From: Candidatus Zixiibacteriota bacterium
Lineage (GTDB): Bacteria; Zixibacteria; MSB-5A5; GN15; FEB-12
DNA length: 64,000 nucleotides
Assembly (NCBI GenBank): GCA_041742355.1
Contig: JBGSIV010000157.1
Coordinates: 35,446 to 99,445 of the forward strand
Direction: 5' to 3'
Shown here: one piece after another, positions 1 to 64,000 of the stretch
Layout of the letters: the number at the start of each line of letters is the position of its first letter
How positions within the stretch are numbered: position 1 is the first letter of the stretch
Notes under the pieces: model-generated
The model's input: only the letters and a program-made list of their open reading frames with translations
What the model was told of the DNA's origin: nothing
The model's database searches: none
Program-made: the position numbers and the translations under genes

Positions 1-211
1 AACCCTCGATCATGAGCATCAGCCGGTTCTGTTCGGTGATAGTGACGCGGGCCATCAGCTGAACCTGTCCATCGGCAGGCGTCAGCTGGGCATCCGTCTT
101 AAATGCCGAATTATCGGCTGGTGAATCGAGCGGCGATTTGTCGCAACCAATCAACAGGACCAGCAGGAGCAGGATCCCCGACAGAGCCAACAGGTTGACA
201 GCTTTCCTCAT
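1..211 (-). CDS. Putative lipoprotein (partial, runs off the window start)
   Basis: AGGAGG RBS then ATG at 211: MRKAVNLLALSGILLLLVLLIGCDKSPLDSP...; hydrophobic signal peptide with lipobox-like LIGC; frame open to the window edge. Confidence 0.8.
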   Translation of the reverse strand, partial: MRKAVNLLALSGILLLLVLLIGCDKSPLDSPADNSAFKTDAQLTPADGQVQLMARVTITEQNRLMLMIEG

Positions 212-268
212 AGGAGCCTCCTTGAACACTTAGAGTAACGGTTTCCCACGCCTGCTTACTTCTTGACT

Positions 269-298
269 GGCAGAGGAGGCGAAGCGTCGATCCGTTCT
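269..298 (-). promoter_or_regulatory. Putative ECF sigma promoter, copy 2 (AGAACGGA-N14-CCTCTGCC)
   Basis: Same 8+8 bp boxes and 14-bp spacer as at 5174-5203; lies about 60 bp upstream of the lipoprotein ATG. Confidence 0.65.
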
Positions 299-449
299 CG
301 GAAGGGCGAAAAAAGTGGTCAAAACTACCTCCGATTACGGAGAGGGGTCAAACCGAGGTGATTTTATCCCCGTTCTCCGGAGTAATGAAAAACGCCGGGG
401 CAGCCCGATGGCCACCCCAGCGTGGGATCCGAAGAGAGTCTCAGCCGGA

Positions 450-1859
450 CTACTGAATCATGCAGGGAAGGGTCGATTCGAAGAACAAGTATCTCACGAG
501 GATTGTCAGGTCGGCTACGTTAATCCGATCATCGCAGTTCGCGTCGGCATTGGCAAACGTATTCAACACTCCGGCCCGGAAGAGATACCCGACCAGAGCC
601 GTGAGATCCGAGACCTCAATGGTGCCGTCGGCTGTTACGTCGCCATGAGCCACGGGGTAGGCCCGCTCCAGAGCCTCTATCGGGTCGATGAGACCCGATC
701 CGAGCAGTCCTTCATAGCCTGGATTCAGGCTGTCGATACTGGTGGCGGATTGCTGCAGCAGAGTATCTATCTGCACCGCCGTGAGCGACGGATTGACACT
801 GCGGACCAGGGCAATAACCCCGGTGACCAGCGGTGCGGCGAAACTGGTGCCGTCCCACCAGGCGTAGAGCGAATCGGCGTAAGCCGAATAGATCGCGGTG
901 CCGGGTGCACAGATATCGATGCGAAGACCGTAATTCGAGAAACCGGCCTTCCGATTGGTTGAATCGAGCGCCGCCACCGCCACAGCATAGGTGCGGGAGG
1001 CCGGGAAGGGGAAGATGCTGTTGAGATCGGTCGAGTCGTTTCCGGCCGACGCCACAATGGGGATGTCCGCTTGCCGGGCAAGGCGAAGGGCCTCATCGAG
1101 GTTCTCGTCGATTCCCGTCATGCCGAGGCTCAGGTTGATGACCGACACGCTGTCGGCGATTGCCTGCAGGACCGCCGCGGCGATGGTGAAGGCACTCCCC
1201 TGTCCGGCCGAGTCGAGTACCTTATACACATTGATGTCCGCGCCGGGCGCCACCAGTTGGAGAGCGGCGGCCACGAACGTACCGTGCGCCGCACAAGAAC
1301 CCAGGCTGTCGGGCTGGGCGAGGGAGTCCTCCTCCAGGTAATCGTAGCGACTCACGATGTCTCCCGGAGCGAGGGCAAATACCGGATGGGCGATATCAAC
1401 TCCACCATCGATCAGGGCAATGGTGGTGCCCTCGCCGATGGCCAGGTCATGGGTGGCTGGCAGCGCGAGAGTAACAGCGGCCGGCTGGTCCTCAAATGTC
1501 CCGATCAGCTCCTGATCGACAAAAGGCGAACTTCGCTGAAAGCCCTCCGGCACTGCGAGGTAGTAGTTCGGTCGACAGAATTCGACCCGGGGGTCGTTGT
1601 TGATCTGCGCGGCGGTGCTCTCCGGGTTCTGGCCGTGCGGGATGACCAGCAGATAGACGTCGGTCTCGATCAGGTGCCCGCGGACAATGGTGCCGTAGGT
1701 CGCGTTGACGTCCGCAATAGACGCACCCTCGATCACGCGGCACACGACTTCCGTGGGGGAGTATCGTGGTCCGATCTCATCGGAGCCGGCGATCGCCCTC
1801 GTGGCAATGACAACCGCAACCAGCCCCGCGAGTATGGTAAATCCGTATCTTCTCTTCAT
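450..1859 (-). CDS. Secreted S8 (subtilisin-like) serine peptidase with C-terminal dockerin-like domain
   Basis: Signal peptide; catalytic triad motifs IALIDGG, AHGTFVA, GTSFAAP; oxyanion SAGN; C-terminal GDVTADGTIEVSDLTALVGYLF / DANCDDRINVADLTILVRYLF. Confidence 0.92.
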   Translation of the reverse strand: MKRRYGFTILAGLVAVVIATRAIAGSDEIGPRYSPTEVVCRVIEGASIADVNATYGTIVRGHLIETDVYLLVIPHGQNPESTAAQINNDPRVEFCRPNYYLAVPEGFQRSSPFVDQELIGTFEDQPAAVTLALPATHDLAIGEGTTIALIDGGVDIAHPVFALAPGDIVSRYDYLEEDSLAQPDSLGSCAAHGTFVAAALQLVAPGADINVYKVLDSAGQGSAFTIAAAVLQAIADSVSVINLSLGMTGIDENLDEALRLARQADIPIVASAGNDSTDLNSIFPFPASRTYAVAVAALDSTNRKAGFSNYGLRIDICAPGTAIYSAYADSLYAWWDGTSFAAPLVTGVIALVRSVNPSLTAVQIDTLLQQSATSIDSLNPGYEGLLGSGLIDPIEALERAYPVAHGDVTADGTIEVSDLTALVGYLFRAGVLNTFANADANCDDRINVADLTILVRYLFFESTLPCMIQ

Positions 1860-1865
1860 TTCATT

Positions 1866-4610
1866 TCATCCTCCCAGCGAGCCGGCGCCGTACAGACCGA
1901 AGGCAGCCCAGTGATAGGCCGAGGGGAATTCCTGCCGTGTCCGCTGTTCGGCACGCTGCAATGATATCGACAAGCATGATGTATTCAGTAGTTCGGCATA
2001 AAACCGCTGCATAAACACAGCGGTGGCCCGGTCCGAAACCGGCCAGCGGCTGGCCAAAACGTTCCGCGCCCCCATCTCCAGCAGTGCCCGGACAAAACCG
2101 GTCGACTCCTCTCCCGGCAGCGCGACTTCTTCGCCGGACCGGCAGGCAGCGAGCGTGACCAGAGCAACATTGCAGCGGCGGAGCTGGAAATCGGCCGCAA
2201 AGAGAGGACCATCCTGCAGTTGGAGCGACGAGTAGATGGGGCTCTCGCTTTGCATCCGGGCGTGGCCGGCATAGTGCCAGACGAGGTAGTCCCCTTCGGC
2301 CGGCCAGGAGGCGCGGGTCGCCGGGGCATGGACCGTGGTCCGGCCAGGGGCCAGGCACGCCAGTTGCCGCAGTTCTTCTCGGATCTGGGGCAGATCGCCG
2401 GCATCGCCTCGGAAGAGGTGGAACTCCTCCCCGGCAGGTCGACGCGATTGAGCCAGCCAGTGATGCCGGAGGCTCGGGGTTAGCACGACCGCATGCCGAT
2501 CACCCACCGCCGCACCATTATGCTCAAGCGCCTGCCACGGGAGATTAGCCAGCGGGCCGTCGGGTACGAGCACTACCGACGAGCAGGTCGAGGGAATTTC
2601 GAGTCCCGCCCACAGCCAGCCGCCCAACTCCCGCCAGACCGACTGCTCGACAACAGATACCGGACCATACTCACCGGGGCCGGCCAGAATTGCCCGCTCC
2701 ATGCAGAAACGCCATCGTTCGGCGAGGGCCTCCAGCCGCTGCACACCGCCAACATACCTCCTCGCGGCGACCTCGCCCCGATAGTGAACGAGGGCGTGGA
2801 TATCCTGCCCGGAAAAGTGGAACTGCACGACGGGATGGCCGTCGACTTGGGATGAAATGTTTGCCGCGAAGCTGTCAGCGGTCAGCAGCGAGGTGTCTTC
2901 CGCGCGATCGAGAGTCAACAGACACTCGCGCACCTCACGGTGCAGGTGCGAAATACGGCCCGGGATAGCCGCAGAATCGGTACTTCCGGCGGACCGCTGG
3001 GCTGGCGACGCGAGCCGCTGCGACAGGGAAAGCACGCGGGCCGACAGCGACGTGAGGCTTTGCCCGACCTTCTCGCGGGCGGTCCGCAATTCAGCCTCAT
3101 GCGCCCCCACATTCCAGACGCCCGCGGTGCGCGAACGCTCTGACCAGACTGCGGCAAGCAGCGGATCAGTCGGAAGATACGCTTCGACCAGACGGGTATG
3201 GGGGAGCTTGGCCACTCGGCTGTAGCGGGTTCGCAGTTCCATCGGCGGGAGCGCCGCACGCACGGTGTCAAGACGATCCGCCGCACGCTGCCAGCATGTC
3301 AGGGCCTGGGTCCGTCTCCCGGCGGCAGCGGCGGCATCCCCTTCCAGTACCTGCCATGCCGCATACAGGTGCGGCACGCAACGGACCGCCGGATTGCGGC
3401 GGAGGCGCGGCAGTGTAGCCGACGCTTGCCCCGAGGCCTCGGCCGTCCGCAGATCGCACATGGCATCCCAGAATGGCAACTGTGCTCGACTGAATTGCCG
3501 GCGCACTGTCTGCAGACGACTCGCGCCGTTCGGTTCGCCCGTATCGGCGAGGTCCAGCTGAAGGAGTTTGACGGCGCCGAGGAAACCCCGATGGCGAAGC
3601 CCGCGGAAAAGTGCCTCCGCCCGCACGGCTTCGCGACGAGCTATCTTCGCATCATGCATCCCTGCTGATGCATAGGCCGCGTAGAGATGTGCCTTGGCTT
3701 CTTCGTAGGCCAGCTTGAGTTTGTGAAATCTCCGTCCCGCCTCTTGCGCCCCTTGGTGCGCCTCGCGGTAGAGCCCGAGCTGGAGGTGAACATCTGCCCG
3801 ATCGAGCAGGCAGAGCGCGTGGCCCCGTGGATCCCCCGCCTTGCGGTAGATCGACTCGCACAACGACAGTTCCAGCAGAGCCGCATGGAACCGGCCGGTC
3901 AGCAGCCACAGCCATGCCAATCCGTACCGCGCGTCAGCTGCATCGAGCTCGTATCCGGCCTCGCCGTAAACCTGCAGCGCCAGCCGGTAGAGCGCTTCCG
4001 CCTCATCCATACTGAACAGCTGTACGAGCACGTTGGCTTGATTATAGTAGCACCGGGCCAGCGCGACCCGGTTCTCGGACTTCTCAAAGTAGTGAATGGC
4101 GCTCTCGTACAGGCGGGAAGCCCGCCGGGGATCGTCCTGCCGGTGGTACAGGTTGCCGAGATTCACCCAGGTCTGGGCCAGATCGGATTCGGCTCGAAGC
4201 TTCGAAAACGTCCGGATAGCTGCGTTGCCGTAGCGCAGAGCAGCCCGGGTATCGCCCAGGTACATGCATATGTCCACCAGCGTCCGGTCGACCCTGGCGC
4301 GAATCAACGGCTGCGCGCGGCAGAGGGCGCGAGCCTTCAGGTAATACTCGAGTGCTTTCTGGTGCGATCCGGAGAAGTGGTGCATTCGCCCGAGTGAACG
4401 GCTGGCGGTCTGGACGAGAATCGGACGGCCGCTGTGTTCCGCTCGCACGGAAAACCGCTCCGCGATCCGCAGTGCCTTCCGAATAGAGGCGCGGAATGCG
4501 TCCTGTACCAGACGGTCGCAGGCAGCGGCCAGCTCGGTATCGGCCATGCCGCCGGACGACCCAGTCCGCAGAAATCGACGCGCGGCTATGACGGTTTCGT
4601 TCTCTTCCAT
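1866..4610 (-). CDS. TPR-repeat CHAT-domain (caspase/HetF-like) protease
   Basis: N-terminal TPR-like repeats (e.g. LAQTWVNLGNLYHRQDDPRRA, LARCYYNQANVLVQL); C-terminal CHAT motifs VPDGPLANLPWQAL, HYAGHA, LAACRSG, VLASRWPVSD, YHWAAFGLYG; likely start MEENET at 4610 (ORF open from 4685). Confidence 0.9.
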   Translation of the reverse strand: MEENETVIAARRFLRTGSSGGMADTELAAACDRLVQDAFRASIRKALRIAERFSVRAEHSGRPILVQTASRSLGRMHHFSGSHQKALEYYLKARALCRAQPLIRARVDRTLVDICMYLGDTRAALRYGNAAIRTFSKLRAESDLAQTWVNLGNLYHRQDDPRRASRLYESAIHYFEKSENRVALARCYYNQANVLVQLFSMDEAEALYRLALQVYGEAGYELDAADARYGLAWLWLLTGRFHAALLELSLCESIYRKAGDPRGHALCLLDRADVHLQLGLYREAHQGAQEAGRRFHKLKLAYEEAKAHLYAAYASAGMHDAKIARREAVRAEALFRGLRHRGFLGAVKLLQLDLADTGEPNGASRLQTVRRQFSRAQLPFWDAMCDLRTAEASGQASATLPRLRRNPAVRCVPHLYAAWQVLEGDAAAAAGRRTQALTCWQRAADRLDTVRAALPPMELRTRYSRVAKLPHTRLVEAYLPTDPLLAAVWSERSRTAGVWNVGAHEAELRTAREKVGQSLTSLSARVLSLSQRLASPAQRSAGSTDSAAIPGRISHLHREVRECLLTLDRAEDTSLLTADSFAANISSQVDGHPVVQFHFSGQDIHALVHYRGEVAARRYVGGVQRLEALAERWRFCMERAILAGPGEYGPVSVVEQSVWRELGGWLWAGLEIPSTCSSVVLVPDGPLANLPWQALEHNGAAVGDRHAVVLTPSLRHHWLAQSRRPAGEEFHLFRGDAGDLPQIREELRQLACLAPGRTTVHAPATRASWPAEGDYLVWHYAGHARMQSESPIYSSLQLQDGPLFAADFQLRRCNVALVTLAACRSGEEVALPGEESTGFVRALLEMGARNVLASRWPVSDRATAVFMQRFYAELLNTSCLSISLQRAEQRTRQEFPSAYHWAAFGLYGAGSLGG

Positions 4611-5152
4611 GTCAGCCCGGTTAGTTGAATGCTTCGCGTGGCCGAGTGCAGCGAGAGCCGACGGGGCGGACGGACTGACTGCCATTGATAGACACCCAAA
4701 TCGTCGGCCGAGACGACGTCGCCGTCGGCCTGAAGGACAAACGGCTCGTCGCCGGAGAACTGCGCCACGAACGACCAGCCCCTTGGACGTTTCTCGGCGC
4801 GCAGTTCAAACGTCAGATCATCGGCCCTGAAGTGAACCCGACGGTTCGCTTCGATCGCGGGTCCGCGAACCCCAACCGGCACGGGCGACGCCCACGAGTC
4901 GAAAACCAGGTTCGCCACGAGATCGACCAGGCGTTCCACGGCCGATTGACGGCCGATAGCTTTGGCCGCCTTGATCACCGCCGCTGGCGGTACCGGCAGC
5001 GGATCCCGGCCCACTACTGGGTGAAACCTGGCCAGCACCTCGTACGCCTCACGGCATTCCTCGCAGCCCGCGAGGTGGGGATGGTCTGAGCCGGCGCCGG
5101 TCCGCGCCAGGCGAATCAGCTCTCTCCGGCTCAAGTGCTTTGCGCGACTCAT
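4586..5152 (-). CDS. Putative soluble zinc-finger anti-sigma factor
   Basis: HLAGCEEC fits the ZAS HxxxCxxC motif near the N-terminus; directly downstream of the ECF sigma gene; no transmembrane helix visible; overlaps the CHAT gene start. Confidence 0.7.
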   Translation of the reverse strand: MSRAKHLSRRELIRLARTGAGSDHPHLAGCEECREAYEVLARFHPVVGRDPLPVPPAAVIKAAKAIGRQSAVERLVDLVANLVFDSWASPVPVGVRGPAIEANRRVHFRADDLTFELRAEKRPRGWSFVAQFSGDEPFVLQADGDVVSADDLGVYQWQSVRPPRRLSLHSATRSIQLTGLTWKRTKPS

Positions 5153-5173
5153 TTCATCTCCCTTCTCTGTACA

Positions 5174-5203
5174 GGCAGAGGGAGCATCGGTTACTTCCGT
5201 TCT
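5174..5203 (-). promoter_or_regulatory. Putative ECF sigma promoter, copy 1 (AGAACGGA-N14-CCTCTGCC)
   Basis: Straddles the sigma gene stop codon, just upstream of the anti-sigma RBS/ATG; boxes and spacing identical to 269-298. Confidence 0.65.
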
Positions 5204-5760
5204 TCAATGTATCCAAGACCGATCAGGATTTCCTTCAGTCGGGTGAGGCAACGGCGACGTTTGGCTCCGAGCGTATTAGGGGAGAGGTCAAAATCGGACG
5301 CAATGTCGTCGTAAGATCGCTCCTCGTCCGCAAAAAAGAAGGCGTACAACAACTTACGGCACGGTTGATCTATCCGCGCCAGCGCCGTCTCAAGGGTCGC
5401 CTGCAACTCCAGAATTTCAAAGTCTTCCTCGGGATTAGGCCGATCATCGGCCTTGGCGCCGAGACAGTCGTCGGACTGGTTACGGGCTACTCGATGGCGG
5501 AGGCGGATAGCCTCCCGCTTGGCGGTAGTGACCAGCCATGAGGAGATGCGCGACGCATCCTGAAGGCGGTAGCGGTGCTCAAACAACGCCGTCCACGTGT
5601 GTTGAAAGACATCGGCAGCGTCCGCATCTGTAAGTCCGACCTGACGGCAAAAGGCAAAGACCAGGGATTTATAGCGATCGACGAGCTCTTCCCAAGCCTT
5701 CGGGTCGTTGATCAGAACCCGTTGCCACAACTGCTGATCGGTCAGTTCGGATCGTTTCAT
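5191..5760 (-). CDS. ECF-type RNA polymerase sigma-70 factor
   Basis: Region 2 (AWEELVDRY, DAADVFQHTW, SWLVTTAKREA) and region 4 (SYDDIASDFDLSPNTLGAKRRRCL); likely start MKRSEL at 5760. Confidence 0.92.
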   Translation of the reverse strand: MKRSELTDQQLWQRVLINDPKAWEELVDRYKSLVFAFCRQVGLTDADAADVFQHTWTALFEHRYRLQDASRISSWLVTTAKREAIRLRHRVARNQSDDCLGAKADDRPNPEEDFEILELQATLETALARIDQPCRKLLYAFFFADEERSYDDIASDFDLSPNTLGAKRRRCLTRLKEILIGLGYIEERK

Positions 5761-6099
5761 AGGGTCATATATACCTGTTGCTCCTCGTTGCAAGCTAATG
5801 TAATTCCGGCAGCGCGCAATGGGATTCTTCGGGCTGGATGGTCCTGCGGGCATATCTGCGGCAGGCTCTGGTTACGATCGGGTAAGTGCGCCGGACACGG
5901 TGCCGCTATGGCAATTGGTCGGCCCATCTCCTCCCCTCTACAATGTAGTTTTGCCTTGGATCGGCATCAATTAGACCCTTGGCGCGCCGATAATTAGGAT
6001 ATCGGTTCGAGATGACGGATTCTGCTCCAGGAAACCGAACTTCCTCGGATCGACAAGAGAACAGAAGGGTGACAATCGTACGGATCCGATGGGTGAATT

Positions 6100-6879
6100 A
6101 TGGTCAGTGTCCAGCGTCGTATCGCAGTGCTCGGTGCTCTTGGAGCGGTGATCGCCCTCCTGCCGGCCGAATTGTGCGCACAAGTCCCGGATGATCTCGT
6201 CAGTGACCCTGCGCCCCAGGTGGTGGTCGGAGTCGAGACTGAACTGGCTTCCCGATACCTCGATCGGGGTTTGACCTACAGTGACGGCGCGGTTTCACAG
6301 ACCTCGCTCTGGGTCAGCGCGTTCGGACTGACCGGGTCGATCTGGACGAACTACGAATTCGACGCGGAGATGGGAACACCATCCCTGAACGAAGTAGATA
6401 TCGCTTTGGCCTGGTCCGGCTCGCTGGGACTCTGGGATCTCGAACCGTCCGTGCAGACCTTTTCGTATCCCGAGCAACCGGACGTTCCGTGGACAGCCGA
6501 GATCTTGCTCTCCCTGACATGCAATCTGCCGGTTGTGCAGCCCTACGCCGTATATCGCCTCGATGTCAAGGAATACGCGGGCGCCTGCTTTGGCGAATTG
6601 GGCGTGCAAACCGGTTGGGCACTTCGAGAGAATCTCGAGCTGGGCGCCCAGGCATCACTCGGCTGGGGTTCATCCGAATTCAACCAAGCCTATCTTGGTA
6701 AAGCGTTCTCCGGGCTGCAGGTGGCAATGCTCGATGCCGGGGTGCTGTGGAACGCCATCGGGGGGCTCTACGTGCGTCCTCACTTGGTCGTGGCAGCGCT
6801 GCTCCGTCGGGATGCCCGTGAGCTTGTCGAGGACCCCTCACCGCTGCAGGCCGGGCTGGTTGTCGGAGGCGAATTTTGA
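6100..6879 (+). CDS. Exported putative outer-membrane beta-barrel protein (TorF-like)
   Basis: Signal peptide; SRYLDRGLTYSDGAVSQ and NEVDI motifs; C-terminal Phe; stop overlaps the next ATG. Confidence 0.6.
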   Translation: MVSVQRRIAVLGALGAVIALLPAELCAQVPDDLVSDPAPQVVVGVETELASRYLDRGLTYSDGAVSQTSLWVSAFGLTGSIWTNYEFDAEMGTPSLNEVDIALAWSGSLGLWDLEPSVQTFSYPEQPDVPWTAEILLSLTCNLPVVQPYAVYRLDVKEYAGACFGELGVQTGWALRENLELGAQASLGWGSSEFNQAYLGKAFSGLQVAMLDAGVLWNAIGGLYVRPHLVVAALLRRDARELVEDPSPLQAGLVVGGEF

Positions 6880-9470
6880 TGGTCAGTGCAAAGACGCAGA
6901 CAAAGCTGATCGTCCTCATGGGAATGGTGCTGGGAGTGTTTCTCCTGGGCATGGTTTTCATGCACCAGGTGGGCAAGGACCAGGCTGCGCTCCTGTCACA
7001 GGACAAAGCACGAGAGAAAACTCTGGCGCTGGAACAGCTGGTTCGGCTGTTAAGCCGGCCGCTCCAGACGCTGTCATACGACTACACGTTCTGGGACGAG
7101 ATGGTGGAATTCGTCGCCACCCGTGACAGCGCCTGGGCATACGACAATGTACACATAGGCCTCCAAACGTACGAAACCGATGCCGGGTGGGTATTCGCTC
7201 CGACCGGCGAGACCGTCTACACGGCGACTGCCGATGGGGTGGACGGAGTCATCGACGACAGCATAGTATTGGCCAGCATTCGGGACGCTATGGACCAAAG
7301 CTGGTTCAACCACTGGTTTATCATGGCGCCTTTGGGCGTGGTCGAGCTCTACTCAGCCCCCATTCAACCATCCAACGACAACGATCGCAAGACCGAGCCG
7401 CGAGGCTATTTCGTTGTGGCAAAGATATGGGATACCGACTATCTGGCCGAGATCGAGAGGGCAATCGACGCAGAGATTGCCGTCAAGCCAGTCTCCTCCG
7501 AAACACGCAGTGCGTTTGAGCACGCCGGCTCGACCGACCGGCTCGTATTCACGCACACACTTCCGGGTCTTCACGGCAAACCGGTAGCGAGGCTGATCTG
7601 CGAAGCGGAGAACACGCTCTACACAGCTTTTCGGACAGCCGAGTTCAACCGGATGATCTACCTTGGCGTGTTCTGCCTGTTTGTCCTGCTCATCATGGTA
7701 GTGGCGCTCCATTACTGGCTGGGCCAGCCGCTGCACCAGGTGATGCTCAGCCTGCAGACCGGCAGTGACGAGTCAGTCCAGGAGTTGTACCGGGCCGGCG
7801 TCGAATTTGGCAAGATCGGCGAATTGATCGGGGCATTCCTGGAGCAGAAATCGGACCTTGAGGTCGAAATTCTCGAGCGGCGGCGGACGGAAGAGGCTGT
7901 GCGCAGCCGGGAGGGCCTTCTCCGGGCCACCCTGGAGTCGACGGCCGACGGCATTCTGGTGGCCAGTTGTGATGGCCGGGTGACCCACCGAAACGAGAAA
8001 TTTCTCGAGCTGTGGAGAATACCGAAAGAACTGGCTAATGACGCCGACGACGAATTGTTGATCGGCTACGTGCTCTCGCAGCTGAAGGACCCGACAGCGT
8101 TTATCACAAAGGTCACCGCCCTGTACGCCAGCTCGGACGAGTCATTCGACACCCTGGAGTTCCTCGATGGACGAGTCTTCGACCGGTACTCCTGTCCGCT
8201 TGCACAAGAGGGCCGCGTCGTGGGTCGGGTATGGAGTTTCCGCGACGTGACCCAGCAGCGCAAAGCCGAAGAGGCCCGGCTGCAATTGCAGGAGAGCCTC
8301 GAGCGAGCGCAGCGGATGGAGTCGCTCGGACTGCTTGCAGGCGGCGTCGCCCACGACCTGAACAACATCCTCGGACCGGTCGTCGGATACTCCGAACTGC
8401 TGATGCGTGACGTGAACGAGGATCCCAGGATCCTCGGACGCCTGCAGAAAATCAACCGCTCGGCCCAGGAAGCAGCGGCGGTCATTCAGGATCTTCTCGC
8501 CCTGGCGCGACGGGGCCGTTACGAGATGCACCCGCTCAATATCAACCAGGTGGTCAATTCGTATGTCGAATCGGTTGGCTGCGAAAAGCTCCGGGAACGG
8601 CACCCCGACATCCGCCTCAACTTAGAACTGAATCCCGCCGCCCGGCCCATCTTGGGATCGGAGGTGCACCTCGGTAAAGTCGTCATGAACCTCGTGACGA
8701 ATGCGTTCGAAGCGATGCCGCTCGGGGGATGTCTGACCATCGTGACGGAGCAGGCGCACCTCGATCATCTCTACGGCGGGTACCGGGATATCGAGGCCGA
8801 CGACTACGTCATCCTGCGCGTGAAAGACACGGGAACCGGAATCGCAAAGGAAGACATCGCGAAGATTTTCGAACCGTACTTTTCGCGCAAAACCATGGGG
8901 CGGAGCGGAAGCGGGCTGGGGTTGTCGATCGTGTACAGCATCGTGAAGGACCACCACGGATACTACGATATCTTGTCGGAAGTGGGCAAAGGTACTGAGT
9001 TCATCCTGTACTTCCCGGCATCCGAGAAGACCCCCGCGGCTGCCGCGGACAAGCAGGACATTCAGGGCGGGACCGAGCGCGTGCTGGTCGTCGACGATCG
9101 CCCGGAGCAACGTGAAATGGCCTGCGAGATCATTGCCAGCCTGGGTTACTCGGTGCAGACGGCGGAGAACGGCCACCAGGCTGTTGAGATCATGACGCGC
9201 GAGACGGTGGACGTGATCGTACTCGACATGATTATGGAGCCGGACTTCGATGGTCTGGACACCTATCGTGAAATCCTCAAGATCTGTCCGAGGCAGAAAG
9301 CCGTGATTGTGAGCGGGTTCTCCGCCACCGATCGAACTCAGCAGACACTGGATCTCGGCGCCGGCCGCTACGTGCGCAAACCGTACAGCGTGGAGGAACT
9401 GGCGCGGGCATTGCGGGAAGAACTCGACACTGCCCGGAGCGTGATGCAAGACTCGCCTGCACCAGCATAG
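6879..9470 (+). CDS. Hybrid sensor histidine kinase/response regulator (CHASE4-PAS-HisKA-HATPase-REC)
   Basis: CHASE4-like DYTFWDEMVEF between two TM helices; H-box GGVAHDLNNIL; N, G1 and G2 boxes (NLVTNAFEAM, DTGTG, GSGLGL); REC VVDD...LDMIM...KPY. Confidence 0.92.
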   Translation: MVSAKTQTKLIVLMGMVLGVFLLGMVFMHQVGKDQAALLSQDKAREKTLALEQLVRLLSRPLQTLSYDYTFWDEMVEFVATRDSAWAYDNVHIGLQTYETDAGWVFAPTGETVYTATADGVDGVIDDSIVLASIRDAMDQSWFNHWFIMAPLGVVELYSAPIQPSNDNDRKTEPRGYFVVAKIWDTDYLAEIERAIDAEIAVKPVSSETRSAFEHAGSTDRLVFTHTLPGLHGKPVARLICEAENTLYTAFRTAEFNRMIYLGVFCLFVLLIMVVALHYWLGQPLHQVMLSLQTGSDESVQELYRAGVEFGKIGELIGAFLEQKSDLEVEILERRRTEEAVRSREGLLRATLESTADGILVASCDGRVTHRNEKFLELWRIPKELANDADDELLIGYVLSQLKDPTAFITKVTALYASSDESFDTLEFLDGRVFDRYSCPLAQEGRVVGRVWSFRDVTQQRKAEEARLQLQESLERAQRMESLGLLAGGVAHDLNNILGPVVGYSELLMRDVNEDPRILGRLQKINRSAQEAAAVIQDLLALARRGRYEMHPLNINQVVNSYVESVGCEKLRERHPDIRLNLELNPAARPILGSEVHLGKVVMNLVTNAFEAMPLGGCLTIVTEQAHLDHLYGGYRDIEADDYVILRVKDTGTGIAKEDIAKIFEPYFSRKTMGRSGSGLGLSIVYSIVKDHHGYYDILSEVGKGTEFILYFPASEKTPAAAADKQDIQGGTERVLVVDDRPEQREMACEIIASLGYSVQTAENGHQAVEIMTRETVDVIVLDMIMEPDFDGLDTYREILKICPRQKAVIVSGFSATDRTQQTLDLGAGRYVRKPYSVEELARALREELDTARSVMQDSPAPA

Positions 9471-9661
9471 CGTCAGCCGTGCAACTCACTATTCAATGAT
9501 GTCTTGGGCGCCTGCCCTCACCGGCAGGCGCTTCTGTTTTGCCTGGACCGCACGGAGACGATTGATACGGAGGATGCCGGAAAGGAACTGACGACGCTCT
9601 TGATGATTGACCGTGGAAGACGCGGAGCCGTCTTATGCAAGACGGCTCCGCTCAACTCATA

Positions 9662-11386
9662 TCAATAGGTCTGTTCGCGGCGGTAGGGGTAGTAGTGAGG
9701 ATCCCACATGGCGCTGTGGATGAGTTCGGCCAGGTGGTCATCGGACGCATTCATCCCCACGTTCTCTTCTCTAGCCTGTCTGGCCACCGCAAGGGCGACG
9801 GCGAAGGAAACCTCGCGCGTGTCCTTCAGCGACGGCAGCAGGCAAGAATGTGATCGAAGGGTCGCTGGAACCATGTCCGAGATGGCGCGGGTGGCGGCGT
9901 GAAACATCTTGTGGGTGATTTTCTGTGCCTGGCAGACGATCGCGCCGAGACCCATACCCGGAAAGACATAGAGGTTGTTGCACTGCGATATGGTGATCTT
10001 GCGGCCATCAGGCAAGATGACCGGTTGGGATGGGCTGCCGGTGGCCATGAGAGCGCGACCACCGGTAGCGGCCATCACGGCCTCCGGCGTCGCCTCGCAA
10101 CAGGAGGTCGGGTTGGAGAGGGCCAGCACGACGGGCCGTTCGCAATTGGCCGCCAGCGCGGCGAGGATCCTGTCGGTAAAGGCACCCTTCTGTCCCGAAA
10201 GGCCGATCAGGGTCGTGATCCCGGCGTGGCGGACGACTTCTTCGAGATACGGGGCCCGACCATCGGGAATGGGCCAGCCCGCGACAACCTCGTGCGTCTG
10301 CAGAAAGTGACTCTGGTACGGATCCGCCTTGTCTCCTTCCATCAGCAAGCCGTTGATGTCGACGGCAAAGATCTTTCGCCGGGCTTCGGCAACCGTCAAC
10401 CCCCCTTCCAGGGTCATGAGCGTGACCAGCGCGTTGGCGACGCCGCTGCCGGCCTGACCGAAGCCGAGTATGGCTATGCGCTCGTCGTCCAGCGACCGTC
10501 CCGTCATCTTGAACGCCGAGTGTAATGCTGCCGCAGCCGTGGCGCCGGTCCCCTGGATGTCGTCGTTGAAGCTGAGAATGCGGTCCTGGTATCGGTCGAG
10601 CAACGTGGCCGCATGCTGCTTGCCGAAGTCCTCCCACTGCAGCAGCGCGCGCGGAAAGACCCGGCGGATACCCTGCACGAAGCGTTCGATGACGGCGTAG
10701 TAGTCGTCGCCGGTCAGGCGGGGATGGCGGACGCCCGTGTACATCGGGTCGGCGAGCAACCGCTCGTTGTTGGTGCCGACATCGATCATAACCGGCAGCG
10801 TCGAGGCCGGGTGGATACCGGCGGCGGCAACATAGAGAGCGATCTTCCCAATCGGGATCCCCATGCCGTCGGCCCCGAGATCCCCCAGCCCGAGAACCCG
10901 CTCGCCGTCGGTCGCAACCAGCAGCGAGACGTTCGGGAGGCCGATGTTGTGGAGAATTTGCTCGATCGAGTCGACATTGGCCGGCGAAACGTAGATCCCC
11001 CGCCAGCGGCGGATAATGTGCGAGCGCTTGATACAGGCCTGGCCGACGGTCGGGGTGTAAACGATCGGCAGCATCTCCTCGATGTGGTGGGTCAGGAGCG
11101 AGTAGAAGACCGTTTCATTGCGGTCCAGCAGACCGATCAACTCATCGTACTTCTCAAGCTCGGTTGATCGGGATCTGATAATGTTGTAGTTGCGGGCGCG
11201 CTGCTGTTCGAGCGTCCCGATCTGATCGGACAACAGGCCGAGCAGATCGAAATCGGACCGTTCCGTCTTGGTGAAAGCGTATCCCTTGTTCAGCAGGGGA
11301 TCGGACACCAGCAGGTGGCCCGTATGCGGGACGGCGTAGTAGATCTCACGCGTCAGTGGGTCGACCCGCATTTCGAAGCGTTTCAT
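9662..11386 (-). CDS. maeA: NAD-dependent malic enzyme
   Basis: PLLNKG, LPIVYTPTVG, TDGERVLGLGDLG, QWEDF, FNDDIQGTG, LSNPTS, QCNNLYVFPG. Confidence 0.95.
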   Translation of the reverse strand: MKRFEMRVDPLTREIYYAVPHTGHLLVSDPLLNKGYAFTKTERSDFDLLGLLSDQIGTLEQQRARNYNIIRSRSTELEKYDELIGLLDRNETVFYSLLTHHIEEMLPIVYTPTVGQACIKRSHIIRRWRGIYVSPANVDSIEQILHNIGLPNVSLLVATDGERVLGLGDLGADGMGIPIGKIALYVAAAGIHPASTLPVMIDVGTNNERLLADPMYTGVRHPRLTGDDYYAVIERFVQGIRRVFPRALLQWEDFGKQHAATLLDRYQDRILSFNDDIQGTGATAAAALHSAFKMTGRSLDDERIAILGFGQAGSGVANALVTLMTLEGGLTVAEARRKIFAVDINGLLMEGDKADPYQSHFLQTHEVVAGWPIPDGRAPYLEEVVRHAGITTLIGLSGQKGAFTDRILAALAANCERPVVLALSNPTSCCEATPEAVMAATGGRALMATGSPSQPVILPDGRKITISQCNNLYVFPGMGLGAIVCQAQKITHKMFHAATRAISDMVPATLRSHSCLLPSLKDTREVSFAVALAVARQAREENVGMNASDDHLAELIHSAMWDPHYYPYRREQTY

Positions 11387-12062
11387 GACTGTTACTCCTT
11401 AGTAGCCGCCCTTCCGGCGGGGCAGCCGCGGGGGAAGATATTGGTGTTGTCTGTCCATGTCAAGGACACTTGCGACTATGATCACTCTGTGCCGGAAAAG
11501 GTCCGCGCCCACCTGCCAGAATGAGGCACAATTGGGATCAGAATGGTCCTAAATGGGCAGAGCGCTCGTTCTCCTTATGTGAAGAATTTCGCATGCTGAA
11601 GAAACCTAAATGGGCGCGCTTTGTTACGGAGAGAGTGTCTGGACGATTCAATTGACTGATCATTCGGAACCAGCCGTTCGGTGTTTGTCATCGACGACAA
11701 GCAGATGGCGCGCGCGATCCTTCGCCAAATGGAACACGTCGGCCTGGTGGAACTGGCCGGAGACAAGTATCGATCCACGACGTTCGGCTGGAAGAAAGCC
11801 GGATTCGATAATAAATTTACTTCGCGTTTCGTTAACAGTCGATGGGGCAGGCCACAACGCCTGCCCCTTTCTCGTTACGGGCAGAGTACTTCCCCACAGG
11901 TTCAAGCATGATGCCCGGCGACGCGCTCGACAGACCGCTGAGCTTTCGCCGCACCGATTGGCCTGCTCAACACCCTTCCGGCGACAGTTTTCGTTTTGCT
12001 GCCTTGACCCGCGGCAATATACTTCCTCATACCGAAGGAAACCTGTACCGCGGAGACCAACC

Positions 12063-13589
12063 ATGACCTCGACCGAGGCTTACAATCATCTCAAGAAGCG
12101 CATGCGGGAGATCGCGACAATCAACTCATCGAGCAGCGTGCTCTCGTGGGATCGAAAGACGTACATGCCGCCCAAAGGGAACGCCCATCGGGCCGACCAA
12201 CTGGCCCAACTCAGCCGCCTCTCCCACCAGTGGTTCACCGACCCGAAGGTTGAGGAGTGGCTGTCGGCGGTGGAGCAGTCGGATCTGGTCAGAGATCCGG
12301 CCTCGGAAGCGGCGGTGAATGTCCGTGAGTGGCGACGGGTCTACTGCCGCAAAACGAAGCTGCCGCTGGAGTTTGTCGAAGAATTCTCCCGCACCACTTC
12401 GCTCGCGACTCAGGTGTGGGCCGAAGCGCGGCGAAAGTCGGACTTTTCGATCTTTCAGCCGCACCTTATCAAGATTGTCGAAATGGTGCGCAATCGCGCG
12501 GAGTACTACGGCTACACGACCGAGAAGTACGATGCCCTGATCGACGATTACGAACCGGGCGCCAAAGCGGCCGAGATCGAGGCGCTCTTTGCGGGACTGC
12601 GCACCGACCTGGTGGAACTGGTCGGCAAAGTGAAGGACGCCCCGCGCAAGCCGAATGTCGGCATTCTCCGGCAGCCGTGGAATGTCCGCAAGCAACAGAT
12701 TTTCGCCGGCATGGTCGTCGGCGCGCTCGGCTATGACTTCGACTCGGGGCGGATCGATGAAACGGTGCACCCGTGCTGCAACGGGCTCGGCCCCCGGGAT
12801 GTCCGGATCCTGGTCCGGTTCTCGGAGCGGGATTTCAACGACGGTTTCCAGGCGACCGTGCACGAAACCGGCCATGCCTTCTATTCGCTCAACCAGGATA
12901 ACCTCGACCTCTGGGGGACGCCGATGACCCGGACGCCGTCGCTGGCAATCCATGAGTCGCAGTCGCGCACCTGGGAGAATTTCGTCGGGCGGTCGCGCCC
13001 CTTCTGGGTCTATTTCTTCCCTCAGTTGCAGCGCCTCTTCCGGGAGCAGACGCAGGGGGTGTCATTGGATGATTTCTACGGCGCGATCAACTGGGTAGCG
13101 CCGTCATACATCCGCGTCCAGGCCGATGAGGCGACCTACCAGCTGCACATCATGCTCCGATTCGAGCTGGAGCGGGCGATCATCCGGGGGGACATCGAAG
13201 TGGCCGACATCCCCGGCGAGTGGAACAGCCGGTTCAAGAAGTACCTCGGGATCGAGATTGACAGGGACGCTAACGGATGCCTCCAGGATGTCCACTGGTC
13301 GGACGGCTCGTTCGGGTACTTCCCGACCTACACGCTCGGTAATCTCTACGCGGCGCAGTTCTGGCAACAGGCAATGAAGGACCTGCCGGGATTACCGGAT
13401 GACTTCGCGATCGGCCGCTTCGACCGCCTCCTCGACTGGCTTGGCGCGAATATCCACCGTCAGGGCTTCAAATACTACCCCGACGAGATGTGCCGTCGGC
13501 TCACCGGCCGGCCTCTCTCTCACAAGCCGCTGTTGGACTACCTCTACGACAAGTACGAGGGGATCTACGGGATCAGCCGGAGCCGATAG
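12063..13589 (+). CDS. M32 family metallocarboxypeptidase
   Basis: HETGH (HExxH), IHESQSR, IRVQADE, GCLQDVHW, GYFPTYTLG; start MTSTEAY at 12063 after a GGAG RBS. Confidence 0.95.
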   Translation: MTSTEAYNHLKKRMREIATINSSSSVLSWDRKTYMPPKGNAHRADQLAQLSRLSHQWFTDPKVEEWLSAVEQSDLVRDPASEAAVNVREWRRVYCRKTKLPLEFVEEFSRTTSLATQVWAEARRKSDFSIFQPHLIKIVEMVRNRAEYYGYTTEKYDALIDDYEPGAKAAEIEALFAGLRTDLVELVGKVKDAPRKPNVGILRQPWNVRKQQIFAGMVVGALGYDFDSGRIDETVHPCCNGLGPRDVRILVRFSERDFNDGFQATVHETGHAFYSLNQDNLDLWGTPMTRTPSLAIHESQSRTWENFVGRSRPFWVYFFPQLQRLFREQTQGVSLDDFYGAINWVAPSYIRVQADEATYQLHIMLRFELERAIIRGDIEVADIPGEWNSRFKKYLGIEIDRDANGCLQDVHWSDGSFGYFPTYTLGNLYAAQFWQQAMKDLPGLPDDFAIGRFDRLLDWLGANIHRQGFKYYPDEMCRRLTGRPLSHKPLLDYLYDKYEGIYGISRSR

Positions 13590-13752
13590 GGGAGAGGAGC
13601 TCAAGCAGTTCGCGCCGCCGGAGAAAAGCCTCCGGCGGCGATTTTCCGTCAACTTTTCCATCCATTTTTCTGATTTCATGTTATCTTCCTGGAAGTAACA
13701 CTACATACACGCCGATAGGTGTGGAAACACCACTTACTTGCCGGGTACTGCT

Positions 13753-16125
13753 ATGATCCGATCACCTCGTCTTGCCGCTGTCTCCGGGGGCCTCTTCATC
13801 ACCGCACTCACCGCCATTCTTCTCCTCTCCAGTCCCGTTCGAGCCGAACGGGCCGCACCGGTCGAAATGGACCTCGTCTGCACCAACTGGTTGACCCAAC
13901 TCGTGCACCTGCGCGGCGACTGGGCCGGTTCATCCGATCCGGCCGTACTGGGAGTGCACGATATCTTCGCCGGCGATACACTGCTGGGACGGTACTATGA
14001 CATCGCCCCACGAGGGTTTGTGCTGGTGACCGCGCTCAAGGAGATGACGCCGGTGAAGGCGTACTCCGATCAGTTCAACCTCGATGAGAACCAGGCGGAG
14101 GGGTTCCTGGGGATGGTTACAGAGGTCCTGAGCGAGCGCACAGCACTGTACGCCAGGACATTTGGTAGCCTCGATGCGGTTCAGCCCTCAAGTGGGCCGG
14201 CGATCTTCGGGCAGGGACAAAAGGGGGAGTGGACCCGGCTGACGCTGCCGGAAGAGGCGTTCCGGGAGGAGATGCAGGCGAAAGGTTCGCGGTCGATCGC
14301 CGAAGCTGGACCGCTGACCCGGACGAGTTGGAATCAATCGGCGCCATACAACAATTATTGCCCGATGGGCGAGACCGGGCGGTCGGTGGTCGGATGTGTG
14401 GCGACTGCGACAGCTCAAATTCTCGCGTACTGGCAATGGCCGCCGAGCGGGCTGGGGTCCCACACCTACACCTGGGATGGGGATCAGTACTGCGGGGGAA
14501 ATTTCGGCGGCGGAGTTCTGTCGGCCACCTTCTCCGATACGTACGACTGGGCCAACATTGTCGACAGCTGTGATCTCGGCTGCAACACGGCCCAGCAAAA
14601 CGCGCTGGCAGAGTTGTGTTACGAGGTCGGGGTCGCTTTCGACATGGACTACTCGTCATGCGGCTCGGCCGCCTCGACCGCGCGGGCGGTTGCCGTCTTC
14701 CCCACGTACTTCAAGTTCAGCACGGAAATCCGACGGCTTAACCGCTCGTCCTACACGCTCAGCGAGTGGTATGACCTGGCCAAACATGAAATCGATACGG
14801 GGCGCGTGATCCAGTACCGGATCAACGCGCACTCCATCGTCCTCGACGGCTACCGCGAGCAGACTCCGGGCAGGTACGAGTATCACATGAACTACGGATG
14901 GGCCAACTCGTTCAATGCGTGGTACGTCCTGGACAGCCTGTACTGCGGCTGGATCGACGGGGATATCTGCCCGGCCAACGAGGAGTTCATGATCACGCAT
15001 ATCTTCCCGCAGACCAGGCCGGCGATGGCGCTGGCAGGCCATGCCTTCTCTGAAGCGACCGGGAATGGCAACGGCCGTGCCAACAGCGGGGAGGCGATCA
15101 ATCTGAACATGGTGGTTGGCAACGACGGCAACGACGCCACTAATCCGGTCGTCACGGTCAGCACGACCGATCCCTACGTTACCGTCCAGCAGGCCTCGGC
15201 CAGCCTCGGTGAAGTGATTGTCTGGGGAGGGCAAGGAGCGACGGCATTGCCGGTAGTTGTGTCAATAGCTCCGGGATGCCCCGATCCGCACCGGGCGGTG
15301 CTTACATTGAGCCTCTCCGCCGAGGGGGGCTATGCCACGACCGATTCGGTGCTGCTGTTTATCGGCAATACACCCGGAATGACCGCCGACTTCGAAACTA
15401 TCGACGGCCTCTGGTGGCACAGGGCCCATACCCCGATGTACGGAGATCAGTGGCACCTCGAAACCTACCGCAAACACAGCGGGAGCAGCAGCTGGAAGGT
15501 GGGTGGGCTCGGCTCTGCCCTATACGACAACTCGCTCGATGCGGCGCTGGTGTCGCCGCCGTTCCTCCTGCCGGTCAATCCGCAGTTGTCGTTCTGGCAC
15601 TGGCGGGATTTTGAGGATGATCAGACTGCGTGGGATGGCGGGATCGTGATGATCTCGACAAACGGCGGAGACTGGGTGCAGATCACGCCGGAGGGAGGAT
15701 ATCCGGGGGCAATCTACGACAATCCGGACAACGCGTTGCCCGGCGGCACCCCGTGCTACAACGGCCATTCCGACTGGACCGAAGCCGTTTTCGACCTCTC
15801 CGGCTACAGCGGTGTGGCACAGGTGATGTTCCGATTTGCCAGCGATGGCTCAGCAACCGAGGAGGGCTGGTATGTCGACGACGTGCAGGTTATCTCAACC
15901 GGCTGCTGCATCGGGATGCGCGGGAATATCGATGGTGACGCACTGGACAAGGTCCTCGTGTCCGACCTCACGTTCCTCGTGAACCGGCTCTTCCGCTCGG
16001 GACCGGAATCGCCGTGCGCGGAGGAAGCGGATGTCGACGGTAGTTCGACGCTCAATGTGACCGACCTCACCCAACTGGTGAACTACCTGTTCCGGTCAGG
16101 CCCGTCCCCGGCTGCGTGCCCGTAA
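13753..16125 (+). CDS. Secreted C10 (streptopain-like) cysteine peptidase with prodomain, beta-sandwich domains and C-terminal dockerin-like domain
   Basis: WNQSAPYN, GCVATATAQI (Cys), AHSIVLDGY (His), YHMNYGW; immune-inhibitor/MAM-like segment (WDGGIVMIS...GWYVDDV); dockerin GNIDGD...SDLTFLVNRLF. Confidence 0.9.
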   Translation: MIRSPRLAAVSGGLFITALTAILLLSSPVRAERAAPVEMDLVCTNWLTQLVHLRGDWAGSSDPAVLGVHDIFAGDTLLGRYYDIAPRGFVLVTALKEMTPVKAYSDQFNLDENQAEGFLGMVTEVLSERTALYARTFGSLDAVQPSSGPAIFGQGQKGEWTRLTLPEEAFREEMQAKGSRSIAEAGPLTRTSWNQSAPYNNYCPMGETGRSVVGCVATATAQILAYWQWPPSGLGSHTYTWDGDQYCGGNFGGGVLSATFSDTYDWANIVDSCDLGCNTAQQNALAELCYEVGVAFDMDYSSCGSAASTARAVAVFPTYFKFSTEIRRLNRSSYTLSEWYDLAKHEIDTGRVIQYRINAHSIVLDGYREQTPGRYEYHMNYGWANSFNAWYVLDSLYCGWIDGDICPANEEFMITHIFPQTRPAMALAGHAFSEATGNGNGRANSGEAINLNMVVGNDGNDATNPVVTVSTTDPYVTVQQASASLGEVIVWGGQGATALPVVVSIAPGCPDPHRAVLTLSLSAEGGYATTDSVLLFIGNTPGMTADFETIDGLWWHRAHTPMYGDQWHLETYRKHSGSSSWKVGGLGSALYDNSLDAALVSPPFLLPVNPQLSFWHWRDFEDDQTAWDGGIVMISTNGGDWVQITPEGGYPGAIYDNPDNALPGGTPCYNGHSDWTEAVFDLSGYSGVAQVMFRFASDGSATEEGWYVDDVQVISTGCCIGMRGNIDGDALDKVLVSDLTFLVNRLFRSGPESPCAEEADVDGSSTLNVTDLTQLVNYLFRSGPSPAACP

Positions 16126-16177
16126 GATCTAAGAACACCACGCATTCTGCACGAATGCTGCCTTCACAATGAATGTG

Positions 16178-16212
16178 GTGCTGTCGGGCGGAAACGCCCG
16201 ACAGCACTTTCT
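16178..16212 (+). terminator. Intrinsic terminator hairpin
   Basis: GTGCTGTCGGGCG-GAAA-CGCCCGACAGCAC followed by TTTCT, between convergent genes. Confidence 0.7.
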
Positions 16213-16246
16213 ATTGAACGATCTGTTGACGTGGGATCAAGAGGAG

Positions 16247-17527
16247 CTATGGCTGACCGGCCATGCTCTTTCCGGCGATCCACCCAGTGGTCCAGGCATT
16301 CTGGAAATTGAAGCCGCCGGTGATGCCGTCGATGTCGAGAATCTCACCGGCGAAGAAGAGCCCGGGCCGCAGCTTGCTCTGCATGCTGCGGAAGTCAACC
16401 TCCCGCAGATCGACTCCTCCGCAGGTGACGAACTCCTCTTTGAACACTCCTTTGCCGACGACAGTGAAGCGGGCACCGGTGATTTCAGCGGCGAGCGCTG
16501 AGAGCTGGGCTTTTGTGATCTCGGTCCAGGAGGCAGACTCCGCAATGCCGGCGGTCGTGGCGATACGGGCCCAGTAGCGTTTCGGCAGGAAAACAGGGCT
16601 GTCGCCGGCGACCAGCTTGCGGCCGTGGGTTTGTTTGTGAGCGACGAGGAGGTCAAAGATTTGGTCAGCGGAGTGTGTCGGGGAGAAGTTGACCTTCAGC
16701 TCCGCGTGGTAATGGGTCTCGTGGAGTTCGCGCGCCCCCCAGGCGGAGAGCTTGAGGACCGCCGGCCCGCTCAGGCCCCAATGGGTGATGAGCATCGGGC
16801 CGGATTGCTCCAGTCGGCGATTGCTAGTTGCCAGGACGAGGTGGACGGTCTCGAAACTGATGCCGGCCAGATCGGAAAGACGGGGATCGGTGACCTTGAA
16901 GGTAAAAAGGGAAGGAACGGTCGGTACTATCGTGTGCCCGAGCGATTGGGCCAGGCGGTAGCCCTGAGGACTGCTGCCGGTCGCAAGGAGGATCTGATCA
17001 AAAGGCCCCCTCGTACCGTCGTGCAGCTCGATGATGAACCGTCCGACTGACGGATCTTCGGCCAGGGAAATGCTCTTGATGCGGGTGCGCAGACGAAGGG
17101 TTACACCGAGATCGCGGGCCGCGGTCAGGAGGCAGTCGATGATGGTCTGCGAGTTGTCGGTTACGGGAAACATCCGGCCGTCGGGTTCAACCTTGAGCGG
17201 GACGCCATGGCGCTCGAACCACGCCACCGTATCCCGCGGCTGGAAACGGCTGAACGGCCCGCGCAATTCGCGGTGGCCGCGCGGGTAGTTCTTCACGAGT
17301 TCCGCCGGATCGAAGCAGTGGTGGGTGACATTGCACCGCCCGCCCCCGGAAATGCGGACCTTATCCAGGGGATCGCCGGTCGCTTCAAAAACCGTGACCG
17401 CGATCTTATCGCCGAGCCTTCGGGAACGGACCTCCTCGGCCAGGGCAATGGCCCCGAAAATGCCGGCCGCACCGGCGCCGATAATTGCGGCCCGGCGGAC
17501 CGAAGTCGATGATTGAACTGGATCCAT
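16247..17527 (-). CDS. NAD(P)/FAD-dependent oxidoreductase, HI0933/BaiN family
   Basis: GAGAAG, KVRISGGGRCNVTH, GRMFP, LITHWGLSGPAVL, VTCGGV, GEILDIDGITGGFNFQ. Confidence 0.93.
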   Translation of the reverse strand: MDPVQSSTSVRRAAIIGAGAAGIFGAIALAEEVRSRRLGDKIAVTVFEATGDPLDKVRISGGGRCNVTHHCFDPAELVKNYPRGHRELRGPFSRFQPRDTVAWFERHGVPLKVEPDGRMFPVTDNSQTIIDCLLTAARDLGVTLRLRTRIKSISLAEDPSVGRFIIELHDGTRGPFDQILLATGSSPQGYRLAQSLGHTIVPTVPSLFTFKVTDPRLSDLAGISFETVHLVLATSNRRLEQSGPMLITHWGLSGPAVLKLSAWGARELHETHYHAELKVNFSPTHSADQIFDLLVAHKQTHGRKLVAGDSPVFLPKRYWARIATTAGIAESASWTEITKAQLSALAAEITGARFTVVGKGVFKEEFVTCGGVDLREVDFRSMQSKLRPGLFFAGEILDIDGITGGFNFQNAWTTGWIAGKSMAGQP

Positions 17528-17640
17528 AACGGATAAAATCGTATGTTCAGCGCCAGGAGCCAAGTGCAATGTCGGCGACCCTGCCCGGAATGGCCGGGAA
17601 CATCGCCACTTCAACGGCATTACGGAACTGGAAGAATCGA

Positions 17641-18141
17641 ATGAGCAGAGTGCATCGAAAACAACGTCCGGCGCCGGCGCTCCTGCCGAGCATCGGGGGA
17701 TTAATCGGCTGGATGGCCGTCACCTTCGCTGTGGCCTACTTCGGCTCGCAGTTTGAGCCGGGCCAGTGGTATGCCGGGCTGGCCAAACCGGCGTGGACGC
17801 CGCCAAGTGCCGTTTTTCCGCCGGTATGGACCTTCCTGTATGCCTCCATGGCCTTCGCGGCGTGGCTGGTCTGGCGACGCTACGGGTTTCACGGCGCCGG
17901 AGGAGCTCTTGGGTTCTACACGGTGCAACTGGCGCTCAATGGCGCCTGGTCCTGGCTGTTCTTCGGCCGCCACGAGATCCTCTTCGCTTTGATTGATATT
18001 GCGGCGCTCCTGCTGATGATCACCATCACGATGGTGCTATTCCGCCGCCGGGTCCCTCTGGCGGGATGGCTGTTCGTGCCCTATTTCATTTGGGTCGCCT
18101 ACGCGACCGCGCTCAATTTCGCCATCTGGCGCCTGAACTGA
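17641..18141 (+). CDS. tspO: TspO/MBR tryptophan-rich sensory protein
   Basis: WYAGLAKPAWTPPSAVFPPVWTFLY, QLALNGAWSWLFF, PYFIWVAYATALN. Confidence 0.93.
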   Translation: MSRVHRKQRPAPALLPSIGGLIGWMAVTFAVAYFGSQFEPGQWYAGLAKPAWTPPSAVFPPVWTFLYASMAFAAWLVWRRYGFHGAGGALGFYTVQLALNGAWSWLFFGRHEILFALIDIAALLLMITITMVLFRRRVPLAGWLFVPYFIWVAYATALNFAIWRLN

Positions 18142-18226
18142 TCGGCTCACTTCCCCCGCACACCTGTAATGAAAACGGGACCCTTGTGAGGGTCCCGCTT
18201 CCGAGAGAGAGTCCCGCTGACGGGGA

Positions 18227-20518
18227 TCAGGTTTGGAAGAGGTACTGTATTTTCATGAAGAACTGCCGGTTCGTCAGCCGCCAGTCGCTGGGGGCGTCCA
18301 GGCCGGCCGTCATGTTGCCGTAGTCGTAAGTCGAACCGATGTAGAAGACCGAGAAGGGAGAGATCTGGTAGGTCAGCAGCGGATCGACGTCCCACGTCTC
18401 CCAGCCGTCGTTGTACTGCACTACCAGACGGACCGACAGCTCGCGATTGGCCTGCAGTTGGAAGCGGGTGCGGGTGATGTGCTGTTCATACAGCTCTTCA
18501 TCGGTCGTAACCGAGGTTGCCCGGGCGAAACTGAAGCTTGGCTCGATCGTCAGGCGGTCGATCGGCTTGACGGACATGCCGATCCCGCCGCCGATTTCGT
18601 GGCTTGACTCTCCCAGCCGTCGAGCGACTCCGCGGCCCAGCTGATAATTGAAGTTAAAGCCCAGGGCGTCGTTGATCTGGTTACCCAGATTGATCTGTGC
18701 CGTCCAAAGATCGTCGTACTGGACGCCGCTCCAGTTCTCGGAGCCGACGGTGTACTGCAGCCCGGCGTAGGTTTGCCAGAAGCGGAGGTTGGCGTCGAGC
18801 CCCGCCGTGGCATGGCTCCACTTGATTTTGCCGTCGTAGTTCCAGCGGCGCTCGGCGTAGAAGCTCGGCGTGATCCGCTGGATCAGGCCCTTGTCGCTGT
18901 AAAACGTGTACGAGGTCACGGCAAAGCCGTTGCGGTAGTCGTTCCAGGGATCGTACCCGGTCTGGGTCCGGTAGGTGGGAGCGACCTGGTCGAAGTTGAG
19001 GCGGACGTTCAGGTGCCGTCCGTTGCGCCGGAACTGGGTAATCAAAGCTGTTCCGGAGTACGACTCACCGTCGAGGATGGCAGTATGCTTGCCGCCGTCG
19101 AAAGTCAGGCCTTCCAGGCCTTCGGTTCCCATCGCCTGATCCGGTTCACCGGTGAAACTGCCGACAAACTGGCCAACCACGCTGTAGTTCTGTGACAGGC
19201 GAAGCTGGCCGTCTGCGCTGAGAATGGTGCCGTAGCCGCCGTGTTCGAAGCGGCGGTCGGTAATCATGAAACCGGCACGGTCGTTCTGACCGAACGAGAG
19301 CGCGCCGCGCAGGACGTTCACGTAGCTTTCGCCCGCGTCAATCATCCCTCCGAACTCCTCGAACGGAAGAGCATAGGGGGACGTATTGTCTTTGGCGCTG
19401 ATGAAGCCGATGGTCGCGCGGCCGACTCGTCCGGTGGACTTCACCGCATAGTCGGGATCATTGACGGTACGGGTATAGAACGAATTGAACAGGGTGCGGA
19501 ATATGTCCGAGCCTTCTTGGAAAAATGGCCGCCGCTCAGGATAAAACAGCGAGATAGTCGAGTTGACATCGATCTGCGCGGCATCGGCCTCTATCTGGCT
19601 GTAGTCGGGGTTGTAGGTCGCCTCGACCGTCATGCCCGACGTTATCGCGTACTTCCCGCCGAGTGACAGATCACCGTCAACGTCGGCGTTGTCAAAATCG
19701 AACCGGGTGCCATCGTAGTTTAACTGCCCGGACTGGTTGCCCACGACCGAGGCGAGGAGCTCGACTCCCTTGCCGGGCTGCACATCGGAGATACCGGTCA
19801 CGGTTCCCCACTGGCAGGGCCAGCACTGCTCGCCGCGGTTGTACGCGGCCCAGGAGTACTGGTACTGCGACTCGCGCGGGCGGTTGCGCCAGAAATCCAT
19901 CTTCCACTCCTGGGCGTCGCGGCCCGGGAAGCGGATGCCGGAAAACGGAATGGCGATTTCAACCTGGTAGCCGGTGGCGGTGATTTTGGCGGCGGAGTTC
20001 CAGATCAGATCGAAACTGGCGTCCTCGCCGATCGTCGGGGTCCAGAGGTGGTCGCGCTGAACGCCGTATGGGTTGACGAAAAATTCGTAGGCGACCGAGG
20101 CGTCACCGTACGTATCGATCATGACAATGACGCAGTCATCGCCGCCCCAGTGGTCGCGCTGGGCCATGGTGGCGCGAATAGCCTTAGGATCGTCGTGGCA
20201 GATGAAACCGACATAGAGATTCTTGTCATCATAGGTGACGAGAACCTCGGTGCGGACCTGAGGGGGGACCATATCGCCGGGGTCTCGTTCGACAAAGCGG
20301 TCGGTGCGCACGGCACTCGTCCAGCCGGCGTCATCGAGGTTACCGTCGATATCGATATCCGTGGTAGTCCTGTTGACCGCAAGAGTGGGTTTGAACACCG
20401 GTGCAAAGTCAGGTGCCGGCATCATATCCGAGGCAGCCGCCGGCGAAGCGGCCACGAGCAGCACCACGAGACCGAACATCGTTGCAGGAGTTCCCCAATT
20501 CATTATGCGTGTACTCAT
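18227..20518 (-). CDS. Exported CBM9-like plus DUF5916 beta-barrel protein
   Basis: Signal peptide; IDIDGNLDDAGW, YDDKNLYVGF, YEFFVNPYGVQ, NPDYSQIEAD, YPERRPFFQEG; C-terminal FFMKIQYLF. Confidence 0.8.
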   Translation of the reverse strand: MSTRIMNWGTPATMFGLVVLLVAASPAAASDMMPAPDFAPVFKPTLAVNRTTTDIDIDGNLDDAGWTSAVRTDRFVERDPGDMVPPQVRTEVLVTYDDKNLYVGFICHDDPKAIRATMAQRDHWGGDDCVIVMIDTYGDASVAYEFFVNPYGVQRDHLWTPTIGEDASFDLIWNSAAKITATGYQVEIAIPFSGIRFPGRDAQEWKMDFWRNRPRESQYQYSWAAYNRGEQCWPCQWGTVTGISDVQPGKGVELLASVVGNQSGQLNYDGTRFDFDNADVDGDLSLGGKYAITSGMTVEATYNPDYSQIEADAAQIDVNSTISLFYPERRPFFQEGSDIFRTLFNSFYTRTVNDPDYAVKSTGRVGRATIGFISAKDNTSPYALPFEEFGGMIDAGESYVNVLRGALSFGQNDRAGFMITDRRFEHGGYGTILSADGQLRLSQNYSVVGQFVGSFTGEPDQAMGTEGLEGLTFDGGKHTAILDGESYSGTALITQFRRNGRHLNVRLNFDQVAPTYRTQTGYDPWNDYRNGFAVTSYTFYSDKGLIQRITPSFYAERRWNYDGKIKWSHATAGLDANLRFWQTYAGLQYTVGSENWSGVQYDDLWTAQINLGNQINDALGFNFNYQLGRGVARRLGESSHEIGGGIGMSVKPIDRLTIEPSFSFARATSVTTDEELYEQHITRTRFQLQANRELSVRLVVQYNDGWETWDVDPLLTYQISPFSVFYIGSTYDYGNMTAGLDAPSDWRLTNRQFFMKIQYLFQT

Positions 20519-20660
20519 CGACACGCCCCTTTCGCATTCGAGCAAAGCCTCTCAGTTACTATCCACTCTGGCCTCGCGGCCGGTGGCGCTGACCGAATGC
20601 CGTTCCGAAGCGGCACCCAAGTTCGGAATTCCCCGGGGATTTCATCCTGTTGGTAACTAC

Positions 20661-20688
20661 TTACGAAACCGTTTTGCGCAAAGTTTCA
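20661..20688 (-). promoter_or_regulatory. Putative canonical ECF promoter (TGAAAC-N17-CGTAA)
   Basis: Minus strand TGAAAC tttgcgcaaaacggttt CGTAA upstream of the DUF5916 gene; fits the AAC/CGT ECF consensus. Confidence 0.5.
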
Positions 20689-20836
20689 TGTCGCGGAAAA
20701 AAGGGGAGCGCAAAATCTGCTCACCGGGGAATCACGTTCAAAGGTCCACCATCACATTTCGCCGCAGCGGTATTGCGCTCGGCGGCAGAGATCATATATT
20801 ATGGATCATTATTATCCAAAGAAGCGAGGCGCGACG

Positions 20837-21508
20837 ATGAACTACACACAGGCCATGGCCGCTTTGCAGCAGGCCGGATCGGAAAAGACGGCAAACACCT
20901 ACCGCCGCCACGGAGTGAAAGGGGAGGTGTTCGGCGTGAGTTTCGCCGCCCTGGCGAAGTTCAAGAAGCAGATCAGAACGAACCAGCCGCTGGCCGAGGA
21001 ACTCTGGGCATCGGGGAATGCCGATGCGCGGATCCTCGCGGCCATGATCGCCGATCCGACCAAAATGGCCGAAACGACGATCGAGAAGTGGCTGAAGGAT
21101 GCCGACTATCACGTCCTCGCCGACTACGTGGCGTCGGCCGCCGCACGCACACCGTTCGCCAAACAACTGATGACCAGGTGGATGAAGAGCACGCAGGAGT
21201 TTGTCCGGCAGGCCGGGTACGCCATGCTTGCGTCCATGCTCAAAGACGGGCTGGGGGAAATCACCGAAGCGGAGTGCGAAGCGTTCCTCGGGACAATAGA
21301 ACGGGAGATCCATGGTTCCCCCAACCGGGCCCGGCAGGCGATGAACAACGCCCTCATCGCCATTGGGATCTACCGCGCCGGATTGACGCGCCCCGCCTGC
21401 GAGGCCGCCGCCCGCATCGGTCCGGTCGATGTCGACCACGGCGACACCGCCTGCAAGACGCCCGACGCCGCCGCCTACATAGCCAAGGCGCTCGCCCGCA
21501 AGAAGTAA
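20837..21508 (+). CDS. DNA alkylation repair protein (AlkD-like HEAT repeat)
   Basis: FGVSFAAL, LAEELWASGNADARILA, AMNNALIAIG, IGPVDVDHGDTACKTPDA. Confidence 0.8.
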   Translation: MNYTQAMAALQQAGSEKTANTYRRHGVKGEVFGVSFAALAKFKKQIRTNQPLAEELWASGNADARILAAMIADPTKMAETTIEKWLKDADYHVLADYVASAAARTPFAKQLMTRWMKSTQEFVRQAGYAMLASMLKDGLGEITEAECEAFLGTIEREIHGSPNRARQAMNNALIAIGIYRAGLTRPACEAAARIGPVDVDHGDTACKTPDAAAYIAKALARKK

Positions 21509-21644
21509 CCTTGTCCCGTTTGGCCCATCGAGACCGCTTCCCTTCACGCAATTTCATTGAACAATCGATGGAGATCTAGGGGGGCAGCAGTACCAGTAGA
21601 AAGACGATCCAAGCGTCACTTCACTGCTACTGGAGGGAAGGCCG

Positions 21645-22100
21645 ATGGCGTTTCATGTGAACCAGTTCGCCGATCTGATGAGGCGCGTCCTCGCGAATTA
21701 TGGCCTCGGCGGGGAGGCCGCCGAAAATCTGCTCCTCGGAACCGCGGCTGTCGAAAGCCGCTTTGGAACATGCTTGCGGCAGGTCGGCGGAGGGCTGGCC
21801 CTGGGAGTGTTCCAGATGGAACGGCCGACATTCGAATGGCTGCGGGAGACATACCTGGGGAGCTTCCCCGAGATCGAGAACCGGTGTTTCGATGAACTGG
21901 AGTGGGATCTGCGGCTGGCGATTCTCTTCGCCCGCCTGCGCTACCATGCCGTGCCGGCCCCGTTGCCGGCGGCGGAGGATACTCAGGGATTGGGAGCGTA
22001 CTGGAAGGAGCACTATAACACCCGGAAAGGCAAAGGAACCGTCGCCGGGTTTGTCGCGGCATATCGGGAATTCGTGGAAGGGAAATTACGCCACGTCTGA
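21645..22100 (+). CDS. Putative phage-type lysozyme-like/lytic transglycosylase
   Basis: GGAGG RBS; motifs TAAVES, GVFQME, YWKEHYNT..GKGT mirror SLT motifs ES / GxxQ / YN. Confidence 0.6.
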   Translation: MAFHVNQFADLMRRVLANYGLGGEAAENLLLGTAAVESRFGTCLRQVGGGLALGVFQMERPTFEWLRETYLGSFPEIENRCFDELEWDLRLAILFARLRYHAVPAPLPAAEDTQGLGAYWKEHYNTRKGKGTVAGFVAAYREFVEGKLRHV

Positions 22101-22257
22101 CGCGACCAATGACGGTGTCGCCGCGAACCGAGGGCAATGAATCGCGGGCGGGGCCGTGAGGTGCCCCGCCCGCATGTCAGGGGTAGGGTCGCGTTGCAGC
22201 TGCCGGAAGGGAACTGACCCCCCGGCGCTATCAGGGTTGTTGTCGGTCCGGTTGCCG

Positions 22258-23469
22258 CTATCCCTCGGACAGTTCGAGGTTGCTGCGATTGAGCCCGCAG
22301 GAGCCGGGACCGATTTCACCGACGTTAAATCGGTGCAGAATGTGCTGCCACTGGTGAACGAGACGCATCTCACTGCGCGTGAGCGCCGCTCGCTTCGTGA
22401 TCGCTCTGCTGCCGATAAACTGATCGGCAGCAACTATGACCTCCGCCACAGCGCTGTCGTCGGCGCCGGCGGCAATGTTGAGCTTGGCTGCCAGCAGTTC
22501 GGAGAACAGGGGCTTCATGGCCGCAAAAAGCCTCGCCCGATGGCAACGCAGGAGGTACTCCTTGGCCTCACAGTTGCTGTTGATCTCGACACTCTGCGGC
22601 CCGCCCGGCGTACCCAGCCAGATCGGCAGCAGCGGCGTTATCGAATCGATCTTCGCGCGCGGAGCGCAGCCGCTGTGGCGAAGCCACCAGCTGGCCGAAC
22701 GGGTGCAGCCGTGATCGACCGGTTCCTCAATCACCGTGCTGTCGCCCGGGTCACCGTTGCCGGTGGAGTCGTTCGGGTCGATCACGATCGTGGTGTCACT
22801 GCCGGGATCGGTCGACGTCGTGTCGCTCGGGGGAGGGGTGTAGAGCGGAAGATCGATGTACACAAGGCCCTGGTACTCGGAACCGACTGCGGCGTACCCG
22901 GTGAAGAGAACCTCGGCGAACCCGTAGTTGCCGTCGGGGATGCTCTGGTCGATGGAGGCATCATGCATGACCGGAAACTGCTCGCAGGTGTCGCCGTTCG
23001 GCCCGGCATAGCAGACGACCAGGTAGGGCTTCATGAAGACGTTGTCGCGGCTGAAGAACAGCCCGCGCGGTGCCGATGCGGCCTGATCCAGAAGCAGGCC
23101 GTGGTTGACATACTGCCCGCGAATCCAGCCGCGGACAAGCGGCGTGATGTCGGCGGTCCTCCACCCCGGCGCGTTCGCCACCAGCGAGCCTTCCGCGGCA
23201 GCGTCAAACGCCCCGCCGAAATTGGCCCAGGTCACGGCCGAATCCGACCAGGAACTGGTGACCCGGTGCAAGCTGACCGTCTGCATGCTCGGGCTGGAGC
23301 AGTACAGGTACAAAGTAGCGCTCTGGATTGAATCAGGGATAATACCGGCGGCCAAAGCCAGGTAGGTATCGGTGCCGGGAACGGTATTGTTGGATCCGAT
23401 CGGGTTCTGTTGCGAACACCCGACCAGGATGCTTAGTACGCTGGCAAGAATGATGGTAGCTTTTCGCAT
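22258..23469 (-). CDS. Lipoprotein with DNRLRE-like domain
   Basis: Lipobox LVGC; SATLYLY...LHRVTSSW...VTW, DITPLVRGW...NHGLLL; D/T/P-rich linker; C-terminal GCTRSASWW domain. Confidence 0.7.
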   Translation of the reverse strand: MRKATIILASVLSILVGCSQQNPIGSNNTVPGTDTYLALAAGIIPDSIQSATLYLYCSSPSMQTVSLHRVTSSWSDSAVTWANFGGAFDAAAEGSLVANAPGWRTADITPLVRGWIRGQYVNHGLLLDQAASAPRGLFFSRDNVFMKPYLVVCYAGPNGDTCEQFPVMHDASIDQSIPDGNYGFAEVLFTGYAAVGSEYQGLVYIDLPLYTPPPSDTTSTDPGSDTTIVIDPNDSTGNGDPGDSTVIEEPVDHGCTRSASWWLRHSGCAPRAKIDSITPLLPIWLGTPGGPQSVEINSNCEAKEYLLRCHRARLFAAMKPLFSELLAAKLNIAAGADDSAVAEVIVAADQFIGSRAITKRAALTRSEMRLVHQWQHILHRFNVGEIGPGSCGLNRSNLELSEG

Positions 23470-23833
23470 AACCGCGTCCTCCTTTCAAGGGCGTCGGAGC
23501 AATTGAGATCGATGCCGAGAGATACCTCGCAAACCAGGTGCGGGCCCGGAAAATATTTCCAGTGTCGCGTAAGGCATTGACATGAAGCACGATAGGCTCG
23601 CGAGGCGTGCGAGTGCCTTCCGAAACACCCGATTTCGCTGTTCGGAAGCCGAGCATTTTGATCGACAAATGAACACCTGCAACGGGGAAACTGACCTCCC
23701 TGTAGTCCGGTTTAGGGCGTAGTGGGTATTGAGCGCTCGCTCTGGGCTTCCGACCGGCCCTTGTTTCCAAAGGCATGCATGGGGAAGACTGGGGGGGCAG
23801 CGGTTCGGCCAAAGGGAAACGAAAGGAGTCGAA

Positions 23834-24322
23834 GTGGACAATAATGATGTGCGCGAAAAAATCGCCGATCTGGGAGATCGCGAGGCGGTGAAAATGCTCA
23901 ACACGGTTGCCAAACCGTTTGCCGCCGATGGCGTTGTGGAGCACACGCTTCGGGAAGAACAGGTCCAGGCGCTGCGGCGGGATCTGCGGGTCGATCCGGC
24001 TTCGCTGCAACCGACCGACGGCCGGATCGCCCGGTTGGCGTTGCAGGTAATGGCGCAGAATCCGGAATTCGCATCGGAGATTCGTGAGTTCCTGCTGCGG
24101 CCAGATATGCGGATCGTGCAGGTGGAGACACCGGTGCAGGATCTTGACTCGCCGACGCTCTTGTACGCGCTGCGGACATCGGTGAATTTCGAGCGAGACG
24201 AGCAGGGTCGGACGAGTGCGCGAATAACCGCGCTGGCGCCCGACCGCCATGTACTGCAGGAGTTTGTCGGAGGACTGCTCTCCCGACTTCCACCGGGACC
24301 ACCCAATCCGCCGCGCCGGTGA
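23834..24322 (+). CDS. Hypothetical protein
   Basis: AAGGAG RBS then in-frame GTG; protein-like composition. Confidence 0.65.
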   Translation: MDNNDVREKIADLGDREAVKMLNTVAKPFAADGVVEHTLREEQVQALRRDLRVDPASLQPTDGRIARLALQVMAQNPEFASEIREFLLRPDMRIVQVETPVQDLDSPTLLYALRTSVNFERDEQGRTSARITALAPDRHVLQEFVGGLLSRLPPGPPNPPRR

Positions 24323-24426
24323 CGCCGGCGACGGGTTGCAGTCTTCACTTGCACTCCGGGTCGCGGGTCCTATCTTTGTACTCTGGCAGCAGGATTAAGA
24401 GCAGTTTTGAATAGAGGAGACCGCGA

Positions 24427-24966
24427 ATGCTCTCAAAAGACGATGCCGTGCTGGTGGTGATCGATGTCCAGGGGCGGCTCGCGACACTTATGCACGATCG
24501 GGAGACCTTCTTTACCAACGTCGTGCGCATGATCAAAGGCGCGCGGGCACTCGGCGTGCCAATTCTCTGGACCGAACAGCTGCCCGACAAGCTGGGGGAA
24601 ACGCTGCCGCAAATCAAGGAGCAGCTCGACGGCGTGGAACTGCTGGTCAAGAAGACCTTCTCGTGCTGCGGCGACGGCGGTTTTCCTGCACGGCTAAAGG
24701 CAACCGGACGGCGCCAGGTTCTGGTCGTCGGGATGGAAACGCACGTGTGCGTATACCAGACCGCGATGGATCTGCTGCGCGACGGTTACCAGGTGCACCT
24801 CGTAACCGATGCCGTGTCGTCGCGCATCCCCTCCAATCGCGAACTGGGTATCCAGGTGATCAAGGAGGCCGGCGCGCGCCTCACGAGCGTCGAGATGGCG
24901 CTGTTCGAAATGCTCGTCGTGGCGCAGGGAGACGAGTTCAAACAGGTGATCCAGATAGTCAAGTAG
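24427..24966 (+). CDS. Isochorismatase family hydrolase
   Basis: VIDVQ, TEQ, KKTFSC, GMETHVCVYQT, DAVSSR. Confidence 0.93.
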   Translation: MLSKDDAVLVVIDVQGRLATLMHDRETFFTNVVRMIKGARALGVPILWTEQLPDKLGETLPQIKEQLDGVELLVKKTFSCCGDGGFPARLKATGRRQVLVVGMETHVCVYQTAMDLLRDGYQVHLVTDAVSSRIPSNRELGIQVIKEAGARLTSVEMALFEMLVVAQGDEFKQVIQIVK

Positions 24967-25037
24967 TGATTGCTCGGCCGGACTCACCGTGCGGTGATTT
25001 GCCGACACTAGCGTTCAAAACCATATCGAGGAGTACT

Positions 25038-25805
25038 ATGAAGTGGAACCGCGTTCTGGTCGCCCTGATGGCGGCGGCGTTGCTGATGCCCGCAGTGGCA
25101 TCGGCCGATGCGTACCTGAAGACAGTCACTGAAACCGAGGCCATGCAGATGGGCGGACAGACAAGACCGGCCCAAAGCGATACCAGCGAACTCTGGGTGA
25201 GCCCGACTAAGGCAGCGACGATCCTCGGATCGTCCCAGAAAGTCATCCTCGACACCGACGCGGGGAAATTCTACTTTGTGAAGCCGGACCAGAAGGCGTA
25301 TGCCGAATTCCCGGCCGACATGCTCGGCACGATGGTCGATAGCATCGCCGGACCGGACAAGGCCAAAGCGGACTCCATCCGTACTATGATGTCGCAGATG
25401 ATGGGTGACGTCACCTACGTGGTGGAGGCAACCGATTCGACTAAGAAGATCGGCGAGTGGAACACGCGCAAGTTCAACGTCATCATGACCATGCCCATGG
25501 GCGGCAAGATCACGGCCGAAACTTGGGTCACAAAAGATGTCAAAATCGACTGGGGCATGTACCGGGCCATCATGATGCAAACGCTGGCATTCATGCCAAA
25601 CGCCGACAAGATCTACCAGGAGGCGCGCAAGCTCGATGGCCTCTCCGTGGAAACCAGGATGACCACCGAGATGATGGGGATGACGATGAAGGCGGTGTCG
25701 CGTCTGCTCGAGTTCAACGCCGACAGCAAACCGCCGGCGGGAGTCTACGAAGTCCCGGCGGATTACACCAAATCGGACAATCCCATGATGTTTATGGGGC
25801 AGTAG
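25038..25805 (+). CDS. Exported DUF4412-like protein
   Basis: GAGGAG RBS; signal peptide MKWNRVLVALMAAALLMPAVASA; TKKIGEWNTRKF, ETWVTKD, YEVPADY. Confidence 0.75.
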   Translation: MKWNRVLVALMAAALLMPAVASADAYLKTVTETEAMQMGGQTRPAQSDTSELWVSPTKAATILGSSQKVILDTDAGKFYFVKPDQKAYAEFPADMLGTMVDSIAGPDKAKADSIRTMMSQMMGDVTYVVEATDSTKKIGEWNTRKFNVIMTMPMGGKITAETWVTKDVKIDWGMYRAIMMQTLAFMPNADKIYQEARKLDGLSVETRMTTEMMGMTMKAVSRLLEFNADSKPPAGVYEVPADYTKSDNPMMFMGQ

Positions 25806-25830
25806 CGGTCCCCTGTACAGTGACATTCCT

Positions 25831-25861
25831 GAGGCAGGTCATCCGACCTGCCTCTCTTCTT
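25831..25861 (+). terminator. Intrinsic terminator hairpin
   Basis: GAGGCAGGTC-ATCC-GACCTGCCTC followed by a pyrimidine tract. Confidence 0.6.
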
Positions 25862-26506
25862 AGGGAAACAGGACTGCGGTAGTCCTCATAAGCGCATGCT
25901 TAAGGAACGCTGCGAGATCTGGGGTATCACCGAGCGCAACCAGGACATCATCAATCCCCCGCCGAAAGATAAGATCCTCCGCCGGCCGAGTCTTGATGCC
26001 GCCACGCCCAACGGCTGACACCCGGAACTGCTGCGAATCGCAAGAGCAGAAGGACTCATAGTGGAGTACGTGCTTCCTTTGAATGGCGACGAGTGGGATA
26101 CGCACGAAGCGTCGCACTGGCGCGGATTCTGCGCCCGATTGCGGAAGATCCCCGGCCACCCGGAATGACCCGACGTGATAAGAACCATGCTTCCGCGGCA
26201 AGACCACTTCGTGCTGTGCGGTCGAAAGTATATCCGTTGGGCCATCTTCATTCTAACTTCTGTCTAAGTTGGCACTGAGCGACAGCTCTACTGGTAAGGC
26301 CCGCAGTCGGGTGTAAGTGTCTGTTGTGGATAGCAGTGGTGCTTTGCTGTCATCACTTGTCAGGATGGCGAGATCCAGAAGAGTATCTTCAACCTCACGG
26401 TTCTTCTCCGGGAACAAAGAGAAGGACTTCGGCGTTTCTGGATTCAGAAGCACGGAAATTGGGTATTTTTTCTTGACAAAGGGTATGAGAATCTGTTAAT
26501 CAACAG

Positions 26507-26534
26507 TTGACATTGACGAAAAAAGATATATACT
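26507..26534 (+). promoter_or_regulatory. Sigma-70-type promoter (TTGACA-N16-TATACT)
   Basis: TTGACA 26507-26512 and TATACT 26529-26534; extra TTGACA at 26473 and TATAAT at 26549 in an AT-rich patch. Confidence 0.6.
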
Positions 26535-26564
26535 GCGGTCGCAAAAGATATAATCTGCGGGCGC
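26521..26564. repeat. Tandem 22-bp direct repeat overlapping the promoter
   Basis: AAAAGATATATACTGCGGTCGC / AAAAGATATAATCTGCGGGCGC (19 of 22 identical). Confidence 0.8.
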
Positions 26565-26685
26565 AGAAGAAAAGCCCCCTAGAAACCCTGCCTGTCCCCC
26601 CTCCCGTGTGCTCAAGCCCAACAGGCAGGGTTTCCTCCATTTAGTAAAGACCCTCCGGTCGACGACCGGAGGGTCTTTACCGTTC
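26560..26685 (+). ncRNA. Candidate small RNA or structured leader
   Basis: Perfect 14-bp stem (26582-26595/26621-26634) with a C-rich loop, then a perfect 17-bp hairpin (26644-26680), downstream of a strong promoter; no ORF in the track here. Confidence 0.4.
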
Positions 26686-26744
26686 AGGCCTATCCGCCGG
26701 TCTGCCGGAATTAGCGTTGGATTTTTCAGACCCCACTATATCTT

Positions 26745-29700
26745 ATGGACATGAGAGCCCTTCAGGCCGTGCTGACGACTGTGCTGCTCGCCACGGCAGC
26801 CGTGGTCGTAACCGCGGGGCCGCCGGCGAGGCAACTCAAGGTCTCCACTACCGATAGTCCGGTATTTCTGCCGTACGAGGTGACTGTTCGAGAGTATGCC
26901 TCGACGTCTCCGGCAAGTCGTGTCGTTGGCCGGGCGCTCTCAGTTCTGAAACCCTCCCTGTTTCCCGGTGACAGCGCGATCGTAATCTACGCTCACAATC
27001 CGGTGCCGTCACTCGATAACCCGGCTTCGTTCACCGTTGACAACTTCACCCGCCGCTTGGTGATCGACGACAATCCGATCCGAATGGTGCTCAACGATTA
27101 TCGGATTTTCTTCGGCTCTAGTCTCACGGACGCACGGGTATTCACGACCGGCTTTCGGAATGATTCGGCCTTTGCCGCGACCTTGTCGCCGTTCGGCGAC
27201 ACCGTCTCATGGCTGTATCTGACCACCGGCGAAGATCACAGCGGGGATGGTAACTGGGAGCCGGAGCTGGCTGTCGTGGCGATAACCGACTTTGACTACG
27301 ACGGCCGGCGAGAGGGATTCGTTCTGGTTAACGCCGGACGCGATTTGACGCCGCGGGAATTGTTCTGTATCGATATTGAAGCACTGGCGATCGAATGGTC
27401 GCTCCCGGTGGCCACCGGGGTCGGCTGGGGTGGCCTGTATCCCTGTGGGGATTCTGCCGATCCGGGCGTCATCTTCGCTTCCTACAATCCAAAGCAGGGC
27501 GTGTCCGACAGCCTGTTCAGCGACAGCTGGGCGTATGTGACGGTCGTCGATCGCGCCGGACAGGTCCGGCTGCACCGGGTCATTGCCAACGACCACGGGC
27601 ACATCCACATTTTGCCCACCTCGTCTCCGGATGAGTTTCTCGTGGCCCACGAGGTTCCGTTCGTTGCGCCGCAGGACACCGTTGATTTCCCGCCGAACGA
27701 TTTTCGCGTTTCGGTTCTGAGGATCAATGGCGAGGTGGTCGCTTCGACTCCGTCGCTGCCCAACCCGATACGCTCGATGTGGCGTCCGCTGGCGGCTGAA
27801 GGGAAGGGGGGGCTGTGGGGAATCACGACCGATGGCCGGGTTTGGCGGTTTAACGACCGGCTCGAAGTTCTGGCGAATTCGGAGCCGAGTGGTCTGCAAT
27901 GTCATGCGGCCACCATTGCCTTGCCGGGGATGAGCGATTCAGTCTGGGTTTTCAATTCCGAGATCGGAACAGTTGTCGTTTCGTCCGAATTAAAACAGCT
28001 CGCCCTGCTCAGTCCGACCGGCGCTGGAATCACTGATCTGCTGGAATACGACGCCGACCGCCAGGCAGCCTCCTTTGTTAGTGGCGGCGGCATTTCGACG
28101 TATGTGGTTACTTTGCGTCACCGGGGACTCGCGTCCTACCTGAACGCCTTTCTCAACGAGTACCGGGTGCATCTGCTGGGGGCCGTAATCGGTCTGCTCG
28201 TCCTTTTGGTTGCGCTCAACTATCGGCGGGCGAAGGTGCTCCAGCGGCTGCGAGGCCGCGAGGTGGATTTTCTGGCGTTCTGCAACGCCACCCCCGATCT
28301 GGCGTTTCGCATAGATCGAAACCTGGTACTGCGCGACTACTGGGCGGGCGATCGCTCCCAGCTGGCGGTCGGTCCGGACCAGTTCATGAATCGACCGATG
28401 AGCGCCTGGGCCTCGCCCGAATTGATTCGACAGGCGGCTGATTGTGTCGAGCGCACGCTGGCGACGCAGACTCTGCAGACGATCAACTACACACTCGAAG
28501 TCCACGGCGAGTCGCGACACTACGAGATGCGTATGGCGCCGGTCGGCCGCGACGAGATACTGGCGGTGGCACGAAACATCACCGATCAAGTGCGCGCCGA
28601 GCAGGATCTGCGCAATTCGGAGCAGCGGTTCCGCCTGCTCTTCGAGGGGGCTCGCGACGCCGTGGTGATTGCCGAGACCGAGACGGGGATCATTGTCGAT
28701 GTCAATCGTCGGGGAGAAGAGCTGTTCGGCTGCCCCAGAAGTGAGCTGATAGGCAAGCACCAGACACAGCTGCATCCCGCGGAATCGCGGGAGAAGTACG
28801 CCAGTATGTTCCGTGAGTATGTTGACCAGGGGGGAAAGCAGATTCCGCAGGTGGCGGACATCTGGCGGGCGGATGGGCAGCGATGGCCGGTGGAGATCAG
28901 CGCGGCTCTGGTAGAAATTCAGGGGCAATCGTATATACAGGGGTTGTTTCGGGACATCTCGGAGCGTCTTGAGGCCGAAGATGCCCTGCGCCAGAGCGAG
29001 GAGCGGTTCCGCACACTCGTCGCCAACGTCCCCGCGGCAATCTACCGTGCCCTGCCCAAACCGGGACAGCCGATGGACTTTGTCTCGGATGAAATCGAAT
29101 CGATCACCGGCTTTGCCGCCGCTGTCTTTCTGCCCGGCGGCGGTAAGCCATACCGAGACCTGGTCCACCCCGATGATCTTCCGGCCCTCGACGCCGCCAT
29201 CGGCCCGGCCATCACCAGCCAGCAGTCCTTCTCCATCGAATACCGCCTGCGCGACCGCCGAGGGGAAATCCACTGGGTCCATGAACGGGGGCAGTGTGTG
29301 GTCGGCCCGGACGGAGAGGTCAGTTTCATCGATGGCGCCGTGTACGATATCACGGAACGCAAGCTGGCCGACCAAGCGCTGCGCGAAAGTGAGGAGAAGG
29401 CGCGAGCGCAGTTCAAGGGCATGCCGGTCCCGACCTACACGTGGCAGCGGACGGAAGACGATTTCGTGCTGGTGGACTACAATGACGCCGCTGTCGTAGC
29501 GACGGAAGGGAAGATCGCGTCAATCGTGGGCAGCCGCTGTTCGGATCTGTACGGAGAGCGGTCGCAGATGCAAGACGACATGCAAACCTGCTGCGAAAGT
29601 CGCACAACCGTCATACGCGAAATGCACTATGCCTTCCAGACAGTTCAGAAAACGGCCTGGATGCTCGTACACTACGTGTTCGTGCCGCCGAATCTCGTTC

Positions 29701-32700
29701 TCGTACACACCGAGGACATCACCGAACGGCACGTATCGCAGGAGCGGCTGAAGACGCGTCTCCGGTACGAGGAGGGCCTGGCCGCCTGCTCGCAGACACT
29801 GCTGCAGGCGCCGGCGTCCGATGCTGCGCTCACCCAGACCCTGGTGCGTCTGCTGGAGGCCTCCGACGCTTGCCGCGCCTACCTGTACGAAAACTTCGAG
29901 AACCCTGACCTCGGGCTGTGTGCCCGGCAGACGCATGAAGTGTGCCGGGAGGGGGTACTCTCGCTGCTGCATGATCCCAAGCTCCAACGGGTACCATACT
30001 CGCCGAATTTCGAGCGGATGCGTGATCGGCTGGCGGCGGGCAACCCGGCCGGAGGGGTGGTGAACCAGATGGTTGGTGCGGCCCGGGATATGAACGAGCC
30101 GCTGGGTATCCGATCGGTGCTGACCCTGCCGGTATTCGTTGGCGGCCGGTGGTACGGTTTCGTGGGGTTCGACGACACCCGGTCGGCCCGGCTCTGGAAC
30201 GAGGAGGACATCCGCCTCCTGCGCACGGCCGCCGCCATGATCGGCTCGTATCTCGACATGGCGCAGGCCAACCGCGACCTCCGGGCGGAGCGTGACTTCA
30301 GCCGCCTGCTGCTGCAAACCGCCAACAGCCTGATCGTTTGCCTGGACGATCAGGCGCGGATCGTCGTTTTCAACGACGAGTTGGAGCGACTCACCGGATA
30401 TGCCCGGGAGGAAGTGCTCGGCAAGGTGTGGTATGAGCTCTTCCTGCCCGAACGCCAGCGCCACGAGGGACTGAATAACTTCGCGAAGTGGATCATGGCA
30501 CACCCGTCCGACCGCTACGAAGGGATTCTTGTTACGCGCGCCGGCGAGGAACGAACCGTGCTCTGGTCTAACTCCATCCTGAAAGACCCGCACACCGGGA
30601 TGACCACGGCCGTCGCCATCGGCCACGATATCACGGAACGCAAGGAGGCACAGCAGCGCTTCGAACGACTCTTCCGCAGCAGTCCGGCGCTCATGGCGCT
30701 GCAGACGCTGCCGGACCAGAGGTTTGCCGACGTGAATGACGCTTTTGTGCGGACGCTCGGCTACTCCAAGAGTGAGTTGGTCGGGAAGACGCCCGCCGAA
30801 CTCGAACTCGTTCTGGACAGAGCCGGCCAACTGGCCGCAGGCGAGCGGCTGGCCAAAGAAGGCCAGATATCGGGCTATGAATTCCAGATCCGACGCAAGG
30901 ACGGAGCGCTGCTGGATGGGCTGTTCTCCGGGGAGCTGATCAGTATCGTGGGAAGGCAGTTCGTGCTGACCGTTATGATCGACATCACCGAACGTAAGGC
31001 GGCTGAAGCTGCGGTGGCGGCAAGCGAGGAAAAGTACCGTGCGGTGATGGAGCAGACCGCCGACAATATCTACCTTGCTGAGTTTGATACCGGTCGCATC
31101 ATCGAACCCAACCCGGCGCTGTGTGAACTGCTCGGCTACACCTCGGACGAGATGCGCGACATGACCGTCTTCGATTTCATCGACCACGAGCGCGACGACG
31201 TGCGGGAGAAAATGGATCTTGTCGCCGCAGGAAGCTTGTCCTTCCTGCGCGAGCGCTACTACCGGACGCGCGATGGTCGTCGTATACCTGTCGAGGTTGG
31301 CATTAACGTGGTCGAGTACGCCGGGCGCAAAGTGCTCTGTATCGTCTCGCGCGACATTTCTGAACGGAAAGCGGCCGAAGAAGCCCTGCGTCAGCAGGAA
31401 GAGCGGTACCGCCTGCTCGTCGAAAACGTACGGGCCTCCATAGCACTGGTCGGCTACGACGGAACGTTTCTCTTCGCCAACGGCAACGCCGCCCGGGCGG
31501 CTGGCTGCAGCCCCCCGGAACTCGTCGGTAAGTCGCAGTGGGATGTGTTCCCGAAAGAACTGGCGGATCGTCAGATGGCCAATGTCCGCCAGGTAATCGA
31601 GAATGACCGTGAGTTTGTCAGCGAAGCCCCCGTCTTTTTGGCCGGCGAGTGGCGATGGTTCTACAATAACCTGCAGCCCTATCGTGATGTCTCGGGCCGA
31701 ACCACGGCGGCGCTGGTCATTGCGTACGACGTCACCTCGGCTCGGCAAGCCCAGCAGGCTCTGCTGCTGAGCGAGGAACGCTTTCATGACACGGCGGATC
31801 TGCTGCCGCAGACGATTTTCGAGACCGACGCAGAAGGCCGGCTGACCTACGTCAACCGCCACGGTTTCGAAGCGACGGGATACACGCCGGAGGACCTCGG
31901 GGCCGGCGTCTTCGTCGACCAGTTCTTCCCCGAAAACGAGCGGGATGCGATCTGGCGCGAATTACGCGAAGCCCTGAAGGGAGCCCCGTCCATCAGGGAT
32001 GAGTACATTCAGATGCGGAAGGACGGTTCCACGTACCCCTCGCTGATTTACACCAGTCCGATCGTCCGGGACGGCGTTGCCGTCGGCCTGCGTGGAGTTG
32101 GGATCGATATCACCGAGCGCAAGAAGGCCGAGGAGGAAGTGCGCCGCGCCAATCAGGCCCGCTATCGCCAATTGCGCGAAATCGCAGGAGGCGTATCTCA
32201 CGAAATCTACAACTCGCTGTATCCGGCGGTTGTCTCGCTGGACAAACTGCGATCGCTGCTCGCCGGTGCCGATGTGCGTGATGTCGCACGCACCGAACGC
32301 CTTCTTGCGATGACCGATACCGCCGTCAAACGAGCCATCACGCTGACCGAGATGGTGAACCAGTATTCAAAGCTGGACATGCAGCGGCAGGTCGAGGAGG
32401 TTTCTCTGGCCGCTATGGTGCACGACGCGGTCGACCAGAATAGCGACCGTATCGAGGCGACAGCTGTGGTGACCTCCGTGAGCGTTCCGGCGGGACTGAC
32501 GGTGATGATGTCGAAAGTGCACGTGCACAGCCTGATAAACAATCTGCTGATCAATGCAATCGACGCGGTGGCCGAAATGCCGGATCGACGGATATCCATC
32601 AGTGCCGTGCCCTGCGGCGCTCAAGTCCGGATCGAAGTCAGCGACACCGGGCCGGGAATTCCCTTCGAAGTGCAGCAGCGGGTATTCGAGCCGTTCTTCA

Positions 32701-32846
32701 CGACAAAACCGGCCCACGGGACCGGGCTGGGCCTCGCGATCGTGAAGCGCATTGTCGAGTTATATGGCGGAGAAGTCACGATCGAAACGGCTCTTGACAG
32801 AGGAACGACGTTTGGTATATTGCTCCCATCCGGCAACCAAGGTTAA
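26745..32846 (+). CDS. Giant membrane sensor histidine kinase (extracytoplasmic beta-rich domain, TM, 9 PAS, 1 GAF, HisKA, HATPase)
   Basis: Signal peptide; FG-GAP-like DFDYDGRRE; TM LLGAVIGLLVLLVALNY; nine PAS units ending in DITERK-like motifs; GAF (RSVLTLPV...GFVGFDD); H-box GVSHEIYNSL, NLLINAIDA, DTGPG, FEPFFTTK, GTGLGL. Confidence 0.93.
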   Translation: MDMRALQAVLTTVLLATAAVVVTAGPPARQLKVSTTDSPVFLPYEVTVREYASTSPASRVVGRALSVLKPSLFPGDSAIVIYAHNPVPSLDNPASFTVDNFTRRLVIDDNPIRMVLNDYRIFFGSSLTDARVFTTGFRNDSAFAATLSPFGDTVSWLYLTTGEDHSGDGNWEPELAVVAITDFDYDGRREGFVLVNAGRDLTPRELFCIDIEALAIEWSLPVATGVGWGGLYPCGDSADPGVIFASYNPKQGVSDSLFSDSWAYVTVVDRAGQVRLHRVIANDHGHIHILPTSSPDEFLVAHEVPFVAPQDTVDFPPNDFRVSVLRINGEVVASTPSLPNPIRSMWRPLAAEGKGGLWGITTDGRVWRFNDRLEVLANSEPSGLQCHAATIALPGMSDSVWVFNSEIGTVVVSSELKQLALLSPTGAGITDLLEYDADRQAASFVSGGGISTYVVTLRHRGLASYLNAFLNEYRVHLLGAVIGLLVLLVALNYRRAKVLQRLRGREVDFLAFCNATPDLAFRIDRNLVLRDYWAGDRSQLAVGPDQFMNRPMSAWASPELIRQAADCVERTLATQTLQTINYTLEVHGESRHYEMRMAPVGRDEILAVARNITDQVRAEQDLRNSEQRFRLLFEGARDAVVIAETETGIIVDVNRRGEELFGCPRSELIGKHQTQLHPAESREKYASMFREYVDQGGKQIPQVADIWRADGQRWPVEISAALVEIQGQSYIQGLFRDISERLEAEDALRQSEERFRTLVANVPAAIYRALPKPGQPMDFVSDEIESITGFAAAVFLPGGGKPYRDLVHPDDLPALDAAIGPAITSQQSFSIEYRLRDRRGEIHWVHERGQCVVGPDGEVSFIDGAVYDITERKLADQALRESEEKARAQFKGMPVPTYTWQRTEDDFVLVDYNDAAVVATEGKIASIVGSRCSDLYGERSQMQDDMQTCCESRTTVIREMHYAFQTVQKTAWMLVHYVFVPPNLVLVHTEDITERHVSQERLKTRLRYEEGLAACSQTLLQAPASDAALTQTLVRLLEASDACRAYLYENFENPDLGLCARQTHEVCREGVLSLLHDPKLQRVPYSPNFERMRDRLAAGNPAGGVVNQMVGAARDMNEPLGIRSVLTLPVFVGGRWYGFVGFDDTRSARLWNEEDIRLLRTAAAMIGSYLDMAQANRDLRAERDFSRLLLQTANSLIVCLDDQARIVVFNDELERLTGYAREEVLGKVWYELFLPERQRHEGLNNFAKWIMAHPSDRYEGILVTRAGEERTVLWSNSILKDPHTGMTTAVAIGHDITERKEAQQRFERLFRSSPALMALQTLPDQRFADVNDAFVRTLGYSKSELVGKTPAELELVLDRAGQLAAGERLAKEGQISGYEFQIRRKDGALLDGLFSGELISIVGRQFVLTVMIDITERKAAEAAVAASEEKYRAVMEQTADNIYLAEFDTGRIIEPNPALCELLGYTSDEMRDMTVFDFIDHERDDVREKMDLVAAGSLSFLRERYYRTRDGRRIPVEVGINVVEYAGRKVLCIVSRDISERKAAEEALRQQEERYRLLVENVRASIALVGYDGTFLFANGNAARAAGCSPPELVGKSQWDVFPKELADRQMANVRQVIENDREFVSEAPVFLAGEWRWFYNNLQPYRDVSGRTTAALVIAYDVTSARQAQQALLLSEERFHDTADLLPQTIFETDAEGRLTYVNRHGFEATGYTPEDLGAGVFVDQFFPENERDAIWRELREALKGAPSIRDEYIQMRKDGSTYPSLIYTSPIVRDGVAVGLRGVGIDITERKKAEEEVRRANQARYRQLREIAGGVSHEIYNSLYPAVVSLDKLRSLLAGADVRDVARTERLLAMTDTAVKRAITLTEMVNQYSKLDMQRQVEEVSLAAMVHDAVDQNSDRIEATAVVTSVSVPAGLTVMMSKVHVHSLINNLLINAIDAVAEMPDRRISISAVPCGAQVRIEVSDTGPGIPFEVQQRVFEPFFTTKPAHGTGLGLAIVKRIVELYGGEVTIETALDRGTTFGILLPSGNQG

Positions 32847-32854
32847 GTGTTTGT

Positions 32855-34210
32855 ATGACAACAGATAAAGGTAAGATACTGATAGTCGACGACGACCCTC
32901 TGGTCGTGGCCGCCGTACTGGAGCAGTTCATCGATGACTTCATAGTCGAAACGGCGCTGTCCGGGGCGGAAGCCTTGCGCAAGCTCGGCGAATCACCGCA
33001 CTTCGACGCAATTGTTCTCGACATTCGCATGGCCCGTATGGACGGATTGAAGACCGCCGATCGGATCAAAGAAATCGCCCCCGAAATCCCCATCATCTTT
33101 CACACCGGTTTCGCCGGCAGTTACTCCGAAGAGGAGATCGACCGCACGTATCGCCCGTTCGACTATATCGGCAAGAACGAATCACCGGCGCGGCTGCAGC
33201 GAGCCGTTAAGAATGCCGTGTCGTATCACCGGCTGTGGACAGTCGGCTCCGACCTGATCGAACTGGCGCGGGAGCGGTTCGGCATGGTCGGCAAATCCAA
33301 GGTAATGCGGGAAGTGTACCAGCGGATCGAGCAGATTGGCCCGACCAAGTCAAAGGTCATGATTCTCGGTCCAACGGGAACCGGTAAGGAACTGGTGGCC
33401 CGGGCGCTGCACCAGCGAAGCCAGCGCGCCAACCGGGACATGATGGTTTTCAACTGCAGCCAGAAGGATCCGACCCTGGTCGAGGCGGAGCTGTTCGGCC
33501 ATACCAAGGGGGCTTTCACCGGCGCCGTTACCGATCGAACCGGCTATTTCGAGGCGGCCCACGGCAGCACGCTCTTTCTCGACGAAATCGGCGACCTCGA
33601 TATCGGGACGCAGGCGAAGATTCTGCGGGCGATCGAACACGGCGAGGTTACCCCCGTCGGAACGTGCGATCGCCGGCTGGTCGACGTGCGGGTGATCTGC
33701 GCCACCCACCATGATCTCGCGGCCCGTGTCGACCAGGGAATGTTTCGCCAGGATCTGTACTTCCGCCTCAAAGGGGTGACCATACAGCTGCCGGCCCTGA
33801 AAGACCGCCGCGAGGACATTCCCGATCTGCTGGACTACTTCATCGAGCGGAGCTGCCGGGAAAACGGCTTTGGCCTGAAAGTCTTCGAACCGGCCGCCCG
33901 GGCGCTCCTGATCGAATTCGACTGGCCCGGGAATGTGCGCCAGCTCTCCGATACCGTGCAATCGCTCATTCAGCTTTCCCCCGGCCACTATATCACGCAG
34001 CAGGAGGTGGCCGACCATCTCGACTATGAGAGCCAGTTTGCCTCCGACGACACCGGGGGACTGACCGACGAGGTGAAGGAATTCAAGCGCCTGCGCATCG
34101 TCCAGGTACTGGACCGGGTTGAGGGAAACATAGCGGCGGCGGCAAGGGAACTGAAGCTCGACCAGGCTAATCTGCGAAAGATGATACAGAATCTGGGCAT
34201 TTCCACCTGA
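32855..34210 (+). CDS. Sigma-54-dependent response regulator (REC-AAA+-Fis HTH, NtrC family)
   Basis: REC VDDD/LDIRM; Walker A GPTGTGKE; ELFGHTKGAFTGA; Walker B FLDEIG; WPGNVRQL; HTH GNIAAAARELKL. Confidence 0.95.
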   Translation: MTTDKGKILIVDDDPLVVAAVLEQFIDDFIVETALSGAEALRKLGESPHFDAIVLDIRMARMDGLKTADRIKEIAPEIPIIFHTGFAGSYSEEEIDRTYRPFDYIGKNESPARLQRAVKNAVSYHRLWTVGSDLIELARERFGMVGKSKVMREVYQRIEQIGPTKSKVMILGPTGTGKELVARALHQRSQRANRDMMVFNCSQKDPTLVEAELFGHTKGAFTGAVTDRTGYFEAAHGSTLFLDEIGDLDIGTQAKILRAIEHGEVTPVGTCDRRLVDVRVICATHHDLAARVDQGMFRQDLYFRLKGVTIQLPALKDRREDIPDLLDYFIERSCRENGFGLKVFEPAARALLIEFDWPGNVRQLSDTVQSLIQLSPGHYITQQEVADHLDYESQFASDDTGGLTDEVKEFKRLRIVQVLDRVEGNIAAAARELKLDQANLRKMIQNLGIST

Positions 34211-34228
34211 CCCGGTGCGCCCAAAAAC

Positions 34229-34265
34229 AAAGCGGTGTCCGCCGACCGGCTGACACCGCTTTTTG
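34229..34265. terminator. Bidirectional terminator
   Basis: AAAGCGGTGTC...GACACCGCTTTTT hairpin between convergent genes. Confidence 0.7.
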
Positions 34266-34283
34266 TTTATCTGTCGGACAAGC

Positions 34284-34724
34284 CTAGCACGCCAGCGGCG
34301 CGGGCCCTGCCTTGAAGAGATAGTTGACCAGATAGGTCAGGTCAGATACGATAATCTTCGCATCGGCGTTGACGTCGCCGTGTTCGAAACAGCTCGGCGC
34401 GACACCTGCTTTGAACAGGTAGTTGACCATGAAGGTCAGGTCGCTGACGATCACTTTCGCATCGCCGTTCAAATCGCCGCGCAGGACGCAGCAGCCGCCC
34501 GATCCAAAATCCTGCCAGTAGCCCTGGTAGAGGTTGTAGGAGGTCGACGTACCGGCGCCGACTGCGGTTTGCCCGACCGTGCCGCTGAGGCGGTAGCTGG
34601 TCGACGATCCGTCACCGCCGCCGCCGGCTATTACCTGCCAGTCAATCTTCTCTCCGGCCGCCATGGCCGGGACAGCGCCACAGAGAAGTACCGCTGCGAG
34701 TGTAAGCAATATCCGCTTTACCAT
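34284..34724 (-). CDS. Small secreted protein with C-terminal dockerin-like domain
   Basis: Signal peptide; 50-aa domain IDWQVIAGGGG...SGTVGQ...YQGYWQ; GCCVLRGDLNGDAKVIVSDLTFMVNYLF repeated twice. Confidence 0.85.
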   Translation of the reverse strand: MVKRILLTLAAVLLCGAVPAMAAGEKIDWQVIAGGGGDGSSTSYRLSGTVGQTAVGAGTSTSYNLYQGYWQDFGSGGCCVLRGDLNGDAKVIVSDLTFMVNYLFKAGVAPSCFEHGDVNADAKIIVSDLTYLVNYLFKAGPAPLAC

Positions 34725-35428
34725 CCGATATCACCTTCCATTGAAAGGTCACTACCCTGTTTTTCGTCCGTCTATTTTGGCTGCCGCCCAGCGTGGGGCG
34801 TGTTGAAAGCAGTCTCTCTCCGTAGGCGCAACTGCAGGTAAGCAGTCACGGCGGCTGCCGTATTCTGTCGGTACTACCCCTAAAGAACGACTTTCTTGAG
34901 AAAAAGCAAGGGGAACTTTTTCGGTCCATGTTCCAGGAGAGCCACGGGGAAGCGCTATTTCTGCGTTCCCGAAAACCGGCTGAACCAAAATTGGAGGAAG
35001 ATCCGTCCAAAGCAGAAGAAGCCTCAGCCGGACGGCTCTTTGCGGCCGGCGTATGAGTCGCAGCGGTCGCACCTGACGCCCGAAGAATACCAGAAGTCAA
35101 TGCACTCCAATGCGTTACGGTGGCGCTGCGGCTTCTGTCGGGTGGTCGAAAAACGCACTGTGGAGATCGGAGTGACGGCGTCAGAAGTGCGCCGGGAGGG
35201 TATTATCGGTCATGTTATTGACGAATTTGTCGAACATAGTATATTGAGGGTAGATCCGCCGTCATTTCTACGAACATGCCTGGCGAAATACCCTCTTGAA
35301 AGGAGCAAGATGGGGTGGCGTGTGCGCGTCTGCCGCCAGGAGAATCTGCCTCACCACATACTGCCTGGTAGTTCACCGCGAGAAGCGACCTCTGAGAGGA
35401 AAGCAAACCGTTTATGGAGAAAAGAGCT

Positions 35429-37813
35429 ATGAAAGCACGACACGCAGTTCTTCTGGCTGCAGGCCTGACCCTGCTGTGCCTGCCCGGTCTTGTGTGGGCA
35501 GCACAGGCAGGACCGGTGTCGGCCGGAAACCTCAAGGGAATCATGGTCGACGCGCCGCAGACGAAGGCGGCCAGTGCTCCGCAGCACCTCACCGTTCAGG
35601 GAGAAAATCTCACGTACACCGCCCCGGCCGACGAACCGGAAATCGTCTACACTCTCACCAACAAGAGCCAGGGGGGCGAGGACATCGCCACGGCGTTCGC
35701 CATCCCGGGTATGCCCTTCGTGGATACCGGTACCACCGTCGGATATGCCGACAACTACTCCGAGGCGTGCGACGGTATCAACACCGCGGCCCGTCCCGAT
35801 GTCGTGTTCTCCTACACACCATCGGTCAACGAACTGGTGGACATCACCCTCTGCAAATCATCGTTCGCCACCCGGCTCTGGGTGTACGAAACCGACGCCA
35901 CCACCAGAATCGCCTGCAACCGGTTCGACGCCACGGCCTGCGCCCAGCCGCGCTCGACTCTCCTAAACGTGCCGATGGACGCTGGCGTCACCTACTACAT
36001 CGTGATCGACGGCGACTACCAGCTCACCCCGAACCAGGGGCAGTATATCATCGAATGCAGCGCCACCCAGCCATCCGACTCCGTTTCCCGCTGGCCCGCG
36101 CTGGCCGACAACGGCAAAGACCTCCTGATGCTGGGCTACTCCTTCAACAACGGCCTCGACTCGCAACTGTACTGGCAGTCATCCCTCGATGACGGCGCCT
36201 CGTTCGGCCCGGCCGGCTGGTGGACCGGATTGTTCTGGTCAAAGTACAGCTCGGTTGACTACTGGGGCCAGGATACGATCTTCTACGGCACTTTCGTGCC
36301 GCACCCGCTGAACAACGGCGGCGGCCGGACCTACCTGCATCGCTTCTACGATGCTAGCGACCCCGCCACATGGTCTCTCAGTTCCTGGAACTGGACCCAG
36401 TACGGCTGGAACAACATGAAGATGGCTGACATTGCCTGTGACAACAGCTTCATCTTCACCGCGGCCCCCGGCGACCACCGCTTCGGTATCATCTCGATGG
36501 TGCACAGCAGCACCTACGGGACACCGGCGGTCGGCAACGATGCACCGCACCTCTTCTACCAGACCGACTCGTCCACTTTCGCGACCATCAGCTGGTACAA
36601 CGACCTCAATGGGTGCCGCTCGACCACCTGCGATATCGACAAAGTGACGAAGTACTCGTATGCCGCGTACGACCGTTACGACGCCACCGACACGCAGTGG
36701 CAGCTGTTTGTCCGTGGCGACGTCTTCGGCAACCCCGATGACACCCTCTTCAGCGGCGGATTCAGCTACGCCCTCGATCCGGGCGAACATGTCGGGTATC
36801 CGGCCGTGGCCGCCAACAATGGCAACGTCCTCATCGCCACCGAGTACTACGCCGATGCCACGCCGAACGATCACGACATCATTCTCTGGTTTGATCCGAC
36901 AGTGACCGGCCGCTATGACACGCTGCAGACCAGCGTCGTCATCGCGACGACCGATGACGAGCGCTACCCGCGCCTTCAGCTGATCTCGGGCAGCAGCTTC
37001 ATTCTGTCCTACATCGCGAACAACCAGCTGTACATCACCGTGACCGAAGACGGCGGCGCTACTTGGACTACCCCGAGCGTCATCAGCAACGCCGACTATG
37101 TCGTAAACGAGTACCGCTCCTCCGACATCGGCGAAGGTGGTGGCAAGGTGATCTGGGAGTACCAGCCGGGACTGCCGGGTGATACGACGATATTCCTCCA
37201 CTTCGCCCTCACCGGCGTGGTTGTCGACAGCGACAACGACGGCTTCGACGACGATCTGGACAACTGCCCGACGATCGCCAACGCCGGCCAGGAAGATGCC
37301 GACGGTGACGGTGCCGGCGACGTCTGTGACGAGTGCACGGACACGGACGGCGACGGTTACGGCGACCCGGGCTTTGCCGCCAACACGTGCGCGGTCGACA
37401 ACTGCCCGACGCTGGCGAACGCCGACCAGGCTAATGCCGACGGCGACGGCCTGGGGAACGTGTGCGATGACTGCACCGATACGGATGCTGACGGATTCGG
37501 CAATCCGGGCTTCCCGGCCAACACCTGCGCCGTCGACAACTGCCCCACGGTAAGCAATGTCGGCCAGCAGGACACGGACAGCGACGGCGTCGGCGACGCG
37601 TGCTGCTGTGTCATGCGTGGCGACGCAAACAACGACACGAAGGTGATCGTCAGCGACCTGACCTTCATGGTCAACTTCTTGTTCAAGTCCGGCCCCGGGC
37701 CCGGCTGCCCGTCGCACGGAAACGTGAATGGTGACGGGAGCACGAACGTGGCCGATCTGACCTACCTGGTGAACTTCCTGTTCAAGTCAGGACCGGCACC
37801 GGCCGCCTGCTGA
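35429..37813 (+). CDS. Large secreted protein with BNR-like motifs, thrombospondin type-3 repeats and C-terminal dockerin-like domain
   Basis: Signal peptide; SLDDGASF and TEDGGATW Asp-box-like motifs; DNCP...NxxQxDxDGDGxGDxC repeats; dockerin GDANND...SDLTFMVNFLF. Confidence 0.88.
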   Translation: MKARHAVLLAAGLTLLCLPGLVWAAQAGPVSAGNLKGIMVDAPQTKAASAPQHLTVQGENLTYTAPADEPEIVYTLTNKSQGGEDIATAFAIPGMPFVDTGTTVGYADNYSEACDGINTAARPDVVFSYTPSVNELVDITLCKSSFATRLWVYETDATTRIACNRFDATACAQPRSTLLNVPMDAGVTYYIVIDGDYQLTPNQGQYIIECSATQPSDSVSRWPALADNGKDLLMLGYSFNNGLDSQLYWQSSLDDGASFGPAGWWTGLFWSKYSSVDYWGQDTIFYGTFVPHPLNNGGGRTYLHRFYDASDPATWSLSSWNWTQYGWNNMKMADIACDNSFIFTAAPGDHRFGIISMVHSSTYGTPAVGNDAPHLFYQTDSSTFATISWYNDLNGCRSTTCDIDKVTKYSYAAYDRYDATDTQWQLFVRGDVFGNPDDTLFSGGFSYALDPGEHVGYPAVAANNGNVLIATEYYADATPNDHDIILWFDPTVTGRYDTLQTSVVIATTDDERYPRLQLISGSSFILSYIANNQLYITVTEDGGATWTTPSVISNADYVVNEYRSSDIGEGGGKVIWEYQPGLPGDTTIFLHFALTGVVVDSDNDGFDDDLDNCPTIANAGQEDADGDGAGDVCDECTDTDGDGYGDPGFAANTCAVDNCPTLANADQANADGDGLGNVCDDCTDTDADGFGNPGFPANTCAVDNCPTVSNVGQQDTDSDGVGDACCCVMRGDANNDTKVIVSDLTFMVNFLFKSGPGPGCPSHGNVNGDGSTNVADLTYLVNFLFKSGPAPAAC
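37259..37600 (+). repeat. Intragenic 138-bp (46-aa) tandem TSP3 repeats, about 2.5 copies
   Basis: GACAACTGCCC starts at 37259, 37397 and 37535. Confidence 0.85.
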
Positions 37814-37843
37814 TACATCGCCGAGTTCATGCTCTGATCTCTC

Positions 37844-37879
37844 AAGCCGCCCCCATTCAGGAGGGCGGCTTTCTTTATT
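37844..37879 (+). terminator. Intrinsic terminator
   Basis: AAGCCGCCC...GGGCGGCTT followed by TCTTTATT. Confidence 0.7.
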
Positions 37880-38015
37880 GGCCGGGGAACCATAGGGCTC
37901 CTTAGGCCGGAAATTGCTTGCGATTCGCGCCGGTCTGACGTATCTCACGGTAGAGACGGTGTCGCGAAGACGCTGCCGTAACTGTGGCACGAAGAGACAA
38001 AGGATTTCAATACCT

Positions 38016-39695
38016 ATGGATAACGCACTTCGGTTCGATGTCGGTCAGAACCCCATTCAGTACTGCGGCATGCAGAAGATGTACCCGTTCAGCAAGGACC
38101 GGGTAATCGAAATCAATCTCCACCATCACCATGTGTTCGGTATGTATGATATCGAACTGGTATCCGGGACAGCGATCTGCCTTGCCGACGAGCTCAATCC
38201 CAAGTCCAATCTGGGGGCGTTCCGCAACCGAAAACTGCGCGAGGCCGCGGTGCTCTCGGCCGCACTCTCGGCGGTGACCGTGGCGCTCCACGGCCGCGGC
38301 AGCCTCAACGCCGTGCCCAAGGAGCAGCAGACCAACGAGCTGAAGAACGAACTGAAGCGGGGGAACGACCGGACCTCGGCGCAGGTCATGGCGGAAGTCC
38401 TCCAGACGACAACGGAGACGCTGTCGATCGGCGAGGAAGTGCTGATCGAGTCGACAATTACCGAAGGCGTCCGGGCGAAACCGGGCAAAGAGGCCGGGGG
38501 CAACCCCACGATCGCCGTCGGCGCACTCTTCGGCAAGAAGGAACACCGCGCCCGATATGGCCTGGACCTCGGGAAAAATGTCACCCTGCTGTCGATGGGA
38601 AACGACGTAATCGACGGGACAACCAAGTCGGTCAAGGGACTCCACTCGTCAATGACCTGCATGTTCCTCATCGAGTCGCAGGTGAAACGGCATCTGCCCG
38701 ACATTTACGTGCAGCGCTGGCTGAGCGGCGCGCACTTTGACGAGTTCAACCCGCGCGAGGGAACGCTCCTGGATGCCGCGAAACTGATCGCGGACAGCTA
38801 CGGCCACGGCGACCTGCAAAAACTCAGCGCCTTCTTCATCGACCGTTCTCGCCACTACCCGGCCATGGACGTGCTCGGAAAAGCCGGGGTGGCGATCCCC
38901 TATGACGCCGACGGCGACCTGTTCCCCGCACTCGTGCTCGGGCTCGACGGCGTGCGGTTTTCCAACGGGCGGCAGCTCAACTCGATGGTGGGGGAGATCG
39001 GCGGTTCGGCCGAGTGGGTTGTCGGCGCCCTCCCCCTGGTCTGGCGCGGCGGACAGGCCATCGGCATGCTGACCAGCCATCACTCCCTGACTCAGAGCGG
39101 CAAGTCCCCCGAAGAGCTGTGGAACGAGCGCTTCCACTACACCGAAGACGAATTGATGATGATCCAGGATGCCCGCTTCCAGCAGAAACCGTATTTCTCC
39201 ATCAAGGACATCATTGAAAACCCGTACGGCGGCGGCATCAGCGCATTCGGGGCAATCACCGACAGCGTCTACCTGCCGTTCATGAAAGGCGTGACCTTCG
39301 ACGAGAAGACGAAGAGGATCAACGTCGCGACACTGGTCATAAATTCGCTCGGGTTGACCGAAGTCTGGCAGATGGAGTTCGCCTGCCGGACATCCCTGGC
39401 GCGCACGAAGGATTTGATGGCATCCCCGAAAGAGCAATTCCAGGGGTTGCACGGCCAGCAGCTCGAAGCGGCAATCGGCCGCATGCTCGAGGATACCGGC
39501 GGAGAGCGTCGCTACCGGATATTCTTCAACAACGAGTACTACCCAGCGCTCGTGCCGATCCGGGAGAAAGTGGCGCTCCTGAACCAGGCGCTCGAAGGCC
39601 TGATCTCGCGCGGGGCGCTGGATGATCAGGATCGCGAAATTGTGGAAATTACGGCCCGCCTTGCACCGGAGTGGTGGGTCGACAACCAGTGGTAA
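38016..39695 (+). CDS. glpX: Divergent class II fructose-1,6-bisphosphatase (GlpX-like) with extensions
   Basis: Ordered GlpX-like motifs: ITEG, DVIDGTTKSVKG, PDIYV, IDRSRH, DGDL, IGGSAE, GAITDS..MKGV. Confidence 0.62.
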   Translation: MDNALRFDVGQNPIQYCGMQKMYPFSKDRVIEINLHHHHVFGMYDIELVSGTAICLADELNPKSNLGAFRNRKLREAAVLSAALSAVTVALHGRGSLNAVPKEQQTNELKNELKRGNDRTSAQVMAEVLQTTTETLSIGEEVLIESTITEGVRAKPGKEAGGNPTIAVGALFGKKEHRARYGLDLGKNVTLLSMGNDVIDGTTKSVKGLHSSMTCMFLIESQVKRHLPDIYVQRWLSGAHFDEFNPREGTLLDAAKLIADSYGHGDLQKLSAFFIDRSRHYPAMDVLGKAGVAIPYDADGDLFPALVLGLDGVRFSNGRQLNSMVGEIGGSAEWVVGALPLVWRGGQAIGMLTSHHSLTQSGKSPEELWNERFHYTEDELMMIQDARFQQKPYFSIKDIIENPYGGGISAFGAITDSVYLPFMKGVTFDEKTKRINVATLVINSLGLTEVWQMEFACRTSLARTKDLMASPKEQFQGLHGQQLEAAIGRMLEDTGGERRYRIFFNNEYYPALVPIREKVALLNQALEGLISRGALDDQDREIVEITARLAPEWWVDNQW

Positions 39696-39968
39696 GCGCC
39701 GCCGCTCGCTATGAGCGGCTCGCGGACACTTCCCTTTTTCGTGCCGCCGCGCGATCGGCGGGCATCTCACATCTCTGAGCAGGGGCCTTCACTGGCCGAG
39801 AAGGCCCCCGCACCTCTTCGCTGCCGATGCTAAATAATGGACTAACTCCAGCGATTATGCGCCGATCGGAACCACTCCGGTAACCGCCAACGTTATAACT
39901 AGTTGACATCGGGATCTCGCACCGGGCGTAACGGACACTCACAGTCCACAAAAGGAGGAGTAGCGAGT

Positions 39969-40259
39969 ATGCCGAACAAGAAGAAAACGGGCGGGTCGAA
40001 ACGAAGCCACTCGTCCGGCAAGAGCAGTTCCACAAGCAGCACAAGCAAGCGCCATCCGTCGAGTGCGTCCCACCGGACCTTCACGAACTCCAATCCCCGG
40101 AGCCGGTCGGGCGGTTCGACAAGCAAGAGCCTGACCCGCACGAGCCAGTTCGACGATCTGACCAAGCAGGAGTTGTACGAGCGGGCCAGACGGGCCAATG
40201 TCGAAGGGCGCTCGGGCATGTCCAAAGAGCAACTGATGAACGCGCTGAGACGGGGCTGA
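39969..40259 (+). CDS. Small basic protein with Rho-N-terminal-like domain
   Basis: AGGAGG RBS; S/K/R-rich N-terminus; TKQELYERARRANVEGRSGMSKEQLMNAL. Confidence 0.75.
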   Translation: MPNKKKTGGSKRSHSSGKSSSTSSTSKRHPSSASHRTFTNSNPRSRSGGSTSKSLTRTSQFDDLTKQELYERARRANVEGRSGMSKEQLMNALRRG

Positions 40260-40436
40260 GCTGTGACGGGAGGTTGACCCTGCGGCAGTCGCCCGGTTTC
40301 TCCGGATCCCCGCCGCGCGCTTCGCTCTTCAGCCGCGGCGGCCAACCTCCCAAAGAGCTTCGATTTGCCTCCCGAACCAAACAGCCGTATACTTCCCCTG
40401 AAGAAGAATAGGCTGTTTGTTTCGGGAGGCCTTTTT

Positions 40437-41099
40437 ATGCCGGAAAGCAATCTCTACCAGGAGCAGTATGAAGGCGCGGAGTACTACTGGGGCAAGGAGC
40501 CGTCGCAGTCCTGCCGGGATCTCCTGAATCTGGTGCAGTCGCCGCCGGACCGCCCGCTGAGTCTCCTCGATATCGGATGCGGAGAAGGGCGCAACGCTGT
40601 CCACTTCGCCCGACACGGCTTTCTGGTCACGGCCATCGATCGCTCATCCGCCGGCCTGGAGAAGACCGCCCGGCTGGCGCAGGAATGCGGTGTGACGGTG
40701 ACGACGATCGAAGCAGACATCAACCTCTGGACGCCGGATCGCTCGTTCGACGTTCTCTTCTCCAGCGGGACCCTGCACTACCTGCCTCCGGAGATTCGGA
40801 CGGCGAAATTCCATGAGTACCGCGAGGCGACCGTCGCGGGAAGGATCAACGCCTTCTCCGTTCTGATCGAAAAGCCGTTCATCCCGCCGTCGCCCGACGC
40901 ACAGCCGGGCGTGCGGCTATTCCGCTCGGGTGAGCTCATGGCGCACTATTGGGATTGGGAGATGCTCGCCAGCTCGGAAGAGATATTCGACTGCCGCTCC
41001 GGAGGCATCCCGCACCGCCACGCCGTCAACAGGATCATCGCCCGCCGCCCGGCCGGGTGGAAAGCTCATTCCGGGCATGAGCCGAGGCAATCAATTTAG
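40437..41099 (+). CDS. Class I SAM-dependent methyltransferase (TehB-like)
   Basis: YYWGKEPS, LLDIGCGEGRNAVHFA, VTAID. Confidence 0.88.
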   Translation: MPESNLYQEQYEGAEYYWGKEPSQSCRDLLNLVQSPPDRPLSLLDIGCGEGRNAVHFARHGFLVTAIDRSSAGLEKTARLAQECGVTVTTIEADINLWTPDRSFDVLFSSGTLHYLPPEIRTAKFHEYREATVAGRINAFSVLIEKPFIPPSPDAQPGVRLFRSGELMAHYWDWEMLASSEEIFDCRSGGIPHRHAVNRIIARRPAGWKAHSGHEPRQSI

Positions 41100-41186
41100 T
41101 TGCCAAGTGGGGCAGGAAGTCGACTATTTGTGCCGTTCGAATTGCGGTCGCCTGTCGCCAAAGCTGTGAAGATATGGGGATTTCGG

Positions 41187-42569
41187 TTGGAAGCTTCGAT
41201 TCAGAGTTCAGAAAAAAAGCGCGTTGCGCTCTGGTCCGTGGCCGCGGCACTATTCATTACGGCCGCGAAGCTGATTGTCGGTCTGGAGACCAACAGCCTC
41301 GGCGTTCTGTCCGAAGCCGCCCATTCCGGTCTCGATCTCATAGCCGCCGTAATGACCTTCTTCGCCGTGTCTATTTCGGGACGTCCGGCTGACCGCGACC
41401 ACCACTATGGTCACGGAAAAATCGAGAATGTCTCGGCGCTTTTCGAAACGCTCCTGCTGGTTTTCACCTGCGGCTGGATCATTTACGAAGGAATCCACCG
41501 GCTGACCGCCGTGCATCCGCAGGTCGAAGCTAATGTCTGGAGTTTCGGCGTGATCGCGGTTGCCATTGTCGTGGATTTTGGGCGTGCGCGGTCCCTCAGC
41601 CGGGTCGCCCGAAAGTACAAGAGTCAGGCGCTCGAGGCCGACGCTCTGCACTTCTCCAGCGACATCTGGTCATCTCTGGTTGTGCTCCTGGGCCTGTTCT
41701 TTGTCTCGGCCGGCTACCCGTGGATGGATGCCATCGCCGCGATCGGGGTAGCCGTGCTCGTGCTGGTCGTAAGTTATCGGCTGGGACGGCGGACGATTGA
41801 CGCCCTCATGGACAGGGTACCGCACGATGTGCCGGAACAGGTCAAAACGGCGATCGGCGCCGTCGCCGGTATCGAGGCGGTCAGCAACCTCCGCCTCCGC
41901 CATGTCGGCGATAAGACTTTTGCCGATGTTGTGGTCGGAATCGACCGCACAGTGTCGTTTGAGCACGCACACCGCATCATGGAGGAGGTCGAGGCCGCGG
42001 TCCGCCGGTGTGTCGGCGAGGCCGACGTGGTCGTACACGGCGAGCCCCATCGCCGCGACGATGAGCGTCTTGAGGAGCAAATAAAAATATATGTGACCCG
42101 GGCCGGCCTCCCCGAGCCGCACCATGTCCGGATTCACCAGGTGGAAGGGCGCACGGCCGTGGAGTTCCACCTCGAGTTTGAGCCGGGCAAGACCCTTCGG
42201 GCGGCGCACGACGTCGCCTCCGGCATTGAAGCGGAAATTCGCCGGGAATGGCCCGCGATCGGCGCCGTGACTATTCATATGGAAGAGCGCTCGCCTCGCG
42301 TGGAACAGGCGGCCGTATCGGATGATCGCGGTCTGCAGGAAGCGGTCCGGCGGGATATCGAAAAACACGAAGCCGTGGCCGCCTGCAGTCGTTGCCAACT
42401 CCTGCGAGTCGGATCACGATATCACATGAGCATTACCTGTAGTTTCCGGGGGGATGATTCGCTGACCACCGTGCATCGCGCCGTTTCGCAACTGGAGCGC
42501 CTGCTGTATCAGAAATACCCCCTCATAGAGCGGATTACGATTCACCCCGAGCCGGCGAAGGGGGAGTAG
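41187..42569 (+). CDS. Cation diffusion facilitator transporter with three C-terminal dimerization domains
   Basis: SEAAHSGLD, HHYGHGKIEN, ADALHFSSD; three ZT_dimer-like repeats ending VVHGEP, TIHMEE, TIHPEP; TTG start inferred. Confidence 0.9.
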   Translation: MEASIQSSEKKRVALWSVAAALFITAAKLIVGLETNSLGVLSEAAHSGLDLIAAVMTFFAVSISGRPADRDHHYGHGKIENVSALFETLLLVFTCGWIIYEGIHRLTAVHPQVEANVWSFGVIAVAIVVDFGRARSLSRVARKYKSQALEADALHFSSDIWSSLVVLLGLFFVSAGYPWMDAIAAIGVAVLVLVVSYRLGRRTIDALMDRVPHDVPEQVKTAIGAVAGIEAVSNLRLRHVGDKTFADVVVGIDRTVSFEHAHRIMEEVEAAVRRCVGEADVVVHGEPHRRDDERLEEQIKIYVTRAGLPEPHHVRIHQVEGRTAVEFHLEFEPGKTLRAAHDVASGIEAEIRREWPAIGAVTIHMEERSPRVEQAAVSDDRGLQEAVRRDIEKHEAVAACSRCQLLRVGSRYHMSITCSFRGDDSLTTVHRAVSQLERLLYQKYPLIERITIHPEPAKGE

Positions 42570-42600
42570 ACCCGATCACGGTCCCAATAACGAGGCAAGC

Positions 42601-42629
42601 GAAAGCCCCGATCATTGATCGGGGCTTTC
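42601..42629. terminator. Bidirectional terminator
   Basis: GAAAGCCCCGATCA-T-TGATCGGGGCTTTC inverted repeat between the CDF gene and the tRNA. Confidence 0.75.
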
Positions 42630-42638
42630 TTCTATTTA

Positions 42639-42720
42639 TGCGGATGGCCGGACTCGAACCGGCATGGGTTTCCCCACTACCCCCTCAAGATAGCGTGTCT
42701 ACCAGTTTCACCACATCCGC
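42639..42720 (-). tRNA. tRNA-Leu (anticodon GAG)
   Basis: GCGGATG acceptor stem, D loop with TGGTA, anticodon arm CTATC-TTGAGGG-GGTAG, long variable arm, GTTCGAGTC T loop; CCA not encoded; classic position after secG. Confidence 0.96.
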
Positions 42721-42773
42721 GGAACTGACGATGTCAAAGAACGGCCGGGAGTCGTTCCCGGCAGGTCCGGCTC

Positions 42774-43187
42774 TTACTGACTGTCGCCCTGCGGCGTAAC
42801 CGGGTTGACATCCAGATTCAGCAGAGAGTCTCCGGACTGCTGTTGCTGCTGCTGCTGCTGCTGCTGCATCGACTGCTCGCGGGCTTTCTGGGCCTCGCGG
42901 GTGACAACCGATTCGACCTCACCCGGGGCTGTGGCCACGCGTCCGCTCCGGTTGGCCGACATCACGGCCAGGCCGACGCAGTTCAGCATGAACAGCACCG
43001 CGAGAACAGTCGTCGCTTTGCTCAGAAACGAGCCGGCACCACGGCCGCCGAACACGGCGCCGCCTAAGCCGCCACCACCGCCAAATGCGCTCCCGGCCAG
43101 GCCCTCGCCTTTGCTCGATTGGAGCAGCACCACGATGATCAGGGCGATGCACACAAGCACGTGGAAGATGATCAGTGCTACGAACAA
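42774..43187 (-). CDS. secG: Preprotein translocase subunit SecG
   Basis: VLLQSSKGEGL, FGGRGAGSFLSKAT; synteny tpiA-secG-tRNA-Leu. Confidence 0.95.
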   Translation of the reverse strand: MFVALIIFHVLVCIALIIVVLLQSSKGEGLAGSAFGGGGGLGGAVFGGRGAGSFLSKATTVLAVLFMLNCVGLAVMSANRSGRVATAPGEVESVVTREAQKAREQSMQQQQQQQQQQSGDSLLNLDVNPVTPQGDSQ

Positions 43188-43203
43188 GTAATAAACCTCC
43201 GTA

Positions 43204-43959
43204 TCAGGCAGCGTTTATAATCGCCAGAAAATCGGCCGCCTTCAATGACGCTCCGCCTACCAGGGCGCCGTCGATATCCGGTTCGGCCAGCAGTTCCGCG
43301 GCATTGTCCGGCTTCACTGACCCGCCGTAGAGGATCGGGACCTCGCAGGCGACCGTCTGGCCGCACAGTGCGGTCATGCGTTCCCGGATGAACGCGTGCA
43401 CCTCCTGAGCCATTTCCGGCGTGGCCGTTTTGCCCGTACCGATGGCCCAAACCGGCTCGTACGCGATCACCAGGCGCTTCAGTGCGTCCGGTTCCACCTC
43501 CAAGAGGCCGGTATCCACCTGCGTGCCGATAACCTGCTTTGTGCCGCCGCCCTGACGCTGCTCAAGTTCTTCCCCGACACAGACTATCGGTATCAAGCCC
43601 TTGCGCAATGCCGTCCGGACCTTGGCATTCACGGTACGATCGGACTCGCGGTGGTACTGCCGCCGCTCAGAGTGGCCCAATATAACGTGGGTCACCCCGA
43701 CTGTCAAGAGCATGTCGGCCGATATCTCGCCAGTGTACGCACCGTTTTCATGTTCCGTCATGTTCTGGGCGCCGACCGCCATCTTGCTGCCTTTCAGCAG
43801 ATTAACCGCAAACTGCAATGACGTGAAGGGCGGACAGACAACCACCTCGGCCTTTGCGGTGTCCCACCGGCTGTCCAACAGGCTCCGCAGCAGGCGTTCT
43901 GTCTCAGGAATCGTGCCGTTGCACTTCCAGTTGCCGGCAATGAGTTTCCGGCCCCTCAT
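43204..43959 (-). CDS. tpiA: Triosephosphate isomerase
   Basis: AGNWK, GHSERR, AYEPVWAIGTG, YGGSVK, LVGGASL. Confidence 0.98.
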   Translation of the reverse strand: MRGRKLIAGNWKCNGTIPETERLLRSLLDSRWDTAKAEVVVCPPFTSLQFAVNLLKGSKMAVGAQNMTEHENGAYTGEISADMLLTVGVTHVILGHSERRQYHRESDRTVNAKVRTALRKGLIPIVCVGEELEQRQGGGTKQVIGTQVDTGLLEVEPDALKRLVIAYEPVWAIGTGKTATPEMAQEVHAFIRERMTALCGQTVACEVPILYGGSVKPDNAAELLAEPDIDGALVGGASLKAADFLAIINAA

Positions 43960-45173
43960 GAGCGCACAGCCTCAGTCTTCCCGAAATTGGTCAAGGCTGC
44001 CACACCGGGCAGTTCCTTCCCTTCGAGGAATTCCAGCGAGGCGCCGCCACCGGTCGAAATGTGCGACAATTTCGCCTCCACACCGGCGTCTTTCACCGCC
44101 GAGGCTGAGTCACCGCCGCCGACAACAGTGGTCGCTCCCTGCCCCGTCAGCGTCGCCAGCAGGCGTGCGATCGCCAGCGTTCCCTCGGCGAAGGGTTTGT
44201 GCTCGAACACGCCCATCGGGCCGTTCCACACCACCGTTTTGGCCGACTTGAGCTTCTCCTCGAACAACTTGATTGTCTTGGGTCCGATATCGAGCCCCCT
44301 CCAGCCCTCGGGGATCTTGTCGATATCGACCACCTTCGTCTCGGCGGTATCCGAGATCTCCCTGGCGATGACGGCATCGACCGGGAAGACGAACTCGGCG
44401 CGCGAACTCTTGATCTTCTGGATGATCTCTTTGGCCAGTTCGACCTTGTCGGCCTCGAGCAGCGAATCACCGATCGGGTAGCCCATCGCTTTGCTGAACG
44501 TGAAAGTCATGCCGCCGCCGATCAGGAGCAGGTCGACTTTGTTCATCAGGTTGGTGATGACATCGATCTTGCCCGAAATCTTGGAGCCGCCCAGGATGGC
44601 GGCAAACGGACGCTGCGGGTTCTCCAGGGCGGTCCCCAGGTAGTTCAGCTCTTTCTCCATGAGGTAGCCGGCGATCGCCTGACGGAAAAACCTCGCCACG
44701 CCTTCGGTGGAGGCATGGGCGCGGTGAGCGCTGCCGAATGCGTCGTTGACATACGTATCGGCGAGCGAGGCCAGTCGCTGAGCGAACTCGGGGTCGTTCT
44801 TCTCTTCCTTGTCATGGAAGCGGAGATTCTCCAGCAGCACAACATCGCCGTCCTTCATTTTCGAGACGACATTGGCAGCTTCGGGACCGACGCAGTCTTC
44901 GGCAAACATGACCTCCTTGCCGAGCAGCAGGCTCAGTCGCTTGGCCACCGGTCGCAGCGAGTACTTCTCTTCCGGCTTGCCCTTGGGACGTCCGAGGTGG
45001 GAGCAGAGGATTGTCCGACCGCCGTCCTTCATTATCTTCCGGATGGTTGGCAACGCCTCGGTAATGCGCCGATCGTCGCTCACCTCGCCATTCTCAATCG
45101 GTACGTTGAAATCCACCCGCACGAGGACTTTCTGCGAGCGGAAGTTGACGTCGTTTACGGTCACTTTCTTCAT
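43956..45173 (-). CDS. pgk: Phosphoglycerate kinase
   Basis: [48 protein letters not shown]. Confidence 0.98.
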
Positions 45174-45199
45174 GGCTGCTTCCTTTCCGGTCAGAATGG

Positions 45200-46186
45200 T
45201 TACAGCATTATCCGCATCATGTCAACCATGCGGTTGGAGAAACCCCACTCATTGTCGTACCAGCTGAACACCTTCGCCATTTTGCCGTGGACAGCGGTCA
45301 ACTGACTGTCGAAAATCGAGCCGTGGGGGTTGCCAATGATGTCAACCGACACGATCGGGTCTTCCATGTACTGTAAGGCCCGGCTGAAGCCCGGGGTTTC
45401 CGCGGCTTTCTTCATCGCGGCGTTGATGGCCTCGACCGTCGCTTCCTTCTCGAGGATCACGGCCAGATCGACCAGCGAACCGTCGACCGTGGGAACGCGG
45501 ATGGCCACGCCGTCCATCTTGCCCTTCATGGCCGGGATCACCTCGCTGATCGCCTTGGCGGCGCCGGTGGTCGTCGGAACCATTGACAGGGCGGCGGCAC
45601 GGGCGCGGCGCAGATCCTTGTGCGGAGCGTCCTGGAGCCGCTGGTCGGCCGTGTAGGCGTGGATGGTGGTCATGAAGCCGCTCTCGATGCCGAAGTTGTC
45701 CAGGAGTACTCTCACCACCGGCGCGAGGCAGTTGGTCGTGCAGGAACCGATCGAAATGACCTGGTGATTCTTCTTGTCGTACTGGTTGTCGTTGATGCCC
45801 GGGATGAACGTGCCGTCATGCCCCTTGGCCGGAGCGGAGATGAGCACCTTCTTGGCGCCGGCCTGGATGTGCTTCATCGCATCATCTTTCTTCGTGAACT
45901 TGCCGGTGCATTCCAGCACGATATCGACCCCGAGCTCTTTCCACGGCAGCTTGGCCGGATCGAGTTGCGCCGACACCGGAATCTCCCGGCCGTCGACCAC
46001 GAGGCAGTTGCCATCGACCTTCACCTCGCCCGGATAGCCGCGGTGGATAGAATCGTACTTCAGCAGATGCGCCAGAGTGGCGGCATCGGTGATATCGTTC
46101 ACGGCCACAAACTCAATGTCGGTCCCGCGGGCGGCGCGCAGCACGAGACGCCCGATTCGGCCAAAGCCGTTGATGGCTACTCTCAT
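45200..46186 (-). CDS. gap: Type I glyceraldehyde-3-phosphate dehydrogenase
   Basis: NGFGRIGR, SCTTNCLAP, TTGAAKA, WYDNEWG. Confidence 0.98.
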   Translation of the reverse strand: MRVAINGFGRIGRLVLRAARGTDIEFVAVNDITDAATLAHLLKYDSIHRGYPGEVKVDGNCLVVDGREIPVSAQLDPAKLPWKELGVDIVLECTGKFTKKDDAMKHIQAGAKKVLISAPAKGHDGTFIPGINDNQYDKKNHQVISIGSCTTNCLAPVVRVLLDNFGIESGFMTTIHAYTADQRLQDAPHKDLRRARAAALSMVPTTTGAAKAISEVIPAMKGKMDGVAIRVPTVDGSLVDLAVILEKEATVEAINAAMKKAAETPGFSRALQYMEDPIVSVDIIGNPHGSIFDSQLTAVHGKMAKVFSWYDNEWGFSNRMVDMMRIML

Positions 46187-46911
46187 TACATCCTCCTATT
46201 ACGGTCTGATTCCTTTGAAGAACCTGAATAAAGATATTTTACACCTATGGATATGGCAAGTGCGCCATAGTCCTCGATTGTCATGAGCGGATCGCCGAAC
46301 TCGATCGGCAGGTACTTGATGTTGAAATCGAGTCCGATCTGCGAGGCGATCGGCCAGTCAAAGCCGCCGCCAACAGCATAGTTGAAATCGGTCGCCGATT
46401 CCTCGTCGAGTTCAGGGTAGTAGTAGTAGTCCGTGGATGAGGTGAATTGCACCGAACGACGGCCGTAGAACAACCCGCCCCCGCCGGTCACATAGGGCTG
46501 AACGGTCCAGCCGGTCGATGCCAGCGGGTACAGCTTGGCCTGCAGCAGCACCGTGTAGAGAATCACGTTGCCTACGTTGTCGCGGTCCTCGACCCGAAAA
46601 GTGACGGAGCCGCGGTTAACGATGCCGACTGAGAATTCCCCCATCAGGGCACGGGTGAAACGGTGGGCGTAGTAACCCTCGAAGTAGAAACTGGCGTCGT
46701 GGAAGTTGGTCTCGAAAATCTCCTCGGCGTCCGCGGTGTCGCGTTCCGGCGGCATGTCGCCGAGGTTCGCCCAGCCGCCCAGACGGATGCCGACTTGGTG
46801 GGTGTTGAAGAACCCTCTCTCGGCCGCGGCCGAGTCCGGTTCGGCTCCCTGCGACGCCACGGCCGGCGCAATGACGCCCATGAACACTACTATGGCGAGA
46901 TGTTTGTACAT
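46186..46911 (-). CDS. Outer-membrane beta-barrel protein (OmpA/OmpW-like)
   Basis: Signal peptide from MYKHL; QPYVTGGGG, GGGFDW, ISIGVKY alternating strands. Confidence 0.7.
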   Translation of the reverse strand: MYKHLAIVVFMGVIAPAVASQGAEPDSAAAERGFFNTHQVGIRLGGWANLGDMPPERDTADAEEIFETNFHDASFYFEGYYAHRFTRALMGEFSVGIVNRGSVTFRVEDRDNVGNVILYTVLLQAKLYPLASTGWTVQPYVTGGGGLFYGRRSVQFTSSTDYYYYPELDEESATDFNYAVGGGFDWPIASQIGLDFNIKYLPIEFGDPLMTIEDYGALAISIGVKYLYSGSSKESDRNRRM

Positions 46912-47078
46912 GCCGCTCTTCCTCGATTGACTATACTCGTGGCCGCCCTGCCCGGAGTGACTCCCGCCGGCGGCGTTTCTGGACCTCAGCGCTAGTATCG
47001 ACATCCCATCCATTCTCAGTATGCACTACTGCACCCATATCCCCATGATGTTCGGCGCATGAACGTCCGCAGGGGCGC

Positions 47079-48650
47079 TCACGGTGTACTCGGGGGATAC
47101 AGGTAAATACGGCTCTCAGTGTAATCCAACAGTACCCGAAATCGTTCCAGGACCAGGTTTCCGATGTTGCCGGCGAGTTCCTCGCTGCCCGACAGCCCCT
47201 GAGTCGATTCCGGGATAATGGTCGGCAGGTTCTCCAGCTGGATATTGCCCAGCCGGAACCGCGGCACGGTGGCCGAAAGGGTCCGGGCATCGCCGCCGAC
47301 ACCGGTCAGGCTCCGGTCCAGCTCCTGAATATCGGTCAACACCGTGTCCAGCCCGCGGGAGCGGTAAAATTGGTTGTGGAGCACCAGGCCGACCGAATTG
47401 CCGAGGTCGATGATGAAATCCCCTTCGATACCGTTCACGCTCGCCCGGACAGTCGGAACCAGGAGGGTGAGGTGGAAGTCGAGGGCTGTACCGCCATCCG
47501 GGGGTTTATAGGTCGCCGGATCATACACGGTCAGCGTCGAGTCCCGGTAGTCGATCAGGACCGGAAACCGGGAGAGAAAATCATGACCGAGCAACCCGCC
47601 CGCGGTCGCTCCGGCCGGGGGTTGTATGCCGATTGCAGCGAGATCGATAATCCCGCCGATCTGGTTCAGGAGCGTGAGCGAACCGATCGTGACCGAATCG
47701 GTGCGCACGAGCGGGATTTCGTCCACCCCGCCCAGTCCAACCGCCGGCAGAGATCCGCTCTGCGAAAGATTCAGGGGGGCCACCGCCGGGGCATTGAACA
47801 TGTTGGCCGAGGCGCCGGAGTCGAGAATGAACCAGGCTACCATCGAGCCATTCACGGTTGCCTGCAGCCAGATATGGCCGCGGTGGTACTTGAACGGAAT
47901 CACAACCGAATCGGCGCCGCCCGAAAAACGGAAATCGACCGTCCCCAGAGCAGCCGTCGGCATGCCGAAGAGCGTCGGATCCACCTCGACATCGAGTTCG
48001 ACCGACCGGGTGATCATCTCGGTAAACAGCGGGACCTCGCGAAAGTCGGTGCGGGCGCGGTGGGCCATCCGAATGCCGCCGACTGACCGATAATCGCTCG
48101 CCCGGGTGACGGCGGTCAGGTTGTCCATGCGCTCGACGATTACTTCGGGTTCGGCGGTGCCGGGATCCAGGAGCATGATGATCGTGTCGGTGCCGAACGG
48201 ATAGATGGCGGCCTGGAGCCAGGTCGTGTCATTACTCGTGGTGTCGCCCAGGTACCCGGCGCCGCCGGGCAGCCGGTCCGGCAGAACGAACGAGTAGGAC
48301 GCAAGGTAGACCTGGGTCAGCAGCTGACGTCGTTCCATCCCTTCGACTTCGGAGACCCGCCCGTTGTGGTCGCGTTTCCAGGCCGTGGTGCCGTCATACG
48401 CCTGCACGAGAGTCATGCCGCCGATACGGATCTCGATGTAAAAGCGGTCGGGCGCGGCGAACACCTGCGTATACTCGCCGGTCAGGCCGTTAAGATTGGC
48501 GCTGCCCTCAGTGCGGTAAGACTGTAGCCCGGCCAATGTGGTCCGAGCGTCGGTCCCACCGATCGAGGCAACAAGCAGGGAGTCAATGTCAACCGCCTGG
48601 GCACATGATCCCAGCAGCAGGGCAAAGAGCAAGTGCACGAACCGTCTCAT
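47079..48650 (-). CDS. Exported aspartyl protease (two retropepsin-like domains) with N-terminal LolA-like region
   Basis: FILDSGAS...GLLGHDFL and FIIDLGN...GNIGNLVL. Confidence 0.8.
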   Translation of the reverse strand: MRRFVHLLFALLLGSCAQAVDIDSLLVASIGGTDARTTLAGLQSYRTEGSANLNGLTGEYTQVFAAPDRFYIEIRIGGMTLVQAYDGTTAWKRDHNGRVSEVEGMERRQLLTQVYLASYSFVLPDRLPGGAGYLGDTTSNDTTWLQAAIYPFGTDTIIMLLDPGTAEPEVIVERMDNLTAVTRASDYRSVGGIRMAHRARTDFREVPLFTEMITRSVELDVEVDPTLFGMPTAALGTVDFRFSGGADSVVIPFKYHRGHIWLQATVNGSMVAWFILDSGASANMFNAPAVAPLNLSQSGSLPAVGLGGVDEIPLVRTDSVTIGSLTLLNQIGGIIDLAAIGIQPPAGATAGGLLGHDFLSRFPVLIDYRDSTLTVYDPATYKPPDGGTALDFHLTLLVPTVRASVNGIEGDFIIDLGNSVGLVLHNQFYRSRGLDTVLTDIQELDRSLTGVGGDARTLSATVPRFRLGNIQLENLPTIIPESTQGLSGSEELAGNIGNLVLERFRVLLDYTESRIYLYPPSTP

Positions 48651-48777
48651 AGAGTCCTTTCACACGATCCTATCCACGTCAGGTATAGGACAAAAGGGTC
48701 GTCGGGAAAAGCTAAAACCGTACCAATTCGGGGGAAAACTGGGGTGTTCCGGCTGCCGGGATCCCATCATGGAGAAT

Positions 48778-49167
48778 CTACCTTGAGAGACCAAGCCAGT
48801 CGCAGGTCATGAACTCCCCCTGATGGCCGTCGGGATCAAAGTAGTACAGCGAACGCTGTCCGCTCGGCCACTCGTACTCCCTGGGTTCCACGCCGAGATC
48901 GAGAAGCTTGCGGCGGAAGGTGTCGTAGTCGGCAGGGTCTATCTGGAAAGCGTAGTGGAGGTGGGCGGCCCCCTGGCCATCGTGTATCCCGAGCTTGCCC
49001 TGCATCCAGAGCCCGAACGCGGTGCCGTCGGGCATCACCAGCGCCAGCGCCTGACCATCGGGCCAGCGAATCACCTTCTCGTGCGGCAGCAGTTGCCGGT
49101 AGAAATCGTAAGCGCGATTGAGGTCGGCAACCTCGAGGTGCATTTCCAGCATGCGCACGCCGGACAC
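48778..49167 (-). CDS. VOC/glyoxalase family protein
   Basis: LEVADLNRAYDFY, HLHYAF, SLYYFDPDGHQGE. Confidence 0.88.
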   Translation of the reverse strand: MSGVRMLEMHLEVADLNRAYDFYRQLLPHEKVIRWPDGQALALVMPDGTAFGLWMQGKLGIHDGQGAAHLHYAFQIDPADYDTFRRKLLDLGVEPREYEWPSGQRSLYYFDPDGHQGEFMTCDWLGLSR

Positions 49168-49248
49168 AGGTATTCCTCCGGGAACGGGTCAACGAATGCT
49201 TTGGAAGCAAAGGCGAGGTGATCGGGCAGCAGGCGAACTCGAATGGCG

Positions 49249-49617
49249 TCAGTTCTGGATGTACTTGCCGAGGATCTGGTTCATCCGCGACGTCATCTGG
49301 GAATTAGGGTAGACCTCGGTTGCGCCGGCTGACTTGGCGGCCTGCATCTGGTCTTTGAGCACGTGCGGCGAGTAGCAGACAATGGGGATGCCCTTGGTGG
49401 CGCCGTACGAGCGAAGCTTGTTGATGAGCGCTGGAGCTTCGATCCCGTTGAGATTCAAATCGATGATGATCAAGTCGGGCTGGAGATCGTGAGCCTTGTT
49501 GAAGATGTCCTCCGAGCGGATCGCCTTGATGCCTTCGGCCTGAAGGGTATCAAGAGCGGTCATGATCTTGGAGGTAAAAATCATGTTGTTAGCGGCGATA
49601 ATGACTCTCTTACTCAC
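49249..49617 (-). CDS. Stand-alone atypical receiver-domain protein
   Basis: PDLIIIDLN, IPIVCYSPHV, AKSAGATEV. Confidence 0.8.
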   Translation of the reverse strand: MSKRVIIAANNMIFTSKIMTALDTLQAEGIKAIRSEDIFNKAHDLQPDLIIIDLNLNGIEAPALINKLRSYGATKGIPIVCYSPHVLKDQMQAAKSAGATEVYPNSQMTSRMNQILGKYIQN

Positions 49618-49880
49618 TGTTCAATCCATTGCTTAGGTTTTCATCCCTAACCCCGGGGAGGAGTCGTCCCGGGCACACCCCTGACAGAAGCCAATATAAT
49701 CAATCCCGTCAGGATTGCAACCCGAGGGGCGAAGAAATCTCCTAAACCGTTACTATTTAATAAAATTGCAGGTTTGCCGACATACGCTACAGGTGACATC
49801 GGTCACCAGCATACGCCCGAACCTGTTGGGTGACTCCTTTTTAGTTGCTTACTTATACAAGCGGCGCTAGCAAGAGGACT

Positions 49881-51296
49881 ATGAAGAACACCAAGATACT
49901 GGCAACCTACGGGCCATCGGTGGCCGACACCAACCTGGTCGAGAAGCTGGTCGAAAGCGGCGTTAACCTCTTTCGTATCAACTGCTCCCACGGCGGCAGC
50001 GGGGATTTTCAAGCGGCGGCCAAGCTGATTCGGACGGCGACCGCCCGGGCACGCTTTCCCGTCGGCCTCCTCTTCGACATCTCCGGCCCAAAGCTCCGGT
50101 TGGACCGGTTCGCCGGAGAGTGGCCCATCAGCGAGGGGACCGAACTGGTGCTGACCGCAGGGGAAACGGATCTGAAGCAGAGCCGGGTCGGGGTGAACCA
50201 TCCGGACGTAGTGACCTCCCTGCAACCGGGTAACCAGATATTCGTCGATGACGGCCAGTTCCTGTTCGACGTCCTCAGCCGCGACGCCGACGGGGCGCGG
50301 GTACGCTCGCGGACCAACGGGATGTTGCTCGGCGGTAAAGGGATCAACCTGCCGGGCGTCAAACTGCCGATTCCCACGATTACCGACAAAGACCGCGAAG
50401 ATATTGCGACTGCGGCCGCTTGCGGCGCGGACTTCATCGCGCTGTCGTTCGTGCGCTCCCCCGACGATGTCTGGGAGGCGCGGGAATTGGTGCAGGCAGC
50501 GGGCGGCACCCAGCGGGTGATCGCCAAACTGGAAAAGCGGGAGGCGATCGACCAGCTCGAGGCAATCATGGCGGCTGCGGACGGCGTCATGGTGGCGCGC
50601 GGTGACCTCGGGGTGGAGCTGCCGCCCGAGGAATTGCCCCGGCTGCAGCGCCACATCACCCGGATGGCCAACCGGCACCACAAACCGGTGATCGTGGCGA
50701 CCCAGATGCTCGAATCGATGCGGTTCAGTCCGCGGCCGACGCGTGCGGAGGTAAACGACGTGGCCTCGGCAGTTATGGATTACGTCGATGCCGTCATGCT
50801 CTCGGCCGAGACGGCGACCGGGAAGTTTCCCCTGGAGGCCGTGCGGATGATGACGCGGGTGATCGAGGCGACCGAGGCCGCGCTGCCCTCGCGGGAGACG
50901 GTGCGGGTCGAGCGGACGGTCACCGAGCGGATACCCCAGGCGATCGCCGATGCGGTGGGGTTTATCCAGGACAAGGGGACAGCTAAAGCAGTGGTGGCGT
51001 TCACCAGCTCCGGGTTTACGGCGGAGCTGATCTCAAACTTGTTTTCATCGCTGCCGATACTGGCGTTAACGTCGGATCCGGCGGTGATGCGGGCGCTGGC
51101 GCTCTTCCGGTCGGTATATCCGGTGCAGGCGGCACAGCCGGAGTCTTTCGAGCAGATTGAAGACGTGGTCGGCGCGGTAGCCTGCAAGTTCGCCGGGCTG
51201 AAAACGGGCGACACGGTGATTGTAACGGGCGGCGCGCCTTTCGGGCGGACAGTGCCGACCAACTTCATGATGATAACGACAGTCAAAGGCAAGTGA
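49881..51296 (+). CDS. pyk: Pyruvate kinase
   Basis: TKILATYGP, FRINCSHG, IAKLEK, MVARGDLGVE, ATQMLESM, MLSAETA. Confidence 0.97.
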   Translation: MKNTKILATYGPSVADTNLVEKLVESGVNLFRINCSHGGSGDFQAAAKLIRTATARARFPVGLLFDISGPKLRLDRFAGEWPISEGTELVLTAGETDLKQSRVGVNHPDVVTSLQPGNQIFVDDGQFLFDVLSRDADGARVRSRTNGMLLGGKGINLPGVKLPIPTITDKDREDIATAAACGADFIALSFVRSPDDVWEARELVQAAGGTQRVIAKLEKREAIDQLEAIMAAADGVMVARGDLGVELPPEELPRLQRHITRMANRHHKPVIVATQMLESMRFSPRPTRAEVNDVASAVMDYVDAVMLSAETATGKFPLEAVRMMTRVIEATEAALPSRETVRVERTVTERIPQAIADAVGFIQDKGTAKAVVAFTSSGFTAELISNLFSSLPILALTSDPAVMRALALFRSVYPVQAAQPESFEQIEDVVGAVACKFAGLKTGDTVIVTGGAPFGRTVPTNFMMITTVKGK

Positions 51297-51310
51297 GGAG
51301 TCGGAAAGAC

Positions 51311-52213
51311 ATGAGCATGGGATTCGGATACGGGCGCGCCCTGCGTTGGGCGGTAGTGGTGCTGGTGATGCTTGCGGGAGCGCAGGCGTGGGCGGGCGAC
51401 CGCAAGGAGATCTGCATCACGTTCGACGAAATGCCGGTGGCGGCGGGATTCGACACCGCGACCTCGGTCGAGGTGATGGTGCCGATCATGTATGTGCTCA
51501 AGGAGCACCATGTGAAGGCGGCCGGGTTTGTACTCGGGCAGAACCTGACCGGCTCGTATGACCTGCTCGGCGACTGGCTCAACGACGGCCACCGGCTGGG
51601 GAGCATGACCTACTCGCAGATGGATCTCAACGAAGCAGCCGAGATCAGTGTCGAGGCCTTCAAGGCGGATATCGTGGCAGGGCAGGAAGCGATCGAGGAG
51701 ATGCTCGAGGGATTCGGGCAGAACTCGCGCTACTTCCGGTACCCCTTCCTCCACTATGGCCCGACCCCGCAGTCGCAGCGGGCGGTGAAAAAGTTCCTCG
51801 AGGACAACAGCGTGATCGTGGCGCATGTGACCATTCTCGTCGACGATTATCTCTACAACCTCGGATTTTCGAAACTCGGACCGCAGCCGAGCGACGCGCA
51901 ACTCGAGGGGCTGATGAACGAGTATGTCAACCACGTGCTCGACCAGATCGAGGAGGCGGAGGACCTGGCCAAAGCGGTGGTGGGAAGGCCCGTGCGACAG
52001 ATACTCCAGTTGCGGGCCAACCGGCTCAACGCGACATTCCTCGATGTGATGCTGACCGAGATCCAGAAGATGGGATACGACTTTGTGACGCTTGACCGGG
52101 CGCTGGGGGATGAGGTCTATCGGAAGGCGCAGGCATACTACGGTACGAAAGGCGTGAGCTACCTTGAGATGATCGACCGGAGTGATCCGGACCTGCTCCC
52201 GGCGGGGGAGTAG
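51311..52213 (+). CDS. Exported polysaccharide deacetylase family protein
   Basis: ITFDEMP, YFRYPFL, GYDFVTLDRAL; metal-ligand motifs look degenerate. Confidence 0.8.
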   Translation: MSMGFGYGRALRWAVVVLVMLAGAQAWAGDRKEICITFDEMPVAAGFDTATSVEVMVPIMYVLKEHHVKAAGFVLGQNLTGSYDLLGDWLNDGHRLGSMTYSQMDLNEAAEISVEAFKADIVAGQEAIEEMLEGFGQNSRYFRYPFLHYGPTPQSQRAVKKFLEDNSVIVAHVTILVDDYLYNLGFSKLGPQPSDAQLEGLMNEYVNHVLDQIEEAEDLAKAVVGRPVRQILQLRANRLNATFLDVMLTEIQKMGYDFVTLDRALGDEVYRKAQAYYGTKGVSYLEMIDRSDPDLLPAGE

Positions 52214-52827
52214 TGAGGGTTGGGTTCGTTTGCGCAAGTTTCCGGATGGTTGTTCTTGTCCGTTGATCATGGTCGCTCTTTTCCTATTCACATCAGATTC
52301 CGTGCTTTACACATTCCTGTCGGGCTCCAATGAGCCTGACTACTCCCGGATCAATTGGGTTCGTTTGGTAGTCCCGGCGTACGGTAGACCTCAGCGTGAC
52401 TGGGGCCCGGCCTTCGCCGGGCTGACAGGAGAGCCGGGCTGACAGAAAAGAAGTCGGGCTGACAGCCAGTGGTCTCTGGCTGCACGGTAACACTGTCTCT
52501 CGTCTTGCGGACACGCTGGCTGCTGTTCGCCATGTCATGTGCTTCAGTTTCACGCTTTCCTCTGTTTTTCGCACACTCTGTTCTATACTTACTGTGGACC
52601 GACACTCGATCTCTGTCGGTTTGCTGTCGATTTTGCAGGCGATAGGGGAGCAGGGGATCTTTGATTATGACAGCATTCTTGGACAGTCGTTTTTTGAAAG
52701 AGAGGAATTCGACGCCGAGAGGTGAATTGCGATGTGGTGATGATCGGTGAAGGCGAGAGCCCGGAACGGGAATGCCCACGTCAAGCTGGGGGCGACCTGT
52801 TTCTATCATCCCCCGAATTGCGGCCCG

Positions 52828-52968
52828 ATTATGTGATTTCGGACGTTGCATCAAGTGCGTATCTTCACGGATGGTGGGGAGCGGGCCCGGCGCCCGCCGG
52901 GGCGGCGGTTGAATGCGACGGCTGCGGCGAAGGAGCGAGAATTCCATGGACGTACAGATCAGATCAAT
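52828..52968 (+). repeat. Diverged duplicate of the promoter, leader and first codons of the MBL hydrolase gene (other copy 56102-56240)
   Basis: Shared ATTATGTGATTTC...TCAAGT..GTATCTTC.CGGATGGTGG.GAGCGGGC...ATGG..GTACA.ATCA.ATC.ATC. Confidence 0.8.
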
Positions 52969-53827
52969 CGGAGGGACGCCCTCTGTGAAGGGCTTGTTGA
53001 ATAACCCCGAGCGCGGCTGTTGGCAGTCATTGCGAGGAGCGAAGCGACGAAGCAATCTCTCATCGGACCAGCGGCTTGGCCGGAGGAGAGATTGCTTCGC
53101 TGCGCTCGCAATGACTATTCAGGGACTTTTTCAACACTCCCTAAATGGTGGGCCACCCTCGTGCAGATGGTGGCTCTTTGCCTCCCTCGTAATCATCCTC
53201 CTCCTCTGCTCCTGCAACGGGCCGCACCGGACAGTCGTACAATCGGTCTGTTTCGGCGACCACTGCTTCCAGGTGATTGACTACTGCTACCCCGGCAACG
53301 AACCCGACCGCTGCGGCACAGAGGTCTACCGTGTCGACGACACGGGCGCCACAGCCTTTGAGGACGGCGACTTGCTGTTCCGACACCACCTGATCCGCCT
53401 GTGGCCGCTGACCACGCTGACCGACTCGCTCCTGAGAATCCCGATTGTCTACGCCGACTGGCCCGATCCGGAGATTATCGTGCCGATTAATCTGGCACAC
53501 CAGACGATCGATTCGGTGCTGACGCCGGATCGATCACGGGTGTTGTGGTCGATGACACAGGGGAGGTTCGCGGTGAGCACGCACCCGATGGATAGCACTC
53601 ATCGGACAGACACCGTGGGCGACGGGGTAGCGCTGTATATCAGCGATATCAACGAAGCGTTTCACCACCGGACCGTGCTGTTCCCGGGAGCCGAATCGGT
53701 GATGATGAGGTTCGAGGATGAATACACGCTGATTGTCTCGGCGCGGTGGGCGGAGTTGCCGAAAAGTGTCTTCCGATTTCGGATCGCGCTGTGGCGGGTT
53801 GAGCCTGGGGAGATGCGGTTGTACTAG
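52946..53827 (+). CDS. Hypothetical lipoprotein-like protein; ORF reads through a palindromic element, true start uncertain
   Basis: Open frame from ATG 52946; internal RWWLFASLVIILLLCSC signal/lipobox-like segment followed by about 210 aa. Confidence 0.55.
   Translation: MDVQIRSIGGTPSVKGLLNNPERGCWQSLRGAKRRSNLSSDQRLGRRRDCFAALAMTIQGLFQHSLNGGPPSCRWWLFASLVIILLLCSCNGPHRTVVQSVCFGDHCFQVIDYCYPGNEPDRCGTEVYRVDDTGATAFEDGDLLFRHHLIRLWPLTTLTDSLLRIPIVYADWPDPEIIVPINLAHQTIDSVLTPDRSRVLWSMTQGRFAVSTHPMDSTHRTDTVGDGVALYISDINEAFHHRTVLFPGAESVMMRFEDEYTLIVSARWAELPKSVFRFRIALWRVEPGEMRLY
52989..53142. mobile_element. MITE-like element: terminal inverted repeats enclosing an RPE/REP-like palindrome (copy 1)
   Basis: AGGGCTTGTTGAATAA...TTTTTCAACACTCCCT ends; core GTCATTGCGAGGAGCGAAGCGACGAAGCAATCTC...GAGATTGCTTCGCTGCGCTCGCAATGAC. 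Confidence 0.7.
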
Positions 53828-53895
53828 GGAGAGGGAGCGGGAAGTCAAATCCGTATCGAGACGAGATCAGGGCGGGCGGATCCGGGGATCCCACC

Positions 53896-54057
53896 GCTTG
53901 GGGACTGTTGAAAAACCCGGAAAGCAGTCATTGCGAGCGCAGCGAAGCATTCTCTCCCCTGTCCAAGGCTCGGGCATCAAGAGAGATTGCTTCGTCGCTT
54001 CGCTCCTCGCAATGACTGCCGGTAGTCGTACCCGGGGTTCTTCAACAGGCCCCAAGC
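53896..54057. mobile_element. MITE-like element (copy 2, inverted relative to copy 1)
   Basis: GCTTGGGGACTGTTGAAAAACCCGG...CCGGGGTTCTTCAACAGGCCCCAAGC ends; core arms are reverse complements of the copy-1 arms. Confidence 0.7.
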
Positions 54058-54099
54058 TACGGGGTGCTCTTATTCGAGACTCCCGGGACGCCGCCCCCT

Positions 54100-55944
54100 T
54101 CAGCGCTCATCTCCTCGCGAGTAGAAAATCAGGGCGGAGTAGTAGGAGTTCACCACGACAGTGTCTTCCTGCCGTGCGAAATGCCCTTCAATCATCACGA
54201 TTTTCATCCTGGCGTCGGCGGTTTCAAATTCAGACGTCGCGTCGTCGCCGGATAACGGCCGACCGCCGGTCGCATCGTGCGCCGTGACTATCCGGTCGAT
54301 CAGGGGGCGCAGCGGAATCGTTATCGAGGGGTTCGCTTCTGAGGAGGAGCGCGTGCTGTCATCGCTGTCGTCGGTGAATCTCAGGATCACCGAATCGGCC
54401 AGGGAGATAACTTCGGTGGTGGATGGAGTTTTGCCCGGGTCGGCCTTGGCGGCGGCGCCATTGTATTCGGCCCGCACCAGGTGATCGTATCCGGCGGTCG
54501 CGATCGGAGTCTGGAGATTGACGGAGACGACAAAATATCTTTCCCGCTCCGGTCTCCAATAGGGATTAAACTCGATCCCCATGAGGTCCGCGATCTCGTT
54601 CGGGCTCTTGAATCGGCTCCCGGCGTCGGCCGAGTCGGCACGGAGGTTCTCGGCAAACCACGGCTCGATTGCGGAGAAGCCATGGACCTCGTGCAGGTAA
54701 GAAAGGATGCCGCTGATCCGGGCCTGGTCATCGGTGGATATCGGCGAGGGGGCCTTCTGGATCCTGCCCTCCACCAGAATCGAGTTCGTTTCGAGTGTCG
54801 CCTTTAACCGCTCTACCTGATTCCGCTCAGAAACCGAGAACATTCCCCAGGGACCCACTGAAATCAGCAGGACAAGAACGCAGAGGGAGGCCGGGATCAT
54901 CTTGATGCTCTTCGAGCGGCTTAGTAGGAAATATCCGGCGATGAAAGCTAGCCAGACGCATAGAGCCACGCCCAGGTATCGGCTCTCGGTGAGGCCGTAC
55001 TCGGAGATGCGCCGCCAGAGAGCCAGGAACAACACTGCGATCAGGGGGAGGAGAATCAGGTAATACCAGCGCGAGGCTTTTTGCAGCCAAAGCGTCTCCC
55101 TCTTCTCGCGCAAGGGATTGAGCACGAACAGGGCCAGGATACCGGTGGCGGAAAACCCGAGGATGAGGCGACCGACCCATCCCTGGGGCCAGTTCCAGGT
55201 GATAACGATTTTGGCGATGTAGGCGTAGAGGATCACGAAGTAGACCACCACGAGGGGGGGGAGAACATACTGCCCGAAGATCCTCAGCGACCGGGGATAA
55301 TCAGCCGCTTGATCGAGATTATTCAAGTCCTCGGGAATACCGGAAAGGACAAACGGGACGGCAAAGAGCCCGAGGATGAGGACCCAGAGTTCGGGGTATC
55401 GCTTGGTCGGGATATCCATGCCGAAGAGATTATCGAGGGCCGCCAACGCCAACCCCAGGCCCGCGAAAAGAACCACGGCAAACGCACCCGCAATGATCGT
55501 GCGGAAGATAAGAGCACGATTGTACTCCCAGAAGCCGTGGGCATGTCCCTGACGTCGGAACGGGAGATAGGAAAGAGCAAGGAGGGCGGCGACGGCAAAA
55601 GCCAGAAATCGGAAGAGGTGGACGACCGGAGCGCGAGGCAAATCGGTCGGCACGGTGAAGGCATAGGCCACGATCAAAACCACGCCGATTGCCTGCCAGC
55701 CCCACCGACGCCCAGAGCCGGAGACTTCGCTTTCGGCCGTCAGTTTCAGGGCGGTCATCAGGGGAAGCGATACGATCCCTGACAGCAGAATGCTGAAGAG
55801 GATTGACGGTTGGTCGGGCCCCTCGTGTTCGATCAGGGTGATGGCGACGGTAGTGACGACCAGCGCGCCGAGCACTGTCATTGGAAATCGGAGGAAAGTC
55901 CGGTGAAGATCCGCCCAAATCTGGCTGATTGATGGTAGCTTCAT
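54100..55944 (-). CDS. DUF4153-like multi-pass membrane protein
   Basis: About 12 hydrophobic segments; PLVVVYFVILYAY, RISEYGLTESRY, GPWGMFSVSERNQ. Confidence 0.8.
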   Translation of the reverse strand: MKLPSISQIWADLHRTFLRFPMTVLGALVVTTVAITLIEHEGPDQPSILFSILLSGIVSLPLMTALKLTAESEVSGSGRRWGWQAIGVVLIVAYAFTVPTDLPRAPVVHLFRFLAFAVAALLALSYLPFRRQGHAHGFWEYNRALIFRTIIAGAFAVVLFAGLGLALAALDNLFGMDIPTKRYPELWVLILGLFAVPFVLSGIPEDLNNLDQAADYPRSLRIFGQYVLPPLVVVYFVILYAYIAKIVITWNWPQGWVGRLILGFSATGILALFVLNPLREKRETLWLQKASRWYYLILLPLIAVLFLALWRRISEYGLTESRYLGVALCVWLAFIAGYFLLSRSKSIKMIPASLCVLVLLISVGPWGMFSVSERNQVERLKATLETNSILVEGRIQKAPSPISTDDQARISGILSYLHEVHGFSAIEPWFAENLRADSADAGSRFKSPNEIADLMGIEFNPYWRPERERYFVVSVNLQTPIATAGYDHLVRAEYNGAAAKADPGKTPSTTEVISLADSVILRFTDDSDDSTRSSSEANPSITIPLRPLIDRIVTAHDATGGRPLSGDDATSEFETADARMKIVMIEGHFARQEDTVVVNSYYSALIFYSRGDER

Positions 55945-56216
55945 ATCGTATCCTGCTGGAAAGGATTCATTCAGCCCAAACCTCGCGGGATTTGCACCTG
56001 CAGGCAACTAAATACTCATGAAACCTCAGGGGGATTCGCACGGCAGCCCCGGGGCTGCCCGGCGGTCTGGTTGTATTCTGTGTGGCCCCTACCGTGGGCG
56101 CATTATGTGATTTCAAGGTTTGTCTCAAGTCTGTATCTTCCCGGATGGTGGTGAGCGGGCGGCGCGGCCCGAACAGCGACTGAACTCGACCGGTGCGGAA
56201 AAGTACAAAGAAGGCT

Positions 56217-57011
56217 ATGGCAGTACATATCAAATCGATCTGGTCCGGCAGCAGCGGGAACTGCCTCGCGCTCTGGACCGACCACACCCGCATTCTCATC
56301 GACTGCGGATTCTCCAGCATGCGCACGATGGAACTGGTCCTCAAAGCGGCCGGGATCGACCTGACCGAAGTCGACATGGTGCTGGTGTCGCACGCCCACA
56401 GCGACCACATCAACTGGCTGTCGATGCGCGTGCTCGAGAGATACGGGGTGACAGTGCGGTGCCATGAGTCGATTCTCAAGCAGATCTGCGGGAGACACTG
56501 GCGGCGGGATCCGGATGAGATGGCCATGGGGACATTCTGCAACCGTCGCTTCACGATCAACGACCTCTCGATCAAGGCGGTGCAGGTGCCACACGCCCCC
56601 TCGTTCCCGACTTTCGGGTTTGTGATCGAGGTCGACGGCAAGCGGCCGACAAAGATCGTGGCCGCGACCGATTTCAACAATCCGATGACACTGTTTCCAC
56701 ACTGTGTCGACGCCGATGTGCTGTTTATCGAGGCGAACCACGATCCGGAGCTGCTGCGGCTGTTCCCGAACCACAACTCAAAGTATCATATGCGCAACGA
56801 GACGACGGCGGAGTTGCTGTTCGCGGCATGCGCGGAAAGCCGGTGCCACCCGAAACATGTCCTGCTGGGGCATTTGAGCAAGCAGCGCAACCGGGCGGAG
56901 CTGGCGGTAGCGGCGGTTGGGGATTATTTCCGTCGGCACAAGGAGACAATGGGCTTTGGGTTGTCGGCGGCGCCGAGGTTCGAGGAGTCGGGGACGGTAG
57001 TGGTGAAGTAG
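56217..57011 (+). CDS. MBL-fold metallo-hydrolase (YycJ/WalJ-like)
   Basis: SGSSGNC, LIDCG, SHAHSDH, IEANHD, HMRNE, LGHLSKQRN. Confidence 0.9.
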   Translation: MAVHIKSIWSGSSGNCLALWTDHTRILIDCGFSSMRTMELVLKAAGIDLTEVDMVLVSHAHSDHINWLSMRVLERYGVTVRCHESILKQICGRHWRRDPDEMAMGTFCNRRFTINDLSIKAVQVPHAPSFPTFGFVIEVDGKRPTKIVAATDFNNPMTLFPHCVDADVLFIEANHDPELLRLFPNHNSKYHMRNETTAELLFAACAESRCHPKHVLLGHLSKQRNRAELAVAAVGDYFRRHKETMGFGLSAAPRFEESGTVVVK

Positions 57012-57180
57012 GGGGAGCTGGGGTGGCCGATCCGGTGCGTTTCGTGCAGCGCAGTGTCGGGACCCCAGGAGCGTGAACGGCCTACAACGAGACTGCTTCG
57101 GCGCGTCGCGTCTCACAGTGATTATCTCCGGGCAGGGGCGCCGAGCAAGTCATACGCGCAAAGCCGTGCTCGATCTCATG

Positions 57181-57210
57181 GTAGGTCAAGCACCGGTCTC
57201 GGTGCTTGAC
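57181..57210 (+). repeat. GTAG-type REP-like hairpin
   Basis: GTAG followed by GTCAAGCACCG-GTCT-CGGTGCTTGAC, a perfect 11-bp stem. Confidence 0.55.
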
Positions 57211-57258
57211 GTGGTCAATAGCCATCGATTCCGTCAAATACGCAAAGCCGTGTTTGAC

Positions 57259-58596
57259 TCACTCGGGAGTCCTCTCATTCACACCATATGGTTCGGCGGC
57301 CGGGGAGCCGTGGACGAAAATAATCACCTGAAAGGCTTCCTCGGTGCGACGGCCGGACATTGTGGCCGGAAGAAACGGTGATGCGACTGAGGCGGGCACT
57401 GCAACGGCGTCAGTCGGGGGGAGCAGAAAGAGGCTGGCGGGCCGTCCGGCGTTGAGCTCTCTTAGAATGCCGACCGCGAGAAGGGTGTCGCCATCCATGC
57501 CGCTGGAGAAATACCGGACAAGCTGGTAGTACTTCCGCGACAGCAGGGTGTCATCGGCCTGAGCGCCGGGGAACATCTGCATGCATTCGTCATAGACCGG
57601 ATAGAACGAAACGACGCCGTCGATTCGGCGGGTGTCGCCAGTCTGGCTCGTTGTATCGGGCGGCGCGGCAGTCGTTGAGACGTCTGAGATGCCGCAGTGG
57701 CGCGAGGATTCGGCGATCTCCCGCAGGATCGCCCCGAGGCGGGCGTCGCCGGGATCCTGAAATTGCACGATGTGGTAGCTGCCGAAGAGCCCGACCATCT
57801 TATCGGTCGTGATGCTGTAGTGGTCACGCCAGAAGTTGAGGTTGTCGAGCATGACCGAATCGCGGCGCTGATCCTGAAGGCCCGAAAGATGGAGGTCGTA
57901 GCGGGCGTGGACATTGCGCATGAGGTAGGCGGTTTCGGCGTAGCGGTCGGCGAGGGAGTGGCGATAGAGCGAGTCGTGCGCGGTGAAGTGCTCCCAGGCT
58001 TCGGTGAAGACGCGGATGATCTTTGCGGCGGAGTCCGTTTGGGGCTGGAGAGTGCGCAGGAGAATCCCCGCCGAGTCGGCCGGCGTGAAGAGGCTGTCGC
58101 ACAGCCAGGTGATCGCGCGACGATGGCCGAATTCGAGATCGAGGGGGAGGACGATCAGCCGCCGGTCCTCGGGTAGGGAGAGGTTCAGTGCCCGCAATTT
58201 TCCAAGAAATCCCGCCATGTCCTTGCTCCACGAAAACGTCTCGCGGTAGGGGGACAGAAAATGGTCGATGTACGTGGTGCCGCCGGTAGCTAAGTAGCGG
58301 TTGATAAAGTAGCCGTCGAGGTAAGCCAGTTCGAGGAGGAGGTACCGCACACCGGCGTGCCCTTGGAGGTATTCGATGAGGTCGTACTGGACACTGTAGG
58401 TGGCGGCGATACCGTGAGCCTCGCCGATGAGGAAGATCTGGTTGGCCAGCAGGCTGTCAGTGAGGACAGCCCCGGGGTTCTGGAGCGTGGAGTCCCAGAC
58501 AGCCTGGTGGTCGCGGAGGAATGGCTCGTAGTCGGCCGCGGCGGCGGTGGTTGCAGTGACCAGGAGGACGAAGGCGGCAGTCAGGTTCGGGAGCAT
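57259..58596 (-). CDS. Exported erythromycin-esterase-like protein
   Basis: Signal peptide; IFLIGEAHG, YLLLE, INRYL, RDSVM, FGSYH. Confidence 0.65.
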   Translation of the reverse strand: MLPNLTAAFVLLVTATTAAAADYEPFLRDHQAVWDSTLQNPGAVLTDSLLANQIFLIGEAHGIAATYSVQYDLIEYLQGHAGVRYLLLELAYLDGYFINRYLATGGTTYIDHFLSPYRETFSWSKDMAGFLGKLRALNLSLPEDRRLIVLPLDLEFGHRRAITWLCDSLFTPADSAGILLRTLQPQTDSAAKIIRVFTEAWEHFTAHDSLYRHSLADRYAETAYLMRNVHARYDLHLSGLQDQRRDSVMLDNLNFWRDHYSITTDKMVGLFGSYHIVQFQDPGDARLGAILREIAESSRHCGISDVSTTAAPPDTTSQTGDTRRIDGVVSFYPVYDECMQMFPGAQADDTLLSRKYYQLVRYFSSGMDGDTLLAVGILRELNAGRPASLFLLPPTDAVAVPASVASPFLPATMSGRRTEEAFQVIIFVHGSPAAEPYGVNERTPE

Positions 58597-58701
58597 AGGT
58601 AACCCTCGTATCAGTGGCTCCGGGTTTTTGCGCGTCGGCAGTTCGGACGGGGAGAAAATGCACATCAAGGCGGGCCGGAGTCAAGAAGGGAGTTGCGGAT
58701 G

Positions 58702-60003
58702 TTACCGCCGGCCCCCGGCCATTCTGGTCGCTTCGGGAAGCTTGCGCAGGCGGAGCATGCTGGCGATCCCGAAGATCGGGCCGAGGGCGAGGAGGGAGAG
58801 GGCGTAGTCCCAGCCGAGGAATTCGGCCAATGGCGGGATACCCTGAATGGTCAGCAGGGTCAGGAGGAAGCCGAGGCTGGTCTGGACCGTAAGGGCGGTG
58901 CCGACATAGCGGGGATCGGTCAACTCGCTGACAGCGGCGCTGTACTGGGCGCTGTCGGCAACGACAGCGAACCCCCAGACGAGACAGACGGTGGTGAGGA
59001 GGGCGGGGGAAGTCAGGAGGTGTCCGGCAACAAGAGCGCAGGTTCCCGAGACCGCGAGGCTGTAGACCGTGACCAGGGAGCGTCCGAGACGATCAGCCCA
59101 CAGGCCGGCCAGGACGCAGCCGAGGCCGCCGATCGCGACTACACCGAAGCCGCCCAGACGTGCCGACGCCGTACTCCAGCCGGCGGTGTGGTAAGATTCG
59201 AGCAGCAGGACGGGCACCCAGGTCCACATGGCGTAGATTTCCCACATGTGTCCGAGGTAGCCGAAATTGGCGAGACGGGTCGGTTCATGCGCGAAGAGCT
59301 GCCCGGCGAAGCGCCAGTTGAAAGGGGCCGGAGCGCCGAGGTAAGGGCCGGGGCGGAAGGCCAGGAGCACCAGGATTCCGGCGACTACGGCCTGGACTGA
59401 GGTAGCGAGCATGATGAGGCGCCAGGAAGGAAGGCCGCTGTCGCCGAAGAGGGTAAGCGCGGCGAAGAGGTGGGGACCGGCCGAACCGACCGTCAGGGCG
59501 CCGACGAGAATGCCGATCCCCAGCCCGCGGTCCTCCTTGCACCAGGTGGCGACCAGTTTCATGCCGGTGGGGTAGACGCCGGCCAGCAGCATGCCGGTGA
59601 GGAAGCGCAGGACCAGGGCAGGGAGAAAACCGGCCCCCAGGAGGGGGATGGCGGCGTTGGCGGCCGCGGCCAGGAGGGCGCTGACGCCGAAAACGATTCG
59701 GCTGGGAATACGGTCGGGAAGATTGAGCCCGGCGCTGAGCAGTGCGCCGACCACGAAGCCGAGCTGCACGCTCATGGTGATCCACGACCGCTGGAAAGTC
59801 GACAGGGCCCAGAGGTCGGTCAACTGAGGAACGACGGCCGAAGCGGAAAACCAGAGGGTCAGCGCCAGCAGTTCGGCGAGCGCGAGAAGAGTCAGCTGGC
59901 GCCACTTGTCAGGAATGAGGCCGGGGGAGGGGTTTTCGACAGTTGGAAGTCTGGCGGGAAGAGGGGCCCTTCGATGGGTCCGGTTGTGGCGGGGAAACTG
60001 CAT
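58702..60003 (-). CDS. MFS transporter
   Basis: About 12 TM segments; LRFLTGMLLAGVYPTGMKL, GYLGHMWEIYAMW, GLWADRLGR, VADSAQYSA; start approximate. Confidence 0.9.
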   Translation of the reverse strand: MQFPRHNRTHRRAPLPARLPTVENPSPGLIPDKWRQLTLLALAELLALTLWFSASAVVPQLTDLWALSTFQRSWITMSVQLGFVVGALLSAGLNLPDRIPSRIVFGVSALLAAAANAAIPLLGAGFLPALVLRFLTGMLLAGVYPTGMKLVATWCKEDRGLGIGILVGALTVGSAGPHLFAALTLFGDSGLPSWRLIMLATSVQAVVAGILVLLAFRPGPYLGAPAPFNWRFAGQLFAHEPTRLANFGYLGHMWEIYAMWTWVPVLLLESYHTAGWSTASARLGGFGVVAIGGLGCVLAGLWADRLGRSLVTVYSLAVSGTCALVAGHLLTSPALLTTVCLVWGFAVVADSAQYSAAVSELTDPRYVGTALTVQTSLGFLLTLLTIQGIPPLAEFLGWDYALSLLALGPIFGIASMLRLRKLPEATRMAGGRR

Positions 60004-60364
60004 ACTGTGGATACGCAGCCACGAGGAAAATCGGTGGATTCGACGGGAGGAGAAGTGCGGACTGGCGGCAAAAAGGGGTATCGGTGGCGAAAGAGGAGCA
60101 TTTCATCCATTGCAGGTGAAAAATTTCACTTGAAAGATCGAATAAGGATCGTTTTATTGGCCTGACCGGCTGAAAGAGCCAGGGCCACGTTGCGCCGCAT
60201 GCACGTGGCAGGATTGTTCGGCTCAGGTCTATGCCGGTCCGTCAGTAGGACCGCAAGAGATATTGATATCAAAAGTGCCTGTACCCGATCGAGCGGTGGC
60301 GTGCCGATGTCCGCGTCAACCTCTCGGGGGCCGGCTCCCTCGAAAACCCATCCAGGGAGGTTTC

Positions 60365-60646
60365 ATGCTTCACGAACCCGCACCTGAACTCGGCAAGGAC
60401 CATTCGATCGAGAAAAAGACCAAACTGGGGATCAGGATGTTTCTTGTCTATCTCCTGATCTATGCCGGCTTTGTCGTGATCGGCACCATTTGGCCGCGCC
60501 TGCTCGGGGCCGAGGCGCTATCCGGCCAGAACCTGGCCGTGGTGTACGGGATGGGACTGATCATCCTGGCCGCGGTCATGGGACTCTTCTACAACTACTT
60601 CTGCACCAAGTATGAGGATGAAATGAACAAAGAGGAGCGGCCATGA
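60365..60646 (+). CDS. DUF485 (YjcH-like) small membrane protein
   Basis: GGAGG RBS; two TM helices; ATGA overlap with actP. Confidence 0.85.
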   Translation: MLHEPAPELGKDHSIEKKTKLGIRMFLVYLLIYAGFVVIGTIWPRLLGAEALSGQNLAVVYGMGLIILAAVMGLFYNYFCTKYEDEMNKEERP

Positions 60647-62586
60647 TCTATTCGATATCAACCACGGCGATTGCCATCTTCGTGTTTTTCGTGCTGGCCG
60701 TTCTGGGACTATCTTTCTACTTCGCGCGAAAGGCGAAATCGGCGAGCGGTTACTACGCCGCCGGGGGGCAGATTCACTGGGCGGTGAACGGCATTGCGTT
60801 CGCCGGCGACTATCTGTCCGCAGCGTCCTTCCTCGGGATCTGCGGAATGATCGCGTTTTTCGGCTACGACGGATTCCTCTACTCGATCGGTTACCTCGCC
60901 GGCTGGGTGGTGGCGCTCTTTCTCGTGGCCGAGCCGCTGAAACGGCTGGGAAAGTACACGTTTGCGGACGCGCTCGACGTCCAATTCGACTCGCGGGGGA
61001 TCAAGCTGGCGGCGGCGATCAGCACGCTGGTGGTCTCGATCTCCTACCTGATTCCGCAGATGGTCGGCGCGGGCGCGCTCGTGACGCCGCTCCTGGGATT
61101 CCCACACTGGGTTGGTGTGGTGATGGTGGGATCGATCGTGATCTTCATCGTGGCCACCGCAGGGATGACGTCGACAACCTACGTGCAGTTTATCAAGGGA
61201 GGACTGCTCATTGTCTTCTCGATAGTGGTTGTCGTGCTGGTGCTGAACAAGGGGATCACGACGCAGCCCAGTGAGGACTACCATCAGTTCGTGGCGCTTC
61301 CGGCCGAGGTGGCCGACGGGCAGGTCACGGCGGTGAGCGATCCATCGTACACCGTGCAAGGGCAGGTACAATCTGGGGCGCAGACGTTCGTGAAGCTGGA
61401 GCAGGCCGGGCTGTCGACCTGGTGGAAATTGTCCGGGGATTCCTCGGCGCCGGTGCTTGAGGAAGCGCTCTCGATCGTGGCCGCGAAAAACGGCGAGATG
61501 CTCTACAACGGCGCACCGAAAGAGGACAAGCGGTTCTACTCGGTCGGACATGTCCGGGAGGTCCTTGTCGATGGCCAGCCGGTCGAGTCGACCGGACCCC
61601 TGACCCCGTTCGAGTTCACCGAAACCATCGAGTCGGCGACCGTGGTGCGGTTCGCCAAGGCGGTTCTGAAGGACGGCGACGACAAGGTCACGGTCTTCTA
61701 TCAGAATCCGACGCTCGGCAAGGATATCATGAAGCCGGGGCTGTACTACAAGCTCGACAAAGGCTCGACCTTCTGGTCGCGGCTGGATTTCATCTCGCTG
61801 ATGCTGGCGCTGTTTCTCGGGACCTCGGCGCTGCCGCACATCCTGATCCGGTACTACACCGTGCCGAGCCAGCGGGCGGCGCGCAAATCGACAATCGTCG
61901 CGATCATGGCGATCGGTCTGTTCTATGTCCTGACATTGTATATGGGAATCGGGGCGATGATCAACGGCGGGCTCGACGTGGAAAGCTCGAACATGTCGGC
62001 GCCGCTCCTGGCGAAGACGTTCGGGATCACGCTGTTTTCGATCATATCCGCAATCGCGTTTGCGACAATCCTCGGGACAGTCAGCGGGCTGATCGTGGCC
62101 GCCTCCGGGGCGGTGGCCCACGACCTGATGGACAAGTACGCTAAAGTCAAGATGACGGAGCGGATGAAGATCAACTACGGCCGGATGGCGGCGGTGGTGG
62201 TCGGGCTGATCGCGATCGTGCTGGGAATCATCTTCCAGAACCAGAACGTGAACTTCCTCGTCGGCCTGGCGTTCGCGATCGCGGCTTCGGCCAACCTCCC
62301 GGCGATTCTCATGCTCCTGTTCTGGAAGAAGACGACGGCCAAGGGGATCACCTGGGCGATCAGCGTGGGCATGCTGTCGTGCCTGGCGATCATCCTCTTT
62401 TCGCCGACCCTGTATGAAATCTACGGTCTTCCGCCAGGCGACGCTCCGATTCCGTTGCAGAACCCCGGGATTATCTCGATTCCGCTGGGCTTTCTGACGC
62501 TCGTGGCGGTGTCGCTGGTGACCAAGCGGAAACTCGTGCAGCAGAAAAAGGACCCTCAACCCCTTGTCGAAACAACGGCGGAGTGA
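60643..62586 (+). CDS. actP: Cation/acetate symporter (sodium:solute symporter family)
   Basis: NGIAFAGDYLSAASFLG, YLIPQMVGAG, LPHILIRYYTVP, AIAFATILGTVSGL, AFAIAASANLP. Confidence 0.92.
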   Translation: MIYSISTTAIAIFVFFVLAVLGLSFYFARKAKSASGYYAAGGQIHWAVNGIAFAGDYLSAASFLGICGMIAFFGYDGFLYSIGYLAGWVVALFLVAEPLKRLGKYTFADALDVQFDSRGIKLAAAISTLVVSISYLIPQMVGAGALVTPLLGFPHWVGVVMVGSIVIFIVATAGMTSTTYVQFIKGGLLIVFSIVVVVLVLNKGITTQPSEDYHQFVALPAEVADGQVTAVSDPSYTVQGQVQSGAQTFVKLEQAGLSTWWKLSGDSSAPVLEEALSIVAAKNGEMLYNGAPKEDKRFYSVGHVREVLVDGQPVESTGPLTPFEFTETIESATVVRFAKAVLKDGDDKVTVFYQNPTLGKDIMKPGLYYKLDKGSTFWSRLDFISLMLALFLGTSALPHILIRYYTVPSQRAARKSTIVAIMAIGLFYVLTLYMGIGAMINGGLDVESSNMSAPLLAKTFGITLFSIISAIAFATILGTVSGLIVAASGAVAHDLMDKYAKVKMTERMKINYGRMAAVVVGLIAIVLGIIFQNQNVNFLVGLAFAIAASANLPAILMLLFWKKTTAKGITWAISVGMLSCLAIILFSPTLYEIYGLPPGDAPIPLQNPGIISIPLGFLTLVAVSLVTKRKLVQQKKDPQPLVETTAE

Positions 62587-62589
62587 CAC

Positions 62590-63900
62590 ATGGCAAAGAA
62601 AGTAATCCTACTGGCGATAGTCCTGGCGCTGCCGCTCTGCGGCGTGTTCGGCCAGGACCTGGGAATCAAGTTGTCGGGCTTCGTAAAGAGTGACTTCTTC
62701 TACGATTCGCGGCAGACGGTGAGCATTCGGGAAGGTCATTTCCTCCTGTATCCGGCCGGCGTCAGCCTCGACGCCGAGGATGTCGATCTGAACGACCAGG
62801 GCAGTTTCAACTACCTGTCGATTCAAACCCGCCTGACGGGGGCGTTTACGGCCCCGGATGCGTTCAAGGCGAAGGTGAGCGGTTTGGTCGAGGCCGATTT
62901 CTTCGGCAACGAGAGCGCCGGGCTTGTCGACGCCAACGGGTTCCGGCTGCGGCACGCGTATGCCAAGCTGAGTTGGACAAACACGGAACTGCTGCTCGGG
63001 CAGTACTGGCATCCGTTCTTTGTACCGGGGTGCTACTCCGAAGTGATATCGTTCAATACCGGCGCGCCCATGCAGCCGTTCTCGCGCAATCCACAGGTGC
63101 GCCTGACGCAGAAGCTGGGGTCGGTTCGACTGATCGCGGCCGCGGCCTCACAGCGGGATTTCACGAGCGGTGGCGGATCGACGCCGCTGCGCAATTCTTC
63201 GATTCCCGATCTGAACGCGCAGGTGCACTTCAGCCGGCCGAGCGCCGACGGTAAGAGCGAGCTGTTCGTGGGCGGCGGCGGGGAGTTCAAGACACTCCTG
63301 CCGCAGATATCGACAACCGGAGAAGACGGCAAGTTCGAGACGAACGAACAGGTGTCGTCGCTGGCGGGCATGGCGTTCCTGAAGTACAAGACGCCGTCGA
63401 TCACGTTCAAGGTACAGGGTATCTACGGGCAGAACCTGTATGACCTGACGATGTTGGGCGGCTACGCGGTCAGCGAAGTGATCGACGCCGACCGGAACAC
63501 GGTCAAGTACACCACGGTGGATGCGTTCTCGGTGTGGTCCGAGGTCATGTATCAGCCAAGTCCACGGTGGCAGTATGCGGTGTGGGCCGGCTACACCGAG
63601 AACCTCGGCTCAGCGGACTCTATCCTCGCATACAGCAACAGGGTTGGAGGCACGGATGTGACGGTGCGCGGGTCGGCTGCCGATAACACGAGTGACATCA
63701 AGCGGGTCTTTCGCGTGTCGCCGCGGGTGGTCGCGATTGCGGGGAACCTGAGTTTCGCGCTCGAGACCGAGTATACCGACGCGGCGTACGCAGCCAAGGA
63801 CGACGAAGGCGCGTTGATCCGTGACGAGTTCGGCAAGATCACGAAGACCGAGAGCAGCGGCAACCTGCGGGTGCTGTTCTCGACGATTCTGAAGTTCTGA
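62590..63900 (+). CDS. Outer-membrane porin (DcaP-like)
   Basis: Signal peptide; LSGFVKSD, EADFFG, FRLRHAY, LLGQYW, RNPQVR; C-terminal Phe. Confidence 0.75.
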   Translation: MAKKVILLAIVLALPLCGVFGQDLGIKLSGFVKSDFFYDSRQTVSIREGHFLLYPAGVSLDAEDVDLNDQGSFNYLSIQTRLTGAFTAPDAFKAKVSGLVEADFFGNESAGLVDANGFRLRHAYAKLSWTNTELLLGQYWHPFFVPGCYSEVISFNTGAPMQPFSRNPQVRLTQKLGSVRLIAAAASQRDFTSGGGSTPLRNSSIPDLNAQVHFSRPSADGKSELFVGGGGEFKTLLPQISTTGEDGKFETNEQVSSLAGMAFLKYKTPSITFKVQGIYGQNLYDLTMLGGYAVSEVIDADRNTVKYTTVDAFSVWSEVMYQPSPRWQYAVWAGYTENLGSADSILAYSNRVGGTDVTVRGSAADNTSDIKRVFRVSPRVVAIAGNLSFALETEYTDAAYAAKDDEGALIRDEFGKITKTESSGNLRVLFSTILKF

Positions 63901-63951
63901 TAGCTCGGCCGCGTGGCGGTCGAGGCCGCGTCGTTGAGGCGACGCAACGCG

Positions 63952-64000
63952 ATGAGACTCGGCTTGCTGGGTGACATCCACGAGGATGTGCGGTCGCGGG
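63952..64000 (+). CDS. Metallophosphoesterase (partial, runs off the window end)
   Basis: MRLGLLGDIHED matches the N-terminal DxH motif of calcineurin-like phosphoesterases. Confidence 0.6.
   Translation, partial: MRLGLLGDIHEDVRSR

Follow-up and report, generated by a model that had tools for sequence, protein, structure and literature searches.

Can a caspase-like protease control an ECF sigma factor through a soluble partner, outside any CRISPR system? This question is raised by one end of the analysed window (a stretch of 64,000 nucleotides of a Candidatus Zixiibacteriota genome), where five genuine, co-oriented genes encode an ECF sigma factor, a 188-aa partner, a TPR-CHAT protease, a secreted S8 protease and a lipoprotein (Table 1). 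We give an even chance to the view that they form an ECF54-kind, self-contained, cas-free cytoplasmic sigma switch gated by CHAT cleavage of the partner. The fuller version is held tentatively, at a little under an even chance: an anti-sigma that had gone unrecognised would sit on a docking helix of a separase-like protease, which would cut it at one invariant Arg, in a multi-phylum cas-free system whose freed sigma would drive, from a promoter inside the end of its own gene, an exported regulon and a reset via the inhibitor.

Table 1. Features of the cassette and their positions in the window.
Feature	Position	Strand	Basis and details
ECF sigma factor, 189 aa	5191..5760	-	Pfam and tree; sister lineage to ECF54-type sigmas
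Soluble partner (putative anti-sigma), 188 aa	4586..5152	-	Homolog of ECF54 +1 protein
Arg96 codon of the partner	4865..4867	-	Loop FDSW..GVR-G; predicted scissile P1 residue, bond between R and G
Cytoplasmic TPR-CHAT caspase-like protease, 914 aa	1866..4610	-	Pfam; His783/Cys823; helix 622-642 is the modelled partner dock
Secreted subtilase, 469 aa	450..1859	-	Signal peptide, fervidolysin-type prodomain, S8 triad, dockerin
Terminator-like hairpin with T-run, 3' of the S8 gene	388..423	-	Fold; inference
DUF5666 lipoprotein gene, 5' end	1..211	-	Runs past the window; whole gene L001:9009-10211, 400 aa
Candidate sigma70-like promoter of the sigma gene	5766..5793	-	TTGCAA-17-TATATG; weak inference
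ECF-type promoter over the sigma stop, facing the partner	5175..5204	-	-35 (GAACGG) within 5204-5195; -10 CTCTGC 5180-5175
ECF-type promoter, copy 2, before the lipoprotein	270..299	-	-35 within 299-290; -10 CTCTGC 275-270

The cassette is genuine and widely conserved among bacteria. Gene-neighbourhood conservation, which an earlier note on this DNA had proposed as a check, is evident from the order sigma, partner, TPR-CHAT, S8, kept in 79/81 loci retrieved with CHAT as the seed and, among close loci retrieved with the sigma whose downstream DNA was long enough, in 54/56; the DUF5666 lipoprotein gene is also present in 43 of the 81. Related loci, paralogs and genomes are kin, and all homolog counts given here are hence dependent. 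The earlier note had described the first four genes as tightly coupled. This applies to the CHAT and S8 genes, six bases apart, and to the partner and CHAT genes: the longest CHAT open reading frame starts at 4685, while the start matching the homologs, ATG 4610, makes the CHAT gene overlap the partner gene by 25 bp, which is the spacing that homologs show most often, and the two genes overlap in nearly all homologous loci. It does not apply to the sigma and partner genes, as the 38-bp gap between them holds part of a promoter and the four genes are thus not simply one unit.

As had been suspected, the gene combination is already catalogued, namely as ECF group 54 of Actinobacteria, a group reportedly described together with its neighbourhood by Huang et al. 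2015. The current classification gives ECF54 as 100% actinobacterial, with no putative anti-sigma and a GTATCAG (-35)/CTCC (-10) promoter (Casas-Pastor et al. 2021, PMC7826278 supplement), in a neighbourhood comprising a +1 carboxypeptidase-regulatory-like protein, a subtilase and TPR-CHAT (PMC7826278); a review lists proteolytic control as proposed for the group (PMC8999054). Both systems thus have a sigma with a +1 protein homologous to our partner, a subtilase and TPR-CHAT nearby, and a related promoter. Unlike ECF54, the present cassette belongs to a non-actinobacterial phylum, has a sister sigma clade, a fixed gene order and a +1 protein mostly with a zinc-finger N-terminus, and its promoter is TG(A/T)ACGA/CTCTG instead of GTATCAG/CTCC. 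What is added to the catalogued group is the anti-sigma-like partner with its invariant R96, the modelled dock and the promoter motif.

Two sigma domains had been expected in the first gene product; Pfam recovered Sigma70_r2 (E 5.7e-10), and region 4 stayed below the cut-off (E 0.046). In a FastTree phylogeny of 129 sequences, the close homologs form one clade (81 sequences, support 0.79) and 39 Actinomycetota sigmas the other (support 0.14), the two being united at 0.96 versus seven other ECFs of this genome. The tree places our sigma as sister to the ECF54-type sigmas, not nested among them; it is probably not a strict member of the group.

The partner has no Pfam match over the cut-off, CarboxypepD_reg included; one Actinomycetota +1 protein (L224) shows this domain below the cut-off (E 4.5e-4). 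The zf-HC2 domain, for which a scan had been suggested, does not match this copy and is weakly matched by 8/71 partner homologs only. A single-sequence search yielded only two homologous proteins, and a profile word search added no distant ones; with hhalign, the partner profile aligned to those of the Actinomycetota +1 proteins at 97.2% (E 3.6e-11; reversed control 0.46%). Its best match among PDB sequences is the ZAS domain of the anti-sigma RsiW (E 0.0085), and the best Foldseek row for the partner model is the anti-sigma ChrR (E 0.017, weak). The motif HLAGCEEC comprises H26, C30 and C33, with H6 as a further ligand position, and three ZAS-like N-terminal helices (9-18, 25-29, 31-46) are modelled, followed by an Ig-like β-sandwich at the C-terminus, for which fold search returned Ig-like matches of no more than middling quality (best Z 7.1) that show no family. 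By homology, the N-terminus appears to be an RsiW-like zinc-anti-sigma domain and a putative sigma inhibitor. A ZAS domain alone suffices for sigma inhibition, no protease being needed. The soluble ZAS anti-sigmas (ChrR, RsrA and the cytoplasmic domain of RsiW) share the His plus HxxxCxxC three-helix N-terminus; unlike them, the partner has a C-terminal Ig-like domain and a loop with an invariant Arg, and a dedicated protease is encoded beside it.

The HxxxCxxC motif and the lack of a TM helix reported in the earlier note both hold for this copy (maximum 19-residue hydropathy 1.19; 0/77 homologs above 1.6), but the zinc site is inconstant: the motif is kept in 64/77 close homologs (47/50 within the short-S8 group) and missing in 13/77 and in 30/30 Actinomycetota partners examined. 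From this distribution, the zinc site would be dispensable within the partner family. Many Actinomycetota partners also have a much shortened N-terminus, which, together with the missing motif, weakens the anti-sigma reading of the family. The frequency of the motif among close homologs, the RsiW and ChrR matches and the cupredoxin and cytochrome c genes among the predicted targets would suit an RsrA/ChrR-type sensor from which the sigma is released on oxidation or zinc loss, with CHAT and S8 as outputs acting on other proteins. We consider this improbable, as partners devoid of the ligands retain R96, and the gene overlap and the modelled dock link the partner to the protease.

The CHAT domain (PF12770, clan CD; E 3.7e-37) has, as first read, an intact catalytic pair, H783 (HYAGHA) and C823 (LAACRSG), both kept in 81/81 homologs. 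The best fold match of the CHAT model is human separase (TMq 0.53-0.54, E 1.9e-16), and the model also resembles Csx29 and DdvA by fold; phmmer with the CHAT domain alone against PDB returned nothing useful. Neither a TM helix nor a signal peptide was found in the partner or in TPR-CHAT. Structure prediction of the CHAT:anti-sigma pair, likewise proposed earlier, gave a docked complex: CHAT residues 60-914 with partner residues 50-188 scored 0.71, the best of three controls 0.00, and the mark for this score is reached by 116/157 solved complexes and 2/215 mismatched pairs, counts that are rough here (own alignments). At least 89% of contacts are common to the runs, with a partner pLDDT of 71-72. 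The confident interface includes residues 92 and 95 on the partner side and, in CHAT, residue 857 of the loop that follows the catalytic Cys; R96 is not among the confident contacts, and 92/95 are not paired with 857. In the model, the partner's C-terminal β domain thus docks on the CHAT protein.

R96 is invariant in 77/77, 150/150 and 30/30 sequences, zinc-ligand-less copies included, and is the sole column identical across both phyla among the 15 compared. Its loop (residues 91-100) is modelled with low confidence (pLDDT 66). Close partner homologs show D85 and R104 to be just as invariant, so R96 could be structural. Cleavage after Arg has precedents: HetF of Anabaena cuts PatU3 between R117 and S118 (PMC9457339), and separase cleaves after Arg, while securin inhibits by lacking it (PMC10317155). 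In both systems, an enzyme of CHAT/separase fold cuts a regulatory protein after Arg, and general degradation follows; HetF, unlike the cassette described here, has a TM segment, periplasmic TPRs and no sigma. In separase, D2151 binds the P1 Arg, its Csx29 counterpart being K670 (PMC9729208). Aligned through K670, this position is A864 in our CHAT; as the S1 aspartate is not conserved, Arg specificity is unsupported at that position. E746 and D860 are conserved in this CHAT and could serve Arg recognition as in MALT1; E746 is common to Csx29, which cuts after Leu or Met. From conservation, we infer that the CHAT protease would cut after Arg96. Four Actinomycetota genomes have a fetched sigma locus without CHAT; three of them encode a close CHAT elsewhere, and in the fourth, a draft, none was found.

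The same Arg could act without being cut. The partner may be an adaptor that binds the sigma, as the actual target, by its N-terminus and delivers it to the CHAT protease on which its C-terminus docks, with Arg96 in the active site as an inhibitory or positioning residue as in securin or the gingipain prodomain; by inducing both genes, the sigma would then end its own response. Such an off-switch agrees with the stable modelled dock, with the listing of ECF54 as proteolysis-controlled (proposed) without an anti-sigma (PMC8999054), with the direct cleavage of a sigma factor by PCaspase (bioRxiv 2023.06.23.546230), with the uncleaved inhibitory Arg of gingipain and with a sigma-stop promoter that would drive partner and protease jointly, and not the sigma. 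We nevertheless regard it as rather unlikely: the flexible loop, with its invariant Arg and the small residue after it, resembles the HetF site, securin inhibits by the absence of Arg (PMC10317155), the RsiW-like N-terminus would be enough for sigma inhibition without a protease, and the model offers no trigger that turns the sigma on.

The S8 protein proved to be a secreted dockerin-bearing subtilase, as originally read (Peptidase_S8 E 1.2e-38; Dockerin_1 E 8.5e-8), with D151, H192 and the oxyanion N274 each kept in 79/79 homologs and S339 in 77/79 (two truncated); the last gene, once completed beyond the window, likewise encodes the lipoprotein that had been recognised. The CHAT and S8 genes are adjacent in 80/81 close loci, and both were found in 25/39 Actinomycetota loci. 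With SAVED-CHAT/PCaspase as a CHAT-to-protease precedent (bioRxiv 2023.06.23.546230), this would fit a cascade in which CHAT acts on S8 or another exported precursor before export, the sigma-partner pair being regulated separately. The chance of this seems slim, since S8 carries a signal peptide and a prodomain of its own, the S8 columns conserved at 95% hold no invariant Arg (R/K213, 77/79, lies in the catalytic domain), and the modelled dock belongs to the partner.

Strong comparative evidence suggests that the sigma reads TG(A/T)ACGA-N16/17-CTCTG promoters. With a matrix trained on lipoprotein upstream regions, for which the sigma-stop sites are out of sample, the promoter at the sigma stop scored 17.4 bits (14.3 when this genus was left out of training; null maximum 9.1 over 150 random window stretches) and that of the lipoprotein 15.3 bits (11.9 held out). 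The motif precedes the lipoprotein in 40/43 upstream regions and occurs at the sigma stop in 51/53 short-S8 loci versus 0/26 long-S8 loci, which carry their own related motif at that position and have a different sigma region 2. Exact motif sites in 208 genomes number 129 in the 74 with the partner gene versus 28 in the 134 without it, the wrong-spacing control giving 16 and 28, respectively. Coding constraint may contribute, as 49/51 junction sites share a single frame relative to the sigma gene, and only 26/51 have the -10 box wholly past the sigma stop. The ECF motif was not found in the 300 bp before the S8 start (maximum 10.4) or the CHAT start (5.9). Autoregulation of the sigma gene by this motif was rejected (best 11.0, none at 15, in 78 upstream regions); the consensus that EM found in 78 sigma upstream regions, TTG..TATA(T/A)T, is weak and its positions are scattered.

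A genome-wide matrix scan gave 12 sites at 15 bits, not above background (5-13 at wrong spacings), and 23 sites with a looser pattern (10-18); at 18 bits there were six versus 1-5, and only the top sites are therefore credible. Almost all predicted targets are exported; they comprise DUF5666 lipoproteins, CHRD/cupredoxin-dockerin proteins, additional proteases and multihaem cytochromes. In the Actinomycetota loci, the ECF54 motif GTATCAG/CTCC has 46 sites at spacing 15-19 versus 1-11 at five other spacings, with a site lying 60 bp or less from the sigma stop in 6/39 loci only; a de novo motif search of their sigma junctions returned coding signal only. Since the promoter is found at the sigma stop and before the lipoprotein gene but does not precede the sigma gene, the products that the sigma induces would be its inhibitor, the protease, S8 and further exported proteins. 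The earlier note had the freed sigma inducing S8 and the lipoprotein. The predicted promoter would drive both, S8 through the partner-CHAT-S8 unit, but the output would extend to inhibitor and protease themselves, which would make a feedback loop, not a one-way relay. Joint induction of protease and partner fits an off-switch equally well.

The switch that we favour would operate as follows. The sigma, perhaps made from a housekeeping-type promoter, would be held by the ZAS-type three-helix N-terminus of the partner, which would dock on TPR-CHAT through its β-sandwich. A cytoplasmic ligand, in the simplest case a peptide or a protein bound to the TPR array, may activate the protease, which would cut after Arg96 in the exposed loop. 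The undocked N-terminal fragment would be lost or degraded, as proposed for Csx30, freeing the sigma. The latter would act at the promoter at the end of its own gene to give more partner, protease and S8, and at those before genes for the exported proteins listed above, DUF5666 lipoproteins, CHRD/cupredoxin-dockerin proteins, proteases and multihaem cytochromes. A reset would be built in, because more inhibitor but no more sigma is made. The output looks like surface remodelling or extracellular proteolysis, not phage defence.

A defensive or cell-death role, with the TPR array sensing a phage protein as a stand-alone counterpart of Craspase or DdvA-DdvS, is suggested by the fact that both characterised TPR-CHAT/ECF systems are defensive (PMC10028731, PMC11506125), by the structural likeness to Csx29 and DdvA and by the patchy spread of the partner gene (74/208 genomes, up to three close paralogs). 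We think this highly improbable, given that almost every predicted target is an exported protein, that PADLOC on 53 recurrent neighbours (cluster representatives of 489 neighbour ORFs) gave matches in five only, all generic (TPR, AAA, caspase-fold), and that Cas1 or RAMP matches were not found in the genome (93.8% complete). With no CRISPR-like array in the 64-kb window either, the CRISPR independence claimed at first reading is supported. Craspase (type III-E CRISPR, with Csx29, Csx30 and CASP-sigma) also combines TPR-CHAT with an ECF output having sites in its own locus (PMC10028731), and its Csx30, with a sigma-binding N-terminal part, a CHAT-docking C-terminal domain and a cut in a flexible loop, resembles what is modelled and predicted for the partner. 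Here, in contrast, these genome and window searches gave no sign of Cas7-11 or CRISPR, and the predicted targets are exported. Csx30 has 565 aa versus 188 aa and no sequence match to the partner, whose profile did not retrieve it from PDB sequences at E up to 10, although remote kinship may remain; Csx29 cleaves after Met or Leu, no residue being essential (PMC10028731). DdvA-DdvS of Myxococcus xanthus (PMC11506125) similarly unites ZAS, TPR-CHAT and an ECF sigma in one circuit with proposed CHAT-proteolytic release. DdvA, however, is one transmembrane protein with periplasmic TPR-CHAT that needs RseP, while ZAS and TPR-CHAT are separate and soluble here, and DdvS controls a CBASS-CRISPR island.

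If the preferred cleavage-gated switch is real, the overlooked +1 gene of ECF54 would encode an anti-sigma and the neighbouring caspase-like enzyme its dedicated protease. To our knowledge, no substrate has been described for most bacterial TPR-CHAT proteins; a candidate can now be named for one, down to the residue (Arg96), the docking helix and the promoter, in a family also present in Actinomycetota. Caspase-like proteolysis would then serve ordinary gene control, not immunity, in a system that would parallel regulated intramembrane proteolysis with soluble proteins only, and the cassette would be a candidate for the module type from which the Craspase and DdvA circuits arose. With its trigger identified, such a soluble switch of three parts could find use in synthetic biology.

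As for the distribution of the cassette, seven plasmid regions examined had sigma or CHAT relatives only and not the full set, and an apparent sigma-partner fusion (L195) was rejected as it reflects a run of N in the assembly. The closest sigma relatives include Zixiibacteriota and uncultured Ignavibacteria records.

The five co-oriented genes reported in the earlier note, including the soluble HxxxCxxC protein (hereafter the partner) and a CHAT domain with its His and Cys intact, are all present in the window. The lipoprotein, taken complete from the genome sequence, is a DUF5666 protein of 400 aa.

Genes of the sigma-protease cassette and their positions in the window
Feature	Position	Strand	Basis
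ECF sigma	5191-5760	-	ORF and family scan
Soluble 188-aa partner, HxxxCxxC	4586-5152	-	ORF and sequence motif
TPR-CHAT protein, 914 aa, His783 and Cys823	1866-4610	-	ORF and family scan
Secreted subtilase (S8) with prodomain and dockerin	450-1859	-	ORF and family scan
Lipoprotein gene	extends past window edge	-	whole gene read from genome

The absence of cas genes from the window also held: no Cas1 or RAMP match was obtained in the 93.8%-complete genome, where positive controls did match, and no CRISPR-like repeat family lies within the 64 kb. Run on 53 recurrent neighbours, PADLOC found nothing more specific than generic matches; a role of the cassette as a defence system fits less well and seems improbable. 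Beside the cassette, a divergent MipA-like outer-membrane protein gene overlaps a CHASE4-PAS hybrid histidine kinase gene (6100-9470, +), a pair that relatives do not keep next to their cassettes.

Around the best full-length CHAT matches in 285 genomes of the phylum we fetched 80 regions, a selected set in which some genomes occur twice. Together with the window these make 81 loci, and the proposed conservation of gene neighbourhood is borne out by 79 of them, which keep the order sigma, partner, CHAT, S8; of the two exceptions, one stops at a contig edge and one has no S8. The lipoprotein gene is near the cassette in 43. Seeding with the sigma only gave 79 loci (74 close, 5 distant); among the 56 close loci with enough downstream DNA, 54 have all four genes and two lack S8, and none of the five distant ones has a cassette. 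The partner gene was detected in 74 of 208 genomes that are at least 90% complete. Two subgroups can be distinguished, one with a short S8 (53 loci) and one with a long S8 bearing large C-terminal extensions (26 loci). Subtilases of the long-S8 subgroup (L082, L094, L096, L097, L108, L111) reach about 2200 aa and carry beta-helix, Ig and secretion-tail domains on a common S8 core. A CHAT-S8 cascade accounts less well for the cassette and appears as improbable as a defence role. In five loci (L066:2972-3850 and four related) a lipoprotein with a caspase (Peptidase_C14) domain lies beside it.

The earlier note suspected that similar neighbourhoods may be catalogued, and one is. In the passages on ECF54 in the supplement of Casas-Pastor et al. 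2021 (PMC7826278), this actinobacterial group always has a carboxypeptidase-regulatory-like protein at +1 and, like the window cassette, combines the +1 protein with a subtilase and a TPR-CHAT protein; they name no putative anti-sigma and give the promoter as GTATCAG/CTCC. Control of ECF54 by proteolysis is already proposed in a passage of a review (PMC8999054), and a section of PMC8195603 describes other caspase/ECF neighbourhoods. For a kinship test, the sigma profile was run against 251 Actinomycetota genomes, 37 of which match at E 1e-25 or better. CHAT is found in 27 of the 39 fetched loci, S8 in 27 and both in 25. These loci are ECF54-type, since the published motif is enriched in them at spacing 15-19 (46 sites vs 1-11 at other spacings). 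A recognisable +1 protein is encoded in 30; the other nine, where no candidate aligned, were left out of the comparison. By hhalign the partner and these +1 proteins are homologs (97.2%, E 3.6e-11, against 0.46% for a reversed control). In a FastTree phylogeny the window's sigma group is sister to the Actinomycetota sigmas; the clade uniting the two, set against seven other ECFs, has support of 0.96, and support inside it is weak. Judged from these comparisons, the window cassette appears to work like ECF54 and to share its origin, yet is probably not a strict member. It belongs to a catalogued, uncharacterised kind of neighbourhood: in agreement with the note's view of the mechanism, our literature search, with most subscription papers, the original ECF54 description among them, outside its reach, found no experimental study and no paper that names the +1 protein an anti-sigma or a substrate. 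The catalogued question of ECF54-type control can now be put to residue-level and promoter-level tests. Sigmas on Streptomyces plasmids that belong to this wider family (L118:6962-7654, L120:7001-7534) lie inside biosynthetic gene clusters, with neither +1 partner nor CHAT nearby.

A bipartite motif search on 43 lipoprotein upstream regions yielded TG(A/T)ACGA followed after 16-17 bases by CTCTG(T/C), about 70-110 bases before the start. Outside its training set, a matrix built on 40 of these regions found a second site across or just after the sigma stop codon and facing the partner gene, present in 51/53 short-S8 loci (the other two scored 12.8 and 8.0) vs 0/26 long-S8 loci. In the latter a looser relative of the motif, G(G/T)ACTAAA..CTC(T/C)TT, stands mostly at the corresponding position; their sigmas differ from the short-S8 ones in region 2. 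Upstream of the sigma gene the matrix scan found no TG(A/T)ACGA/CTCTG-type site, and a weak sigma70-like consensus is seen there. Within the window, the two sites reach 17.4 and 15.3 bits, falling to 14.3 and 11.9 when the genus's two loci are held out, against a maximum of 9.1 bits in 150 random stretches. In the 208 genomes we counted 129 exact matches to the pattern among the 74 that have the partner gene vs 28 among the 134 that do not (wrong-spacing control, 16 vs 28), the 129 including some training sites and kin among the genomes not being independent. The 98%-complete genome G121 is an exception, with three exact sites and no partner gene found. As caveats on the promoter reading, 49 of the 51 junction sites lie in one frame of the sigma gene, and 26 of the 51 have a -10 box made up entirely of non-coding DNA; set against this, the position of the site ranges between -71 and +5 counted from the stop, and non-coding DNA elsewhere has the motif too. 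The ECF54 motif occupies the corresponding place in 6/39 Actinomycetota loci. We strongly infer that the window-type sigma reads this motif and drives partner-CHAT-S8 and the lipoprotein, not itself; the output foreseen earlier, S8 and lipoprotein, agrees with these predicted sites.

In the AlphaFold2 model of the partner (pLDDT 89.6, pTM 0.60), a linker joins three helices at the N-terminus to a beta-sandwich that starts at residue 76; confidence is low in the loop 91-100. The partner profile matched best, among PDB sequences, the ZAS domain of anti-sigma RsiW (E 0.0085); the top Foldseek rows, weak, were anti-sigma ChrR (E 0.017). Atlas look-alikes belong to unnamed clusters of Acidobacteriota, Zixiibacteriota and Chloroflexota; in one of these, 27% of members have zf-HC2. 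HxxxCxxC is retained in 64/77 close homologs, in 98/150 database representatives (some incomplete) and in 0/30 Actinomycetota partners; a redox switch fits less well and is rather unlikely. Arg96, in the loop motif FDSW..GVR|G, is present in all three sets (77/77, 150/150 and 30/30); the residue after it is in most cases Gly, Asp, Ser or Ala. Among close homologs D85 and R104 are equally invariant, but in Actinomycetota they are kept in 25/30 and 24/30.

The CHAT protein model (pLDDT 88.9, pTM 0.85) consists of a long TPR array, a pseudo-protease and the CHAT domain, with human separase (TMq 0.53-0.54), Csx29 and DdvA as best fold matches. According to portions of the respective papers, HetF cleaves PatU3 between R117 and S118 (PMC9457339) and separase cleaves unstructured regions after Arg (PMC10317155). 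Cleavage after Arg is not a family-wide rule, since Craspases cut after Met or Leu (a passage of PMC11506125) and a gasdermin-linked protease after Leu. Separase D2151 corresponds to Csx29 K670 (part of PMC9729208), which aligns to A864 here; this counts against a separase-style pocket. E746 and D860, conserved in both phyla, may by topological inference sit where MALT1 has its Arg-binding acids (section of PMC4357240); E746, however, is also present in Csx29.

CHAT 60-914 and partner 50-188, modelled as a complex, scored 0.71 (best control 0.00), so the CHAT:anti-sigma prediction proposed earlier returned a modelled dock; the mark is reached by 116/157 solved vs 2/215 mismatched pairs, counts only rough here. 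At least 89% of contacts are shared between runs, and partner pLDDT is 71-72. The confident interface pairs CHAT helix 627-642 and 653-657 with partner strands 116-131 and 152-156. The list also has CHAT 857 and partner residues 92 and 95, their pairing not given; R96 is absent from it. The Csx29-Csx30 complex has already been solved; the partner has no sequence match to Csx30, making recall of that complex less likely. The layout, with a C-terminal dock, a flexible loop and a putative sigma-binding N-terminus, parallels Csx30, whose C-terminal domain binds CHAT, whose flexible loop is cut and whose N-terminus binds sigma (as part of PMC10028731 has it).

The genes, their order, the catalytic residues and the homology to the ECF54 neighbourhood are directly observed. 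In the circuit that we propose, to which we give an even chance as a whole, the partner would inhibit the sigma and, as modelled, dock on the CHAT protein; CHAT would cut it after Arg96, the cleaved fragment would be degraded, and the freed sigma would drive partner-CHAT-S8 and the lipoprotein through the motif, its own gene excluded. In the main rival these parts form an off-switch, in which the partner would bring the sigma to the protease; it holds perhaps a one-in-five sort of plausibility.

At 17 bits or more, the predicted regulon comprises 136 sites in the 81 loci: 47 before partner, 40 before lipoprotein, one assigned to CHAT, seven without an ORF and 41 before other ORFs, four of these being partner genes missed by start-picking. 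A family scan covered 18 of the remaining targets and found six CHRD proteins with a cupredoxin-like N-terminus and sometimes dockerin, two further S8 proteases, a DUF5666 protein, a trypsin-like lipoprotein, a glucose/sorbosone dehydrogenase and a multihaem cytochrome c; six of the 18 matched no family. Nearly all scanned targets start, by eye, with signal or lipoprotein peptides.

Of the four cassettes in the window's genome (G000), those on C157, C92 and C251 are close paralogs and the fourth is divergent. In the C251 cassette (G000:C251:2081-5402, L251), the paralogous sigma is joined by a partner without zinc ligands, and strong promoter sites lie at the junction and before a divergent secreted protein (cupredoxin-like / CHRD x4 / dockerin). 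The fourth (G000:C227:293-3177, L256) has sigma, S8 and a +1 protein without zinc ligands, whose loop reads FDS..GIR|P; a Pro behind the Arg would make for an unusual cut site. Its likely CHAT is G000:C80:10546-13314 (L258), the C80 end overlapping the C227 start by 141 bases of palindromic repeat; sister cassettes with all genes are L054/L165 and L195. A palindromic REP-like repeat resembling that at these contig ends has two copies in the window (53048-53099 and 53943-53994). At G000:C232:6477-10059, a transmembrane zinc-finger anti-sigma-like gene precedes the gene of another CHAT protein, one that starts with a signal or lipoprotein-like peptide; the arrangement resembles a split DdvA layout. 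A candidate site at G000:C166:6290(+) has no ORF assigned; candidate regulon members are a 1037-aa secreted protein (G000:C216:3230(-)), a 361-aa exported protein with a CxxCH motif (G000:C95:23493(-)) and a 362-aa lipoprotein (G000:C87:18864(-)) whose site resembles the window variant GAACGG..CTCTGC.
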